From positions 576,001 to 640,000 of the forward strand of contig CAVUZH010000003.1 of NCBI GenBank assembly GCA_963745835.1: a stretch of DNA of 64,000 bases, read 5' to 3'. The notes under the pieces were generated by a model, which was given only the letters and a program-made list of their open reading frames with translations, did no database searches and had not been told where the DNA came from. The number at the start of each line of letters is the position of its first letter. Position 1 is the first letter of the stretch. The translations under genes were made by a program, and so were the position numbers. Positions 1 through 64,000 of this stretch are shown piece by piece. This stretch comes from an uncultured delta proteobacterium (GTDB lineage Bacteria; Desulfobacterota; Binatia; UBA9968).

Positions 1-1
1 G

Positions 2-1273
2 CATGTCAAAACCGATTCGTACTGCATTTACACAAATACAGTCCCGGGCGGCGCCTTTCGCGGCTTCGGCGGTCCGCAAGTGTCCTTCGCCTATGAATCG
101 CAGGCCGATACCATCGCTCGACATTTAGACATGGATCCTGTCGAGCTTCGCTTGCTGAATCTTCTCGACAAAGGCGAGTCCTACACCGCCGGCAACATCC
201 CCATCGACTGTGATCTGAAGAGCGAGATAAAGCTCGTCGCCGAAGCCATAGGATGGGGCAGTAAAATGCCTGCGACTCAGAGGCCGGGAGTAAAGCGAGG
301 GAAGGGCATTGCCTGTGCCGTCAAAGACGGCGGCGGCGTCAACAAGGAGGCAAATGCAACCGTCCAGATTCTAATGGACGGCAGCGTCCTACTCTTTACG
401 GGCTCGGTGGAAATCGGCCAAGGGATACGGACGGCGCTGATGCAGATCGTAGCTCAAGAGCTACAAGCACCTCCTGGGCGAATCCAGGTAGCCCCGCTTG
501 ATTCACAGTACACGCCATTCGACAGAGGCACTCACGCCAGCAGCGCCATTACGGTCATGGGTAAGGCGGTTCAAGCCGCGGCGCAAGATGCTCGCGATCA
601 GCTTATTTCGATGGCGGCGGCATCATTCGGAGTGGCGCCATCGACCGTTGAGTACAATGGAGAAAAACTTTCGTCCGGCGCACAGCATGCGACTATTTCG
701 CAGGTCATGCGCCAGCACTTCAACGATCTCGAGGGCGAGATCCTGGGTCGGGGTCGTTTCAAGGTTGAGCGTAGGGATGACGCGCCGCTCGGATATCCCG
801 CGACCTTTTGGGAAAACGGCCTGGCCGCGACTGAGGTCGAAGTAGATGAGATGACCGGCCAGGTGAGGATCTTAAATTACATCTCTCTCACCGACGCCGG
901 GAAAATGATCAATCCACTCCACTGTAAGGGGCAAGAGGAAGGCTCGGTATTGTTCGGCATCGGTCACGCGCTCTATGAGGAGCTGGTTCATAAGGACGGG
1001 CAGCTCATCAATCCTAACCTGGTGGATTATCGCCTGCCCAGATTTCGTGATGTGCCGCGGATGTCGAAATCCATCATCCTCGAGGAGGCAAGCGGTAGCG
1101 GGCCGTTCGGCGCTAAAGGTATCGGCGAGGGAGGAACTCTGGCCGCTGCGGCAGCTATCTGTAACGCGGTCTTCGATGCCATAGGGGTCCGTATCCGCCG
1201 AGTTCCTCTGACCGGACAAACAGTCTGGGCGGCGTGTTCCGAGGATCGTGACGCGGCAAAACAAGGAGGATAA
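2..1273 (+). CDS. Xanthine dehydrogenase/CoxL-family molybdopterin-binding subunit (5'-truncated by window edge)
   Basis: Frame is open from position 2 (HVKTDSYCIYTNTVPGGAFRGFGGPQ). Motifs EIGQG, GQEEG, DYRLP, GPFGAKGIGEG. Confidence 0.93.
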   Translation, partial: HVKTDSYCIYTNTVPGGAFRGFGGPQVSFAYESQADTIARHLDMDPVELRLLNLLDKGESYTAGNIPIDCDLKSEIKLVAEAIGWGSKMPATQRPGVKRGKGIACAVKDGGGVNKEANATVQILMDGSVLLFTGSVEIGQGIRTALMQIVAQELQAPPGRIQVAPLDSQYTPFDRGTHASSAITVMGKAVQAAAQDARDQLISMAAASFGVAPSTVEYNGEKLSSGAQHATISQVMRQHFNDLEGEILGRGRFKVERRDDAPLGYPATFWENGLAATEVEVDEMTGQVRILNYISLTDAGKMINPLHCKGQEEGSVLFGIGHALYEELVHKDGQLINPNLVDYRLPRFRDVPRMSKSIILEEASGSGPFGAKGIGEGGTLAAAAAICNAVFDAIGVRIRRVPLTGQTVWAACSEDRDAAKQGG

Positions 1274-1277
1274 AGCT

Positions 1278-1697
1278 ATGTCTATGACGCTCGATCTTGC
1301 CGAAGAATGCATTCGCAGGGTCAAAGAGAAGTCCGCCGAGATGAAGGTAACCATGTTTATTGCCGTGGTCGACGAGATGGGCAAGCTCGTTGCATTCGCT
1401 CGCATGGGCGGACCTACCGGCGGATTCGGAGAAAAAATCGCCATTGCTAAAGCTAAGACAGCCGTCGCTTATAAGAGAGACACAAAAGAGACGATGGAGC
1501 GATACGCCAATTATCCGGGTAATTATTTCATTACCGGAATGTCCGGATTGTATCCCGATGAATTTTGGGGCGGGCCCGGCGGTATCCCAATTACTCTGGA
1601 TGGCAAGATTGTCGGCGGACTCGGCGTATCCGGTTCGACTCCTGAGAATGATCACAAATGTGTCACTGAAGTGATTGCAGACATGCAGCGGAAATGA
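1278..1697 (+). CDS. GlcG/HbpS-family heme-binding protein
   Basis: IAVVDEMG..AFARM, AIAKAKTA, GGIPI...VGGLGVSG motifs; GGAGGA RBS before ATG 1278. Confidence 0.88.
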   Translation: MSMTLDLAEECIRRVKEKSAEMKVTMFIAVVDEMGKLVAFARMGGPTGGFGEKIAIAKAKTAVAYKRDTKETMERYANYPGNYFITGMSGLYPDEFWGGPGGIPITLDGKIVGGLGVSGSTPENDHKCVTEVIADMQRK

Positions 1698-1911
1698 CCT
1701 GGCGATGTAGGGGGAAATAGCGTGGCACTGACTCTACGCGGAATGAAATTGAACCGTCCTCGATATGGAAGAGTTTATTGCCTAATCGAGCAATCGTTTT
1801 CGAACCTTGAAACAGCAAGGCGGACATGCCGCTAGGGGACAATACGGTGGCGCAGCCGCCCGGTCTAATCAATGTGATGCCCGCTTATGTGGCGATGCCG
1901 AGGGGAAATCG

Positions 1912-2910
1912 ATGCAGATCATCAAGACGTCTCTAAAGCTGTGGCTATTCCTCATGACGATGATCGTGACGTCGTTTCCTGCCGATGCCCAGCAGCTCAG
2001 AAAGGTACCTGTCGGCATCCCGGCTATCGGCATCTCTTCGGGAAGCTTCATCGTCGCCAAGGAGGCAGGTTTTTACCGGGAAGAAGGTTTAGATGTCGAG
2101 TTGGTGGTGATGCGAGGGGCGCCCGCGATACAGGGATTGATCGGCGGTACCGTTCCGTTTGCCAGCTCCGGCGGCGCCGGCATGCTACCGATAGTTAGAG
2201 GCGCGCCGCTGCGGATTATGTACACGACATTTTACCGGCCCATGTTTTGGCTCTACTCGAAAGCTGAGATCCGAACCATCGACGATCTTCGCGGTAAAAA
2301 AATAGGTGTGTCCAGCATCGGCAGCGGTCCGGATTCGTTGTTGCGGGGACTGTTGAAACAGCACAATATGGACGGCGGTCGCGACGTTATCATTGTTTCA
2401 ACCGGCGCTGGAACAGCCCGTTTCATTTCACTGAAGACTGGTATAACCGATGCGGCGGTGCTCAATGAACAGGCTGCGCTGATGGCGCAAGAGTCCGGCA
2501 TGCGTCAGCTGTTTGCTTTCACATCCGGCGATGAATTTGTCGAAGTTCAGGGTAGCGTCGTGCTGCGCGACTCCCTCGTACAAACAGATCCGCAACTGGT
2601 CGAGAAATTTATTCGTGGCACATTAAAGGGGGGCCTCTATCTCAAGGATAACCGGCCGGGGTCGATTAAAATCCATTCTCGGGTTTTGAAGGTCAATGAA
2701 AATATGGCTGGCAGAATCTATGATCTGGCCAGACCTGGAGTGACCACGGATGGAACGGTGAGTGAGGAGCTGCAGAAGAAGGCCATCGACCAGATTCTCG
2801 AGCGGACCGATGTCAAAGAAATCCCGGCGCCGAGCAAGGTTTTTGATTTTGGCATAACCAGGAAAGTTTATGCGGAACTCCAGGCCAAAGGGTGGAAGGC
2901 TGCACCCTGA
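1912..2910 (+). CDS. NitT/TauT (NMT1/THI5-like) ABC substrate-binding protein
   Basis: Signal peptide, AKEAGFYREEGLDVELV, DLRGKKIGV motifs. Confidence 0.88.
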   Translation: MQIIKTSLKLWLFLMTMIVTSFPADAQQLRKVPVGIPAIGISSGSFIVAKEAGFYREEGLDVELVVMRGAPAIQGLIGGTVPFASSGGAGMLPIVRGAPLRIMYTTFYRPMFWLYSKAEIRTIDDLRGKKIGVSSIGSGPDSLLRGLLKQHNMDGGRDVIIVSTGAGTARFISLKTGITDAAVLNEQAALMAQESGMRQLFAFTSGDEFVEVQGSVVLRDSLVQTDPQLVEKFIRGTLKGGLYLKDNRPGSIKIHSRVLKVNENMAGRIYDLARPGVTTDGTVSEELQKKAIDQILERTDVKEIPAPSKVFDFGITRKVYAELQAKGWKAAP

Positions 2911-2924
2911 TAGAGTTGTCGTGC

Positions 2925-3048
2925 TCGGACTGCGCACGGCCAAGCGCGCCAGCGCTCCATGGACGTGGTGCATGCCCGGAGCGATCTTTCCGAAAGCGCA
3001 AAGAAAAAGATCCTCGGCGAAAATGCCGCGAGATTTTACGATCTGTAG
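2925..3048 (+). pseudogene. 3' remnant of an amidohydrolase_2-family gene
   Basis: Reads ...HGQARQRSMDVVHARSDLSESAKKKILGENAARFYDL*, the typical family C-terminus (compare KKILWDNCARLYGL at ~35115-35155). No 5' part. Confidence 0.7.
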
Positions 3049-3097
3049 TGCCGCTCCGGTCCGCTTATTATCTGTCGCCCGGCGCTTAGCTCGTTAG

Positions 3098-3258
3098 CAC
3101 GCTGCTCAAAAAGATCCAAGGCGAGGCGCGTGAAAATCGATCCTTCGGCTTTCGCTCGGGACAGGCTCCCTGCTCTTTGCACCTCGCGGTTTACAGGTAG
3201 TACGTCGACGCGAGAAGTTTAAGTGCAACGAAATATATGGGTCTTTTTCAGCGGCGTG
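3098..3258 (-). repeat. Copy 1 of ~126-nt hairpin element (with net ~35-nt insertion)
   Basis: Ends CACGCTGCTCAAAAAGATCCA / TGGGTCTTTTTCAGCGGCGTG are imperfect inverted repeats; aligns with 6015-6140 and 32633-32758. Confidence 0.8.
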
Positions 3259-4240
3259 TAAACGCCGGCAAGACTTCTTGTCCCAAAAGGTCCACTTGTT
3301 CGTGCCAATCGGCGTAACGGAAACGCAGATCATAAACGATGTGATCGGCGCCGGCCTCTTCATAGGCGCGCGTCTCACGGATCACATCTGCCGGCGTTCC
3401 CGCCAGGATCAAACCCCGGATATCATCCAATCTTGAAAACACGCCGCTCGGCGGTTTAACCCAGGTTGGAAACTTGTTGGCCTCCTGCAGCAATGACTCG
3501 ATGCTTATCTTGCTCAGCGCCGTGTTGCGCTCCCTATCGACGCTGGTAAACGGCATCACCGCCGCGCTGATCATCGGTTTGTTCGTGTTTCGACAGAGCT
3601 CTCCCAGGTAACCGATGAGTTTTTCGAAAGTCGCCAGCGTGGTTCGCGCCGGCATCCAGCCGTCGCAGTACTCCACCGCGCGCCGGCAGGCGGCCGGAGT
3701 GCCACCACCGTACCAGATTGGAATCGGGCGAACCGGACAGGGCTTCAGCGCAATGTCGGCAAACTGAAAATACTCATCTTTAAAAGAGACCCTTTCACCA
3801 GTCCACAACCGTCGGCAAATTTGCACGTTGCTTCTAACCAACTCGGCGCGTTGCTCGATAGCAGTCGGGTAACCTGCCGCGGCAAACTCGTGCGGGAATC
3901 CGCCCAAACCAATGCCCATGATGACTCGGCCGCGCGAAATCACGCTCAAGCCGGCAAAGAGTTGCGCTAGGTAGATCGGGTGGCGATGGCAAATCGCCAT
4001 CGAAGTCCCGAGCGATATGGTGTTTGTCACAGCGGCAATCGCCGAAAGCAGCAACAAGCCTTCAACGTGAGTATTGTCGCTGCCCTCGATACCATGCGGT
4101 TCGAACACCAGGTGATCCCGCACCCACACAGAGTCGAAGCCATAGGTCTCCGCGCGTTGCGCGCCTTCAAGGCAATTTGCCACCGATGCATGCTCGCAGA
4201 AATGCGGTAGCAGCAGCCCGAATTTCAGATTTGTCCCCAT
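3248..4240 (-). CDS. LLM-class flavin-dependent oxidoreductase (luciferase-like)
   Basis: FGLLLPH, AETYGFDSVWVRDH, ISRGRVIMGIG, PIPIWYGG, DGWMP motifs. Confidence 0.92.
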   Translation of the reverse strand: MGTNLKFGLLLPHFCEHASVANCLEGAQRAETYGFDSVWVRDHLVFEPHGIEGSDNTHVEGLLLLSAIAAVTNTISLGTSMAICHRHPIYLAQLFAGLSVISRGRVIMGIGLGGFPHEFAAAGYPTAIEQRAELVRSNVQICRRLWTGERVSFKDEYFQFADIALKPCPVRPIPIWYGGGTPAACRRAVEYCDGWMPARTTLATFEKLIGYLGELCRNTNKPMISAAVMPFTSVDRERNTALSKISIESLLQEANKFPTWVKPPSGVFSRLDDIRGLILAGTPADVIRETRAYEEAGADHIVYDLRFRYADWHEQVDLLGQEVLPAFTRR

Positions 4241-4330
4241 AGCGTAATCGCAGCCGGTTTGATTCTTTCTTGCACAATCCAATTTGACAGGCTAGCTTGA
4301 AAAACCACTTTCAAGGGAAATGATAAGACA

Positions 4331-6013
4331 ATGAGCACGGAACCCAATAAGGTCATCTATTCGATGGTCGGCGTCAGTAAGTTTTACGACAAGAAAGCCG
4401 TCCTGAAAGATATTTATCTCTCCTATTTCTACGGCGCCAAGATCGGCGTCCTCGGTCTCAACGGATCTGGCAAATCCTCGCTGCTGCGCATACTCGCTGG
4501 AGTTGACAAGGATTTCAACGGCGAGGCGATCCTCTCGCCGGGCTACACGATTGGCTATCTTGAGCAGGAACCATTGATCGCCGAGGCGCGGACCGTGCGC
4601 GAAGTTGTCGAAGAAGCCGTCCAGGAGACGGTTGATTTGTTGAAAGAGTTTGAAGAGATCAGCGCCAAGTTCGCGGAAGACATGTCCGACGATGAAATGA
4701 ACGCGCTGCTCGAGCGCCAGGGTGCGGTGCAGGAGAAGCTCGATCATCAGGACGCATGGGACCTTGATGCGCGGTTGGAGATGGCCATGGATGCGCTGCG
4801 CTGCCCGCCTCCGGAGACGCCGGTCAAGGTGTTGTCCGGCGGCGAGCGTCGACGGGTCGGGTTGTGCCGCTTGCTTTTGCAGAAGCCCGACATTCTTTTA
4901 CTCGATGAGCCCACCAATCACCTGGATGCCGAGTCCGTGGCGTGGCTTGAGCATCACCTGCAGAGTTATCCCGGAACCGTCATCGCGGTGACTCACGACC
5001 GTTATTTTCTCGACAATGTCGCGGGTTGGATTCTTGAGCTCGACCGCGGCCAGGGCATTCCATGGCAAGGGAATTACACATCGTGGTTGGAACAGAAGCA
5101 GGAACGTCTGCGCCGCCAGGAAAAATCCGAAAGCGAAAGGCAAAAGACGCTACAGCGCGAGCTCGAGTGGATTCGTATGTCGCCGAAGGCGCGGCGGGCC
5201 AAGGGCAAGGCGCGCATCAATGCCTATGATGCGCTGCTTGAGCAAGAGTCACAGAAGCGCCGCGAAGATCTAGATCTTCACATTCCGCCCGGGCCGCGCC
5301 TGGGCAACACCGTGATCGAAGCGGAAGGAGTTTCCAAGGCCTATGGCGATCACCTGCTGGTCGACGATATGAGCTTTTCGCTCCCTCCTGGCGGCATCAT
5401 CGGCGTCATCGGTCCGAACGGCGCCGGCAAGACGACTTTGTTTCGGATGATTACAGGGCAGGAGCAACCCGACAGCGGAACGATTCGCATCGGTGAAACG
5501 GTGGGCCTTGGATACGTCGATCAGAGCCGAATCCTCGATCCGGAAAAATCGATTTGGGAGGAAATCACTGGCGGCGCGGATTCACTGAAGCTCGGCGCGC
5601 GCGAGATGAACTCGCGCGCCTATGTGGCGCGGTTTAATTTCTCCGGAACCGATCAACAAAAGAAAGTCGGGATGTTGTCGGGTGGCGAACGCAATCGGGT
5701 TCATCTCGCAAAAATGTTGAAAGGGGGCGCCAACGTTTTGTTGCTCGACGAGCCGACCAACGATCTGGATGTTAATACGTTGCGCGCTCTGGAGGAGGCA
5801 CTGGAGAATTTCGCCGGCTGCGCTGTGGTAATTTCCCACGATCGCTGGTTTCTCGATCGGATCGCGACCCATATTCTGGCATTCGAAGGCGACAGCAAAG
5901 TCGTTTGGTTTGATGGCAATTATTCGGAGTATGAGGCGGATCGGAAACAGCGGCTGGGCGCGGCAGCGGAACAACCGCATCGAATCAAGTACCGCCGGTT
6001 AACGCGAGCCTGA
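4331..6013 (+). CDS. ettA: Energy-dependent translational throttle protein EttA (ABC-F)
   Basis: Two ABC domains ([32 protein letters not shown]), GAKIGVLG N-terminus, ELEWIR linker, PHRIKYRRL end; 560 aa. Confidence 0.96.
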
Positions 6014-6014
6014 A

Positions 6015-6140
6015 GCAGGCTGTCCAAAAAGGCCCACCTGCTTCGTTGCGCTCGTCCGTCTCGCTTCAACGTGCTGAAGCGTACGCCTCAGCTCATCGAA
6101 CTTCGCGCGTCTCGCATCTGGATCTTTTTGAACAGCCTGC
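6015..6140 (+). repeat. Copy 2 of ~126-nt hairpin element
   Basis: GCAGGCTGTCCAAAAAGG ... TCTTTTTGAACAGCCTGC terminal inverted repeat, one base after the ettA stop. Confidence 0.85.
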
Positions 6141-6237
6141 AAACTTTTAGGGTGGCAACGTTTTAGGTTCGACGAGATCTGTTAACTCGAATCTTTAGCG
6201 TTTGGGCAACCCTGTTCAACGATTCTTTTCGCGCAAT

Positions 6238-7692
6238 CTAGTACGGGCCGCCGGCGCGTTTGCGCGCTGCATTGAATGACTCGGCAGCCTTGTGAATCAC
6301 CTCTTGAGCATCCAACGCAAGCAACTCTCCCTTGTGCTTGAGAATGCGCCCATCGATCACCACCGTATCGACGTTAAATGGTTGCGCTTGTTGCACCAGC
6401 AGCAGGGCGGGATTGAAAAACGGCGCGACATTGAGGTCGTCCGTTCGTACCAGGATCAGATCGGCGCGTTTGCCGGGACTCAGCGATCCGATCCTATCGG
6501 CGATGCCGAGATCTTTGGCGCCGTCGAGCGTGGCCAGCTCTAATATCCGCCGCGGTTGCACTTCCATGACATTCATCGAGCGCAGATGATTGAGCTGGAG
6601 CATCAGCCGCATGATGCCGAACATATCCGCATTGCCGCCAACCGTGGTGGTATCCACCGAGAGACTGCATTGAACCCCTTTACTCAGGAGATCGCCGAGG
6701 TAGGGTAGCCCGGAAGCGAGCCGCGACGCGGTGAACGGCGCGATACTCACGTGTGTTTTGGTTTCGGCAATCATGGCGCGTTCTTCGGGCGAGGCGCTGT
6801 AAGTGTGAATGAGCTGCACATCGGGACCCAATAGCTTGTCGTTGTACAGCATTTCGATGCGGCGAAATCTTTTGATCTCCGCCAGCGAGCGTCCGGCGTG
6901 CTGTGTAATCGGCAGTCCCTGGCTGCGAGCGAACTCCCACTCGGCCCGGTATACCTTGGGCGGCGTATCGCCCGCGCCGCGCGACGCAAATCCCATGGTC
7001 GTCAAACCGTCGTTCGATGAGCCAAACCATTCGCCCTTGACCCGGGCGATATCGGCGAAGTCGGCGGTCTGCTCCGGCTTGGTCTGCAAGTTCCTACTGT
7101 AGCCGTAAGAAAAGCGTGCGCGGATCCCGGTGTCGCGAATTGCGCGCAGATCGGCGTCGGCATAAGCGCCGGAAATAATATTGTGCGACCAGTCGTGAAT
7201 CGTGGTAAGCCCGGAGTTGATGGCTTCGGCGATGCCGAGCCGGGCGCTGTTATATGCATCGTCGGGAGTCATCGCTGGTCCGAGCCGGCTCATCACGGGA
7301 AAATAATCGAATTCGCCATCGGCGACGATGCCGCGTGCGAAACTGCCCCACAGATGAAAATGAGTATCGACGAAGCCCGGTAAAGCAATGCGGTTGGTGC
7401 CGTCGATCTGTTCGACGCCGTGCGCGGTAAGATTCGGGCCTACTGCGATCAGCTCGCCGTTGCGCACGTGGACATCGCCGCGCGGGATATCGCCGAGTTT
7501 AGCGTCCATGGTTACCACGTAGGCATTGCGCACCACGAATTCACGGCGCGGGGGGAGCGGCCCCGTTCGGCCGAGCGCCGCCGATCTTGACGCCTGCCGT
7601 TCATTGCTCGCGCAGCTCGCGAGACCGAGCGAGCCCAATGCGGCCACGGCCTCCAAGAAACCCCGGCGACTGATTGTATTGTGTTGGTTCAT
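6238..7692 (-). CDS. Metal-dependent amidohydrolase/deaminase (MtaD/AtzA-like) with Tat-lipoprotein signal
   Basis: PGFVDTHFH, LATLDGAKDLG, GSLSPGKRADL motifs; SRRGFL twin-arginine and LASC lipobox. Confidence 0.88.
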   Translation of the reverse strand: MNQHNTISRRGFLEAVAALGSLGLASCASNERQASRSAALGRTGPLPPRREFVVRNAYVVTMDAKLGDIPRGDVHVRNGELIAVGPNLTAHGVEQIDGTNRIALPGFVDTHFHLWGSFARGIVADGEFDYFPVMSRLGPAMTPDDAYNSARLGIAEAINSGLTTIHDWSHNIISGAYADADLRAIRDTGIRARFSYGYSRNLQTKPEQTADFADIARVKGEWFGSSNDGLTTMGFASRGAGDTPPKVYRAEWEFARSQGLPITQHAGRSLAEIKRFRRIEMLYNDKLLGPDVQLIHTYSASPEERAMIAETKTHVSIAPFTASRLASGLPYLGDLLSKGVQCSLSVDTTTVGGNADMFGIMRLMLQLNHLRSMNVMEVQPRRILELATLDGAKDLGIADRIGSLSPGKRADLILVRTDDLNVAPFFNPALLLVQQAQPFNVDTVVIDGRILKHKGELLALDAQEVIHKAAESFNAARKRAGGPY

Positions 7693-7954
7693 ACTCGGCT
7701 CCTATTGTTTCGGTCTTGCGTGACAGTAAATCTCACTCGATGTGGACACTAGTCGTGAGCGAATGCCGAGTCAAGAAATAGAGCTATCTTCGTAGCGCGA
7801 TGCTAGAAGCAGGACTTTCGAGATTTGAATTTTTCAAGTAAGGATCAGACGAGGAGTGACAAGTCGATTCCTAGGGTGCGCGGCGCGTGGCATTTTCATC
7901 GAGCAGATTTAAGCTAGGCTCTATTCACCGTCAGCAGTCCCAATCATCAGCCGC

Positions 7955-8373
7955 CAAATTCCCTTGGGAACGGCAAAAGAGTGGAGTATAAGTTCTTGCC
8001 GGATCACGGGTCCGGGTCGGGGTAGCAGCTTGATGGCGGAATTCGATAGAAACGGGCTAGAAGTTCGTCTCGGCGATGGGCTGGCGATCATGCCGAGCGC
8101 TGCCAACCAAAAGGCGGTGAAGCACGTTCTGGCAAAACGCCTCAAGCTCACGGCTCCTGAAAGTGTTCAGGTCATCTACGATGCGACGGTGCAAATGCAC
8201 GCGAAGACTAAAGTTCCCAATGCGCCGGTGGGAGGAATTCAAAATATGATCGATGCTTTGCACCGGGTAAATCCGCGTCTTGCGAAGTCAAGGCAGTGGA
8301 TCTGGTCGATAATTCTTTCGTGGGGCGATTTGAAAAGTCCGGTTACGTCCCTGAATCGATGAAGAAAAATTGA
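7955..8373 (+). pseudogene. Internally deleted, frameshifted NitT/TauT substrate-binding protein relic
   Basis: N-terminal-like QIPLGTAKE..FDRNGLEVRL joined to C-terminal-like KHVLAKRLKL..GIQNMIDAL..KAVDLVDNSFVGRFEKSG (second frame, stop 8371-8373); resembles the ends of 24478-25467 and 27994-28983. Confidence 0.6.
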
Positions 8374-8470
8374 CGAGCCGCACAAACAGCGCGAAGTATC
8401 GATATTGAATGAACGAGATCGTCTCTGGCGGCCGCCCTTCGGTTACCGCCTCGTGAAATAAAACCCGCTC

Positions 8471-9859
8471 ATGGAGCTGAAACAATCTTTTGATGTCCTG
8501 GTGGTTGGTGGCGGCAACGCGGGATTGTGCGCGGCAATTAGCGCGCGCCGCGCGGGCACACGGGTTCTGCTGCTCGAAGCCGCCACGAAGGACTTTCGCG
8601 GCGGCAACAGTCGCCATACGCGTGACATCCGCTATATGCATCCAGCAGCAACGGATTACGTGACCGGCGCTTATCGCGACGCGGAGTTCTGGAATGATCT
8701 GCAGCAGGTCACCGGCGGCGAGACAAACGAGCGTCTTGCTCGTCGGACTATTCTGGGATCAGAGGACCTTGGCGAGTGGATGGCCTCAAATGGTGTGCGC
8801 TGGCAAAAGCCGCTGCGCGGGACTCTGCATCTGGCTAAAAGCAATCTCTTCATGCTCGGCGGCGGTAAGGCAATGATGAACGCCTATTACCAAACGGCCG
8901 CCAAGCTCGGCATCGAGATCGCGTACGAATCGCAAGTCGATGAGCTGAACATACGCGGCGATGAGTTTCTGTCCGCGCGATTAAACAATGCCTCTCAAGA
9001 AATCGTCGCGAAGGCGCTGGTGGTTGCGTCGGGCGGTTTTGAAGCGAACATCCCGTGGTTGAGGGAGTACTGGGGCGAAGCCGCGGACAACTTCATCATC
9101 CGTGGCACCCGGCACAACCAGGGACGAATGTTAAAAGAGCTCCTCGAGAACGGCGGCAAGCCGGTGGGCAATCCGCGCGGCTGCCATGCGGTCGCGCTCG
9201 ATGCGCGGGCGCCCAAGTTCGACGGCGGGATCGTTACCCGTTTAGACAGCGTGCCCTTCGGCATTGTCGTCAATAAAGAGATCAAGCGTTTCTACGATGA
9301 GGGTGAAGACTTTTGGCCCAAGCGCTACGCGATCTGGGGTGGTCTCATTGCCCGGCAACCCGATCAAATTGCTTATTCAATCGTCGATGCCAAAGCGTTG
9401 CCGCATTTCATGCCCTCGGTCTTTCCACCGGTGGAGGCGAGATCCATCGGCGAGCTAGCCGGCGCCCTGGGTCTTGATTCAAGCGCATTGAACACGGCGG
9501 TCCGCGACTTCAACCAAGCTGTGCGGCCGGGTGCATTCGATCCCGGCAGCTTGGACAGTTGTCGTACCGAAGGACTCGATCCGCCGAAGAGCCATTGGGC
9601 GAGAGCCATCGACACTCCGCCGTTCTACGGCTATCCGCTGCGGCCGGGCATCACCTTTACCTACCTGGGCATCACGGTAAACGAGCAGGCGCGCGTCATC
9701 ATGCAGGATGACACGCCGTCGAAGAACATTTTTGCAGCGGGAGAAGTGATGGCGGGTAATATCCTGGGCAAAGGCTATCTCGCGGGATTTGGCTTAACCA
9801 TCGGTTCGGTCTTTGGCAGAATTGCCGGAGCGGAGGCGGCGCGTCATGTCGGTACCTGA
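8471..9859 (+). CDS. tcuA: FAD-dependent tricarballylate dehydrogenase
   Basis: GGGNAGLCAA, RGGNSRHTR, HAVALDARAPKFDGGIVTRLD, DEGEDFWPKRYAIWG, GYLAGFG motifs. Confidence 0.95.
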   Translation: MELKQSFDVLVVGGGNAGLCAAISARRAGTRVLLLEAATKDFRGGNSRHTRDIRYMHPAATDYVTGAYRDAEFWNDLQQVTGGETNERLARRTILGSEDLGEWMASNGVRWQKPLRGTLHLAKSNLFMLGGGKAMMNAYYQTAAKLGIEIAYESQVDELNIRGDEFLSARLNNASQEIVAKALVVASGGFEANIPWLREYWGEAADNFIIRGTRHNQGRMLKELLENGGKPVGNPRGCHAVALDARAPKFDGGIVTRLDSVPFGIVVNKEIKRFYDEGEDFWPKRYAIWGGLIARQPDQIAYSIVDAKALPHFMPSVFPPVEARSIGELAGALGLDSSALNTAVRDFNQAVRPGAFDPGSLDSCRTEGLDPPKSHWARAIDTPPFYGYPLRPGITFTYLGITVNEQARVIMQDDTPSKNIFAAGEVMAGNILGKGYLAGFGLTIGSVFGRIAGAEAARHVGT

Positions 9860-10943
9860 CCTGATCAAAGACGGCGAGCGGCAGATGATGATCTGCAATG
9901 CCTGCCGCTACTGCGAGGGCTACTGCGCGGTTTTTCCGGCAATGGAGCAGCGCCGCATGTTCACAAAAGCCGATCTTGTGTACCTCGCGAACCTCTGCTT
10001 CGATTGTCGCGACTGCTATTACGCTTGCCAATACGCGCCGCCGCACGAATTCGGCGTCAATATCCCAAAGCTCATGGCTGAGCTGCGCACCGACACCTAC
10101 CGCGAGTATAGTTGGCCGGCGATTCTATCGGTTTTATTAAAGCGCAACGGATTAGCTGTGAGCCTGATCACCGGCGGCGCGACCCTTCTTATCTTCATCC
10201 TGGTTCTGCTGTTCATAGGACCTGATGTTTTGACGGCCACTCACCTGGGCGAGGGCAGCTTCTACCGGGTGGTGCCGTACGTTGCGATGACCATGCCCGC
10301 GGTTCTGATTGCGCTCTACGGTCTGGTAGTTTTTACCATGGGCGCGATTCGCTTTTGGCGCGAGACCGGCGCCGGCGTTTCCGACGTGATCAATTTTGCC
10401 GCCTTGTGGCGCGCTACCCGCGACGCATTCGGTCTCGCATACATGAAGGGCGGTGGTGCGGGATGTAATTATCCGAACGAGAACTTTTCGCATTCGCGGC
10501 GGCTGTTCCATCACATGGTGTTCTTCGGCTTCCTGTTGGATCTAGCCGCGACCAGCGTAGCGGCCTTTTATGATCATTTCTTGGGGTGGCAAGCACCGTA
10601 TCCTGTGCTGAGCTGGCCGGTCGTTCTGGGAACGTTAGGTGGCATCGGCTTGCTGATTGGCCCCGTCGGAATGCTGTATCTAAAATGGAAGAGCGATCGC
10701 GATCCATCGGACCGAAACATGGTGACCATGGACGTAGCTTTTCTGGTGTTGCTGTTTTTAACCAGTTTGACTGGAATGCTACTGCTGATTTTTCGCGATA
10801 CCTCGGCTATGGGAATGCTGCTGGTCGTTCATCTGGGAATGGTCGCCGGTTTTTTCCTCACCGCGCCTTACGGCAAGTTTGCCCACGTCGTCTACCGCTA
10901 CGCGGCGCTGGTTCGCTACTCCATCGAGCAGCAGCGAAACTAG
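9846..10943 (+). CDS. tcuB: Tricarballylate utilization 4Fe-4S membrane protein
   Basis: CNACRYCEGYC and CFDCRDCYYACQYAPPHEF clusters, TM helices, PYGKFAH; overlaps tcuA. Confidence 0.95.
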   Translation: MSVPDLIKDGERQMMICNACRYCEGYCAVFPAMEQRRMFTKADLVYLANLCFDCRDCYYACQYAPPHEFGVNIPKLMAELRTDTYREYSWPAILSVLLKRNGLAVSLITGGATLLIFILVLLFIGPDVLTATHLGEGSFYRVVPYVAMTMPAVLIALYGLVVFTMGAIRFWRETGAGVSDVINFAALWRATRDAFGLAYMKGGGAGCNYPNENFSHSRRLFHHMVFFGFLLDLAATSVAAFYDHFLGWQAPYPVLSWPVVLGTLGGIGLLIGPVGMLYLKWKSDRDPSDRNMVTMDVAFLVLLFLTSLTGMLLLIFRDTSAMGMLLVVHLGMVAGFFLTAPYGKFAHVVYRYAALVRYSIEQQRN

Positions 10944-11234
10944 GGGTGATTTAACCACTTTGCTTTTTACCAGCTCCTCCCTTCTGCCTCTCACGAAAGC
11001 GTGTGCAACCACAGTTCTGGCGCATGGTTGTTTGACGCTTTTGCCTGGAGCGATAATGAACCAGGTCGGTTGTTGGGAGTGAAGATTTTTCCATTCCGCA
11101 CCTGTCGAAATCGAAGGGCGCGCCGAACTGATACGGGTTTGCTAGAATTTGCTCGACAGCTAAGCGGCAATTTAGATATGTAGTATTAACTGAATTCACT
11201 ACATCCGCATCAAAATGGCAGCGGCTTTTGGGAG

Positions 11235-12293
11235 GTGACTATGCATCGCGCGGATAGAAGGAAGATTCGGTACACGCTGACCGCCCTCGCATTTAGCAAC
11301 GTGTTTCTCGCGGCGCCCGTGCTTTCACAGACGCCGTACTATGCCGGCAAGACGATTGCGATTATCCGCGGCGGAGGCCCAGGTGGTTCGGGTGAGTTTC
11401 AGTCGCGGGCTCTGATGCCGTATCTGCAGAAATATATTCCAGGAAATCCGACGATCGTGATGGAGTACATGCCGGGCGCGGGTGGAAGGAAGGCGGCGAA
11501 TTATTTCTATACCGCCAAACCCGATGGTCTAAAGATCGCGTCCGCCGGCGCGATGATTCCCGGGCCTATTTTAGGCCTGCCGGGCAGCAATTATGATATC
11601 GACAAATTTCCATACATAGGCTCTACTGAAACCGGCAACCCGTACATTCTATTTACCCGCAAAGCGGCGGGACTGGACACTCTCGAAAAAATGCGGCGCG
11701 CTCCGGCACTGCGCATGGGAGCTCACTCGGTGGGACACTCGGTATATGTGACCGCGCGTATGTTTGCTTATATGCTGGATTTAAAAGAGCCGAAGTTCGT
11801 CGTTGGTTTTACCGATCCTGAGATGGACGTCGCCATGCAGAACAACGAGCTCGACGCTCGAACCACGAGCAATACCGATAGCCTGCTGCGAAAAGACATA
11901 ATGGATAATATTCACGTCCACGCCACCATCAGCAATCCCAAAGGGAGAACCGATCCCCGCCTGCCTGGCCTGCCTGACGTCGACACATTCGCCAAGAACG
12001 ATAAAGAACGAAACGTCATAGAATTGTTCCGCGCCTTCCAAGTGCCGCGCTGGCCGCACCATCTATCGCCCGGAACTCCTCCGGAACTGGTCAAGATACT
12101 GCGGCAAGCGATGATCAAAACCTTCAACGATTCGGCATTCCAGCAGGAATTCAAGAAACTGATGGGACGAGAACCGACGCCGCTCACCGGAGAGGATGTT
12201 CAGAAGCTGGTAAAAGAGTTACCGCGCGACCCGGAAGTCATTGGGCTTTATAAAAAGTTAGCCGAGCATGAGCCGCTGCCGCCGCGCGGATAG
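11235..12293 (+). CDS. Tripartite tricarboxylate transporter receptor (Bug/TctC)
   Basis: YYAGKTI, KYIPGNPTIVMEYMPGAGG, AKPDGL, PGTPPE motifs. Confidence 0.85.
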   Translation: MTMHRADRRKIRYTLTALAFSNVFLAAPVLSQTPYYAGKTIAIIRGGGPGGSGEFQSRALMPYLQKYIPGNPTIVMEYMPGAGGRKAANYFYTAKPDGLKIASAGAMIPGPILGLPGSNYDIDKFPYIGSTETGNPYILFTRKAAGLDTLEKMRRAPALRMGAHSVGHSVYVTARMFAYMLDLKEPKFVVGFTDPEMDVAMQNNELDARTTSNTDSLLRKDIMDNIHVHATISNPKGRTDPRLPGLPDVDTFAKNDKERNVIELFRAFQVPRWPHHLSPGTPPELVKILRQAMIKTFNDSAFQQEFKKLMGREPTPLTGEDVQKLVKELPRDPEVIGLYKKLAEHEPLPPRG

Positions 12294-12373
12294 ATTTAAA
12301 ACATTTCATAATTCTCATCGAGGCCTGCTATGCGGCGCTCAGGCCAACTTTGAAACTGCGTACGGAGGGTCAT

Positions 12374-13402
12374 GTGAAGAAATTATTTGTATCGCTTTTG
12401 ATTGTGTTCGCTCCTCTTACCGAACTGCATGCCCAAGCGCCTTTCTATCAAGGCAAAACGATTACATTTATCGTTGGCTCCGGCTCAGGCACGGCATATG
12501 ACATCTATTCGCGGCTTCTCGCGGCTTATATCGGAAAGCATCTGCCCGGCAATCCGACTGTCATTGTCCAGAATATGCCTGCGGCAGGCGGATTGGTGGC
12601 CGCCAACTACGTTTACGGTGTAGCGAAGCCTGACGGCCTGACGTTGGTTTCCATCAACCCGGCGCACTACTTCAATCAACTTCAAGGCAACAAGGAAGTC
12701 AAATTCGACTGGCCAAAATTCGCCTGGATCGGCAGCATGGACAAATCGGAGCACATGCTCTACATGCGCAGCGATACGCCTTACAAAACCATGCAAGATG
12801 TCCGCAAGGCAGCGGAACCGCCGAAATGCGGCGCCACGGGAACAGGGACCAGTGGTCACTACATTCCACGGATGCTCGAAGAAACCCTAGGCACTAAGTT
12901 CACGATCGTCACTGGATATGCCGGCGGCAACGAGATTGATCTTGCGACCGAGCGCAATGAAGTCGTCTGCCGCTCATTTACTACTCAGGCCTATTTCCAG
13001 CGCGAGCCTTATCATACCTGGCGCAAGAAAAACTTTGTCCGGATACTTATGCAAACCGGCCGCACGCGCGATCCGCGATTGCCGGATACACCGCTGTTGA
13101 GCGAGTTGATGGACGAAGTCAAAACGCCGGAGCTGGGACGACGAGTCGCGACGGTCATGCTCGGTTCCGGGGAACTCGGCCGGCCGATGGTGACGTCGCC
13201 GGGCACGCCTCCGGATCGTAGTCAATTATTGCGCGATGCTTTTATGAAAAGCATGAGCGATTCGGCATTGCTCGAAGAAGCCAAGCAGAAAAAAATGGAT
13301 ATCACTCCCGTATCCGGAGACGAACTAGCAAAGATCGCTCACGAAGTCATTGATCAGCCGCAGGACGTCGTGGAGCGGATCCGTAAAATACTGGCGCAGT
13401 AG
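12374..13402 (+). CDS. Tripartite tricarboxylate transporter receptor (Bug/TctC)
   Basis: FYQGKTITFIVG, HLPGNPTVIVQNMPAAGG, AKPDGLT, GYAGGNEIDLA motifs; GGAGG RBS before GTG. Confidence 0.9.
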   Translation: MKKLFVSLLIVFAPLTELHAQAPFYQGKTITFIVGSGSGTAYDIYSRLLAAYIGKHLPGNPTVIVQNMPAAGGLVAANYVYGVAKPDGLTLVSINPAHYFNQLQGNKEVKFDWPKFAWIGSMDKSEHMLYMRSDTPYKTMQDVRKAAEPPKCGATGTGTSGHYIPRMLEETLGTKFTIVTGYAGGNEIDLATERNEVVCRSFTTQAYFQREPYHTWRKKNFVRILMQTGRTRDPRLPDTPLLSELMDEVKTPELGRRVATVMLGSGELGRPMVTSPGTPPDRSQLLRDAFMKSMSDSALLEEAKQKKMDITPVSGDELAKIAHEVIDQPQDVVERIRKILAQ

Positions 13403-13520
13403 CGACATGGCGGCGGCGAAGTTAGGTCACTCTAACTGGAATCGCCAGGATCATCTTAGCGAGACGTCAATCCGTTGCTATCTACGAACAGTCGGCCAAA
13501 ATTTTTAAAGGAGAACCGCG

Positions 13521-14648
13521 TTGAAAATAGCTGATATCGAAATTCTCGAGCTGCAAAATATTGCGGTGACTCCGCCGTTGTTCAAGCAGCCGGTGCGCAC
13601 GGCCGTGCGGTTGCTGAAAGTCAAAACCGACGACGGCCGGATCGGTCTCTCCCAACTCGGTGGGTTCATGCACTCGGCCACGGCGGCGTTTATCCGGCAG
13701 GATCTCTTGCCGTTTTTAAAGGGCAAGGATCCGCTGGAGAACGAGCGCTTGATGCATCAGATGCTCTGGAAATTCAACACGCGCGCCCATGCCGGGGTGT
13801 GGAATTTTGCCGCCAGCGCGATTGATGTCGCGCTCTGGGATATAAAAGGGAAGTTTTACAACGCTCCCGTCTGGCGTCTGTTGGGCGGCGCGCAAAAAGC
13901 CATTCCGTCCTATATCACCTTCGGATTGCGCGCTTATAGTCGCGACGAGCTCGCCGAGGCGGCCAAGCACTGGGTTGCCAACGGACAGAGCCGACTCAAG
14001 ATTCAAGTCGGCCGCTCGAATATTCGTGGCGAGATGGATCCATCCGGCGCCAGCGGCGAGCATCGCGAAGACAATCCGGCCGAAGATGAGTCTCGCATCA
14101 GAGCGGTGCGCGAAGCGGTAGGCGATGATGTTGAATTGATGGCCGATGCCAACTGTTTGATGAAATACGATGCCGCGGTGCGATGGTGCAAACGTTTCGA
14201 GCCTTATAATCTCATGTGGTTCGAAGAACCGATCATCCACAACGACCCACACTTATTAGCCGAGCTGCGCAAACAAACGTCAATTCCTATCGCAGCCGGT
14301 CAGTGGGACAATTTTTTCAAGCTTGCCGATCTGGTAAAGCAGAATTCTGTCGACTTCTTAAACATCCACGTGCTTTCCGTAGGTGGCTTTACCATGGGCA
14401 TGAAAGCGGCGGGACTGGCGCACGCGTTCAATTTGCCGGTTGGAAATGGCGATCATTTCGATATTCACCTGCACGCTGCTGTTCCCAACGGCTGGCGCGC
14501 CGAGATTCACGTAAATAATTGGCTGACGGCAAATGTCGTCTATAAGGACCTGCCGGCGCCAGTCAAAGGATGGATAACTCTGACGGAAAAGCCGGGGCTC
14601 GGACTGGAGCTTAATGATGACGCGATCAAAGAGTTCCAGGTTCGGTAA
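13521..14648 (+). CDS. Mandelate racemase/muconate lactonizing enzyme (enolase superfamily)
   Basis: SAIDVALWDIKGK, PVWRLLGG, LMADAN, WFEEP, PGLGLEL motifs. Confidence 0.92.
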   Translation: MKIADIEILELQNIAVTPPLFKQPVRTAVRLLKVKTDDGRIGLSQLGGFMHSATAAFIRQDLLPFLKGKDPLENERLMHQMLWKFNTRAHAGVWNFAASAIDVALWDIKGKFYNAPVWRLLGGAQKAIPSYITFGLRAYSRDELAEAAKHWVANGQSRLKIQVGRSNIRGEMDPSGASGEHREDNPAEDESRIRAVREAVGDDVELMADANCLMKYDAAVRWCKRFEPYNLMWFEEPIIHNDPHLLAELRKQTSIPIAAGQWDNFFKLADLVKQNSVDFLNIHVLSVGGFTMGMKAAGLAHAFNLPVGNGDHFDIHLHAAVPNGWRAEIHVNNWLTANVVYKDLPAPVKGWITLTEKPGLGLELNDDAIKEFQVR

Positions 14649-14920
14649 AGCGGGAGTTCGCGTGAAGTACGAGTTTTGGAGGGGTCATAAAGCAGCGGAT
14701 GATTATCGGTTTGCTTGTTTTGCTCACCTGTCCCTATTACCTCGGTTCTGTCGCCCTCCTGGGGAAGAATTAGAAGAGCTGATCAAGAAAGTGATGGAAG
14801 CCCAAAGAAGTCCTCGATTAGAGTTAAAAAGATGCTCAGTAACTGACTTGCGCCCTGAGCGCGCGGGAAGACTGCAAAGCTGTTGTTCACGAAACGTGCG
14901 TGAACACTGTCCATGAAACC

Positions 14921-16570
14921 TTAACTCCTGGCTTCTTTGTTCGCACGGTCCGTGGCCGGTTGTCGTGAAGAAACTCCGGCTGAAATGATTTCTTTTGCCT
15001 CTTGACGAGCCTGCTTCAGGGCGAGCCGTAGATTTTTCTGTTGTTCGAACCAAAACTTTGAAAAGGCTGCGCTCATCCGCTTATCAGTTATCTTCATCAG
15101 CAGGTAAGCCACGAGAAGACCGTCGGTTATCCAGGCTACCCGGATGATGTTACCTGAAAAGTTTTGTCCGACCGCATAGAGCGTGGCGAACGGTGAAGCT
15201 ACCAGATTGACTAGGAAGAGAGCTAGCCCCTTGGTGATTGACCATATGCCGATCCCCGAAGGGTCATCAAGCGCCCCGGAGGCGGCGATCAACGCGGCCA
15301 CGCAGGACAACAAGTAAATATAATAAGAGAGCCGGCCGACGCTGATGGTGCCGCGGACACAATTCAACAAGGAGCTTTGGGTGTTTGCGTGGGCAGATTT
15401 CAATACCATTTCTGCTGCGAGTGCCCGGGTCATCGCGGTCGCGTCTTCTTCCTGGTCACCGGTTGGCGTGATAACAATCCTCGCATCGGGTGGCAGATTT
15501 CCCGGACTGTAGTCCTCCGTTCCGTGCGCAATCCGTTCCATCACGCTAAGATGGATTGCCGGGGTCATTCCATTATCATGACAGAGCTGCCCGATATCGC
15601 GCGGTTTCCAGCGGTAGAAAACGCCTAAGCCGGCGCGGGGATCATAAAGCTTGTCGTCAACGTTGGCGTGATCTCGATAGTATTCGTACTCGTCAGGGAT
15701 AAATCGCAGCCCGGCATTTTGAGCCTTGGTCATCAACCAGTGCATTGCCGTCAGCGACAAGCCCTGCTTCGGATAACCTCCGCCAACATTGGAATGGGCG
15801 CCGGCAAACCACACCTGCTCGATCTTTTGCGATTTGCCCGGGCTGGATGCCCGTTGATCCCAGAGCAGCGGATGGAACGAATGCCGGTCATCGTCAACAG
15901 CCAACGCATGGTAGGCGTGGTCGACCTGCTCGCTTAACCTTTGATTGGGAAACTTGAATCGATAGATCACCGCATTGATGAAATCGCTAATGTGGAAAGG
16001 CATTCCGACCGCATCGACGGTGTCCCATACGCCGATGAAGTGAATCTTGGTTTGCTGCGGGTGGCAGTATTTGATTCTAAATTCGTCGGTCGCGGCAGCG
16101 CTAGCGTCGCCGCGCAGCAGTCGCATCAAAGCTGTTCGGTAACAACTGCGGTAAGCCTTGTAGGCTCTATTCACGCAACCGTCGAAAGCTTCCGCGGTAG
16201 GTTGCTTCTGTGCATCGATAATACCGCATCGGACGATGAGCCCCACGAGGCTACGGACCGTGAAAGCGCCGCGGCTAAAGCCGAACAAGAATATTTTATC
16301 GCCAGGATCATAGATACGGCATAGCTCCTTATACAGTTGTTTGACATTTCGGCTTAAACCCCACCCGGTTATTCCGGCAAAAATTTTGAGCGGTCTGAAA
16401 TCTTCCGTGCCGACGCCATCGTCGTAGATCGGCACCTGCGGATCCAGCTTCGGGTTAAGTCGGTGGCCATTGAGATCAATAGACTCAAAGATCTTGAATA
16501 CATTCGTGCCACGGTCCTTAACGGCAGAGTTTCCAGTTCCGTCCGAGCAGATCACAATGTTCTTCGCCAT
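14921..16570 (-). CDS. DUF2235 (Tle1-like alpha/beta hydrolase) with C-terminal TM segments
   Basis: KNIVICSDGTGN, FGFSRGAFTVR, GVWDTV, HALAVDD, QVWFAGAHSNVGGG motifs. Confidence 0.9.
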   Translation of the reverse strand: MAKNIVICSDGTGNSAVKDRGTNVFKIFESIDLNGHRLNPKLDPQVPIYDDGVGTEDFRPLKIFAGITGWGLSRNVKQLYKELCRIYDPGDKIFLFGFSRGAFTVRSLVGLIVRCGIIDAQKQPTAEAFDGCVNRAYKAYRSCYRTALMRLLRGDASAAATDEFRIKYCHPQQTKIHFIGVWDTVDAVGMPFHISDFINAVIYRFKFPNQRLSEQVDHAYHALAVDDDRHSFHPLLWDQRASSPGKSQKIEQVWFAGAHSNVGGGYPKQGLSLTAMHWLMTKAQNAGLRFIPDEYEYYRDHANVDDKLYDPRAGLGVFYRWKPRDIGQLCHDNGMTPAIHLSVMERIAHGTEDYSPGNLPPDARIVITPTGDQEEDATAMTRALAAEMVLKSAHANTQSSLLNCVRGTISVGRLSYYIYLLSCVAALIAASGALDDPSGIGIWSITKGLALFLVNLVASPFATLYAVGQNFSGNIIRVAWITDGLLVAYLLMKITDKRMSAAFSKFWFEQQKNLRLALKQARQEAKEIISAGVSSRQPATDRANKEARS

Positions 16571-16676
16571 CGGTTCTCCGTGGATAAAACCCGTGGTAGG
16601 CAAAATCTCGTGCGATGTACCAGCAGCTTCGGCCTCAAGAGTAATCGACTAGAGATAAGCGGGTCAAGAATATTTA

Positions 16677-16890
16677 GCCCTAATCCGACAATAGTTGAGC
16701 GCTTTCAGCAGTGAGCGAGGACGGCAAGACTGCAAGCCGTGGGCAGTCGAGCACGCAGTTGACTCTGAGGTCCCGACGTACCAAATATCACATTCAGGGG
16801 AATGCGGGGTGGCCTTTAAGGCACTGTCCCATTGCCCACGGCTGTAGGGCTCGCCGGCCTTGCGGAATTCAAATAATGTCGGATTAGGGT
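16677..16890. mobile_element. Non-autonomous MITE / internally deleted IS
   Basis: TAGCCCTAATCCGACAATAGTTGA and TCAAATAATGTCGGATTAGGGTTA match 21/24 as inverted repeats; TA on both flanks; no transposase ORF. Confidence 0.7.
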
Positions 16891-17129
16891 TAGTTGCCGG
16901 GGTGAGCGCAGTGTTGTGCGTCCGGCCTGAGAGGAGTCGTGTTAGGCGGAGCCGGAATGGTTTTATGCTGGAGTGAGAGGAGGGGAGACGGTACCCCCGA
17001 TGTAAGCTAAGAGGAGGTCTCTCTTTGATGCGGACACGTTTGTGTACTCAATTCAAAAGAATTTCTGGCACGATGTGTTGCTTCGCACCATGTCATATAT
17101 CCATGACCCATGACAGGCTGGATTTAACG

Positions 17130-17411
17130 TTAAAAAACCGAGTCTTTCTTGAGATGCTTTCGACTTACGTCACCACCCCTTTCGATTAATGTCGATGGAT
17201 GATCAGATCCGCGCTCGTCGATCCATTTTTTGGCGACTTGGAGCGCATAATCTTCAGCCTCTTTTCTTGTCGGAAACGTCTGGTTTATTTTTAAACTTTG
17301 GGAGAGACTAAGGGCTTTCGTACTGATTCGATATTCCGGTCTAAATCCGTCCGGGTTAAGATTGGCCCAGCTCGTGATTACAATATTATAAGATTTATAT
17401 TTTTGTTGCAT
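17130..17411 (-). CDS. Small hypothetical protein (..AKKWIDE family)
   Basis: GGAAGGA RBS; C-terminal F.T..EA......AKKWID pattern shared with 39252-39479. Confidence 0.6.
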   Translation of the reverse strand: MQQKYKSYNIVITSWANLNPDGFRPEYRISTKALSLSQSLKINQTFPTRKEAEDYALQVAKKWIDERGSDHPSTLIERGGDVSRKHLKKDSVF

Positions 17412-17602
17412 TTTCGTGTTCCTTCCCGATGAAGATCGTTTATGCCTTCAAGCTGCGGGAGGTATATACGTGGTTTGTTGAGGCGGGGCAAGGACTGTAA
17501 AAAGAGAGGCTGTCACAAACATCTTGTTATACCCAAGCAAAGAGTTTCGAATCGAAGGGGTTGGTGAGGTTATTTGAGCTTAAAAGCGTGGACAGCGTCG
17601 TC

Positions 17603-17645
17603 AAAACAAAAGCCGATTACCTGGAGAGGTAATCGGCTTGTTGTT
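17603..17645 (-). terminator. Intrinsic terminator after ABC permease (possibly bidirectional)
   Basis: 13-bp perfect stem AAGCCGATTACCT-GGAG-AGGTAATCGGCTT with U-rich tail on the minus strand. Confidence 0.85.
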
Positions 17646-17695
17646 GTGCGGTAATCTCTGAAGAACTTCTTCTTAAATGAGGAGCTAAATACTGA

Positions 17696-18547
17696 CTATG
17701 CTGCCGCCCCGACTTTCGGGCGCCACTTTTCGAAGCGAGCCTCCAACTTGGTTAGCAGTTCCATGGAGATCATGCCGGTGATGGCGAAGATCAGCACGCC
17801 GACAAAGACTTTGTCGGTCTGGAAAGTAGCTCCGGCCACGGTGATCATAAAGCCGATGCCGGCGGTAGCGGCATAAAGCTCTCCGACCATGACACCGATC
17901 AAGGCCCTGCCGACTCCGAGCCTCAAGCCGGTAAGAATAAATGGCAAGGTTGACGGTAACACGACACTTCTGAATATCTGCCATTCCGAAGCGCCGAAGC
18001 TCTTTGCGGCGGTAAGCAGGTTATATGGAGTGGTCTTTACCCCGTCACGCGCATTGATCAGGATCGGAAAAACCGCGCCGAGGAAAATGATCCCAACTTT
18101 TGAAAGTATGCCAATTCCAAGCCAGATAATGACTAACGGCAACAGGGCTACCCGCGGCGTGGCGTTCATGGCATTAATAAAAGGATCGAATATGTACGCC
18201 ATCTTTTTGTACCAACCGCAGGCAATCCCGAAGGGAACGCCTACCAACACGGAGAGCACGTATCCCCAGGCGAACTCGATGCCGCTTACTCGGAGATCGT
18301 TCCAGATCTCTCCCGACGCGAACAGTTGCACGGCGGCTTTCCAGATGAGCGAGGGCGCGCTCATGAACATGGGATTGATTAGCTGCAACGTGTTACCAAT
18401 CAATTCCCAGACAGTCAGGAATGTTACTACGGCGGCAGTCCCGAGAATTTTCTTCTCGTTGTTGAGGTAGAACTTATAAGCTCCGGAAGCCTCTGCGACG
18501 CGGACATCTAATAAAACCTCTTCTGCCGCGGGATTATGATCAGCCAT
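17696..18547 (-). CDS. NitT/TauT-type ABC transporter permease
   Basis: P.VALLPL.IIWLGIG, AAKSFGAS.WQIF..V.LP..LP.I.TGLRLG (EAA loop); AGGAGG RBS. Confidence 0.93.
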   Translation of the reverse strand: MADHNPAAEEVLLDVRVAEASGAYKFYLNNEKKILGTAAVVTFLTVWELIGNTLQLINPMFMSAPSLIWKAAVQLFASGEIWNDLRVSGIEFAWGYVLSVLVGVPFGIACGWYKKMAYIFDPFINAMNATPRVALLPLVIIWLGIGILSKVGIIFLGAVFPILINARDGVKTTPYNLLTAAKSFGASEWQIFRSVVLPSTLPFILTGLRLGVGRALIGVMVGELYAATAGIGFMITVAGATFQTDKVFVGVLIFAITGMISMELLTKLEARFEKWRPKVGAAA

Positions 18548-18571
18548 TGTTTTTTCCTCCTATCACGAAAT

Positions 18572-18655
18572 AAAAAAGCCAGCCTCTCCCCATCGGGTTA
18601 GAACTGGCCTGCCTTAACCGAGACACCCCATGAGGGCTCCCTTCAACTAGCCTGT
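18572..18655 (-). promoter_or_regulatory. Riboswitch-like attenuator 2 (candidate DUF1646/Na+-I aptamer plus terminator)
   Basis: Sense RNA GGCUAGUUGAAGGGA..CUCGGUUAAGGCAGGCC overlaps the left arm of terminator GCCAG...CUGGC-UUUUUU. Confidence 0.6.
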
Positions 18656-18666
18656 TTAAATCCAAT

Positions 18667-18762
18667 AAAAAAGCCGACGGGGGATGTGACCATCCCAAGT
18701 CGGCTTACGGCCCGACTGACTGCAATCCGTGTGCTGGAGCAGCCCCTCAGGTCATCAGCAAA
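18667..18762 (-). promoter_or_regulatory. Riboswitch-like attenuator 1 (candidate nhaA-I-like aptamer plus terminator)
   Basis: Sense RNA GAGGGG-CUGC..GCAG-UCAGUCGGGCCG followed by terminator GCCGAC..GUCGGC-UUUUUU; AGUCGG/CCGACU antiterminator pairing is possible. Confidence 0.45.
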
Positions 18763-18771
18763 ACTAGACAC

Positions 18772-18800
18772 ACGCTAATAACGAACCAGGTAAATGTCAA
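18772..18800 (-). promoter_or_regulatory. Sigma70-type promoter for the leader and permease
   Basis: TTGACA (overlapping the mpsC stop) - 17 nt - TAGCGT on the minus strand. Confidence 0.55.
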
Positions 18801-19174
18801 GCGGTTATTTTGCGCGGTAGATCCCTGCCCAGATTGGCGTCCAATATAAAGATGAACACACGCTCCCCCGACGTCGTATTGATGTCCGTAAGGATGTCGA
18901 GAACTTTGCCGCCGCTAACATCACTGATCATGGTTGAAAGTTGGGCCCGCGCGCTTTCAATCAAGGTGGAACGCATTTTTTTAATCAGTTCCACACCGTC
19001 GGCGCGTTTGGCTAGCTGTTGCTCTGCCGGTGTCAGCACGCCTTTGAGCCGGACCAGTATCAAATCTTCAATGATATGACTGCGAGCCTCTTTCGGACCA
19101 CGGCCCATGCAGTCGATTTCGAAACCGACCATGGCTTCACTGATCGCTGCCTCTATTTCGCCCTTCGTCTTCAT
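18797..19174 (-). CDS. DUF2294 / MpsC-family protein
   Basis: MKTKGEIEAAISEA..FE...MGRGP...VRLKGVLTPAEQQL...TDINTTSGERVFIF, typical of the family. Confidence 0.9.
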   Translation of the reverse strand: MKTKGEIEAAISEAMVGFEIDCMGRGPKEARSHIIEDLILVRLKGVLTPAEQQLAKRADGVELIKKMRSTLIESARAQLSTMISDVSGGKVLDILTDINTTSGERVFIFILDANLGRDLPRKITA

Positions 19175-19293
19175 CGGAGATGCGACCTCGTTCAAAAGCA
19201 TTGGCCTATAGCGCGCAACAATGTTGCGATGCGGAGCTAAACTTAGCCGTATACAGGTTGGCGAGTCAATCGGTCCGTGGACCTAGTGCCTAA

Positions 19294-19380
19294 TTGGACA
19301 CACCCCCCTCTTAAAGGCGGTGAGCGCCTGAAACGCAAAACCTTAGGACTGCAAATGCGGCGATGAAAGCCGGGTTCCTA
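19294..19380 (+). ncRNA. Degenerate GEMM-I (c-di-GMP-I/c-AMP-GMP) riboswitch-like sequence
   Basis: GGACACAC..UAAA.. then ACGCAAAACC....AUGAAAGCCGGGUUCC with AACC/GGUU and GGA/UCC pairings; no sense gene downstream. Confidence 0.35.
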
Positions 19381-19412
19381 TGGTTCCGACATTAGGCATG
19401 AACGGACGACGC

Positions 19413-20588
19413 TTACAGTTTTCCTAGCCTCGCAAATCGTTCCGCTGCGGCAGCAAGGGTTTCATCTTTCTTGCAGATGGCAAAACGCGCCAGGTATCTA
19501 CCCAGTTCTTTATCGGACTCTTGGTAGAACGCGCTGGGTGGTATACAGGCAACGCCGATCTCGGTTGTTAGCCAGCGTGCAAACTGAACGTCATCCGTCA
19601 CGTGTCGCGGCGCGACGGGGCGCCAATCGGCCATAATGAAATAGCTGCCCTGCGGCTTGAGAACTCTGAAACCGGCTTGTTGGAACACCTCGATCATTCG
19701 ATTACGCTTGGACTGATAGCTCACCTGCAGCTCTTCGAAATACTTCACTGGCAAACTGAGCGCCAGTGTGGCCGCGGCTTGTAAGGGCGAGGCAACAGCA
19801 AAGGTGATGAACTGGTGCGCGCGATTAACAGCATTCACCAGATCTGCCGGACCGATCGCCCAACCGATCTTCCAGCCGGTAACGCTAAAGGTTTTGCCAA
19901 CACTGCTGATGGTCACTGTGCGTTCTGCCATGCCCGGCAAGGTCGCCAGTCGTATATGCGCCATTCCGTCGTAGAGGATATGCTCATAGACCTCGTCGGT
20001 AATGGCGACGACCTGATGCTTGCGGCATAGATCCGCAATTAGGCTAAGTTCCTGGCGGGTATAAACCTTGCCGGTCGGATTGTGCGGCGTATTGACGATA
20101 ATCGCGCGGGTGCGCGCATTGAAAGCTCGTGTAAGCTCGTCCGGATCGAAGCTCCACTGATCACCGCGCAGAGGCACATAGCGCGGCCTAACTCCCGCCA
20201 TCGCCATGTTGGGCACATAGCTGTCATAGACGGGCTCAAAGACAATCACTTCGTCGCCCGGATCGGTCAAGCCGAGGATCGCAGCGAAAACAGCTTCGGT
20301 GGCGCCGGAGGTGATTAGAACCTCGGTCTCCCAATCGATCTCTTGGTTGTAGAAACGTTCGGCATGCTGCGCCACCGCTTCGCGCAATACCTGCATACCG
20401 ATACCGGGGGCATACTGATTCAATTCGCTGTTAATCGCTTCCACCGCCGCGGCAAGAACTTCCGGCGGACCATCGAAGTCCGGCGCGCCCTGGCCGAGAT
20501 TGACTGCCTTGCATTGTCGCGCTAAATCATTGATCTCGACGAATACCGTGGTGCCAAATCCGGCGACACGCCGGGCCATAGCTGACAT
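19413..20588 (-). CDS. Class I/II PLP aminotransferase (YbdL/kynurenine aminotransferase-like)
   Basis: VNLGQGAPDF, NTPHNPTGKV, DEVYEH, SVGKTFSVTGWKIGW motifs. Confidence 0.93.
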   Translation of the reverse strand: MSAMARRVAGFGTTVFVEINDLARQCKAVNLGQGAPDFDGPPEVLAAAVEAINSELNQYAPGIGMQVLREAVAQHAERFYNQEIDWETEVLITSGATEAVFAAILGLTDPGDEVIVFEPVYDSYVPNMAMAGVRPRYVPLRGDQWSFDPDELTRAFNARTRAIIVNTPHNPTGKVYTRQELSLIADLCRKHQVVAITDEVYEHILYDGMAHIRLATLPGMAERTVTISSVGKTFSVTGWKIGWAIGPADLVNAVNRAHQFITFAVASPLQAAATLALSLPVKYFEELQVSYQSKRNRMIEVFQQAGFRVLKPQGSYFIMADWRPVAPRHVTDDVQFARWLTTEIGVACIPPSAFYQESDKELGRYLARFAICKKDETLAAAAERFARLGKL

Positions 20589-20923
20589 CGTAGATGAACC
20601 CCCCTTGTTAGAATCTTCGGAATAATCTCTAACCAGATAGATTTCAATGGCGTGGAGATCGAGTTTCGTTGCCGTGCAACCTAAGTGCATGCGGATACAA
20701 CGTAGATTGCACACAGGTCTAATCCTGTTAAAACGAAACACACTTCATACGCGAATGTCTTTCCCGCTGGAAACTCTGGAAGAGACGAAGAGGCTGGGAA
20801 GAGACAAGAGGCTGGCAGCAACTGTTTAAATCAAACTCCGGCGATTAAAACTACTGGACATTTTAACCGCGTTTAAATATCAGAAGTTAAGAGAACGAAT
20901 GGCAAACAAAAGGAGTTCATACC

Positions 20924-22423
20924 ATGGCTCAGTCCGATGCTGCTTTTAATATAATTGAAACGACTATTGACGATGTTCACGCGGCTTACGAGTCAGGTCG
21001 GCTGACTTGCCGGAAGTTAGTACAAATGTATCTCGATCGCATCGAGGCTTTCGATAAAAAAGGCCCGCAGCTCAATGCCATCATCACGATCAATCCCGAG
21101 GCGCTGGGGGAAGCCGATCGTCTCGACGCTGCTTATAAAGCTTCGGGTCTCGTGGGACCGCTGCACGGCATTCCGGTCATCTTCAAGGATCAGGGCGATG
21201 TCAAAGGCATGCCGACCACGTTGGGATCGGTGTTGTTCAAGGATTATTATCCGGACCGGGACTCGTTTGTTGCCGACAAGCTAAGAAAGGCCGGCGCGGT
21301 GATCCTGGCCAAAGCAACGTTGGGCGAATTGGGCGGCGGCGACACGCACGGATCGCTATTTGGGTCGACCCGCAATCCGTATGATACCGAACGCACGGTC
21401 GGCGGTTCCTCCGGTGGTTCAGCGGCGGCGGTCTCGGCAAATTATTCGACCCTCGGCGTTGGACAGGAAGGGCTGGCATCGATCCGCAGGCCATCGACGT
21501 GGAACTGCATTAGTGGCATGCGTCCGACGGCAGGCTTGGTTAGTCGTGGCGGCGTTTATGGTTGTTGGCCGGAAATCAATGGATCGCTGGGTCCCATGGC
21601 CCGCACAGTGGGCGATTTGGCCGCTCTGTTGGACATCATGGTCGGGTATGATCCGGAGGACCCGATCACCGCGCGCGGGATCGGTCATATTCCCGAAACC
21701 TATAAAAGTTTTCTCGACAAGAATGGTCTTAAAGGAGCGCGGATCGGAATCTTGCGCCAATCGATCGGCCTCGGCAGCGAACCGGATTCAGAAGACTTCA
21801 ATAAGATCGGCGAAGTGTTCGACAAAGCAGTGGCCGATCTCAAGGCCAGCGGCGCCGAAATTGTAGATCCGATCACGATTCCCAAGCTCAATGAATTGAT
21901 GGCCAAGCGATCTTCAGGTCCCGGTGACTCGGACAAATCTTTTCAGAACTATTATGGACGAAGCGCCAGACCGCCGTTTAAATCCCGTGAAGAGGTCATC
22001 GCGGCGCCGGAATTCGCCAAGATCGTGCGCCGTTCGCAAGATCGTTTCAAGAAGAATCCCGATCCACTGAGCCATTACGAGCATCTCAAGGCGCAAGATG
22101 AGTTGATGACGAATTACCTGAAGGTTATGGCCGATCATCGCCTGGATGCGATCGTTCATAAGGCGATAGAGCATCAGCCTACTCTTATCAAAGACGGCGT
22201 GAACCCGCCGTTCGTCGATCAGAAAGGCGCGCCGCATCTGAATACATTCCTGGTTTTCGTTCCGACGATCGTTGTTCCGGCGGGATTCACAAGGGACAAT
22301 CTTCCCGCCGGCGTTTGCTTTACCGGACGACCTTATGATGACGGAAACCTGATCAAATTTGCTTACGCATACGAACAGGCAACGCATCATCGCCGCCCGC
22401 CGGCAAGCACGACGGGGTTGTGA
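20924..22423 (+). CDS. Amidase signature family protein
   Basis: GPLHGIPVIFKD, RNPYD..R.VGGSSGGSAAAV, SIRRPS motifs. Confidence 0.92.
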   Translation: MAQSDAAFNIIETTIDDVHAAYESGRLTCRKLVQMYLDRIEAFDKKGPQLNAIITINPEALGEADRLDAAYKASGLVGPLHGIPVIFKDQGDVKGMPTTLGSVLFKDYYPDRDSFVADKLRKAGAVILAKATLGELGGGDTHGSLFGSTRNPYDTERTVGGSSGGSAAAVSANYSTLGVGQEGLASIRRPSTWNCISGMRPTAGLVSRGGVYGCWPEINGSLGPMARTVGDLAALLDIMVGYDPEDPITARGIGHIPETYKSFLDKNGLKGARIGILRQSIGLGSEPDSEDFNKIGEVFDKAVADLKASGAEIVDPITIPKLNELMAKRSSGPGDSDKSFQNYYGRSARPPFKSREEVIAAPEFAKIVRRSQDRFKKNPDPLSHYEHLKAQDELMTNYLKVMADHRLDAIVHKAIEHQPTLIKDGVNPPFVDQKGAPHLNTFLVFVPTIVVPAGFTRDNLPAGVCFTGRPYDDGNLIKFAYAYEQATHHRRPPASTTGL

Positions 22424-22430
22424 CATAAAG

Positions 22431-22475
22431 GTTCCAAACGTTCCAGCAGTTACAATCGTTGCAGCGGTTCAAAAT
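22431..22475 (+). repeat. Five degenerate tandem 9-mers starting GTT
   Basis: gttccaaac gttccagca gttacaatc gttgcagcg gttcaaaat directly after the amidase stop. Confidence 0.55.
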
Positions 22476-22591
22476 GCCGATGCCGCGGAAATTCGAGCAG
22501 CGGTGGTATACAGCGGGGGTACGTTGATGCGAGGGGGTCGAGCCGGAACGAAACCTTTGGGCTCTGTTTCAGCACCGTGTCGAGATGGAGA

Positions 22592-23023
22592 TTACGAATC
22601 GCCCAGTTTGAACTTCGGCAGCCAGATATCCGGCGATTGTTGTTCGAACACGACCGATACTTTTATGCCGAGTTTGACAGCCTCGACGGGACAGCCGATC
22701 ACGTTTGTGATCATCCGTGGGCCTTCATCCAAGTCGATCCAGGCGATGACGTAAGGAATATCTTTTTCAAAGGCCTGCGATGCCGCGCGACCAACGACCT
22801 GCCGAATCACGGTGAAGGAATAAACTTCTCCCAAACCGCTGAGCTCTTGCCATTGAATGTTTTCGCTGCCGCATTCGAAACAGCTCGGACGCGGTGTCCA
22901 GATATAAGCGCTGCAATCGATGCAGCGCTGCATTAGAAGCTTCTGCTTCGCTGCTGCGTCCCAAAAAGGTCTCGCTTCGCTGGTGATCGTAGGTAATGGT
23001 TTTTGCAGATTGGTCTCAGCCAT
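22592..23023 (-). CDS. DUF35 Zn-ribbon/OB-fold protein (thiolase partner)
   Basis: PFWDA...QRCIDC....PRPSCFEC, SGLGEVYSFT, PYVIAWIDLDEGPRM motifs. Confidence 0.93.
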   Translation of the reverse strand: MAETNLQKPLPTITSEARPFWDAAAKQKLLMQRCIDCSAYIWTPRPSCFECGSENIQWQELSGLGEVYSFTVIRQVVGRAASQAFEKDIPYVIAWIDLDEGPRMITNVIGCPVEAVKLGIKVSVVFEQQSPDIWLPKFKLGDS

Positions 23024-23129
23024 GGCTGTTGAGGGCTCCTTGGGATTGGTTCAACGGTCAACCGTCAAAGGTTCAGCATCAGAAAAGTTACATCGATTCC
23101 CATCGGCGTTTGTCATTTTGGATATCCGC

Positions 23130-24323
23130 TCATGCATCAATACCCAAAACCGCCACCGCGCAGCAGCCGAGATTCTTGCCGTAGGGCAGAACTCCCAGGC
23201 CGGTAACCAGACCTATTTTGGCGCCGGCGACTTGGCGTTGGTCGCCTTCGCCGCGCAATTGCCGGACCGCCTCGATCATGTGAATGGTTCCACCCGCGGT
23301 AGAAGGCTGTCCGCAATTGATCATGCCTCCGCCGGTTTGAATCGGTAGCTGGCCGTTGATCGTAAAATCGGTGCGTTCAAAGAAGCCGAGATCGCCCTTG
23401 GCGCAAAACCCTAAATCCTCGATCTGCAAGTAGACCACGATAATGTAATCATCGTATAGCTCGAGGAAGCTGATATCGCCGTGCTTCACGCCGGCCATTT
23501 CCATCGCGACTCTGCCGGCATCGGCGACACCCATGATCAAGGCATCCGAAGCGGCTCTTGGGCCGTAAGAAGGGTTGCTTCTTTCGCCAAAGCCGAGCAC
23601 GAAGATCGGCGCCTTGCGCAGGTTTTTCGCTCGTTCCGGAGATGCCATGACGTAAGCTTTGCCGCCGTTAGCCGGCAGCACGCAGTCGAGAAGCCGAACC
23701 GGATCGGCAACCAATCGCGAGTCTTTATAATCTTGAATCGTAATTGGTTTTTTCAAGTAGGCGCTGGGATTCAAACTCGCATGGTAACGGCCGGCAACGG
23801 CGATCTTGCCGAGATGATCCAACGTCGTGCCGTATTGGTGCATGTGGCGGCGCATCACCATAGCTATCTTGCTATTGGGGCCCATGGTGCCGAAGGGAAT
23901 TTCGAAATCGCGCATGTCGCCAGGTTGAATGCCGCCGCCGAAATGTTCAGAGAAAGGGGCTGCCGCGCCGATGCACAGAGCGATATCAATTAAACCTGAG
24001 TTGATCGCTGCCGCCATGCCGCCCACAAGGGAAACCGCGCCGGCGCCGCCGGTGCTGCCGGCGAGCAGAAGTCCCGGCGTGATGCCGAGAATTTCCGCGA
24101 CCTCTTCGGGCCAAAACGGCTGTGGATAGGCGGTGGGAATCGTTACCCCCAAACCTTGCCCGTTGAGATCTTTGAGACTGAGTCCCGCGTCTTCCAACGC
24201 CAAACGCATCGCCCAGGCCAGATATTGCGCGCTCGATTTACGTGGTTCGCCTGGTTTTGAACCGAGACGATCCGTCGGCGTCTCGCCGATTCCGACAATG
24301 GCTGCTTTGCCGCGAATACTCAT
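23130..24323 (-). CDS. SCP2-type thiolase family protein
   Basis: AIVGIGET, RRHMHQYG, LLDCVL..GG, LYDDY, LPIQTGGG, EAVRQLRG motifs. Confidence 0.92.
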   Translation of the reverse strand: MSIRGKAAIVGIGETPTDRLGSKPGEPRKSSAQYLAWAMRLALEDAGLSLKDLNGQGLGVTIPTAYPQPFWPEEVAEILGITPGLLLAGSTGGAGAVSLVGGMAAAINSGLIDIALCIGAAAPFSEHFGGGIQPGDMRDFEIPFGTMGPNSKIAMVMRRHMHQYGTTLDHLGKIAVAGRYHASLNPSAYLKKPITIQDYKDSRLVADPVRLLDCVLPANGGKAYVMASPERAKNLRKAPIFVLGFGERSNPSYGPRAASDALIMGVADAGRVAMEMAGVKHGDISFLELYDDYIIVVYLQIEDLGFCAKGDLGFFERTDFTINGQLPIQTGGGMINCGQPSTAGGTIHMIEAVRQLRGEGDQRQVAGAKIGLVTGLGVLPYGKNLGCCAVAVLGIDA

Positions 24324-24477
24324 AGTTTAATCGTTATAGTGCGGCTCAAGAGAGAAATGCAACTTCAAGTGTGTACTCAGACAGATTTCATCGCTTGACA
24401 CAACGCAACGCTGTTCTGTACAGCATGGGAATCGATGCTGGATTCCAAGCTGCGTGAGCCAATGCAAGGGGGTCTAT

Positions 24478-25467
24478 ATGTTAAAGCTTTTGGCAACGAT
24501 GCTCGGCGTCGTTTTCTCGGTGATCTTTTTCTGCAGCCCCGCTGATGCGAAATTCGTCGTTGCGTGGTCTGCCGTCAGCGCCTTGAACTCGCCGTTCTGG
24601 GTAATGCAGGATGCCGGCTTTTTTAAAAAAGAAGGATTGGACGTGGAGCTGGTTTACATCGCCAGCTCGCCGACAGTGGCGCGGGCGACTCTTGCGGGCG
24701 ACATTGTCATATCAGGCGCCAATAGCCAGGTGATCGTCGATGTCGGGCTTAACGGCGGAGATCTTGTCGCCATGGGCGCGATCACCAACGTCGTTGCTTT
24801 TTACGTGATGGCCGCGCCCGAGATCAAAAACGTAACCGACCTCAAGGGCAAGGTTGTCGGCGTGACCCGCTTCGGCGCTTCGACTGATTTCGGCATGCGA
24901 ATGCTCCTGTCCAAGTATGGTCTCGAAGCGGCCAAAGACGTTCCTTTCATTCAAATTGGCGGCATGCCCGAGCTTACCGCGGCGCTTTCGAACCGTACGG
25001 TTTTCGCAGCGCCCATGTCGCAGCCGATGGTTTATCTAGCTCAAAAAGCGGGAATGCGCATGATCGCCAATCTGGCCAAGGAAGACATTCCCTTTATGCA
25101 CATCGGTCTGACCACGTCGAAAAAATGGATCAGGGAAAATCGGGCGGAAGCCAAGGCGTTCATCCGCGCGTACGGGCGGTCCATTCATTTCATGCACAAC
25201 CACAAGGAAGAGACTCGCAGTATCTTTGCGCGCTATACCAAGATCAACGATCCGGGAATGCTCGATGGCAGCATTCAGTACGGTTACGATTTCATGGAAA
25301 AAGTTCCCCTAGTCAAGTCTCAGGCGTTCCAGGTGACTCTGGATCAAATTGCCAGGAATAATCCTAAAGCAAAGCACGTCAAGCCGGATCAGTTCTTCGA
25401 CAACAGCTTGGTTCAGGAGCTGGTGGAGGAGGGGTTCTTCGCCAAGTTGTGGGGAAAAGGCCTGTAA
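24478..25467 (+). CDS. NitT/TauT ABC substrate-binding protein
   Basis: Signal peptide, GFFKKEGLDVELV, DLKGKVVGVTRFG motifs. Confidence 0.9.
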   Translation: MLKLLATMLGVVFSVIFFCSPADAKFVVAWSAVSALNSPFWVMQDAGFFKKEGLDVELVYIASSPTVARATLAGDIVISGANSQVIVDVGLNGGDLVAMGAITNVVAFYVMAAPEIKNVTDLKGKVVGVTRFGASTDFGMRMLLSKYGLEAAKDVPFIQIGGMPELTAALSNRTVFAAPMSQPMVYLAQKAGMRMIANLAKEDIPFMHIGLTTSKKWIRENRAEAKAFIRAYGRSIHFMHNHKEETRSIFARYTKINDPGMLDGSIQYGYDFMEKVPLVKSQAFQVTLDQIARNNPKAKHVKPDQFFDNSLVQELVEEGFFAKLWGKGL

Positions 25468-25668
25468 GCGCAACGGCCCAGCAGGATAGCTTAAAGCTGC
25501 AACTCAAGCGAATGATCTCGCGCAGACACAAAGGCGCAAAGGTAAAGAACAATGATCCATCTTGGCGACTTGGCGCGAAGAATTTTCCTGTCTTCGACAT
25601 CGGAAGGGCGTCTAAGCCTTCGCGCAAGCCGCGAAATCTTTGAGCCGTAGTCATACAAAGGAAGACCT

Positions 25669-26772
25669 ATGACCCTTATCCTCAATAACGACGATGTGAA
25701 ACAAGTGCTGACCATGGAAGTCACCATGAAAGCGCTGGAGCAGGCCTACACCGAACTCACCCGCCAGGAGGCGGTCTGCCGCCCTCGCATCGATATTCAG
25801 ATCCCGACAAAGGACCCCAACAAGATTTATCAATGGGGCACCATGGAAGGCGGATCGATGTCCGGCTACTTCGCGATTCGCATGAAGTCGGACGTTATCT
25901 ACGAGCAGGAATATCAGGGCGCGATTACACAAGAGAAATACTGCTTAACGCCGGGAAGATTCTGCGGCTTGATCTTGCTTAACAATATTCAAAACGGCGA
26001 ACCTCTGGCGCTGATCAATGACGGTTACTTGCAACACATGCGGGTGGGTGCCGACTCGGGTATCGGCGTTAAGTACATGGCGCGTGAAGACGCCGAAATC
26101 CTCGGCATGATCGGCTCGGGAGGGATGGCGCGCTCGCATGTCGAATCGTTTCTCTTGGCAAGAGAAATCAAACGAATACAGGTCTACAGCCCTACCAAAG
26201 CGCATCGCGAGGAGTACGCCAAAGAGGTCAGCGAAAAATACGGAATAGATGTTGTACCCGTAAGCCAGCCAAAGGAGGCCTATAAAGGCGCGCATATCGT
26301 TGCAGGCTGCACAGACTCTTCAGTGCCGATCATCGTCGGTAAATGGTTGGAAGAGGGGACGCATGTTACCTGCGTCGGCGGCAAGCCGGATGAAGATACC
26401 TTGAAACGCATCGATGTCTCATTGCGGCTCGGCAATGCGCCCCATCCGTGGGGGCTGCCGGAGTTCGGTCTTGCCGACGAATACATCACCTACGCGGCGA
26501 AACCCGATCACAATGCGGATTTTCAGATGAAGCGAGCCGGTAAACGGGCGCACGGCGTAATTGCGGAGGACCGCGCTGTTCTCCTCGAGGAGCTTTTAAC
26601 CGGTAAAAAAAAGGGACGCACCTCGAATAAGCAGATTACCTACTCAGAAAGGGGCAATATACAGGGAGCGCAGTTTTTTGCAGTGGCCGGCAAAGTTTAC
26701 GAGCTTGCGAAGGCGCGGGGTTTAGGCCGAGAAATTCCGACGGACTGGCTGCTGCAGGACATCAGAGACTAG
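25669..26772 (+). CDS. Ornithine cyclodeaminase/mu-crystallin family protein
   Basis: MRVGADSG, GMIGSGGMA Rossmann motif, VYSPT, QFFAVAG..YE.A...GLG. Confidence 0.9.
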   Translation: MTLILNNDDVKQVLTMEVTMKALEQAYTELTRQEAVCRPRIDIQIPTKDPNKIYQWGTMEGGSMSGYFAIRMKSDVIYEQEYQGAITQEKYCLTPGRFCGLILLNNIQNGEPLALINDGYLQHMRVGADSGIGVKYMAREDAEILGMIGSGGMARSHVESFLLAREIKRIQVYSPTKAHREEYAKEVSEKYGIDVVPVSQPKEAYKGAHIVAGCTDSSVPIIVGKWLEEGTHVTCVGGKPDEDTLKRIDVSLRLGNAPHPWGLPEFGLADEYITYAAKPDHNADFQMKRAGKRAHGVIAEDRAVLLEELLTGKKKGRTSNKQITYSERGNIQGAQFFAVAGKVYELAKARGLGREIPTDWLLQDIRD

Positions 26773-26841
26773 CAGAGATGCTTGTCTTCGTCACGATGAG
26801 ACGGTTCGGATCAATTATCTCAGCCTGAGTATGAGGAAGTT

Positions 26842-27933
26842 ATGCCGCTATTTCTGAATAATGAAGAAATTGAGCAGCTCCTGACGATGAAAACCTGCAT
26901 GGATGCGCTGGAGATCCTTTACCGGGAGCTCGGCGAAGGCATAGCCGTGGCGGCCTCACGCACCGATATCCATTCACCGACTTCGGCAGCACAAAACGTC
27001 GAAGTGCCCATGGCGCACTATCTTAAAAGCATGAGCGGCGCATCGCCACATTTCGGCACCGCGGCCTTGAGATTTTCTTCTGACATCGTGGCCTGGCGTC
27101 CAGCAGGCGAGGGCATGCGCCGGGAAAAAATACCGGCTCTGCCGGACCATCGTTGGCTGGGTATCGTCTTGCTTTTTAGTTCGGCAAACGGCGAACTTTT
27201 GGCGATCATGAACGATGGTGTCATTCAACGCATGCGGGTGGGCGGCACTAATGGCGTGGCTACTAGATACCTGGCGCGTGCAGATGCGCAAACCGTCGGC
27301 CTGATCGGCTCCGGCTGGCAGGCGGGAACGCAAGTGATGGCCGTTTGCGAAGCGCGCGCGATCAAGAAGATCAAAGTATATAGCCCGACGCGAGTCAATC
27401 GAGAGAGGTTCGCCGCTGAAACGGCGCCGCTGGTGGGCGTGGAAATCGTGCCGGTGAGTTCGCATGAAGAGGCGGTTCGCGATGTCGATATCATCATCAC
27501 CTCGACCAACGCTCGTAAACCATTTCTCGGACCGGAGGCGCTCGCCGAAGGCGTGCATCTCAGCTGCATGCAACGGGATGAAGCCAACGATGAGGCTCTG
27601 GCCCGCTGTCGGCCGCTGGTGGTTCATACCAACCTGGTGGAAAACAACAGCACTTCGTCGCAACTGAGCGAGATGGCAAAGCCAGGCTTTGAGTTTCGCG
27701 ATCATCCGATGCAAAGAGGCATCGATTGGAAAATCCTGCCGACGTTACCCGATCTGATTACAGGGCGTATCAAGGGGCGGGAGACGGCAGAGCAGATTAC
27801 CGGATTCGTCAACAACATCGGCCTGGGTGTGCAGTTTGCCGCCGTCGGCGCCAAGGTGTTCGAAGCCGCCAAGGAAAAGGGCTTGGGGCGCGAAGTGCCG
27901 CTCGACTGGTTTACCCAAGATGTGCATCCATAG
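26842..27933 (+). CDS. Ornithine cyclodeaminase/mu-crystallin family protein (paralog)
   Basis: MRVGGTNG, GLIGSGWQA, VYSPT, GRETAEQIT, GLGVQFAAVG motifs. Confidence 0.9.
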   Translation: MPLFLNNEEIEQLLTMKTCMDALEILYRELGEGIAVAASRTDIHSPTSAAQNVEVPMAHYLKSMSGASPHFGTAALRFSSDIVAWRPAGEGMRREKIPALPDHRWLGIVLLFSSANGELLAIMNDGVIQRMRVGGTNGVATRYLARADAQTVGLIGSGWQAGTQVMAVCEARAIKKIKVYSPTRVNRERFAAETAPLVGVEIVPVSSHEEAVRDVDIIITSTNARKPFLGPEALAEGVHLSCMQRDEANDEALARCRPLVVHTNLVENNSTSSQLSEMAKPGFEFRDHPMQRGIDWKILPTLPDLITGRIKGRETAEQITGFVNNIGLGVQFAAVGAKVFEAAKEKGLGREVPLDWFTQDVHP

Positions 27934-27993
27934 ACCAGCGGTGAAACACGTGAACCGACTTTGAATCAACGACTCGATGGCGAAGGAGTAGTG

Positions 27994-28983
27994 ATGAAAC
28001 ATCTTCGACTTGTATTTTTCATCGCATTGCTGCTCGCCGCCCGAGAAGCGCAGGCCCAACAGAAATTCCTCATGGGCTATTCTTCGTTTAGCGCAAACCA
28101 GACTCCTATTTGGGTTGCGAAGGAGGAAGGTTTCTTCAAGCGCTTTGGCACCGAAGCGGACTTAATCCTCATCGAAGGCGGCACTCGTGGCGCTCAGGCA
28201 TTAATTTCCGGGGACATTCCGATTATGGGAATGGCGGGGCAACCGGTAATCAGCGCGCGAGCCCGGGGCGCCGATCTGACGATGATTGCGGGCACGGTCA
28301 ACAAAATGAATTACGTTCTGATCGGGGCGCCAAGCATGAAGAAGCCCGAGGATCTCAAAGGCAAACGCATCGGCGCGGCGCAGGCCGGCACCGCGTCCTA
28401 TCATGCGGTTTTGCTTGGACTGAAACACTGGGGACTGGACCCGCGCCGGGATCAAATTACCATCCTGCAAATCGGCAACCAAGGCGCCCGCGTGGCATCC
28501 CTGCAGTCGGGAGGCAGTGATGCGATCATCGTTAATCCCGGCCTGGGACCATCGCTGAAAGAACGGGGCAATAATATTATCGCCGATTTCACAGAGCTGC
28601 CGATTGCTTATCCGCAACAAACCGTTAGCGTGCGGGAGCGCACGTTGAAGAGCGACAGTGAGTTCGTCGAGAAGGTACTAAAAGGCGTTGTTGCGGGAAA
28701 CAGCTTTAGCTTGGATCCTAAAAATAAAGAGCGGGTTAACCAGGTGATCGCCAAGTACCTACGTCTGGAGCGAGTGGCGCAAGCTGAAGAACATTACCAG
28801 GCAGCGCTTAAGGTCATGGCGCCAAAGCCGTACGTCGACGTCCCCAGTATCGCTTCAATGATCGAATTCATCGCCGAATCCGATCCGTTGGTTGCCAAAG
28901 TGAAACCGGAGATGGTGATCAATCACGCGATTCTGAAGAAGCTCGACGACAGCGGGTTTTTCGAGCAGGTGTCGAGGCGGTGA
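27994..28983 (+). CDS. NitT/TauT ABC substrate-binding protein
   Basis: Signal peptide ending AQA, PIWVAKEEGFF, DLKGKRIG motifs. Confidence 0.9.
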   Translation: MKHLRLVFFIALLLAAREAQAQQKFLMGYSSFSANQTPIWVAKEEGFFKRFGTEADLILIEGGTRGAQALISGDIPIMGMAGQPVISARARGADLTMIAGTVNKMNYVLIGAPSMKKPEDLKGKRIGAAQAGTASYHAVLLGLKHWGLDPRRDQITILQIGNQGARVASLQSGGSDAIIVNPGLGPSLKERGNNIIADFTELPIAYPQQTVSVRERTLKSDSEFVEKVLKGVVAGNSFSLDPKNKERVNQVIAKYLRLERVAQAEEHYQAALKVMAPKPYVDVPSIASMIEFIAESDPLVAKVKPEMVINHAILKKLDDSGFFEQVSRR

Positions 28984-29340
28984 ACGCGACTGACTTCGCG
29001 TGTCGTTCCTCTCGGGCCGATGAATTACACGCATGAGAGGCGTTAACAGCCGGCTGATTGTTATGAAACCCGGAGCGCCAGCCGAAATAACCCGCCACCG
29101 TTAATGAGATAACCTGCCGCGCCGGTTGGCTTCTTCCGTAAGGCTTACATTGACAAGATAATCTGTCTGATCGATATTGCGAACGATTTGTATTCATTCT
29201 CAGAGCCGTCGCCGGAGATAAGCGGATCGGCATTTGTCGACGCCTTCGGCGGCTCGCTTAACAGTAGACATCCAGAGAGAGAGAAAGCCGCCTGTTCTGA
29301 CTTTCAGTGTGGGTAGTATAAAGGAGAGGCTTGAACGGCA

Positions 29341-30345
29341 ATGCAGATCCGTGAACCGGTATTACTCACAGGCGCTGGTTTCACGCGGAATTTTGGAGGA
29401 TTCCTTACCAACCAAATGTGGGATAAGGTCTTCAACCACGAGCAGGTGCAGCACTATCCGTCCTTGGTCAATCTCCTGAAAGACAACTTTGATTTCGAAT
29501 CCGTCTATAACGAGGTGATGGATGGAAACGGCTACCCTCCGGAAGCCCAGATGGCGCTGCAGCAAGCCGTTAAGAACGCATACGATCAGCTCGATGACGC
29601 TACCCGAAACTACTGGGGTTCTTCTGCTTATATTTCTTCGGCCTCACAACCCCTCGTGAACTGGCAAAGCTTTAGCAAACTCCTGGAGCACTTCGCGAGT
29701 GAGGGAAAGGCCAGAGGTTATATTTTCACATTGAATCAGGATCTCTTTGTAGAGCGCTGGCATTCTGGAGACAAGAAACTGCTCAGGATTCTTAGCATGA
29801 CGCCTGGGGTAGACTTTAAAGGCAAAACGCCGTGTCTTGGTTGCGCGGGGGCGAGTTAACCCCAGAGTATTACTTTCAAGCCCCGAGCAATCCTACAGAA
29901 GTCCCAGAGGGTATTTCCAATCTTCTCTATTACGTCAAATTGCATGGGTCAATGAATTGGAGTCAAGTGACGGCGAGATCCAGGTGAACGGCGGGAACAA
30001 ACCTGCCCAGATGCATCGTGAGAAACTTCTGCAGTGGTATTTTAACCTTTTTCAGGAGGTACTCTCTTGTCCAAACCGGCGCCTACTGGTGATTGGTAAC
30101 GGCTTTCAGATCTCCATATTAATGCAGTCATTGCCCGATCTATCCGACAGTATGGCCTCAAAATGTATCTCATTGCCCCCAAAAGCCCAAGATTTTAAGG
30201 ACGGACTCTCCAGGGACGGTGACGAGGACAAAAAGACATTATGGCAAGGTCTTACGCGCTATTGGAACCGGGAGCTGAAGGATGTATGTCCAGCGAATCA
30301 GTCATACTTCGCAGAAGACTCAGAAGAACAATATTTCTGCAATGA
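29341..30345 (+). pseudogene. SIR2-like (SIR2_2) protein, several frameshifts
   Basis: LLTGAGF, IFTLNQD, YVKLHGSMNW (alternate frame ~29925-29960) and LLVIG(N)GF occur in sirtuin-like order; appears more AT-rich than the flanks. End coordinate approximate. Confidence 0.75.
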
Positions 30346-30404
30346 CTACGCGACATCTCCACGCTTGGACCCGTATGCATACTGGTGCTTTCTGACGCCC
30401 AGGC

Positions 30405-31075
30405 GTTAGACCGCACAACCTCATCACGAATGATTCGGAAATACATCAGGCCCGGGACACAGCTTCCGCTGAGGCTGTCGACGAGCGAACGGGACCTCGT
30501 GGTGGAGAAGGCGTTCTTGGATCCGCGGGTTGAGCTGACCCTCCAACGGGCTATCGCGGTCGGCTCCAAGCTCGTGGTCAACTTGAATCTGGTTGACATC
30601 GACGATCTTCTTGGTTGTGTGGCGGCCGAGGCGAATCATTGCGACGACGGCAAAGTCAGGCGCGTGCTCGATGCGATCTGCGATCGCTCAGTGCGTTACT
30701 GGACGAATTCACCGATGAGGCGCCGGCTCCTAAGACGGCCGGTCCCGCGCCGAGTTGAAGCCGCGGTTCACGCCCAAGCAAGGTCAGTATCTGGCTTTCA
30801 TTCACTCGTACAGGGAGCTGCATCGGACACCACCGGCCGAGGCGGATCTTCAGCGGTATTCAAGGTGACGCCTCCTGCTGTGCATACAATGGTCTTGACA
30901 CTGAGCGGCAGGGGCTCGTCGATCGGACACCCGGCCAAGCTCGGTCAATTCGGCTTCGAGTTCCGGCGGCGGAGCTACCGGACATGGGTGAGGCTGATCG
31001 CGCGGTCTAACAAGGGAAGGAGCCGACGCGGCTGGTGAGTCAAAAGGCCGCGCGGCTCATTCGCGATCGTTATTC
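30405..31075 (+). mobile_element. Integron gene cassette with attC (31005-31075)
   Basis: Begins GTTAGACCGC (30405); ends with its exact reverse complement GCGGTCTAAC (31002), a GAGCCGACGCGG/CCGCGCGGCTC stem and GTT (31069). Confidence 0.8.
30430..31000 (+). pseudogene. Cassette gene: unknown N-domain plus LexA/MarR-like winged HTH, frameshifted
   Basis: Across frames: FTPKQGQYLAFIHSY..LH..PPAEADLQRY.KVTPPAVHTMVLTL...G...RTPGQARSIRL. Confidence 0.7.
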
Positions 31076-32575
31076 CCAATTCTGTTCCGCCGCCGCGTTC
31101 TGACCGGCGATTTTTCCTGCGACAAAACATTCCGTGATGTTTCCCGCTTCCAAGTAAAGATGTCCGTAGATCGAGCTGATCTCGCCGGCGACATAGAGCC
31201 GCGGGATCGGATTCTTCATCGGATCGAGGACGCGCTGCTCGACGTCGTGTTCGGGCCCGCCTTGAGTGTTATTCACAATCGGCCAAGCTTCGACGACATA
31301 GAAGGGCGGATTCTTGATGGCCATCATGGTTTTCGGCGGACGTTTATGGTCGTTGTCTTGGCCGTCTTCGCAGAGTGAATTCCAGCGCTCTACCGTTGCT
31401 CTTAGCACTTTTGGATTCACATCGATTTGCCCGGCGATGTCTTCCAGTGAATTTCCTTTTTTGATCCAGCCCTTATTTATCTCGGCGAGATTATCCTCGC
31501 TCCAGGTCGCGTCGTAGCGCTGGTCGTTGACGATGGGGATTCCGATCGGTCCGAGTTTTCTGCCTTCCTCGTCGAAGATGAGATAGCAGGGAATGCGGGG
31601 ATAATCCTGAATATCGGCATCATAAAACTCCAAAGCCCGGGTGCCGGTGTCCTGCGGCGCCGGTGGATACTCGTCCATGAAGCGCTTGCCGAATTTATCG
31701 ACCGCTATCCAGATCATTTTACGGTTCTCGTTGCGCGGACCAGCCCAGACATGGCGAATCGCGAACGGCAGCTCGGGAAACTTAAAACCGTAGCCGCCAT
31801 GGAAGTGCCACATATGCCAGAGTCCGGCCCCTGCTTTCTGCGCCATCTTGATGCCGTCACCGGTGTTGCCGAGGTAGACTGGGTAGACGGGTTGCGCTTC
31901 GAAGTATTGCAGCTTCATAGCATCGTCGTTCTCATAACCGCCACAGGCTAGTACGACACCTTTCCTGGCTCTGATGCGCAGCGGCTTACCATCATGTTCG
32001 GCAACCAGGCCAAGAACTTCCCCGTCACCGCCGGTGATCAATTCCTTGGCCGGCGTCGATAGCATCACCTCGATCCGGCGTTGCTTGACGTTGTCATAGA
32101 CGACTTTGAACAGCCGCGCGCCGCCACGCAGTCCCTTGGCCCAAGGAAAATCGGAATATGCTTGGAAGTCTTTGAGTTTGATCGAATCAATGTCGTTGGT
32201 GCCGGGAAATGGATAGGTGCCGTGACCGCGAGTTTCGGTTTTGGTCGGCTCGGTGCCACTGACTTTGGCGAGGTCGGTAACCCAGTCGATCATCCCGACC
32301 ATCTCCTCGGCCATCTTACGCAAAATATCGTCGGGGGTGGTGCCGTTGCAGGTGCGTTTCAAGTATTGAAAAGCGCCCTCGGCGTTATGGGCAAAGGCGA
32401 CGCCGCCGCCGGACAGAATCGAGATGCCGCCGGGGTGAGGCATCTTTTCGATCAACAAAACGTTCGCGCCTGCATCGTGTGCGGTGATCGCCGAAATCCC
32501 GCCGGCGGCTCCGTAGCCGACTACAATGACGTCTGTTTCTTTGTCCCAGTTGAATGTCTTACCGTTGGTTGCCAA
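31070..32575 (-). CDS. FAD-dependent oxidoreductase (FAD_binding_2; KstD/flavocytochrome-like)
   Basis: DVIVVGYGAAG, GVVLACGGY, NTGDGIKMA, GKRFMDE, TQGG, IPRLYVAGE motifs; AAGGAG RBS, probable TTG start. Confidence 0.9.
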   Translation of the reverse strand: MATNGKTFNWDKETDVIVVGYGAAGGISAITAHDAGANVLLIEKMPHPGGISILSGGGVAFAHNAEGAFQYLKRTCNGTTPDDILRKMAEEMVGMIDWVTDLAKVSGTEPTKTETRGHGTYPFPGTNDIDSIKLKDFQAYSDFPWAKGLRGGARLFKVVYDNVKQRRIEVMLSTPAKELITGGDGEVLGLVAEHDGKPLRIRARKGVVLACGGYENDDAMKLQYFEAQPVYPVYLGNTGDGIKMAQKAGAGLWHMWHFHGGYGFKFPELPFAIRHVWAGPRNENRKMIWIAVDKFGKRFMDEYPPAPQDTGTRALEFYDADIQDYPRIPCYLIFDEEGRKLGPIGIPIVNDQRYDATWSEDNLAEINKGWIKKGNSLEDIAGQIDVNPKVLRATVERWNSLCEDGQDNDHKRPPKTMMAIKNPPFYVVEAWPIVNNTQGGPEHDVEQRVLDPMKNPIPRLYVAGEISSIYGHLYLEAGNITECFVAGKIAGQNAAAEQNWE

Positions 32576-32632
32576 AATGAACACTCCTTTGCATAGGAAA
32601 TTGAATTATCGATCCAAGTGATGTCGCATTCT

Positions 32633-32758
32633 ACAGACCATTCAAAAAGCTGTAGTTGTGAGGCGTGCGAAAATCGATGCGCCGAGGCGTACTCACATGT
32701 ACGTGGAGGTGCAGCGATTGAGAGCAACGAAGCAAATGCGGCTTTTTCAATGGTCTGT
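32633..32758 (-). repeat. Copy 3 of ~126-nt hairpin element
   Basis: ACAGACCATTCAAAAAGC ... GCTTTTTCAATGGTCTGT inverted ends, touching the stop of 32758-33867. Confidence 0.85.
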
Positions 32759-33867
32759 CAGAGCCGCTCTTCGAGCCAGTCCAGCATGTACGGAACGTTA
32801 TGCGCCCAATAGTCGTGGCTGCAGTGAACCCGCCCGGCGCCATCCTCCTCATTGTATATCCTGAGAGTTTTGTCCTTGGCGCCGATCTCGGAGAACAGTC
32901 GTTTGGCGCCTTCAACCGACATCAAAGTGTCTTTGTCGCCGTGGGTAATCAAAGTAGGGCAGGTGATGTTTTGGGCGATACCCGCCATGGTGAAATCTTT
33001 TAATCGCTTACGGGCCTCTTCGTGGCTGACTCCGCCGAGCAAGCGCTGCACGGTCGGTTGCAAGTGATGACAGAAATCGTAGAGATCGTCGAGAATGCTG
33101 TAACAACCGCTCCAGGCGATGAGAGCTTTAATGCGCTTGTCGAATGCGGCTACACGGGGCGCGTAATAACCGGCCATGCTGATGCCGATTAAGGCCATCC
33201 GATTGGGATCTACCTCCGGACGAGAGATCAGGTAATCGAGACAGGCCTTGCCCGGGACTTCGTAATCCGGCCGAGTGCCGATGTTTTTGAGATAAATCGA
33301 TGAGCCGCGTCCCGGCGTGTCAACCAGCAGCACGGCCCAGCCCCGTTCGGTCATCAGCTTGGCAGCGAAGTAGATCTCCTCGGCGTAAGCATCGGCGCCG
33401 CCGAGAAAAAAAATCGCCGGCCACTTACCGGCCGCGGGGTTAGTGGGATGACAGAAGTAGCCATCATACTCGTCTTCACCGCATTGAACGGAGATCACTT
33501 CGATGGCCGGCGTATTCAATCCTGCCCCGGCACGAAAGCACTCTTGAGCTTTGCGGAAGCGTTCTGCTTTGCGGTCATTCTCTTGATAGGTGAGAAACAC
33601 ATCGGACATGCGGTAATACTGGTTGGCGTGGAAAAAATAATCCCGCGCAGTAATCTTTCTTCCGGCCCCCAGGGCTTCTGTGGCGCGCGCTTCGGTCTTC
33701 TCTGCCAGCTCGAGCCAGCCTTTTTCCCAGCTTTGTTTATCTCCGGGTTTGATATCTCGACACGTCCGGGCGATGTCGAATAGATCGCCGCCGCCTTGCT
33801 GCGCCTGCGCCACCAGTCTCAAGGTCTGGCCGCCAAAAGGTTCTGTGGGAAATAAGAAATCGAACAT
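32758..33867 (-). CDS. Alpha/beta hydrolase (FrsA/2,6-dihydroxypseudooxynicotine hydrolase-like)
   Basis: GGADAYAEE, DTPGRG, GISMAGYYAPR nucleophile elbow, HGDKD and VHC catalytic positions. Confidence 0.88.
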   Translation of the reverse strand: MFDFLFPTEPFGGQTLRLVAQAQQGGGDLFDIARTCRDIKPGDKQSWEKGWLELAEKTEARATEALGAGRKITARDYFFHANQYYRMSDVFLTYQENDRKAERFRKAQECFRAGAGLNTPAIEVISVQCGEDEYDGYFCHPTNPAAGKWPAIFFLGGADAYAEEIYFAAKLMTERGWAVLLVDTPGRGSSIYLKNIGTRPDYEVPGKACLDYLISRPEVDPNRMALIGISMAGYYAPRVAAFDKRIKALIAWSGCYSILDDLYDFCHHLQPTVQRLLGGVSHEEARKRLKDFTMAGIAQNITCPTLITHGDKDTLMSVEGAKRLFSEIGAKDKTLRIYNEEDGAGRVHCSHDYWAHNVPYMLDWLEERL

Positions 33868-34050
33868 ATTCACCTCAGTGCTATCAAATCTGCCGCCGCT
33901 TTCGGGTACGGACATTCAAGAGGTGATCTTACTGCAAATCCGTTTCTAAAGTCTACGCGCGGAAGCGGTTGACAGAGTCGCCGGTGATCATGATAGTTTT
34001 GAGCGATTAAGTATCTTTTAAATACGCGACGATGATAGGGAGCGATTCGG

Positions 34051-35174
34051 ATGAAATCGGGTTTCAAGATTATGGATTCGGATATGCATTTGCGCGAGCC
34101 GGCAGATCTCTGGGACAAATACATGGAACCGGAATTCCGCGATCAGGCGCCGAAAATTTTAAGTTCGACAGCGCGAAGCTCGGCGATGGTTTTGCTCGAT
34201 GGCAGGATTCTGCAGGGCTATCAGCCAACCTACCGCGGCGGCATATTCGATGCGACGCGCATCGATGACGAGATTGCCGATGCGCGCGCGAGAAAGTTCG
34301 ACAGCGCCAGCCAACTTCAGGCAATGGATCGCGAAGGATTGGACGTGGCGGCGCTCTATCCGTCGATCGGATTGGGAATCATGATGCGGGAACAAATCAA
34401 TCCGAAGCTCGCCGCAGCCATGGCGCGCGCTTACAATAATTGGCTCTACGATTTCTGCCAGGCTGATCCCAAGCGACTCAAAGGCGTGGCGATGCTGCCG
34501 CTTCACGATCCCGCCGAAGCCGTCAAAGAAGCGCAACGCGCGATCGGCAAGCTCGGGTTTGTCGGAGTTTTCGCCCGGCCCGAGCCTTTGCATGATTTGC
34601 CGTGGCATTCCCGTTATTTCGATACCCTATGGTCGGCCCTCGAGGAGCTTGGAGTCCCGCTGGGTTTTCATTCGGCGGCGGCGGCAGGCGAGCTACCGCA
34701 AATCGGCGATCGTTTCGGCGATAATCTGCTGCTCCGCCACGTGGTCTCTCATCCGATGGAAAACATGCTGGCGATGGCGGATATTATCGGTGGCGGCGTG
34801 TGCGACCGGCACCCCAAACTCAAAGGTGGCGTTTCTGGAATGTTATTGCGGTTGGGTTTCGTTTCTCCTGCACCGCCTGGACAATGCCATGGAAAAGGGA
34901 CGCTTTCCCACCGCGGGCAAGTTAAAACCGAGCGAATATTTCCAACGACAATGCTGGATCTCGACCGAGCACGAAAAAGAGTTGCCGATGATCATCGAGC
35001 CTGATGGGCGATGACAACATCGTATTTTCTACGGATTACCCGCACGGCGACTCCGACTTTCCGCGCGCCGTGGAAGAGTTTTTGGAAATGGGCGGGGTTT
35101 CAAAAGAGAGCCAGAAGAAAATTTTGTGGGACAACTGCGCGCGCCTTTATGGGCTAACAGTTAATCGGAATTAG
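34051..35174 (+). CDS. Amidohydrolase_2 family protein (two frameshifts)
   Basis: DSDMH, AYNNWL, RHPKLK / VAFLE, FSTDYPHGD, KILWDNCARLY across three frames. Confidence 0.85.
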
Positions 35175-35363
35175 AATGATGGAGTCGATGGAGCTGATGC
35201 TGTCCGAATCAATGCTTCGACATCCGAGTATCTCTCACCTCTCGATGAGGTGAGCCTTAGCAGTAGGGCGTCGCAAATGATCTTACACGTATCGGAGTGC
35301 CAGGCGAGCGTACCCGTAAAGCCAAATTCTAACCTTCTCTCTGTTTCAAGTCGGAAGGAATCG

Positions 35364-36385
35364 ATGACCATGCGGAAAGATCGAAAATCGAAAATGGTTG
35401 GGGTTCTTTGTCCTTGCTGATCGCGATTCTGCGATTGTGCGCGGCTGTGGCTCGACGCGCAGCAGACAGGGAAAATTTTCCGCATAGGTTTCCTGGATAC
35501 ATAGCACTGCTTCTGGTAGCGCGGTCCTCGTGGAAGCGTTCCGGCAGGAGCTGCGCAAGCTTGGCTGGATTGAGGGAAAGAATATCACCATCGAGTACCG
35601 GTTTGCCGAGCAAAAGCGTGAGCGGCTACCTGAGCTTGCGGCGGACTTGGTTCGTCTCAAGGTTGATCTGATCGTGGTCACAGGGACGACCACCGGCGTT
35701 AGCGGCGAAGAAAGCGACCACGACCATCCCCATCGTGATGGCGAACGCTGGGGACCCCGTGGGTGCAGGTCTGGTTGCCAGTCTGGCGCGGCCGGGAGGC
35801 AATGTCACTGGGCTCTCGAGTTTAGGGCCGAGCTAAACACGCAAAAGGCTAGAGATACTCAAGGACGCGGTCCCCAAGCTCGCCCGAGTTGGACTTCTGC
35901 GGTCGCCGGGAGCCAGCATAGCAGAGACCTCCAACTGAAAGAGCTCAGGCCTGCGGCTGTGGCACTGAAGCTAAAATTGGAGGAGATCGAGACTCAACTC
36001 GACGCCAAAGGTTTAGAGAGCGCCTTTCAAACCGCAAAGCAGAAACAGGTGGGCGCGATTATGACGACCACCACTCGCCACTTTTTCGCTGAAAGAAAGC
36101 GGATCGTCGAGCTTGCCGGCAAATACCGGTTGCCGGCTATTTACTTTTCAGAAGGAGTTTGTCGATGAGGGCGGTCTCATGTCCTACGGGGCGGACTACG
36201 ATGACCTCTATCGGCGCGCGGCTGTTTACGTGGACAAGATCTTGAAAGGCGCCAAACCGGCTGATTTGCCGGTGCAGCAGGCGACGAAGTTTGAATTCGT
36301 CATAAACCTTAAGGCGGCAAAACAGATTGGTCTGACAATTCCGAACCGCGTGCTCGAGCGGGCGAATACAAGTGATTCAAGTTGA
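35364..36385 (+). pseudogene. ABC_sub_bind-type substrate-binding protein, multiply frameshifted
   Basis: GWIEGKNITIEYRFAE, SLARPGGNVTG (alternate frame), GGLMSYG, YVDKILKGAKPADLPVQQATKFEFVINLK. Confidence 0.85.
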
Positions 36386-36411
36386 TGACAGGCAATAGGC
36401 AACAGGCAAAG

Positions 36412-36471
36412 GTAGGGGTCGGACTTATGTGTCCGCCCGTTCGGAGGGCCGACACGCAGGTCGGCCCTTGC
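36412..36471. repeat. GTAG-type REP doublet
   Basis: GTAGGGGTCGGACTTATGTGTCCGCCC ... GGGCCGACACGCAGGTCGGCCCTTGC, two inverted imperfect palindromes. Confidence 0.75.
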
Positions 36472-36528
36472 TGACATGCAGTTCCGATTCTGATCCGACA
36501 ATCGAAAATCCAAAATCTAAAATCTAAA

Positions 36529-38799
36529 ATGAAATTGGGAGGTGAATCTTGGCATTATCGCACCATTGGAAAGACGCTGCCCCGCATCGAGGGCGAAGGG
36601 AAAGTTACCGGACAAACAAAGTACGCGGCGGACTTGCCGTTCGAAAATCTGCTGTGGGCTAAAGTTCTGCGCGCTTCGGTGCCGCACGCGCGGATCGTCA
36701 ATATCGATACGTCCAAAGCAAAGGCGCTGAAAGGCGTGCGCGCCGTGCTGACCGGCGCGGATGTCAAAGATATTTACGTCGGCACGCGCGTAAAGGACCA
36801 ACCGGTCCTGGCTTACGACAAAGTTAGGATGGGCGGCGATGCGGTGGCGGCAGTGGCGGCCGATAGTGAGGAGATCGCGGAAGAGGCGATTGGACTGATC
36901 GATGTTCAGTATGAAGAGCTCCCTTACGTCGAAGATCCGGTCGAAGCGTTGAAACCCAGCGCCCCACTGATTCACGACGACCGCGGCAAATATAAAAACG
37001 CGCCAAAATTGCCGGAAGGTGTTTCGCCGCACAACCTGCAGTCCTACGTGTTGTGGAAAAACGGCGACATCGAAGCCGGTTTCCAGAAGGCGGCGCGAGT
37101 ATTCGAGCATACTTTCCGCACGCCGCTATCGCATCACGGTTATATCGAGCCCTGTGCCTGCACGGTGCAGGTTCACGACGACGGCCGGGTCGAAGTGTGG
37201 GCGTCGAACAAAGGGCCCTGGGGTTTGCGCGAACAGATGGCGGAAGACTTCGGCGTGCCGAAGGAAAAAATCAAAATCCATATCGTTCACGTCGGCGGCG
37301 ACTTCGGCGCCAAGGCATCATTGATCGACGTGCCGGTGGCTTATTACCTATCGAAGGCGACCAAACAGCCGGTAAAGTTGGTTTTCGACTACACGGACGA
37401 GCTTCTCGCCGGCGGCCACCGCCATCCCGCGGTGCTTGCGCTGCGAACGGGCGTAGATCAGGACGGACATTTTACCGCGATCAAAGCGACTATCCATTTT
37501 AGCGGCGGCGCTTACGGCTCGCAGAAAGCCAATCCTCAGGTGACCGTGCTCGGCGGACGGCGCCTGGCGAGCATGTATCGAGTGCCGGCGATCAGCTGCG
37601 AGACTTATTGCTCGTATACCAATCAGGTTCCTTGCACCCAAACGCGCACGCCGGGCAGTCCGCAGGTCGTGTTCGCGTTCGAGTCGCAGGTGGAAATCAT
37701 CGCCAAGGAGATGGGCATCGATGCTCTCGAGTTGCGCCGAAGGAATATTCTGCACGACGGCGATGCCAATCCCATGGGTGAAAAATGGACCGATATTCTC
37801 ATGGGCGAAGTGCTGGAACGCGTCGTGAAAACTTCCGGCTGGAAGAAGGACGGAGCGAAGAAAAACCGCGGCTGGGGCATGGCGCTCTATGATCGCGGCA
37901 CGCCGGAAGGGAAAGCGAGCTCGGCATTGACGCTGGAGGCCGACGGCAAGGTCAATATCCTCACCGGCGTGCCCGATGTCGGTCCCGGATATTATACCGT
38001 CAGCCAGCAAATGGTCTGTGAAACGCTCGGGCTGCCGCCGGAGAAAGTTGGCGTGGTTTTCAAAGACACCGATAGCCTGCCTTTCGATCCCGGCACCGGC
38101 GGCAGCAAACAGACGAATACTTCCGGTCACGCGGTCAATCAGTCCGCGCATGAGGTGCGCGAGAAATTAGTCGCCCTGGCGGCGCGGGAATTAGGTTGTC
38201 AGCCGGAGGAGATTCGGCAGGAGGGCGGCAAGCTCACGGCGCCCAACAAGAAGTCGACGACAACGCAAAAGATGATCGAGCTGGCTGTCAAAGAAAACGG
38301 CGGCCCGGTCTTTCACCTGACCAATTTTGTCCCCAAGGACATGCCGAAGGTAACCGGCTTCGCGGCGCAAGTGGCTGAGGTGGAAGTTGATCCGACTACC
38401 GGTGGCGTGAAGGTTCTAAATTTGACCACGGCGCACGATACCGGCACGGTGCTCAATCATCTCACGCTCACCGGGCAGATCGAAGGCGGAATCATTACCG
38501 GTCTTGGCTTTGCATTGATGGAAGAGAATCCGATGATTGATGGCAAGATCGCAACATTGACTTTAGGCGAGTCCAAGCTGCCATGCATCGCCGACGTGCC
38601 GCCGTTGAAAACCGTGTTGGTCGAAAGTCCCACCGGACCGACGCCGTTCGGCGGTAAAGCGATTGCCGAAAATCCCAACGTGCCGACAGCGGCGGCGATC
38701 GCCAATGCGATCGCCGATGCTTGCGGCGTGCGAATTTTTGACTTGCCCTTGTCGCCGGAAAAGGTCTTCTGGGCGTTGCACGGAAAGATCAATAACTGA
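36529..38799 (+). CDS. Xanthine dehydrogenase-family molybdopterin-binding subunit
   Basis: KVTGQTKYAAD, PHARI, HGYIEP, VGGDFGAK, GQIEGG, GPTPFGGK motifs. The true start may be TTG at ~36549 after GGAGG. Confidence 0.92.
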   Translation: MKLGGESWHYRTIGKTLPRIEGEGKVTGQTKYAADLPFENLLWAKVLRASVPHARIVNIDTSKAKALKGVRAVLTGADVKDIYVGTRVKDQPVLAYDKVRMGGDAVAAVAADSEEIAEEAIGLIDVQYEELPYVEDPVEALKPSAPLIHDDRGKYKNAPKLPEGVSPHNLQSYVLWKNGDIEAGFQKAARVFEHTFRTPLSHHGYIEPCACTVQVHDDGRVEVWASNKGPWGLREQMAEDFGVPKEKIKIHIVHVGGDFGAKASLIDVPVAYYLSKATKQPVKLVFDYTDELLAGGHRHPAVLALRTGVDQDGHFTAIKATIHFSGGAYGSQKANPQVTVLGGRRLASMYRVPAISCETYCSYTNQVPCTQTRTPGSPQVVFAFESQVEIIAKEMGIDALELRRRNILHDGDANPMGEKWTDILMGEVLERVVKTSGWKKDGAKKNRGWGMALYDRGTPEGKASSALTLEADGKVNILTGVPDVGPGYYTVSQQMVCETLGLPPEKVGVVFKDTDSLPFDPGTGGSKQTNTSGHAVNQSAHEVREKLVALAARELGCQPEEIRQEGGKLTAPNKKSTTTQKMIELAVKENGGPVFHLTNFVPKDMPKVTGFAAQVAEVEVDPTTGGVKVLNLTTAHDTGTVLNHLTLTGQIEGGIITGLGFALMEENPMIDGKIATLTLGESKLPCIADVPPLKTVLVESPTGPTPFGGKAIAENPNVPTAAAIANAIADACGVRIFDLPLSPEKVFWALHGKINN

Positions 38800-39251
38800 A
38801 ATGGCGATCAGGTTGTTAGGACATCAAACCGCGTTCAGGTGAAAGTAGTGGTTGCTTGTAGCAGTGCGGCGGACGACAAGCACTAATATCGAGCCTATTC
38901 GTCGCGGCTTTCGCGCTCGTCTGTTGATTGCGCAACGTCGACTCGTTCTGAAGTTGAAGGAGAGTTGCTTGGATAAACGTGGATTCACCCCGATTGTTAA
39001 GGAGGGTTGCGGCGCGAAAATTAAAGTAATTGATTATATGTCAGGAACTACCTGCGAGAGCTTGGCGAGGCTGATTCTCTGCGTGGATGAGATCGATAGA
39101 GGACCATAGAGGCGCGGCTTCGCTTGCGGACACGTCGTTGAACATTTTCGAATCAGTTTCGCATGTTGTGATTGATAGTCTCCGACGCAAATGGAATTTC
39201 TCGAGCTAGAGAAGATTACCAAGGTGCTTCAAAACCGATGGCGAGGCAATT

Positions 39252-39479
39252 GTGGAATTCGAACATGATGGACATCACGTTCATCTCATCGAACTACCCA
39301 CCAGCAGTGGCAGACGCTGGAAATTTAGCGTCGTAGTGTGCTGGGAAAGTGAAGGCATCAGGCGAGTGCGAGCTTTGAACTGTATTGGGCGCGCCTTCGA
39401 GACGGCGCATAATGCCAGGCTCGAAGGCATCGAGTTCACCAAGAGATGGATCGACGAAGGAAAGCCGGCACCACATTAA
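39252..39479 (+). CDS. Small hypothetical protein (..KRWIDEG family)
   Basis: GAGG RBS; FETAHNARLEGIEFTKRWIDEGKP resembles 17130-17411. Confidence 0.6.
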   Translation: MEFEHDGHHVHLIELPTSSGRRWKFSVVVCWESEGIRRVRALNCIGRAFETAHNARLEGIEFTKRWIDEGKPAPH

Positions 39480-39736
39480 TCCGTGATCTCGATGGCGTTC
39501 AGGTTCCATAGCAGCGCAATATTCCGAGCGCGCCGGTTTCGGCAGCTGGGTCAAATGACAACCTTTAGAGGCCCGACCATCGGTAGTAATAGCGTCGCGC
39601 TAGCACAAACCAAACCATGAATAGATGTCGCCTTCTTTTCCCCTCAATCGGTACTTAGTTTTCCGTAGGTATTCTGGGAGCACAAGATGATCACTGAGGC
39701 AGTGATAGTTTCTCAGTGACCGTGTGCCTGACCAAG

Positions 39737-40147
39737 ATGAACAGCGTCGAAGTTGTCGCCGGTTTGATCGTTCAAGAAGGGCTGTTGCTCGTTTGCCAGC
39801 GTAAGGAGGAGGGAACCTTTCCCCTCAAGTGGGAATTTCCTGGTGGCAAAGTGGAAAGTGACGAGGGGCACGAGGATGCCTTATGCCGCGAGTTGATGGA
39901 AGAACTCGGTATTAGAGCCGATAAGCTGAGCGAAATCTTCAGACACACGCACAAATATTCGGATGCGTTCGTGGTAAATCTTAGATTCTATCGGGTTCAT
40001 AGTTTTACCGGTGTGTTAAGAAATCGTGCGTTCCAGAATCTGGTCTGGGCCGGGATCGACAAGCTCGCTACGTTCGATTTCCTCGACGGAGATTTGCCGC
40101 TCGTAGATCTGTTACTATCTGCTTCAGGCCGAGAATTACTCGCGTGA
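39737..40147 (+). CDS. mutT: MutT-like NUDIX hydrolase
   Basis: WEFPGGKVESDEGHEDALCRELMEELG Nudix box. Confidence 0.85.
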   Translation: MNSVEVVAGLIVQEGLLLVCQRKEEGTFPLKWEFPGGKVESDEGHEDALCRELMEELGIRADKLSEIFRHTHKYSDAFVVNLRFYRVHSFTGVLRNRAFQNLVWAGIDKLATFDFLDGDLPLVDLLLSASGRELLA

Positions 40148-40247
40148 TATCTCGCTGCCGTCGTTCCAACCGGAGTCTACGTTGACCTAGAGATTTGACA
40201 GATGCACAACCCATCGGTATTCTAGCGACACTTTTTCAACTGCAGCT

Positions 40248-40856
40248 ATGACAAAAAGGGCTTCAATTGGTTTTTTTTTCCTTCTTTATCAGTTGTCCAC
40301 CGTGGCTACCGCTCTGGCGGATGTCTATGTGCATAAGGATAAACAAGGAGTCTTAACCTTCACCAACGTCCCTAATCACAGCGGTTTTCGCCGGGTGATT
40401 CGTGAGTCAATCTCACCATTGCGGGGGCAGACTTATAGACCCAACTTCGAGGATTTTATCATCTCCGCATCCGCTCGCCATAGCATCGACGCAGATTTGA
40501 TTCGCGCTGTGATCAAAACGGAGTCGGATTTCAATTCAAACGCGCGCTCTTCTAAAGGAGCAATGGGATTGATGCAGCTAATGCCTGATACAGCTCGGCA
40601 ACACAATGTTCTTGATGCGTACAATCCACTAGAGAATATCGAGGGCGGTGCGCGACATCTTCGGTTGTTACTCAGCCGTTACCGCGGCAATCTGGAACTG
40701 AGTCTCGCGGCCTATAACGCCGGCATTAACGCTGTTGAAAGACATGGAGGTATTCCTCCGTATGCCGAAACTCGCCAATACGTGCGGCGCGTCCTGCATT
40801 TTTACGACGGCTACCGCGAAACCGGGTTGCAGAACGTCCGGCAGGTGCAGCAATAA
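40248..40856 (+). CDS. Lytic transglycosylase (SLT) with N-terminal DUF4124-like domain
   Basis: AVIKTESDFN, GAMGLMQLMP, AAYNAG, IPPYAET motifs. Confidence 0.92.
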   Translation: MTKRASIGFFFLLYQLSTVATALADVYVHKDKQGVLTFTNVPNHSGFRRVIRESISPLRGQTYRPNFEDFIISASARHSIDADLIRAVIKTESDFNSNARSSKGAMGLMQLMPDTARQHNVLDAYNPLENIEGGARHLRLLLSRYRGNLELSLAAYNAGINAVERHGGIPPYAETRQYVRRVLHFYDGYRETGLQNVRQVQQ

Positions 40857-40892
40857 CGCTGCCTTGCACAAACCGTCCTCATTGAGCTTCAC

Positions 40893-41468
40893 GTGGTTTG
40901 GACGTTTCCCAACTTTCTCAGTCTGATCCGAATTCTGATCATCCCGCTACTCGTTTATTTGTTGACGCTGACAGACCGCACTTCGAGCCTGATCGCTGCA
41001 GTTCTGTACTTACTGGCTTCGATAACCGATTACTTCGATGGCTATCTGGCAAGACGCAATAAGAGCGTCTCCGATGTCGGCAAAATCCTCGATCCGCTTG
41101 CAGACAAGTTGATGGTGGCTTCGGCTCTGATCATGCTCGCAGCCATGGACCGTCCGGGCGAGCCGAGTGTGCCCGCCTGGCTGGTGGTCATTATTATTGC
41201 CAGGGAAACCGCTGTCACCATTATTCGCGGCATTGCTTTGACTGAAGGAATCGTCATGCATGCCGAGGCGCTCGGTAAGTACAAATTCATTTTACAATCT
41301 TTCGCAGTGGTGGGTCTTTTGGTGCACTACGCTTATTGGGGTGTCGACTTTTATACGGCGGGAATTTATTTTTTAACGCTGGCAGCTGTGCTCGCGTTAT
41401 GGTCGGGCGTCAATTATCACGTGCAGTTTTTCCGCCTTCGACAGGCTCGCGTCTCCGCGCATAGCTGA
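40893..41468 (+). CDS. pgsA: CDP-diacylglycerol--glycerol-3-phosphate 3-phosphatidyltransferase
   Basis: PNFLSLIR, DYFDGYLAR......GKILDPLADK motif; pgsA-tRNA-Gly synteny. Confidence 0.93.
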   Translation: MVWTFPNFLSLIRILIIPLLVYLLTLTDRTSSLIAAVLYLLASITDYFDGYLARRNKSVSDVGKILDPLADKLMVASALIMLAAMDRPGEPSVPAWLVVIIIARETAVTIIRGIALTEGIVMHAEALGKYKFILQSFAVVGLLVHYAYWGVDFYTAGIYFLTLAAVLALWSGVNYHVQFFRLRQARVSAHS

Positions 41469-41474
41469 TCTAAA

Positions 41475-41501
41475 TTGACAATATCTCTGGCTTCGTATAA
41501 T
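41475..41501 (+). promoter_or_regulatory. Promoter of tRNA-Gly
   Basis: TTGACA and TATAAT boxes, but the spacer is only 15 nt. Confidence 0.55.
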
Positions 41502-41512
41502 TTTTAGATCAT

Positions 41513-41589
41513 GCGGGTGTAGCTCAGTTGGCTAGAGCGTATGCTTGCCAAGCATAAGGTCGGGAGTTCGACCCTCCTCACCCGCTCCA
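41513..41589 (+). tRNA. tRNA-Gly(GCC)
   Basis: GCGGGTG/CACCCGC acceptor stem, TATGC-TTGCCAA-GCATA anticodon arm, GTTCGA T loop, CCA end. Confidence 0.97.
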
Positions 41590-41595
41590 TCTTTA

Positions 41596-41626
41596 AGCCC
41601 TTGAGAAATCGAGGGCTTTTTCTTTT
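41596..41626 (+). terminator. Intrinsic terminator after tRNA-Gly
   Basis: AAGCCCTTGA-GAAA-TCGAGGGCTT followed by a T tract; duplicated at ~56006-56036. Confidence 0.85.
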
Positions 41627-41789
41627 CTAGTGGAGCAGGGGAGTTATCAACCTCAGAAGCAGGTTTCACTAAGGTTGCACTTTTCTCGATCTGTCTTTCG
41701 ACTCGCGCCAGCCAACAACCGGACGATCATCCAGTTCGTCCCACGCCTCCCCAGCAACGCAACTCAACCGGCCGACACCGCAACGCGGC

Positions 41790-41851
41790 GGCAAAGTGGT
41801 CGACACATGGAGGCCCTCAAGCGCAGCATAGAACAGATGCAGGCCCAATGA
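41790..41851 (+). pseudogene. Ku protein C-terminal remnant
   Basis: GKVVD/(fs)MEALKRSIE matches the VVDLMEALKRS motif of bacterial Ku. Confidence 0.5.
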
Positions 41852-41952
41852 CGTATTCTCGCTCCTAAATAAGCCAGGTATGACAGCCTCCAGTGCGTTA
41901 GGCCGGTAGCGATTCACAGTTTCCCTCCTGTAGCGCAGCGACCACTGCTTGC

Positions 41953-42273
41953 CTTACAGCCGCCCGGACAGATATATACCCCGCCTCGTATTGATGCAGA
42001 GAAGATGAGGATGATGCGGTTTTGGGGATGAAGAACGGCTTACCAGAGAATGAAACCTGTAGACACAATACCTCGGCAAGTTCTCATCACACTTAAAGAG
42101 GAACAGGCTTGTCTTCAACTCTGGCTTAAAGATAAGTCGGTTAACGAGGACGTGCGCCGGGACATTGAATGTCTCTAACAAAGATCAGTGAGGCCCTGGG
42201 AAAACTTGCTGCATTGGAGAAAGGAGATGACGATAGCAAAACAGACAGTCGCAAATCTGTAAGACTCAGCGAA
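41953..42273 (+). repeat. Copy A of ~320-bp diverged duplication (ORF from 42050, frameshifted)
   Basis: Aligns over its full length with 46484-46806. Confidence 0.9.
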
Positions 42274-42476
42274 GAAAGGCGGGCCACTACGGGGAAAGTT
42301 TGATGACAAATTGTCCGGCGACAACGATGGTGTTTTGATTACATCCGATGCAATCCTCGGTAAAACTGATCTCACAGAGGAAAGTCAAACATGCCTAATC
42401 AGCAGCTGAGGAAAGCCCCATGTTGGACCCAGTGAAAAAACTTGAACGTGAAGCAGTGCTGAAACGCATCCGTGAA

Positions 42477-42665
42477 TTAGATGCTGAGATCGCGCAGCCG
42501 TTGTAGAATACTTTTCATGATTTTAATCTCGCCTTCTAAACTCTTTATCACTTCAGGCGAAGTTGTGGAGTATTCCAATTTCAGTACATGAACCTCGGTA
42601 GAGATTATGCTCAATGAATTGGCCAAATCGTGTGCGAGGCTCTCCAGCTCATTTTTTGAAGCCAC
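42477..42665 (-). CDS. Stand-alone HisKA-like (DHp) microprotein
   Basis: LAHDLANSLSII H-box followed by a second amphipathic helix; 62 aa. Confidence 0.55.
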   Translation of the reverse strand: MASKNELESLAHDLANSLSIISTEVHVLKLEYSTTSPEVIKSLEGEIKIMKSILQRLRDLSI

Positions 42666-42751
42666 GCTGTGACAGCCATAAGCATGCCAAATTCCAAAGT
42701 TCGGTTGCTACTTCCAAGAAAGAAGAACGCCCTGTAGATGGTTCAGCCCTT

Positions 42752-42979
42752 TCAGCAACCCGAGACCAGAAAGATCTCTCTTATCATGTAGTGTCTTCCA
42801 AGCTTCGGACAATATAACCTTATGTCTTCTAGCGCGGCTGTATTTGCCGGAGGAGTTTTATTAGAAAATGCTCGTGCAATACTTTGTTTGAAGAGCTCAC
42901 CGGGTAAGCTGACTGCAGTTCCCATCGTATGATTATCACCACACGCATTGCACACGGCCCAAACCTGATACATCACCAT
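42752..42979 (-). CDS. Small putative Zn-binding protein
   Basis: CNACGDNH ... CPKLG; GGAGG RBS. Confidence 0.55.
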   Translation of the reverse strand: MVMYQVWAVCNACGDNHTMGTAVSLPGELFKQSIARAFSNKTPPANTAALEDIRLYCPKLGRHYMIREIFLVSGC

Positions 42980-43562
42980 GCGCGCATCCTCCGCCTGAAT
43001 CCAGCTTAAGGAGAAGTCGCGTGCTGTTTCGCCGCGTCAGTCTTTCCGTTCTCTCAGTTACCCTCTTTCACCTGAGCTGTCAACGAAGCGAATGTCGTGC
43101 GGTTTAGTCCAAATTCTTCCCACTACGATTGCACCGAATCACAGACAAACATGTCTATCCCGCCTGCGGGTCTTCGCGAATCAGGCGAAAGTTTCTTTCG
43201 TGCCCCTGCCCTGACAATGATCACAAAGTAATTCTCTGCCCAATTGACCGGCGGCCGCAAGGCGTATGCCACAGCACGATTAAACGATTTAATTTTAATA
43301 TAGTGCAGAGCTCAATGCTGGAGAGTCGAGACGTGCCCAAATAGGAGGAGGCGAGACATACTTGGGATAGGCGATCCGAAATCATGCGCGTCAGAGCAGA
43401 ATTGCTCGAACGTCACGGTACGACTACCCTGCATATTCCATCAGGAATCTATCATCATTATTTTTGTCTTGCTTAAACCCACAATCGACAATAAGAGTTG
43501 CGATCGCTAAAAGATCATCGGCCAGCTGGACTTACTGCGTGACATACCAACTGCTCTTAGCC

Positions 43563-43937
43563 GTGGATAAAGATATCGCAAACGATTTTGGTCGTCGAAG
43601 ATGAGGCCGCGAATCTACGATTAATCTCTCTATTTCTTGGGAAGCAAGGTTATCGTGTCCTCCAGGCACGAGATGGTTTAGAGGCTATGGATTTACTAGC
43701 TCAATCAGAGTTGATATTGTCCTGTGTGATCTCAGAATGCCCAGGATGGATGGTATAGCTCTTACGCGGCACATCCTTTCTAAAGTGCCCAATACGCCTG
43801 TGTTGTTGATGACTGCTTACGCAACACAAGATGTTAAAGGCCTGTCAGAACTCCGCGTGCCAGTCGTGAACAAGCCGTTTATGCTGGATCAATTAAGCTC
43901 GGAGATTCAAACTGTACTTAGCTCCCGCGAGATGTGA
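43563..43937 (+). pseudogene. Single-domain response regulator, frameshifted
   Basis: ILVVEDE...A.DGLEA / DIVLCDLRMPRMDG...LLMTAY...KPF. Confidence 0.8.
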
Positions 43938-44200
43938 TCTCGGGGGGAGTGTCATCGCTGGTGTTGGGCTTGACCTTGCCGGTCGTGCAGGTGCCGGTGC
44001 CGATCGCCCAGGCAATGAGGAAGAGATACCGGAGAGATCGCATTGTGTCCTCCAATCACGTGAGAGGCGGGTCCCACGCGGCTGCTCGCTGAGACCAGAA
44101 CTTAGGCTCATCGAGCACTCGTACAAGTCGCAATGTGACCCAAATCAGCGACTAGCATGGTATAGTCGCGGACGACGGCCTTAATCCAATGTGGGCGGGC

Positions 44201-44322
44201 GTCCATCGAGTCTTCAAAGACAAACCAGGCGGGCTAGTCGTAGACTATCTTGGACTCGCTGACGAACCTCAAGAAGGCGCTGATCACCTATACCGAAAGC
44301 GGCGGCAACGGAAAGACCGCCT
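44201..44322 (+). pseudogene. hsdR: Type I restriction endonuclease R subunit fragment
   Basis: [20 protein letters not shown]/(fs)[16 protein letters not shown], a characteristic HsdR segment. Confidence 0.75.
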
Positions 44323-44415
44323 CTTATTTCTGGAAGCCGATTCGCGGGCGCTGGGCCACGGGGCAGCTAAGAAGTCGGCCGGGGCGCTTTTAACGTCGTA
44401 AGCGTCAACCCTTAA

Positions 44416-45402
44416 ATGCCAAAAACACAATCAGTTATATCCGCCAAAAGAGCGGCTAGGATTCAGTTCGTCGAGCCAATGTACCCTCACCTCGTCCAGC
44501 AGCTACCGGACGGCAAAGACTGGCTCTATGAAGTGAAGTTCGACGGTTATCGTTGCCTAGCGGCAAGGGACGCCGCCGGAGTCACGTTGTGGTCCCGGCG
44601 CGGTAATGACTTCACAGCCCAGTTCCCGGCTATTGCCAAAGCATGTGAACTGCTTCCGCCGCGTACGCTACTTGACGGCGAAATAGTAGCCATCGACGAG
44701 AACGGTCGTATATCGTTCAATCTGCTTCAACATCATCGCTCGCGAGCACAAGCATTGTTGTTCTATACGTTTGATGTACTGATCCATCGGGGGATCAACC
44801 TAATCAACGAGCCACTTTCGAAACGGCGTGAAGTGCTGAGCGATATTATGAAACCGCTTATCCCGAAAAGCATCGGTAGTTTCGCTGTCTGAGAGCATCG
44901 AAGCAATACCAGTCGAACTAATTAGCGTCGTCCAAGAGTTCGGCTTCGAGGCCGTCATCGCCAAGTGCAAAGACTCCTGCTACGAGGTCGGCAAACGCAG
45001 CGGCGCCTGGTTAAAGTACAAGGTTAACAAATCGCAAGAGTTCGTTATCGGTGGCTATACGCAGGGTAATCCGCTCGATGCGGTGATCGTCGGCTACTAC
45101 GACGACCAGAAGCTGATCTATGCGGCGAAGGTGAGAAACGGTTTTGTGCCGCGATTGCGTCGTGAAGTTTGACAGAAGTTGAAAGGATTCGAGATCACCG
45201 CATGTCCATTCGTCAACCTACCTGAAAAGAAGCGCACTCAATTTTCGCTCACCCGTGAAGAAATGAAGAATTGCATCTGACTTAAGCCTAGGTTAGTGGC
45301 GCAGATCGAGTTTACCGAGTGGACACCGGATGGTCATCTGCGGCATTCAAAGTTGTCTGTTTGCGATACGACAAAGACCCGCGTGACATTGTGCGGGAGT
45401 AG
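44416..45402 (+). pseudogene. ligD: LigD-type ATP-dependent DNA ligase domain
   Basis: EVKFDGYR, LDGE, FDVL, WLKYK, FVIGGYT, EFTEWTPDGHLRH; frameshifts plus in-frame TGA at ~45170 and ~45278. Confidence 0.88.
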
Positions 45403-45706
45403 CAATACAGCCCTGTTCTTTTCCTCATCCGCAACGATGCAATAGCGTCTACTCCATCGGCTCGTGAGTACCCCTTCGTTGCAATAGCCCTCGCGGTAGG
45501 GGGCAGGGAATTACTTCAGCCCAAGTTCATTGCCTAAGGGGAACGGCTATTTCGCCGATGTGAGGATTTAGATTGACGCCAGATTTTGGTGATGCTATGC
45601 ATTTTTTGGCATCGCTTGTTATTTCTTGTACATTTTAGCTGTCGGCCCGCACCCCGCAAGATGCGTCCATGATTAAACCGAGAAGGCGCCGCAAACGGAA
45701 ACCACG

Positions 45707-45910
45707 GTGGCAATATCAATTGGAGATCCCCAACAGAAGCTCTTGGCTTCAGCTCATTTAGAAGCTGATAAAGAGGAGCAGGAACATATTTGGCGCGAGC
45801 TGCTACAAAAGCAGCTTGGCGAGCATCGGCTAAATCTTTATTGTCCTGAACAACCTCAGAAACAACCAATGCTGGCGAAGATTCGTGGAGATGGAGGCAA
45901 AGCAGCTTGA
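45707..45910 (+). CDS. Hypothetical protein
   Basis: 67-aa ORF ending KAA; no recognised motif. Confidence 0.35.
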   Translation: MAISIGDPQQKLLASAHLEADKEEQEHIWRELLQKQLGEHRLNLYCPEQPQKQPMLAKIRGDGGKAA

Positions 45911-45943
45911 CATGTTTTTTCTGCCTAAAATAAGAACCGGAGC

Positions 45944-46027
45944 ATGGATCACTATGAAATATTGCTGTGGGTCATCGCGTTCGCCCTGCCTTGCCTAGTG
46001 GAATGGCTGGTGAACGGTTTCCAGTGA
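45944..46027 (+). CDS. Putative 27-aa membrane peptide
   Basis: MDHYEILLWVIAFALPCLVEWLVNGFQ; single hydrophobic helix; GGAG lies only 1 nt before the ATG. Confidence 0.3.
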   Translation: MDHYEILLWVIAFALPCLVEWLVNGFQ

Positions 46028-46072
46028 ATACTTCGAGCCATCTGTTTTCTTTCCCGGTTGCTAAATAGCCTG

Positions 46073-46204
46073 ATGCGCGAGAACTGGAAAGATATGCTCT
46101 TTGTATTTGCGGTCGCCGCTCTTGCGTTCCTGATGAATTACTATGTCGTCAGTTACAGAGCTGCTCAGCGACCCGCTGCAGTAATCCAGGAGCGCGGCAA
46201 ATAA
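46073..46204 (+). CDS. Putative 43-aa single-pass membrane protein
   Basis: MRENWKDMLFVFAVAALAFLMNYYVVSY... Confidence 0.35.
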   Translation: MRENWKDMLFVFAVAALAFLMNYYVVSYRAAQRPAAVIQERGK

Positions 46205-46289
46205 CCTACTTCATTTAGTACAGAACCGCCGCCGCTCGATGAGCCTGTCACCATCCCTTACAGGCCAACATCCAAGAAAACGACCGTCA

Positions 46290-46483
46290 CGCTATCTAGG
46301 ATTAGGAGCGCGCTTTCTCGGATGCATAGACGCAAGCAGCCGCTGGTATACGCGGAGGCAAGACGTGACCATCTGCCGCTGGTGCGTGCCGCCGAGAAGC
46401 AGTTCGGGAGTTGGGGTAAGGCGTTGTATGCGGCAGGGATTGACCCAAACTTGTATTATGTTCGTCACAAGTGGCTGCCTTGA
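46290..46483 (+). pseudogene. Fragment with FGSW..AL.AAG repeat (homing-endonuclease-associated repeat-like)
   Basis: LVRAAEKQFGSWGKALYAAGIDP. Confidence 0.55.
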
Positions 46484-46806
46484 CTTACAGCCGCCCGTAG
46501 AGATATATACCCCGCCTCGTACTGACGCAGAGAAAATGCGGATGACGCGTTTCTGGGAAGAAAACAGGTTAATTAGAGGATGACATCCACAGACACCGTG
46601 CTTCGGGAAGTTCTCGTCATACTTAAAGAGGAACAAGCTTGTCTTGAACTCTGGTTTAAGGATAAGTGGGTTAACGAAGACGTGCGCCGGGGCATTGAGA
46701 TCTCTCTAACAAAGATCAGTGAGGCCCTGGAAAAACTTGCTGCATTGGAAAAAGGGAATTGTCATCGCCGAACAGAAAGTCCGGCAAACCTGTAAACCTC
46801 AGCGAA
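46484..46806 (+). repeat. Copy B of ~320-bp duplication
   Basis: Aligns with 41953-42273. Confidence 0.9.
46580..46795 (+). CDS. Small helical hypothetical protein (intact copy)
   Basis: ORF conserved at protein level in copy A (LKEEQACL.LW.KDK.VNEDVRR). Confidence 0.6.
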   Translation: MTSTDTVLREVLVILKEEQACLELWFKDKWVNEDVRRGIEISLTKISEALEKLAALEKGNCHRRTESPANL

Positions 46807-47135
46807 AGCTAGGCAGCATTACCCGTCGAACTTAACCTCGTAAAGCCAGTCTCATTCAGGCGCATCGCCTTTTATTCGTTAACGCAAACCTTCAAAATGT
46901 TAAAAAGTTCCGGCGGGCGTACTCTTGCGCATTGGGACGATCATGCTTGCGCATAAGACGGAATTACAATTTGGATTCAATGGACTTTATCCTAAGAGTA
47001 GCCGCGCTTGTGGAGCATTATCGGCTCTGGTTCTTTGGTTTCGCCATAATCGCAAATTCTCCCTTTAACGATTAAGAAGCTGAAATCAATTTCAATGTCA
47101 CTGGCAAATTGTGAGTCCGCTTAGCAGCGTACTCC

Positions 47136-47498
47136 TTAGTATTCTCGTTGGCGCTTCATGCGCTGCAGCTCTTGCCGTTGACGCTCGACTTCAGCCTGGT
47201 TCGCTTGGATCTGCTGCTGTTGCTGCTGATTGGTATTTTCTTGACCTTGTAGTTGATCGCCGACCAACGCCCCAGCACCTAGCCCGAGGACTCCGCCGAT
47301 AGCAGCTCCAGCACCAGTATGTCCAACCGCACTTCCGATCAGCGCTCCAGCACCTGCACCTCCTACTGCACCTATCCCTGCGCCCTTTTCTCTTGTCGTG
47401 AGTGATCCGCCAGAACAGCCGCTTATGACCACGAACACGATTAGTTCAATCACGAACAAGGACGATCTGTGACCTAGTATCGATCTAGATATTTTCAT
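47136..47498 (-). CDS. Glycine-zipper lipoprotein
   Basis: ISGC lipobox, GAGIGAVGGAGAGALIG..GAAIGG.LG.GAGALVG, Q-rich coiled tail. Confidence 0.85.
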   Translation of the reverse strand: MKISRSILGHRSSLFVIELIVFVVISGCSGGSLTTREKGAGIGAVGGAGAGALIGSAVGHTGAGAAIGGVLGLGAGALVGDQLQGQENTNQQQQQQIQANQAEVERQRQELQRMKRQREY

Positions 47499-47626
47499 GG
47501 TTTTTACCAGGGGCTCCTTTTATGATTTTTCGAGAGAACTAAGGTGGGCTTCGTCAGCACCTTTATCTTTCCTATAAAGCCAATCTAGTACACATTCCTA
47601 TTCCTTTGCCGCCAGCAATTGAGCTA

Positions 47627-48202
47627 CTAATGCGACGATCGCGTCCAAGTTGTGCCATTCTGCCATTCGATCCGATCGCGTTTGACATCGCCTCTTAATC
47701 CGCCCTCCCAATCCAAGGCGCGTATATCGCCATCATGATCTGTTTGTAATCGGGTCGTATGGCCCCGCTCGTTTCTCGCCTGAAGTCCGTCACGAGAAGA
47801 TATGATCTCAACGCGCTTGCGGCTATCGCCGTTCAGATACCACGTCCCGGCCAAATTCTGGCCACGAGACGGCGTTCGCGTCCACATCGTCCCATTGGCC
47901 CATTCGATTCGATCCCGTTTAATATGCCCGCGCAGTCCACCCTCCCAGTCGAGAGCGCGGACATTGCTGCCACGAGTTTCCAACCGGCTGCTATCGCCAT
48001 GTTCGTTTCTAGCTTGAAGGCCCTTGCGCGACGAATGGATCTCAACAGGCTTCTGCCGTTCGCCATTCGAGTACCATCTACCCACTAAGTTCTCTTCACG
48101 CCCATCCGCTCTCCCTTTGCCATAGGGCTGGGCGGAAGCCACACAAGGAGCAGCTAAAAGAGCGGACAGCACACCAACACAGACCAACTTTATTTGTCTC
48201 AT
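47627..48202 (-). CDS. Secreted protein with two tandem beta-rich repeats
   Basis: Signal peptide; NL.G.WY.NG...VEI.SSR.GLQARNE.G...RL......RALDWEGGLRG..KRDRIEW.NGT.WTR occurs twice. Confidence 0.8.
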   Translation of the reverse strand: MRQIKLVCVGVLSALLAAPCVASAQPYGKGRADGREENLVGRWYSNGERQKPVEIHSSRKGLQARNEHGDSSRLETRGSNVRALDWEGGLRGHIKRDRIEWANGTMWTRTPSRGQNLAGTWYLNGDSRKRVEIISSRDGLQARNERGHTTRLQTDHDGDIRALDWEGGLRGDVKRDRIEWQNGTTWTRSSH

Positions 48203-48859
48203 GCTTTCCTCCCTCAGAGATCCCCCAGGACAATCTACCGACTACTCTCCGCTGCGCCGATCTTAAAAGTCTTTCCGATTAGCTTAGTGAAGCAGCCGCC
48301 GATGTTTCCTTTGGTAACTCCAATGATCGGCGAGCCGTCGGCAGTGACTGAGCGGAGGGACTACGTGTGGCGTACCGACGCACAGCAATTCCCACTGTCA
48401 AAACCAATCTATATAGCGACATTCTTTGCTCATGGGATCACCGGAGTTACCCGTTGGTCTGTAAGCGCAAGGAAAATGCCAGGGTAAAATCTGCCGTTCA
48501 ATGGGGATTGATTGATCTTGTGGAAGCGTACGAGATTACGTTCCGATCAACCCATTACAGATCAGTACGCCGTCATACAACCTGAGCGAAGTTGCCACGG
48601 CAATTCAGACAAAAATGTTCGTTCTCCGGTGAAACACCCGGCTAGTGAGGGTTAGTTCCGGGTATCTTCTTCGTGATTTGTCTTTCTGCTCCTAGCGGGG
48701 CACGGCTGTTGCTGTTTGCAGTTTGCCTAGTGCCGAGGGGCTTGGCGTTTCCGGATCGATCCAATGCGGCGAAGGAGGCAAATAGGAGCGCGAGCGCAGC
48801 CGTTAACAATTTGGCCGAAAAAACGTCTTTCAGTTCAACTGGAACAGAGGGAGCGTTTT

Positions 48860-49024
48860 ATGAAGGATATCTTGGGCACACTAATGGCGGCTCTTCTCGT
48901 TATCTTGTCTTTGATTACGTTGCTCAGGGCGGAACACAATTGGGAACCTAGCAACGAGCCGGTCCTCCGCAACACCGAAAGAGTTTCGGATCTCGGTCTG
49001 CGGTTGGCCTTGAAGAACCATTAG
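48860..49024 (+). CDS. Small exported/membrane protein
   Basis: GAGGGAG RBS; hydrophobic N-terminus; 54 aa. Confidence 0.45.
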   Translation: MKDILGTLMAALLVILSLITLLRAEHNWEPSNEPVLRNTERVSDLGLRLALKNH

Positions 49025-49523
49025 TACGAATCCCTTAGATCCACTCCGAAGAATAGCCCTCGCAGCAAGTATTTAACCGGAAGACGCGAAAGACCGCGCA
49101 AATGGCACTGTCTAGCTTTAATCCGACGCGAGTTGAGACCTAACGTCTTTGATGGGTAACGCGAACGACTTTGCCATCATCGCGTAATTTTTTCTCTGCC
49201 AACTTGCCGAACCGACACGTTTATTACCTCCGACTCCACGAAAATGCCTTCCTTTATTCTGGTATAGGCGTTGCGCACATATCGCACTCGACGTTGATGC
49301 TATGAACTGATTACCCCAAGTGGTCACCATGGGTGTCAGGGAGCAAATGGTGAAACCGGCAACAGTCGCGGTCGCTTACTTTGCCTCCCTAAACCCTTGG
49401 TCGTTCACGGGGAATGATCCATCTGCACAACAAGCATCAACGGCATAAAGCCGCGTCGAACCCGGTTTATAGGGAATTTTGAGACGGCTGACGTAGCAGG
49501 CGAATGTTATTTAGGTGGTTAAC

Positions 49524-49952
49524 ATGCAGCAAACCTCAACGAGAGCGTTTTTATTGGTTGCACTTAGTTTGGTCCATCTGAATGGCTGCGCTGCTCCTTT
49601 GGCGCTGACTCTTCTCGGCGTGGGTGCCGGCGTAACAACCGGTACAGCAGTTTCATACACTATGGACGGGATTGCCTACCGAACTTTTACAGCACCCCTT
49701 CCACAGGTCGAGCGGGCTACGCTAACGGCGCTAAATGATATGGGACTGGCTATCGAGGGCACAGAGAAGACTGACGAAGGAAAAGCGATAAAAGCCAAGG
49801 GACTTGAGCGTCAGATCGAGATTGAACTACAGGCCATAAGCTCCAAGACGACCCGAATCCGCACGGTTGCCAAGGATGGAATATTTTTTAAAGACCGAGC
49901 GACTGCTACGGAGATCATTTTACAGACCGAAAGAATTCTTGGAAAAGCGTAA
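49524..49952 (+). CDS. DUF3568-like lipoprotein
   Basis: LNGC lipobox, GVGAG..G.AVSY, IEIEL...S.KTTRIR...D.ATA.EI pattern. Confidence 0.7.
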   Translation: MQQTSTRAFLLVALSLVHLNGCAAPLALTLLGVGAGVTTGTAVSYTMDGIAYRTFTAPLPQVERATLTALNDMGLAIEGTEKTDEGKAIKAKGLERQIEIELQAISSKTTRIRTVAKDGIFFKDRATATEIILQTERILGKA

Positions 49953-49970
49953 ATACAAAGGAGGTTATCT

Positions 49971-50795
49971 ATGAAAAAAGTCCCCCACTTTTTTGCGATC
50001 GCCGTTTCGTTAGTGATCGTGGCAGCGGCTCCGGCACCGAACTTTGCTCAGACATCTTCTGGGAGTAGCACGCCAGCGACCAACATCAGCAATGACTACA
50101 GCTACTTCCTTAAGAACGTTGATTCGAAGCAGGTCGTAAACGACCTTAGAAACGGGCAGTGGACCACCACTACTACAGACCCTCAGACGAATGTGTCGAC
50201 GACCACTACCGAGGCTCTTCCAACCGGGAAGATGGGATTCGGAAATGTGAAGATTTCCTTGGCTCTAGCCCAGGAGAGCCTAAGGCAGCAAAACATCATG
50301 CAACCGACATCTGAGCAGCTTCACACCTCTTTGGTGGGCGGGCAGATGGTTCCGGGCGACTCCACGACCACGACCAATGGCATTCTCCAGATGCGCGCCG
50401 AAGGAATGGGTTGGGGACAAATTGCACAAAAGTATGATGTCAAACTTGGTCAGCTCATGAGCGGCAAGCAGCCTGCGTCGACGACAACTACCAGTACGAC
50501 GAGTACGACTACGACCAGCAGTGGAAAGTCGTCGACTACCGCGACAGGTAAAGGCAATGGCAAGGGCATTTCCGGAAGCAATTCTCAGGAAAACGGAATT
50601 GTCAGCGCCTCGGGCCGGACCTCCGGCACATCCTCTAGTTCCACGAATCAGGGTGGCCGCGGCATTGTGAGCGGGTCCGGTCGATCCGTCGGCCATACCA
50701 GCGGGATTGTTACTGGGGCCGGCAATGGGCATCAACATGGCGCATCGGGAGGTGGTCAAGGTAACAGCGGAGGACATGGCAAGGGTCCGAAATAG
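49971..50795 (+). CDS. Secreted protein with GMGWGQIA motif and S/T/G-rich tail
   Basis: AAGGAGG RBS, signal peptide, MGFGNVKISLALA, GILQMRAEGMGWGQIA. Confidence 0.8.
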   Translation: MKKVPHFFAIAVSLVIVAAAPAPNFAQTSSGSSTPATNISNDYSYFLKNVDSKQVVNDLRNGQWTTTTTDPQTNVSTTTTEALPTGKMGFGNVKISLALAQESLRQQNIMQPTSEQLHTSLVGGQMVPGDSTTTTNGILQMRAEGMGWGQIAQKYDVKLGQLMSGKQPASTTTTSTTSTTTTSSGKSSTTATGKGNGKGISGSNSQENGIVSASGRTSGTSSSSTNQGGRGIVSGSGRSVGHTSGIVTGAGNGHQHGASGGGQGNSGGHGKGPK

Positions 50796-50825
50796 CGGTC
50801 AAGTCTAATAGAGGAGAAAAAAACC

Positions 50826-51140
50826 ATGAATGCTACTTTTATAAAATTATCAGCTGTGGCAATTGCGTTCAGCATGAGCGTGGCGATTCCGGCCGCTTAC
50901 TCACAAGGAAAAGGGAAAGGTAAAGAAAAGGGAAAGCAGAACGTCGATGCAAAAGAGAAACATGGCCGTGAGGCGGGCGAACTTCCGCATGGTCTTGAAC
51001 AGTTCTCCGAAAAAAAGGGCACCCTCCCGTCAGGATTGCAGAAAAAGAAGGACGACGATGGGACGCTTACGCACGGTCTCGATGGTGGTGGCAAGAAGCT
51101 AGACTTGACCACCAAAGGGAAAAAGGTTTCCAAAAAATAG
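50826..51140 (+). CDS. Small secreted Lys-rich protein with LPxGL repeats
   Basis: GAGGAG RBS, signal peptide, LPHGL / LPSGLQKK / LTHGL. Confidence 0.75.
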   Translation: MNATFIKLSAVAIAFSMSVAIPAAYSQGKGKGKEKGKQNVDAKEKHGREAGELPHGLEQFSEKKGTLPSGLQKKKDDDGTLTHGLDGGGKKLDLTTKGKKVSKK

Positions 51141-51287
51141 TCCGGCACATCCTAATGGAATGGACTTCCATGGTGATGTGAATTGCTTGAGCGCTGCATC
51201 CCGGAAAAGACCAACTGCGCCAGAATAATGTGTTTTCTGAGTTGTGTATTCCCGGCGTGCAACCCGCGGCGTAAAAAACTTATTCAG

Positions 51288-51328
51288 AACACCGGGTACC
51301 GTGCGGAAAGGTGCGTCGGTGTTTTTTT
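51288..51328 (+). terminator. Probable intrinsic terminator
   Basis: AACACCG...CGGTGTT stem followed by a T run. Confidence 0.55.
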
Positions 51329-51421
51329 ATTCAGCCGAGTTTAGGTCTGATATTTGGCACCGCCCATGCGGTCATCAAACGAGAGCGTACGAAGTCGCCA
51401 TATCGGTCTGAGGGAAGCTCT

Positions 51422-51691
51422 ATGCTCGTCATTATTGGACTCGCGCGCACTGACTATGACCAACTGCTGCAGAACGTCCCTCCCGAGGCTCCAGCGTTTA
51501 CGGTTCTCCGCCGCTGCCCCGAACTCGCCCGATGGGGACGTGAAGAACCGCTGTTCAAGTGCGTGATCATAGAGTGCAATCCAGACGAAGCCACACTGCT
51601 TTTAGAAGCCGCTAAGCAGCATTGTCCGGAAGCCGTGCCGAACATTGAGTACGGATTTAAACTCTCACGGAACTTCGCCGTGTTCAGTTAA
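51422..51691 (+). CDS. Hypothetical protein
   Basis: GAGGG RBS; 89 aa with C..DEA..LL.AAK.HCPEAV pattern. Confidence 0.6.
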   Translation: MLVIIGLARTDYDQLLQNVPPEAPAFTVLRRCPELARWGREEPLFKCVIIECNPDEATLLLEAAKQHCPEAVPNIEYGFKLSRNFAVFS

Positions 51692-51765
51692 GCTTACTTG
51701 CCCAAGAATGATAAGTAGCTTTCCTATAGATCGAGACCGCTAAAACGTTACCGTAGGAGGAAGTT

Positions 51766-52023
51766 ATGAATGACCTATTAACTTTATTTGGCGCAATCAC
51801 CGCCGGTTTCTATTTCGTCATGTTACTTACCCCCGCCTTTGCGGCCAGGAAGCTCAAGACACCTCATGCATCGTGGATTTTTTGGGGCGGACTTCTGTCC
51901 GGCACCATGTCCCTGGTGTTTCTTTCTTACCTCAAGATGTGGGTGGTGTTTTTCGCGTGGGTCGGCTTGATGGTCTGGGCTGGATCCGATGTTCAAATTA
52001 GAAAAGGCGAAGCGATAGACTAA
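51766..52023 (+). CDS. Small membrane protein
   Basis: AGGAGG RBS; about three hydrophobic segments. Confidence 0.65.
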   Translation: MNDLLTLFGAITAGFYFVMLLTPAFAARKLKTPHASWIFWGGLLSGTMSLVFLSYLKMWVVFFAWVGLMVWAGSDVQIRKGEAID

Positions 52024-52139
52024 ATTCTTTGAGATAGCGCGCCACTCCATCCGCTGTATTGCTGACGCTGGAATGTCATTACAAGACGCTTAGTTTAAGA
52101 AAATTGGAGGAGCGCGCGGTATATCAGCGTATTCTGGAT

Positions 52140-52290
52140 CCCACGGCACATCGCACCCCGGGTTCCCAGCCACTCACCATTCCCGACACCTTGACGCTGC
52201 CTGAGAAGCGAACCCAGCAAGTGCCGGCTGTCGTTCCGTCCCACGGCACTGGCGGTATCGACGGTCGTGCTGCATACCACGCGATCGCTC
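52140..52290 (+). pseudogene. Dienelactone-hydrolase-like N-terminal fragment
   Basis: LTLP.....VPAVV.SHGTGGIDGR.AYHA. Confidence 0.45.
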
Positions 52291-52381
52291 GACGTCGATA
52301 TCTTGACGCCAGACGTTTTATAGACCAGCCTTTTACCTATGGCCCTCAAATCTGCAGAAAGCGCGTAGAACAGAAAGCTCG

Positions 52382-53026
52382 ATGAGAACCAATGAGCAGT
52401 GGTTGCGGGCCCTTAGAACCGGCGGGGCTGAGCAGGAAGAAGCGCTCAAGGATTTGCGCCAACGCCTTATTAATGGCATGCGGGCTTATCTGGCCGAAGA
52501 TCGCAGCTATAAGTCAGGCCGAGGATCAGAGGAGGCCAGACAAATTGTTGAAGATTGCGCTCAAGAGGCGCTTTTAATTATCAAGCGAAAAATCGATACA
52601 TTTAGAGGCGAAAGCCGATTCACGACTTGGGCCACAACGATTGCGATCCGAAGGCTTCTAAGCGAGCTAAGACGGCGACAATGGCACGAGCTCTCGATTG
52701 AGGAATCCGCCATTGGTCATGATCTTCCTGACCGGCCGGTAGAGCCTCTGCAATCCGGCAATCCTGAGATGGCTCTTCAACAGGATGAGGTCTGGAGTCT
52801 GCTCAAGCAGATCGTTGAGAAGGACCTCACTTCAAGACAGCGGTTCGTTTTGATCGCCAGTGCTTTTCAAGGGATGCCATTGGACCTGATCGCCGCGAAG
52901 CTCGGGACCAATCGCGACAACGTATACAAGATCCTCCATGACGCACGCAAAAAGCTGAAGGTCTGCCTGACCAAGCGGCGTATTACCTTGGAGGAGATTC
53001 TGCAGACTTTCGAGGTCAAAAAGTAA
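52382..53026 (+). CDS. ECF sigma factor
   Basis: EDCAQEALL, FRGESRFTTWA region 2; region 4 with LTSRQR...IAAKLGTNRDNVYKILHDARKKLK. Confidence 0.92.
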   Translation: MRTNEQWLRALRTGGAEQEEALKDLRQRLINGMRAYLAEDRSYKSGRGSEEARQIVEDCAQEALLIIKRKIDTFRGESRFTTWATTIAIRRLLSELRRRQWHELSIEESAIGHDLPDRPVEPLQSGNPEMALQQDEVWSLLKQIVEKDLTSRQRFVLIASAFQGMPLDLIAAKLGTNRDNVYKILHDARKKLKVCLTKRRITLEEILQTFEVKK

Positions 53027-53073
53027 GAATCGGTTTCGATGGAATTCCACACGGAAGAGAGCAGATAAATATT

Positions 53074-53316
53074 GTGACGCGGGAAAAATTCAAATGGTTA
53101 GTACGAAGCATCTTTGCCGTCCAGGACGAGGAGATGCTTTGCTCCGAGTTTTTTGACATCCTTCCTCGCTATGTCGATCTTCAGCTTGAGAGAAAAGATG
53201 TAGACAAGCTTTTACCAAACGTAAGCCACCATCTCCAGCAATGCCCTGAGTGCAACGAGGTTTATCAAGCGCTCCTTCAAGCAGTCCAATCAGAAAAAGA
53301 GCCTGAAAAGACGTAA
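53074..53316 (+). CDS. Soluble zinc-binding anti-sigma factor (ZAS/zf-HC2)
   Basis: HLQQCPEC (HxxxCxxC) plus an upstream Cys; no TM segment. Confidence 0.85.
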   Translation: MTREKFKWLVRSIFAVQDEEMLCSEFFDILPRYVDLQLERKDVDKLLPNVSHHLQQCPECNEVYQALLQAVQSEKEPEKT

Positions 53317-53403
53317 GATCTCTCCGTCTGGGCGCATCTAACTCTTGTCGTAGTTCGTAAACCTCTTCCAACTCCTAACCTGTAATTTCAGGAGGTCAGG
53401 TCC

Positions 53404-54750
53404 ATGAAGCGATATGGGATAGTCCTCAGTGCAGCTCTTTTTATCGTCTTCATCCTTGCTTATATTTTTCAAGGGTTTACGGCCCCCAGCGCAGCTCAGA
53501 CGGAGCCACTTTCTCGGTTTGATCGTGTAATCCTCAACAGCGTGCGTCACAGGATCGACGAAGGTCGGCAGATTTTCCGTTTTGACACTTTCGGTGATGA
53601 AGGCTTCTGGGGGGAGACGCTTAAACTCCATTTAGCCATTGAAGGGGCAAACCTTGGCGGCGTTGGACCGGGTCTTAGCCCGAACGCAGCGCTCTCATTG
53701 GGATTGAAAGTTGATGCCGATGCACTTCCGGAAAACATCGTCGCTAGTCTCAAAGGCGGCAAGCTTGACCTCAATAACCCTGCTACCACGCTCGCGCTTC
53801 TCAAGCTCAATGCCGTTGTCGGCTTGACCGGTTTTTTCGACAACTCTGGAAGCCTACAGTCAGTTGGTATTCAGTGCGCCTTGTGTCACTCGACAGTCGA
53901 TGATTCTCTTGCCCGAGGTATTGGTCATCGGCTTGATGGTTGGGCAAACCGTAACCTGAATGTCGGTGCTATCATGGCCCTCGCTCCTGATCTGAGCGCG
54001 GTCGCAGGCCTTCTTGGTGTCGATCAGGAAACAGTGCGCAAGGTGCTCAACAGTTGGGGACCGGGGAAATTCGACGCCGAACTGTTTTTGGATGGGAAAG
54101 CCTTTCGCCCAGACGGAAATTCCGCGGCCACACTCATTCCTCCTGCTTTTGGACTTGCGGGTGTGAACCTTCACACGTGGACCGGATGGGGTTCGGTAAC
54201 GCACTGGAACGCTTTTGTCGCCAATCTCGAAATGCACGGAAAGGGGACATTCTTCGATCCGCGCTTAAACGACCCGCTACAATTTCCAATCGCCGCCGCC
54301 GCAGGGTTCGCAGACGTACGGAGTGATCCCGACCTGATAACTTCAAAACTTGCCGCTCTCCACCTTTATCAGCTCGCCATCCCTGCGCCAAAGCCGCCGA
54401 AGGGTAGCTTCGATGAAGCAGCGGCCGGCCGCGGGGAAGTTCTCTTTAATGGCAAGGCGGATTGTGCTCGTTGCCATGTGCCACCGCTCTTTACTGAGCC
54501 CGGTTGGAATATGCATACGGCAGAGGAAATCGGCATCGATGACTTTCAAGCCAACCGAGCGGCTGATCGTCGCTACCGGACCTCACCCCTTAAAGGACTT
54601 TGGACGCACCAAACAGGAGGGTTTTACCATGATGGGCGTTTTGCGCTTCTGCGGGATGTTGTCCAGCATTATAACGAATTTTTCGGGTTAGGACTGGGCA
54701 CCCAAGACTCTAATGATTTAGTCGAGTATTTGAAGTCACTTTCCGATTGA
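53404..54750 (+). CDS. Exported di-heme c-type cytochrome (bCcP/MauG/RoxA-like fold suspected)
   Basis: Signal/anchor, CALCH and CARCH heme motifs, YRT.PL.GL...GG.YHDG, DLVEYLKSL. Confidence 0.82.
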   Translation: MKRYGIVLSAALFIVFILAYIFQGFTAPSAAQTEPLSRFDRVILNSVRHRIDEGRQIFRFDTFGDEGFWGETLKLHLAIEGANLGGVGPGLSPNAALSLGLKVDADALPENIVASLKGGKLDLNNPATTLALLKLNAVVGLTGFFDNSGSLQSVGIQCALCHSTVDDSLARGIGHRLDGWANRNLNVGAIMALAPDLSAVAGLLGVDQETVRKVLNSWGPGKFDAELFLDGKAFRPDGNSAATLIPPAFGLAGVNLHTWTGWGSVTHWNAFVANLEMHGKGTFFDPRLNDPLQFPIAAAAGFADVRSDPDLITSKLAALHLYQLAIPAPKPPKGSFDEAAAGRGEVLFNGKADCARCHVPPLFTEPGWNMHTAEEIGIDDFQANRAADRRYRTSPLKGLWTHQTGGFYHDGRFALLRDVVQHYNEFFGLGLGTQDSNDLVEYLKSLSD

Positions 54751-56097
54751 GCAAAAGTCCTGGTCAGTAAAGCTCACGATCGAGAAGTCATCTCAGGTCG
54801 TAGCCAGGCAGTAGAAAACGGGCGACTCCTCTTACCGGCAGATAGCCCCAACGGTACCCAGCAGTCGAAGCTGCGGTGTAACCTTGACGGAATGGGGGCC
54901 TAACAACGCGCCCGGATCGGTGCACGTCATCGTGGACGTTAGATGATGCAGATTACGGGAGCTAAATGACGCGCTATGCTAAACAATCATAGTAAGGGCA
55001 TGTTGCCCAAGTGTAGGTTTCACTCTGCACATTCGGGTGAGGGACGGAGCATACAAGGAACGGCACAAATGAACGTGTGCCAAAGGTTGCACCAATTCCA
55101 ACCGCAATAGTTCCATAATGGAACTGGAGGAAATCGCGGGAGATTAGCACTAAAGATAAGATCGAAGCGCATCGATTAGAGCCCATGACGGCGCGTTAGG
55201 TTCTAGTTACGATTCGGCTTTTGGATGGCATTCAACTGAGCTTCGGTCAGCATACCTGAGCATGAGACGTGTCGTTAGACCTCGCCCGCGGCTGCGCCTC
55301 TCCTCGATCTGTAATTGTCTCCAACTTGTCTCCAAATCCAGATGCAACGGCATGAACTCAGGGGTAAAGAAAGCTGGGCGGACCTATGATTCTCAGGGTT
55401 GATTTGTCGCTGAATCCTTGCTGTTCAGGCTTGCGCCATTCTTCGGATCTGAGGTAAACCGAACGAGATCTCTGCGGAATAGCCGCCGGGCACCTTGTCA
55501 AAACAGACGGTTTGTCGGTACTCCGGCCGCGGTGTAAACGTGAGGAGAAGTTCCTTACGCTCGCAAATCAACAAAGGTCCAAAAAAAAATTTCCGCGGCA
55601 TAGACCCGATTCACGGATGTATTTGTGAGAAGGGAGGAGGAATGACATGCAGTGCTTTACAGAGGGGCCCCTTCGTCAAAAGGGGAGGTGGCTTAGCCAT
55701 TTGGCTCAGGGGAACCCTTTTTGGTTCCACAGACGTTTTGCGATTGGTAAACTCCGTGGGCAAGGTTTTGCCGATACTACGAAGTCAAAAACCTGAAGTG
55801 CAACGTTGCACTTTTCCAGGGTCTGAAGGGGTTCGATTAGGGACATTTCGGGATAGCCATCTGCCAGCTTAATAGCGTAACCTGCTAGGCAGATCAAAAG
55901 GTTACGTTTGGGTTCGCAGGGTTAACATTAGCGAGCCTTTTTGTATCGCCCATGCTTGCCAAGCATAAGGTCGGGAGTTCGACCCTCCTCACCCGCTCCA
56001 TCTTTAAGCCCTTGAGAAATCGAGGGTTTTTTTCTTGTGGCTATACTCGGCTGAAGCTGTCGAAGCTAGGCTTTCCATTCTTCGGTCTCACCCATCT

Positions 56098-57320
56098 ATG
56101 AAGTTCAGTGCCACCGCCCGGCCCCTCGCCGCACTCTACAGCAGTACATTTTTATCCGGCGCGTGGGCAATGGTCATCCCAACTATTCCTGTCATCGCTC
56201 GGGAGTTTGATGTATCGGCGGGTGGCGCGGCACAGATTGTGACGGCATTTGCGATCGGCAAGTTCGTCGGCACGATGGTAGCCGGGATAGTGCTGGATCG
56301 TATGGGAACACGCGTGGGGCTCATTGCCGGACCTTTAGTGGCTAGCGTGGCATCGTTTGCAACTGTGATCGCGCCTTGGCTGAGCGCGATCCTCTCGCTG
56401 GTGCTGGTAATGGGGGCGGCGGACAGCCTCTGGTCAAGCGCGCGCGAGATCGCCGGAATCGATTTCGCGGATCGCAAACAGCGCGGTCGAGTGCTGAGCA
56501 GCCTGCATGGCACCTACAACATGGGCGCGGCCGTATGTCCACTGCTCGGTGGTTGGCTTACGGACAGGTTCAGCTATAAAGCGGCGTTTATTGGCTATGC
56601 TGTCGCCACCGCGATTGCGGTTGGACTGGGATTCGTGAGCCGGGAATCGAGAAGTCCGACGTTGGCGCCAGCGAACGTCAAGCAGAATGGAAACTGGGGA
56701 TTTAGGCGGTTACGACACCTACTCCACGGCCTCGGAGGATTGTTGAGAGAAATACGCCCAGATCTAAGATCTACCTATCTGGCTCTCGTGCTCGCCACCG
56801 TGGCCAGTCAGTCGCAAAGAATATTGTTGCAGAGCATACTGCCGATCTATGCCGGATTTTATCTCCAACTATCGCCGACTCAGATCGGCATGCTTTTTTC
56901 TATTTCGGGTATCATAGTTTTCGCGATGATTATTCCCGCAGGCTTGGTTATGGATCGAATAGGGCGAAAGTGGTGCACGGTACCGAGCACCGGAATTCCA
57001 GCGCTCGTATTTCTTCTGATCCCGCTGACGAGTAGCTTCACCCAGTTATCATTCTCGTAGGATTGTCGGGTTTGGCTCAAGGACTCTCACTGGGATCGAT
57101 CGCGACTTCGACGTACGATGTGGTGCCTTCGCACGTGCGTGGAAGGTTGCAAGCGGTACGGCGAACCATCGCGGAGTTGGGCAGTGGCCTTGCCCCACTG
57201 ATCGGCGGCTATCTCGCGAACACTTACAATCCCGGTGTGCCGTTTCTGGTATATGCGCCTCTGCTACTTTTTTCTGCCGCACTTCTCGGGATAGTCGGTA
57301 AAGAGACGCTCGATCGGTGA
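56098..57320 (+). CDS. MFS transporter (one frameshift near 57055)
   Basis: G.VLDRMG.R and G.VMDRIGRK motif A in both halves; TM pattern continues in ORF 57063-57320. Confidence 0.85.
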
Positions 57321-57338
57321 GACAAGATCGCGGATTCA

Positions 57339-59822
57339 TTATCGCTTCTGCCTACCAAACAACCCTTCGAGTCCTCTGCGAATCAAGTCTTCCGGTGACT
57401 TTTGCCTGGGCTGGCGTTCTTGGTCCAGCTGGCGATCATCTGGATCACGCCGTTCTTTGCCGCCGAAGAGCTGTTCTTGGAGTTCTTCCGCGCCTCTTTG
57501 AAACAGCCCGCGCTGGAGCGCCTTTGTTAAAAAGCTTGCATCCGGCCGCGGCCTCACATTCGGCATTTTCCCCGATAACGTAAACGGAATCTCGAGCTCA
57601 TTGTTTTTATTGAAAAGTAATCTTATTTCGCGGACCGCTCCGGCGATGTCACCGGATAACTCAGGAGAGAATCGGATCACGCCGCGAAAATCGACCCGGC
57701 GTTCGAAGTCCACCCAACCATCTCCTGCGACCCTGAACTGGGCTGCGGCAATGCGCAAATTTTTTAAGTTTAGCCGGCTATCACCAATATCAATCTGCGT
57801 CTGCAAATCTTTGAAAACCGTGTCTTTGGCCTCAAATGTTTCAGGATATTTTCTCCGAACAGCCGGATTAATGAGATTTGTCAGGCCGGGAATTCCGGTG
57901 GCGCCGGAGAGCACTGCATCGGCAATATTAAAATTCAACAACGTGCCGTTTAGGACTTCGGTTTGCCCATCGCCGCGCAGAGTAGGTTTAATCTCCTGCC
58001 ACTGATCACCCTGTCCCGACAGTTTGAGATTACCGTTCAAGCTCCCTCGCATGTCCGGTTGGTCCTTGGTTGAAGTATTGATGCAATTGCACCAGATCGA
58101 TGCCTTTGATTTCCGACGCCATGGAGAATTTTGGACTCTCATTAAAACCGAATTCTCCCATCAGCGCGCGGACCCATTAAGCACATTGGCGCGAAAATTA
58201 CGCAAAACTACGTTGTTCTTAGCATAGGAGAGATTAGCGTCAAGATTCTTATAATCCAGGTTATAGATTCTTCCATCACTGGAAAGAATCTTGCCCGCCA
58301 CAGTGGTTCGGCCATTGATCGTGATTACCTGGCCATCGCTGCCGAGATCGCGGAGGACATCGCTGCTACGCTCTTGCGGCAGAGAGGTTGGATATCCGCC
58401 AGCGCTAATTCGGCAGTGTTCAAATTATAGGATACGGTAAGCGGCGAGAATTTCTCGATCACTGCTGCCAAACGGATGCGCGAATTCCCTAAATTGAAGT
58501 TCGCTTCGTTCGTTTCGGCGCGTGACTCGGAGAAATTCACCTGGGCATCTAGATTTTCGATAGCTTTGGGCAACTCCGGAACCTTAATGCTGGCGCTCTG
58601 CAAGGATAGGTTTCCATCCACCTGCGGATTTTTTCCTGCTCCCATCGGTCCACGGACTGTTGCGCGAAGCCCCATTTTGCCATTTAGGTCGTAATTAGCT
58701 ACCGCCGGAATTAATTTCCCCCAACCCTCCAAGGAGGTTGGATCGGAAGCAATGATAGGTTGATCACCGGCGTTTTACCGAGGGCAATGTCACCTTTGAC
58801 CTGTAAAGTCAGCGTGTGAAGTTTTAGGCCGGCGTTCCGGATGGCAATCTTATCATTGCTGTAATGGGCAGCGCTCTCGACGGACTAAAGGGATGCCTGC
58901 GGGTTTGTGAAAATAATCACCCTAGTTGAATAGACCCCTGGGTACCTTCAATACCGCCGTTCAATGCAAGATCATGCAGCGTTCCTTTGAGTTTCAGGTC
59001 GGTCAGTTTAAAAATCCCGCCGACTTCCAGGCCTTTGGGTAACGCGGAGAATAGCTTCGGCACGGCTTTTTTCAATTGGTTCAGATCTAGAGGATCGATG
59101 TCGAGTTGGCTATCCACGGCAACTTTGCTGTAGTCGCTTTCGGGCAGAAATCGGTCCCACCAGCAGCTTGAGATTGACATTTTGCTTTGCAGCAAAAATG
59201 CCGCCGCGAGATCGATTGATACAGGGCGATCAAAATTGAGGTCTCGTGCTCGTAAATCGAGTTGCTGAATCGTTAAATCCGTGCCGTCTGCCAGGTCACG
59301 GTAACGTGCAACTCCTCTGGATATTTCCATTAAAGCAATCAAAAGGGCGGCCCGTTCGCGCTCGCTTTGTCGCGAGCAACTTCTGTTTCAGTGTTTTTTT
59401 CTGTTTCTACATCTTTTTTCTTGTCGGACCCGCCGAGAGTTGCGAAGTTGTAAACACCTTGTCGATTTCGAATGATGTTTATCCCTGGCTCATGGAGAAT
59501 CAGTTTTTTTACCTGAACATCCTTGCGCAGCAGCGGTAGAAGTTTAACATTGGCCTGAAGACTCTTTCGCCTGCACGAAATGATCGGAAGAAAACGCGGG
59601 ATCATCGGCCAGTCTGAAGTTTTCGAAACGGACACCGATACCGTTCCAGAGATTTACTTCAATATTTTGCACCTCAATTTGCCGTCCTACGGCTTTTTCG
59701 GCCTGTTGAATAAGATACTCGCGATTGCGTCGGATGTACGAATTGATGTTCAAAACGCCAATGACAGTGGCGATCACGATTACCAGCAGGACACCGCCAA
59801 AGATGAATAACCACTTAGGCAT
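57339..59822 (-). CDS. AsmA-family protein (several frameshifts)
   Basis: N-terminal anchor, A+GR, LADDPAFS, LLPLL, C-terminal EIPFTLSG..P; split over several consecutive ORFs. Confidence 0.82.
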
Positions 59823-60166
59823 AGTTTCCAGCTCCTGTCTTAGGAGGATCAATACGAGCGGCGGGAATAGTTGCAGTCGACCTGCCATGGCCGACGGTCA
59901 AGACGATTATTATATGAGTATGCACGGCACGAGTATTATAGTGTAACTGAAAAATACGCGGATGAAAGCTGTTGGCACTATTGTCGATTGGGTGCATTTT
60001 CACTCTAAGCTCACGGTGTGATCCTCAGCCAATGGCGGCATTGATTTCCATCTCGCATACGGACCAAGTCCGCATCGAGAACGTTTTAGGAATGATTTTC
60101 ACGCCGCTACGCTTCACTCAGTTGGTTTAGGCGGTTACATGGATTAAACTCCATAATCCGTCCTAG

Positions 60167-61409
60167 ATGTCGGGAATAATAGTCATGTCATCTCTGCAAT
60201 CTTCAGAAGCTCTTTCTAAGCAGACAAATTTTTGGTGCTCCATTAGCAGACCTATTATCGGTCTTTCACCGATGGACGGAGTCACCGACGCATCGTTTCG
60301 TTACATCACAGCGAAATACGGTGGGCCGGACGTCACATTTACCGAGTTCGTTAACATCCAAGCCGCTTTTCACGCAGCGCACACGCTGATTAAAGATCTG
60401 ACCTATTGTGAAATCGAACGGCCGGTGGTTGCGCAGATCTATGGGCGTGTCGCCGGAGCTGTTTTATAAAGTAGCGCACATTGTGTGCGAACTCGGCTTC
60501 GACGGTTTGGACATTAATATGGGTTGCCCGGCAAAAAAGGTTGCCGCAGCAGGCTGCGGTGCAGCGCTGATCCGAGACGCCGGAACTGGCTCGTTCGATC
60601 ATCAGAGCGGCAAAACGCGGTATCAAAGACTGGTGTGCCGGACAGACGCTCAGTGATATTCAAGTAGAACCGGAACTCATCGAAAAGATCAGAATTGCCA
60701 ATCGATTGCGCACAGGAACGGATGGTCCGCATGCAGCGGCCGCCAATTCCAGTATCGGTCAAGACTCGCTTGGGGTATGACCGAATCGTGGTGGAGGAGT
60801 GGATTGCAACTTTGTTGGAAGAAAAACCGGCTGCTATCTCTCTCCACGGCCGCACGTTGCAGCAGGGATATAAAGGCAACGCCGATTGGGGTGCTATAGC
60901 GCGCGCCGTGGAAGTCGGCAAAGGGTCGGAAACCCTTATTCTTGGCAATGGCGATCTGCAGGATATGACGCAGGTCCAGCATCGTGTTCGTGAGACACAA
61001 GTGGATGGGGTGCTTCTCGGGCGCGTCGCTCAAGGCAATCCATGGATCTTTAGAGCAAAGCATCAGGTAAAACGCGCGCTCGCAGAAAACCGAAGCCTCA
61101 TTCATTGCCAGCATGCCTGTTAGCCTGGAAGAACGCTTTCGCGTCATCTCGGAGCATAGCAGCCATCACGAGCTGCAGGCAGCGGGTGAAAATTTCGTCG
61201 GAATTCGAAAGCATCTAACCTGGTATTGCCGGGGTTTTCGCGGCGCGGCGGAAATGCGCTCGCAAATGGTTCGAGTAAAAACCGCCGAGGAGGTCATACA
61301 ATGCTTACTTAATTTCACCCTCCAATCTACCGAAGCGGAGCGCAGAACCAACGAGTGGCATGAAGATCCGGCAGCAATCGTAACGCCGGAGCGCCACGTT
61401 AGCCTCTAA
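60167..61409 (+). CDS. dus: tRNA-dihydrouridine synthase (frameshifted)
   Basis: [38 protein letters not shown]...GNPWIF, RKHL.WY across frames. Confidence 0.9.
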
Positions 61410-61437
61410 GCCAAGCCAACAAGACTTCGTCAATACC

Positions 61438-62063
61438 ATGGGGCTGATTCTTGCTTCAACCTCACCGCGCCGCCGGGAAATACTGGCGCTTCTCGGCCTG
61501 CCATTTGATGTAATCCAGCCGGATTTTGAAGAAACCTTGTCGTCGCTACGGAGCATCGAAGAAGAGGTTATCGAATTTGCGGTCGGTAAAGCTCAATCGG
61601 TGGCAAGACAGAATCCGCAAGCCGTCGTTATAGGTAGTGACACGATGATCTCACTCGATGGGGCGAAAATCGGCAAACCGCGTGACCTGTCCGATGCTCG
61701 AGCGATGCTTGTCAAGCTCGCAGGACGAACCCATTTCATTTACACCAGTGTGGCGATCATCGATGGATTGGGTGGCTCTGGCCTGAAGGTCATCGAGAAA
61801 GTCAGCGTAAGAATGCGCGATTTCTCCGATGCTGCAGTTGAAGACTATCTTGCTTGCGGTGAGTCCCTCGATAAAGCCGGCGCCTATTCGATACAAGGCG
61901 AGGGGCGTCAGTTGATAACTCTATCGAAGGCGACTATCTGGCGGCGGTGGGCCTTCCATTGAAGGTGATTGCCGAGTATCTGAAGGACCGCGGCATTGCT
62001 GTCCCGCTAAGCATCGATTCGCTCTATGCGAAAAAATCTTTTTTGAATTGGCAGAGCTTCTGA
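61438..62063 (+). CDS. maf: Maf nucleotide pyrophosphatase (frameshift near 3' end)
   Basis: LILASTSPRRRE, GSDT, GKP, DKAGAYSIQG, then G.YLAAVGLP in the next frame. Confidence 0.9.
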
Positions 62064-62070
62064 TGGTCGA

Positions 62071-62951
62071 CTAATCAAAACGGAATGACGCATCCGTTCC
62101 CTCAACCTGCCCCTTTGAGCGACGGCCGGTTAAAAGTTCCTTTGAATCTGACACCCTGCGTTGAATACACACCGCGAAGGTCCAAGGCCTTGGGCAATTC
62201 TTGCTTGATGACAGGCAAGGCAGCTCGGAGTTTGCCCATATCGAGATGATCAAAACGCAGCTCGCCGTCGAGCGGCAGGTCTCTAAGGCCTTTATTGACC
62301 CCGAGAGGACCTACCGCGGCTTTGATTTTTAGATTTTGTTCCGGCGCAAAAACGGCCATCGCCAGTTCGAACGCAAAAGAGTTCTCGTGGTCCAAATCAG
62401 TCGTCTTAAAATCGAGTCGGTCCACCGTCAAATCACTGCCATTCGTCTGATCGACATAGTGAATGGTTCCGTTGATGACCTGCATCAATGAGTTGGGAAT
62501 TAACGCGGGCGAATACACGTCTCGTCTGGCTCCGGGATGTTATCGACCTCTCGCTGCTTTGTTTCCTCGTGCTTTCCGGTCCGAGGGAGGAAAAGTTGTA
62601 AACACCGGCATTGTCACGGATGATTGTGATCACGGCAGCGTGAACGATGACTTCTTTAGTGCGAAGCTGATAAAGGAAAAGCGGCAGAAACTTGAAAGTC
62701 ACAGTGACATCGTTGGCGGTTAGAAAAGCGTTCTTCGAAAAGACCGGGTCGTCCGCCATGGAGAACTCTTTTAGATGCAATCCAATCCCGGGCACAAAGG
62801 TCATCCGTACTTCCCGCGCTGAGATCTTGCGGCCCCAGCTCCGCTCTAAATGCTGCAGTAGAAGAGATTCGCTGTTGGACAGCAGCAAGGTGAGGACAAA
62901 GGCTCCGAGCCCGCCGCAAACTAAGATAACAATAATGAGGGATCTTCGCAT
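62071..62951 (-). pseudogene. AsmA N-terminal paralog, frameshifted and short
   Basis: MADDPVFS, FLPL, GVYNFSSLG, G.DLTV..L parallel the N-terminus of 57339-59822. Confidence 0.7.
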
Positions 62952-63150
62952 GTTCGGGCAAACGTTAAGCCGGCACCGCGAGAAAGTCCAGCATGTGCAC
63001 GACGGTCCGGAAATCTCCGTTACTTGATATCACCGCCAGCTAAGTTCCTGCGACCACATGTTTGTTGTACTTCTTCATAGCCGAAGATATTGCAGGCGAG
63101 CACCGCTTTCACCCCCGCGGGTGAATTTAGATTAGCCGTGGTGAAAACCG

Positions 63151-63900
63151 TTGCGTCTTGATCGTCAGTATACTATCACTGGGTGGGCACGAGGGATCTG
63201 TGCTATTTTTCTCGGCTCTTCACGGAACTCAGTTGACGTGCAAAATAAAATCGCCTCAAACATAGCGCGTCAGCCTTGGCTGCGCTCGGCGCGTTGTCCG
63301 AATCTTGAGCTTGCTCTCATTCTGTTCTTGCTTTCTTGCTCACTGATCCCGAGTATCTCTGTCGTCAGAGATGAGCGGATCGAACGATTGCTGAAGGACG
63401 AAGCGGAACAAACCCTCGCGATCAGTGAAGACGCGACAAATACATCAATTATCAGATCTTTCTTTCTGATTTCCTCGCGCGATATTCTGGGGATGAGCAT
63501 CGGGCAAGGCGGATTTATATCAGTTACAAATTGGGCAACGCGCACTCATAGTCGGCGCTATCTTTGGCTTCTCAGGCAAACTTCGGCGCATGAGATCGCT
63601 CACGAGATCGCACGCCACGCCGATTATCGGCAGGTTAATTTCAATCGCTCGTCCGACGAAAATGGAATGACCAGTCGCGATGTTGGACTACCCTGGTATG
63701 TCATCTTTCAGCCATACTCGTTAGAGAAGGAACTTCAGACGGATTTTGATGGGATGCGGCATTGGAAAAGCTTGCAGTGGGACTGCAGCATTTGGGTGCG
63801 GATTTTAGAGGACTTCCAAGGGCAAAATTCTTCCGGCGATAAGAATCATCCGACCCAAACCCGTCTACACCAGGCAGCCGCCGCCTGCCGTTCAGCCTGA
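63151..63900 (+). CDS. M48-like zinc metallopeptidase (probably frameshifted; start uncertain)
   Basis: AHEIAH, YS.EKELQ.D, HP....RL motifs; LSC lipobox-like segment. Confidence 0.65.
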   Translation: MRLDRQYTITGWARGICAIFLGSSRNSVDVQNKIASNIARQPWLRSARCPNLELALILFLLSCSLIPSISVVRDERIERLLKDEAEQTLAISEDATNTSIIRSFFLISSRDILGMSIGQGGFISVTNWATRTHSRRYLWLLRQTSAHEIAHEIARHADYRQVNFNRSSDENGMTSRDVGLPWYVIFQPYSLEKELQTDFDGMRHWKSLQWDCSIWVRILEDFQGQNSSGDKNHPTQTRLHQAAAACRSA

Positions 63901-64000
63901 GTTAATTGTCACCTCTCGGTGTAAACTCATCCGAACGGCAGGCATATAATTCCGAAAACTGAATCAGAGTCTTTTTGTTTAGTAGATTATTGATCCGCGT

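What the first reader, a model, noticed from the sequence alone, without database searches (positions are those of the whole stretch)
18560..18800. Tandem pair of different riboswitch-like attenuators between mpsC and an orphan ABC permease: candidate two-input alkali-cation switch
Seen: on the minus strand a TTGACA-17-TAGCGT promoter is followed by two consecutive modules, each ending in its own intrinsic terminator (U6 tracts at 18667-18672 and 18572-18577), before the permease RBS. In module 2, UAGUUGA pairs with UCGGUUA and 5' GGC pairs with the GCC that is also the terminator's left arm, so the two folds are mutually exclusive (ON-switch geometry). In module 1, AGUCGG can pair with CCGACU of terminator 1 as an antiterminator. 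Established: the DUF1646 RNA motif is a Na+ riboswitch, nhaA-I is a Li+-sensing class, and DUF2294/MpsC is linked to the Mps cation/bicarbonate system. Inference: from recalled consensus, module 2 resembles DUF1646 and module 1 (GGGG..GUCGGGCCG) resembles nhaA-I. Two different sensors in series would behave as an AND gate on a NitT/TauT permease, perhaps for bicarbonate or osmolyte uptake. I do not know this arrangement as described.
Basis: partly seen in the sequence, partly recalled or inferred. Interest (0 to 1): 0.85.

Follow-up and report, generated by a model that had tools for sequence, protein, structure and literature searches.

The report
Tandem leader RNAs tied to MpsC
The spacer between the mpsC gene and a lone transporter gene holds two related, conserved RNA hairpin-plus-terminator switches of an apparently undescribed kind that follows mpsC genes in many bacteria and sits in front of genes that handle CO2 or bicarbonate.

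Summary
The sequence observation holds. On the minus strand a promoter (18800-18772) is followed by two modules, each ending in an intrinsic terminator with a U6 tract (18672-18667 and 18577-18572), ahead of the permease start.

The naming does not hold. Rfam 15 gives no DUF1646, nhaA-I or other relevant hit for the window or for 37 homologous loci.

Both modules are nonetheless real structured RNAs:
- Module 1: 92% of cells paired, 13 pairs with compensatory change.
- Module 2: 94.7% paired, 12 such pairs.

In the window's family module 1 occurs in 39 of 90 genomes, and 37 of 50 copies start about 30-60 nt after an mpsC (DUF2294) gene. Models of both modules also hit single elements beside DUF2294 genes in distant clades, so the pair looks like two diverged copies of one motif class.

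Genes behind the motif are dominated by inorganic-carbon functions: GTP-PEPCK, MpsA-like, SbtA-like and biotin carboxylase. DUF2294 also occurs fused behind receiver domains.

Best reading (inferred): a terminator/antiterminator leader system for an inorganic-carbon regulon, probably read by the MpsC protein. A direct riboswitch remains possible.

The parts
18797..19201 (-). mpsC-like gene (DUF2294, 134 aa), directly upstream of the leader
   Evidence: Pfam PF10057 MpsC, E 8.8e-35. An ortholog ends about 30-60 nt before module 1 in 37 of 50 family copies.
18772..18800 (-). Promoter-like TTGACA-17-TAGCGT; the -35 overlaps the mpsC stop codon
   Evidence: Read. CTTGAC stands at the same place in 14 of 14 related loci. 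A TTGAC-17-TAnnnT site is also seen by eye after DUF2294 in distant clades. It is not listed by the consensus scanner.
18667..18773 (-). Module 1 (model R1): 5' leader, P1/P2 hairpin (about 18755-18707), terminator T1 (about 18706-18671), U6 tract 18672-18667
   Evidence: R1 match of 89.1 bits. The structure is supported on 51 sequences: 92.0% paired, 13 pairs changed on both sides, 0 of 500 shuffles reach this. Fold.
18572..18669 (-). Module 2 (model R2): P1 (18651-18649 with 18613-18611), P2 hairpin (about 18641-18620), terminator T2 (about 18610-18576), U6 tract 18577-18572
   Evidence: R2 match of 82.9 bits. The structure is supported on 34 sequences: 94.7% paired, 12 pairs changed on both sides, 0 of 500 shuffles reach this. 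Fold.
18545..18561 (-). Shine-Dalgarno AGGAGG (18561-18556) and ATG (18547-18545) of the permease
   Evidence: Read; ORF listed.
17696..18547 (-). Stand-alone ABC permease (283 aa), the gene behind the leader
   Evidence: BPD_transp_1, E 2.9e-29. Best NCBIfam matches are TauC, SaoP, SsuC and NtrB, all below their cut-offs. It is 84-98% identical in relatives.
17610..17639 (.). Two-way terminator-like hairpin that closes the permease unit
   Evidence: 13-pair stem with T-rich tails on both strands.

Best explanation
The 250-nt spacer is the 5' leader of the permease gene. It is transcribed from its own promoter at the end of mpsC.

Anatomy. The leader holds two diverged copies of one RNA motif class that is not in Rfam. 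Each copy has:
- a short conserved 5' stretch;
- a long hairpin (P1, an internal loop, P2);
- directly after it, an intrinsic terminator whose left arm (A-R-GCC-R-R-C) can instead pair with conserved upstream bases.

How it would work. Read-through of both terminators is needed to make permease mRNA. The hairpin decides whether the terminator forms.

The sensor. The motif almost always lies beside a DUF2294/MpsC gene, whatever gene follows it, and DUF2294 occurs as the output domain of response regulators. I therefore infer that MpsC is the trans-acting factor that binds the hairpin and sets termination. This works like HutP, PyrR, LicT or ANTAR proteins.

The regulon. It appears to serve inorganic-carbon (CO2/bicarbonate) supply and use.

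Shown: the RNA structures, the terminators, conservation, linkage to mpsC, and the kinds of downstream gene.

Inferred: regulated termination, MpsC as the RNA binder, inorganic carbon as the signal, and the direction of the switch.
For: 1. Structure.
- Module 1: 92.0% of 1169 cells paired, 13 pairs with change on both sides, 0 of 500 shuffles as high, slid controls <=48%.
- Module 2: 94.7%, 12 pairs, 0 of 500.
- On 19 non-Binatia homologues aligned to model R1: 93.8% paired against 75.1% shuffled, and all 9 hairpin pairs show compensatory change (the alignment is fitted to the model).

2. Switch geometry.
- The 3' strand of P1 (GUYGG) is complementary to the terminator's left arm (CCGAC) in 96.9% of cells.
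- 5' leader bases can also pair with that arm: U12-A85 in 49 of 51 sequences, Y14-G84 in 48 of 51, G16-C82 in 50 of 51.

3. Linkage to mpsC.
- 37 of 50 family copies start about 30-60 nt after mpsC.
- R1 occurs in 39 of 90 genomes and MpsC in 40 of 90; 36 genomes have both.
- R1 occurs in 0 of 142 genomes of the other families of the class sample.
- Of 80 metagenomic DUF2294 loci, 33 have an R1 hit just downstream. A further 14 have the low-GC version by pattern. A further 8 have it on the other strand just upstream.
- 4 of 7 DUF2294 loci of other families of the phylum are hit at E<=0.01.

4. One class. R2 hits the same elements as R1 in L199, L202, L206, L233, L193, L157, L239 and L155.

5. 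Genes behind the motif.
- Of 35 ORFs behind it: PEPCK 14, a second MpsC 5, ABC permease 4, MpsA-like 2, Sbt_1 1, biotin carboxylase 1.
- The ORF behind the motif is MpsA-like in 4 of 4 divergent loci tested.
- mpsC is followed by a beta-carbonic anhydrase (Pfam-tested in L205; L210 and L213 by eye).

6. DUF2294 as a possible output domain. REC+MpsC fusions occur in 2 of 5 long homologues scanned.

7. Literature. In S. aureus mpsC is dispensable for MpsAB activity, and mpsA falls at 5% CO2 (PMC6689103, passages).

8. RNA-library contigs cover T2 and run into the permease gene. X15 record 6 covers 18528-18691 with 0 differences. X17 record 20 covers 18373-18713. DNA carry-over is not excluded.
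Against: - No binding test or protein structure exists.
- Adjacency of mpsC and the RNA could reflect a shared function rather than regulator and target.
- 13 of 50 family copies lack an mpsC directly upstream. Of these, 4 are second copies in a cluster and 2 lie at contig starts. The other 7 (5 before TctC genes, plus L125 and L135) stand apart.
- 3 R1-positive genomes gave no MpsC hit: G178 (copy near a contig end), G184 (weak hit) and G211.
- The alternative pairings rest on near-invariant columns, so covariation cannot confirm them.
- The claim that modules 1 and 2 belong to one class leans partly on the shared terminator.
- The inorganic-carbon theme is weaker in the window's own family, where the genes behind the motif are the permease, tiny membrane peptides, TctC receptors and a Crp/Fnr regulator.
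- The permease substrate is unknown.
Confidence: 0.45

Rival explanations
1. Direct riboswitch. The hairpin with its conserved flanks is an aptamer for a small ligand tied to inorganic carbon (bicarbonate itself or a linked metabolite or signal). The two tandem copies sharpen the response. mpsC is only a co-located gene of the same pathway.
For: - Conserved structured leaders with terminators and competing pairings.
- Copies occur in front of genes without an adjacent mpsC, for example TctC genes in L136, L139, L150 and L151.
- G233 has several copies but one mpsC: 4 R1 hits and 1 MpsC hit.
- The downstream genes share a coherent inorganic-carbon theme.
- Tandem riboswitches, each with its own terminator, are known (PMC9337991, passages).
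Against: - The core is a plain long hairpin with a small, variable internal loop. Columns 29-30 of A7 vary (by eye).
- Conservation sits mostly in the helices and in the arms that take part in the alternative pairings.
- The gene upstream of a riboswitch is normally not conserved. Here mpsC precedes the motif across clades, whatever gene follows it.
Confidence: 0.25
2. Module 1 is a free-standing small RNA gene, about 95 nt from promoter to T1, that acts in trans or stabilises the mpsC message. Module 2 alone is the permease leader.
For: - Module 1 has its own conserved promoter and a strong terminator.
- It occurs without module 2: 21 of the 50 family copies have no R2 hit abutting them.
Against: - Module 1 always points toward a gene that starts within a few tens to about 200 nt of its terminator, or after module 2.
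- Conserved complementarity between the hairpin or leader and the terminator arm points to a switch.
- RNA-library contigs run from within T1 through module 2 into the permease gene.
Confidence: 0.1
3. One reading: module 2 is a DUF1646 Na+ riboswitch, module 1 is an nhaA-I Li+ riboswitch, and together they form a two-input alkali-cation gate.
For: - Both modules have a hairpin that competes with a terminator.
- Tandem gates of that type exist (PMC9337991, passages).
Against: - No Rfam hit to either family at E<=10 on the window region, or at E<=1 on 18 and 19 homologous loci.
- The two modules look like one class.
- The associated genes are not cation transporters.
Confidence: 0.02
4. A plain double terminator for mpsC with no regulatory role. 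The conservation would come from a recently spread cassette.
For: - Distribution is patchy: 39 of 90 genomes, 14 of 23 genera.
- T1 is the first terminator after mpsC.
Against: - Compensatory changes keep hairpins that are not part of the terminators.
- A conserved promoter lies upstream of them, and a ribosome-binding site and gene lie right behind.
- The same design recurs in distant clades at 48-60% protein identity.
Confidence: 0.05

Closest known systems
Tandem Na+ (DUF1646) and c-di-AMP riboswitches of Dehalobacter sp. CF (PMC9337991, passages read)
   Same: Two leader modules in series, each with its own intrinsic terminator, so both must be passed to express the gene. In each module the terminator competes with sensor-domain pairing.
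   Different: Neither module here matches those or any other Rfam model. The two modules here appear to be one class, not two. No ligand is known.
HutP and the hut operon terminator of Bacillus subtilis (recalled, not checked in a call)
   Same: A small regulator gene lies directly upstream of a terminator-containing RNA. The regulated genes follow, and the protein decides read-through.
   Different: DUF2294 matches only PF10057 in Pfam, so it is not a HutP family member. Binding is not shown. There is a separate promoter between mpsC and the RNA. The UAG triplets in module 2 are not regularly spaced (by eye).
PyrR attenuators and LicT/BglG RAT antiterminators (recalled)
   Same: A protein-stabilised hairpin that overlaps or frees a terminator arm. 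Several attenuators occur in series or at several operons of one regulon.
   Different: The sequence motifs differ and there is no protein homology. The direction of the switch (ON or OFF) is unresolved here.
ANTAR response regulators (recalled)
   Same: A receiver domain is fused to an output domain that acts on terminator-containing leaders. REC+DUF2294 fusions exist.
   Different: DUF2294 is not an ANTAR domain. The RNA is a single long hairpin, not the paired hexaloop hairpins of ANTAR targets.
MpsABC / DAB inorganic-carbon uptake system (PMC6689103, passages; PMC8552792, abstract only)
   Same: mpsC is the family namesake. In one clade the motif lies in front of an MpsA-like gene that is divergent from mpsC.
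   Different: In the window there is no mpsA or mpsB next to mpsC. In S. aureus mpsC is dispensable for transport, which leaves room for a regulatory role.

Membership tests
DUF1646 motif / Na+ riboswitch (Rfam) | Match to the Rfam covariance model | tested here: not met
   cmscan of 18450-18900 at E<=10 returned only two chance hits (mir-8303, PK-BYV). The whole window at gathering thresholds gave none. 18 and 19 homologous loci at E<=1 gave none.
DUF1646 motif / Na+ riboswitch (Rfam) | Two hairpins, P1 and P2, with conserved bases at the bottom of P1 and in the loop of P2; the terminator forms at the expense of P2 (PMC9337991, passages) | tested here: not met
   Module 2 has a 3-bp P1, a large internal loop and one P2 hairpin whose loop varies in sequence and length. 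The terminator does not overlap P2.
nhaA-I motif / Li+ riboswitch (Rfam) | Match to the Rfam covariance model | tested here: not met
   No hit.
nhaA-I and DUF1646 | Association with cation transporter genes | tested here: not met
   The downstream genes are an ABC permease, small peptides, TctC, Crp/Fnr, PEPCK, MpsA-like, Sbt_1 and biotin carboxylase.
Intrinsic (factor-independent) terminator | G+C-rich hairpin directly followed by a U tract | tested here: met
   T1 and T2 fold as hairpins followed by U6. Terminator helices are 97.2% (T1) and 97.7% (T2) paired across relatives.
Riboswitch (any class) | Direct, selective binding of a small ligand by the RNA | not testable with these tools
   Needs in-line probing or termination assays.
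Tandem leader architecture | Two sensor modules in series, each with its own terminator | tested here: met
   31 of 36 family R2 matches abut an R1 match. Two more follow one after about 360-390 nt.
Protein-dependent attenuation (HutP, PyrR, LicT, ANTAR type) | Regulator protein homologous to one of these families | tested here: not met
   The upstream protein matches only PF10057 in Pfam and has no PDB relative.
Protein-dependent attenuation (HutP, PyrR, LicT, ANTAR type) | Protein binds the leader RNA and changes termination | not testable with these tools
   Only linkage is shown.
MpsC / DUF2294 (PF10057) | Pfam model above its gathering score | tested here: met
   119.6 bits against a cut-off of 23.
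ABC permease of the nitrate/sulfonate/taurine/bicarbonate type | BPD_transp_1 domain; equivalog-level match to a named transporter | tested here: inconclusive
   BPD_transp_1 is met (102.5 bits). TauC (153.9 against a cut-off of 342), SsuC and NtrB are all below their cut-offs. No ATPase or binding-protein gene is adjacent.

The most novel reading that the evidence does not exclude
The mpsC-linked leader is the RNA part of a dedicated CO2/bicarbonate-responsive attenuation system, which is found in several phyla. Either DUF2294/MpsC is a new family of RNA-binding terminator/antiterminator proteins that reports inorganic-carbon status, or the RNA itself senses it. The system would control PEP carboxykinase, MpsAB-type and SbtA-type uptake, biotin carboxylase and, in Binatia, a lone ABC permease.
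Probability: 0.4. Interest if true: 0.9.

Novelty: new member of a known kind. Interest (0 to 1): 0.8.

Why it matters
How non-autotrophic bacteria sense and respond to CO2/bicarbonate is largely open. A 2026 preprint on B. subtilis says the mechanisms that regulate carbonic anhydrase and bicarbonate importer genes remain to be explored (10.64898/2026.09.08.750065, passages). In S. aureus mpsC has no known role (PMC6689103, passages).

If the reading is right, three things follow:
- It gives DUF2294, which has 1470 representative clusters at E<=0.001, a testable function.
- It adds a leader-RNA class that is not in Rfam 15.
- It supplies a compact, portable cassette (mpsC, promoter, hairpin, terminator) that could be tested directly in cultured carriers of the low-GC version placed in front of PEPCK.

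It also corrects a tempting mis-assignment to the Na+ and Li+ riboswitch classes.

Tried and rejected
Rfam membership. Gathering and permissive scans found nothing relevant.

Helices tested and dropped.
- A helix between the 5' flank and the 3' internal loop of module 2 (columns 9-13 with 64-68) is only 50.9% paired.
- RNAfold's inner extension of P1 in module 2 is 77% paired, no better than shuffles.

Low-GC clade. A MAFFT alignment of 21 sequences (A11) gave only 79.3% paired, with 21 of 500 shuffles reaching its covariation score. Indels are misplaced, so this is inconclusive. I used the model-fitted alignment A13 instead and state its bias.

Leader peptide in module 1. The AUG in 'GAUG' is not conserved; GAUA, GAUC and GAUU also occur (by eye). 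Dropped.

TRAP- or HutP-like triplet repeats in module 2. The spacing is irregular (by eye). Dropped.

Protein fold of MpsC.
- No PDB relative by sequence or by profile. The best hit is E 0.039 to an unrelated nitrophorin.
- The ESM Atlas gave no usable hit and holds no model.

Expression. Only Logan contigs of RNA libraries were on hand. They cannot show ends, strand or level. X15 has no cover over 18692-18793, and X16 has none upstream of 18716; this proves nothing. A contig in X16 that skips 18555-18657, with 106 other letters in between, is a relative with a different module 2. It is not a joint.

Literature.
- 'DUF2294' and 'PF10057' each found one unrelated fungal paper.
- 'MpsC'+'riboswitch': none of the 15 papers listed mentions mpsC.
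- The listed RNA-discovery papers (PMC8632094, PMC6429828, PMC11109978, PMC5737381) contain 'carboxykinase' 0 times in their main text (listing only). Their supplements could hold such a motif and were not visible.

Loci left out of the Pfam tally. Of the 80 metagenomic DUF2294 loci, only 35 had both a regex-detected terminator and a following ORF (>=90 aa, or a truncated one of >=50 aa). Only these 35 were scanned.

Full report
**What is there.** All features below are on the minus strand.
- The mpsC-like ORF (18797-19201) ends inside a TTGACA box (18800-18795). Seventeen bases later comes TAGCGT (18777-18772).
- About 250 nt separate this ORF from the next gene, an ABC permease (17696-18547). 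The permease start is preceded by AGGAGG (18561-18556).
- The spacer holds two hairpins, each followed by U6 (18672-18667 and 18577-18572).
- Pfam confirms MpsC/DUF2294 (E 8.8e-35) and BPD_transp_1. NCBIfam puts the permease nearest to TauC, SsuC and NtrB, below their cut-offs.
- No ATPase or binding-protein gene is adjacent, and a two-way terminator-like hairpin follows the permease.

**Not DUF1646, not nhaA-I.**
- Rfam 15 at gathering scores finds only a tRNA and a c-di-GMP-II-GAG element elsewhere in the window.
- A permissive scan of 18450-18900 (E<=10) returns two chance hits.
- Scans of 18 family loci and 19 more distant homologous loci at E<=1 return nothing relevant.

**Both modules are conserved structured RNAs.**
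- The whole spacer is conserved in the genus (97, 88, 79 and 73% identity). Beyond the genus, the two halves match separately.
- I built covariance model R1 for module 1 and R2 for module 2.
- R1 occurs in 39 of 90 genomes of the window's family (52 matches). In a class-wide sample it occurs in 0 of 142 genomes of the other families.
- R2 occurs in 32 of 90 genomes (36 matches). Of these, 31 abut an R1 match, 2 follow one after about 360-390 nt, and 3 have none on the contig.
- Module 1, on a MAFFT alignment of 51 distinct sequences: a long hairpin (P1, a 2x2 internal loop, P2) plus the terminator is 92.0% paired. Thirteen pairs change on both sides, 0 of 500 shuffles reach this, and slid controls stay at or below 48%.
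- Module 2, on 34 sequences: a 3-bp P1, a 7-pair P2 and the terminator are 94.7% paired, with 12 pairs changed on both sides and 0 of 500 shuffles as high. P2 has an A.G mismatch that looks conserved by eye.

**Switch geometry.**
- Module 1: the 3' strand of P1 (GUYGG) is complementary to the terminator's left arm (CCGAC) in 96.9% of cells.
- Module 1, second option: bases of the conserved 5' leader can pair with the same arm and would close the whole hairpin (fold).
- The first option would give an OFF switch when P1 is stabilised. The second would give an ON switch.
- Module 2: the 5' GGC can pair either with GGC just before the terminator (P1, which shows two U-A covariations) or with GCC inside the terminator's left arm (96.1% of cells).
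- These columns are almost invariant, so the alternative pairings are consistent with the data but not proven.

**Context in the family.**
- Of 50 R1 copies, 37 begin about 30-60 nt after an mpsC ortholog.
- Of the other 13, 4 are second copies in the same cluster and 2 lie at contig starts. Five precede TctC genes, and 2 others (L125, L135) also lack an adjacent mpsC.
- 36 genomes have both R1 and MpsC, 3 have only R1 and 4 have only MpsC.
- Genes behind the 50 copies, by my reading:
  - the permease: 17;
  - a Trp-rich 32-44-aa membrane peptide: 11;
  - a 52-54-aa membrane peptide: 5;
  - TctC receptors: 5;
  - a 179-aa protein with no family: 2;
  - a Crp/Fnr regulator: 2;
  - unclear or at a contig end: 8.
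- Related records are titled as MAGs of 'Candidatus Binatia' or 'Deltaproteobacteria'.

**The motif reaches far beyond the family and stays beside DUF2294.**
- DUF2294 is rare in the phylum sample: 7 of 201 genomes.
- By eye, every one of the 7 loci from other families has a hairpin and an A-R-GCC-R-A-C terminator after the gene, and most also a promoter-like box. R1 hits 4 of the 7 at E<=0.01, on the gene's strand.
- A metagenome scan gave 80 DUF2294 loci at 48-72% identity.
  - 33 have an R1 hit (E<=0.01) within about 125 nt downstream.
  - 14 more carry a low-GC version found by pattern: GGAAGACU, AAGGCAA, a hairpin, UUGUUGC, then AAAGUAAGCCAAC and a terminator.
  - 8 more carry the element on the opposite strand just upstream of mpsC, leading into another gene.
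  - That makes at least 55 of 80. Seven loci had less than 150 nt downstream.
- On 19 non-Binatia hits aligned to R1, the structure is 93.8% paired against 75.1% for shuffles. All 9 hairpin pairs show compensatory change. This alignment is fitted to the model.
- R2 hits the same single elements as R1 in L199, L202, L206, L233, L193, L157, L239 and L155. The window's two modules are therefore best read as two diverged copies of one class. Part of those scores comes from the shared terminator.

**What the motif controls.**
- Of 35 ORFs that follow a DUF2294-linked terminator, Pfam gives (details for 10 of them):
  - GTP-type PEP carboxykinase: 14;
  - a second MpsC: 5;
  - ABC permease: 4;
  - NuoL/MpsA-like: 2;
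  - one each of the Sbt_1 bicarbonate transporter, biotin carboxylase, DUF4914, a DegT aminotransferase and SAICAR synthase.
- In the divergent arrangement the gene behind the RNA is MpsA-like in 4 of 4 loci tested. There mpsC is followed by a beta-carbonic anhydrase or by SelO.
- Other cases are monomeric isocitrate dehydrogenase, an M48 peptidase and DUF4914.
- The common thread is supply or use of CO2/bicarbonate.

**Why a protein sensor is my first choice.**
- The gene upstream of the RNA stays constant while the gene downstream changes. This is the pattern of a regulator next to its target site.
- The hairpin has no elaborate conserved pocket.
- DUF2294 occurs behind receiver domains in 2 of 5 long homologues scanned, in the position of an output domain.
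- In S. aureus mpsC is dispensable for MpsAB function, and mpsA expression falls at 5% CO2 (PMC6689103, passages).
- None of this shows binding. A direct riboswitch, with mpsC merely co-located, is not excluded. It is favoured by the copies that stand apart from mpsC.

**Expression.**
- RNA-library contigs from four studies cover the region.
- X15 record 6 (164 nt, no differences) spans 18528-18691. That is the U tract of T1, all of module 2, T2 and the permease start.
- X17 record 20 spans 18373-18713, and X18 record 28 spans 17967-18688; both are from relatives.
- This fits read-through transcripts. Contigs show no ends or strand, and DNA carry-over is possible.

**Verdict.**
- The family names are wrong.
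- The 'two different inputs' idea is unlikely.
- The locus exposes an apparently undescribed, widely spread leader-RNA class bound up with DUF2294/MpsC and inorganic-carbon genes.
- The searches behind 'undescribed' are Rfam 15 and the literature searches. Supplements of the RNA-discovery papers were not visible.
- Claims that include the unpublished genome G012 are the counts and two rows each of A1 and A7.

Noticed in passing
window 49287-49370 (+): A c-di-GMP-II-GAG riboswitch aptamer scores above the Rfam gathering score (47.6 bits against 40).
   Followed up: no
window 17696-18547 (-); loci L025-L104: The lone permease belongs to a multi-copy family, 80-98% identical across Binatia-type MAGs, with 209 related stretches. 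It looked monocistronic in the 4 loci inspected. Its upstream regions fall into separate conserved classes of 24, 20, 14 and 10 loci. Only the class of 14 carries this leader. By eye, one class lies after what looks like a MarR-type regulator gene and two have a plain TATTGACA-17-TGTTAC promoter.
   Followed up: partly
L105:1273-1380 (-), L141:1727-1834 (+), L134:1655-1810 (+) and relatives: Tiny membrane peptides follow the leader in many relatives: a 32-44-aa type (M-E/G-K-W-x-P-I-F-W-I...K-K-K) and a 52-54-aa type. Neither matches Pfam or NCBIfam. The 36-aa type is often followed by a distant second DUF2294 gene.
   Followed up: partly
proteins P0058, P0134: Response-regulator receiver domains are fused N-terminal to DUF2294.
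   Followed up: partly
L159, L229, L237: DUF4914 proteins recur next to DUF2294. Two of the three (L159, L229) lie behind the leader.
   Followed up: no
L205, L210, L213; L215, L216, L231, L238: In a GC-rich clade mpsC is directly followed by a beta-carbonic anhydrase (Pfam-tested in L205) or by SelO (Pfam-tested in L216). The other loci were judged by eye from the N-terminal sequences. In this clade mpsC is divergent from an RNA-led mpsA-like gene.
   Followed up: partly
window 14921-16603 (-): A 560-aa ORF with a T6SS Tle1-like phospholipase catalytic domain (E 7.5e-74).
   Followed up: no
L006 921-1040 and 2521-2640 (oriented copy): In some relatives permease and mpsC genes alternate in tandem (perm-mpsC-leader-perm-mpsC). 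A separate conserved terminator-like hairpin lies between each permease and the next mpsC.
   Followed up: no
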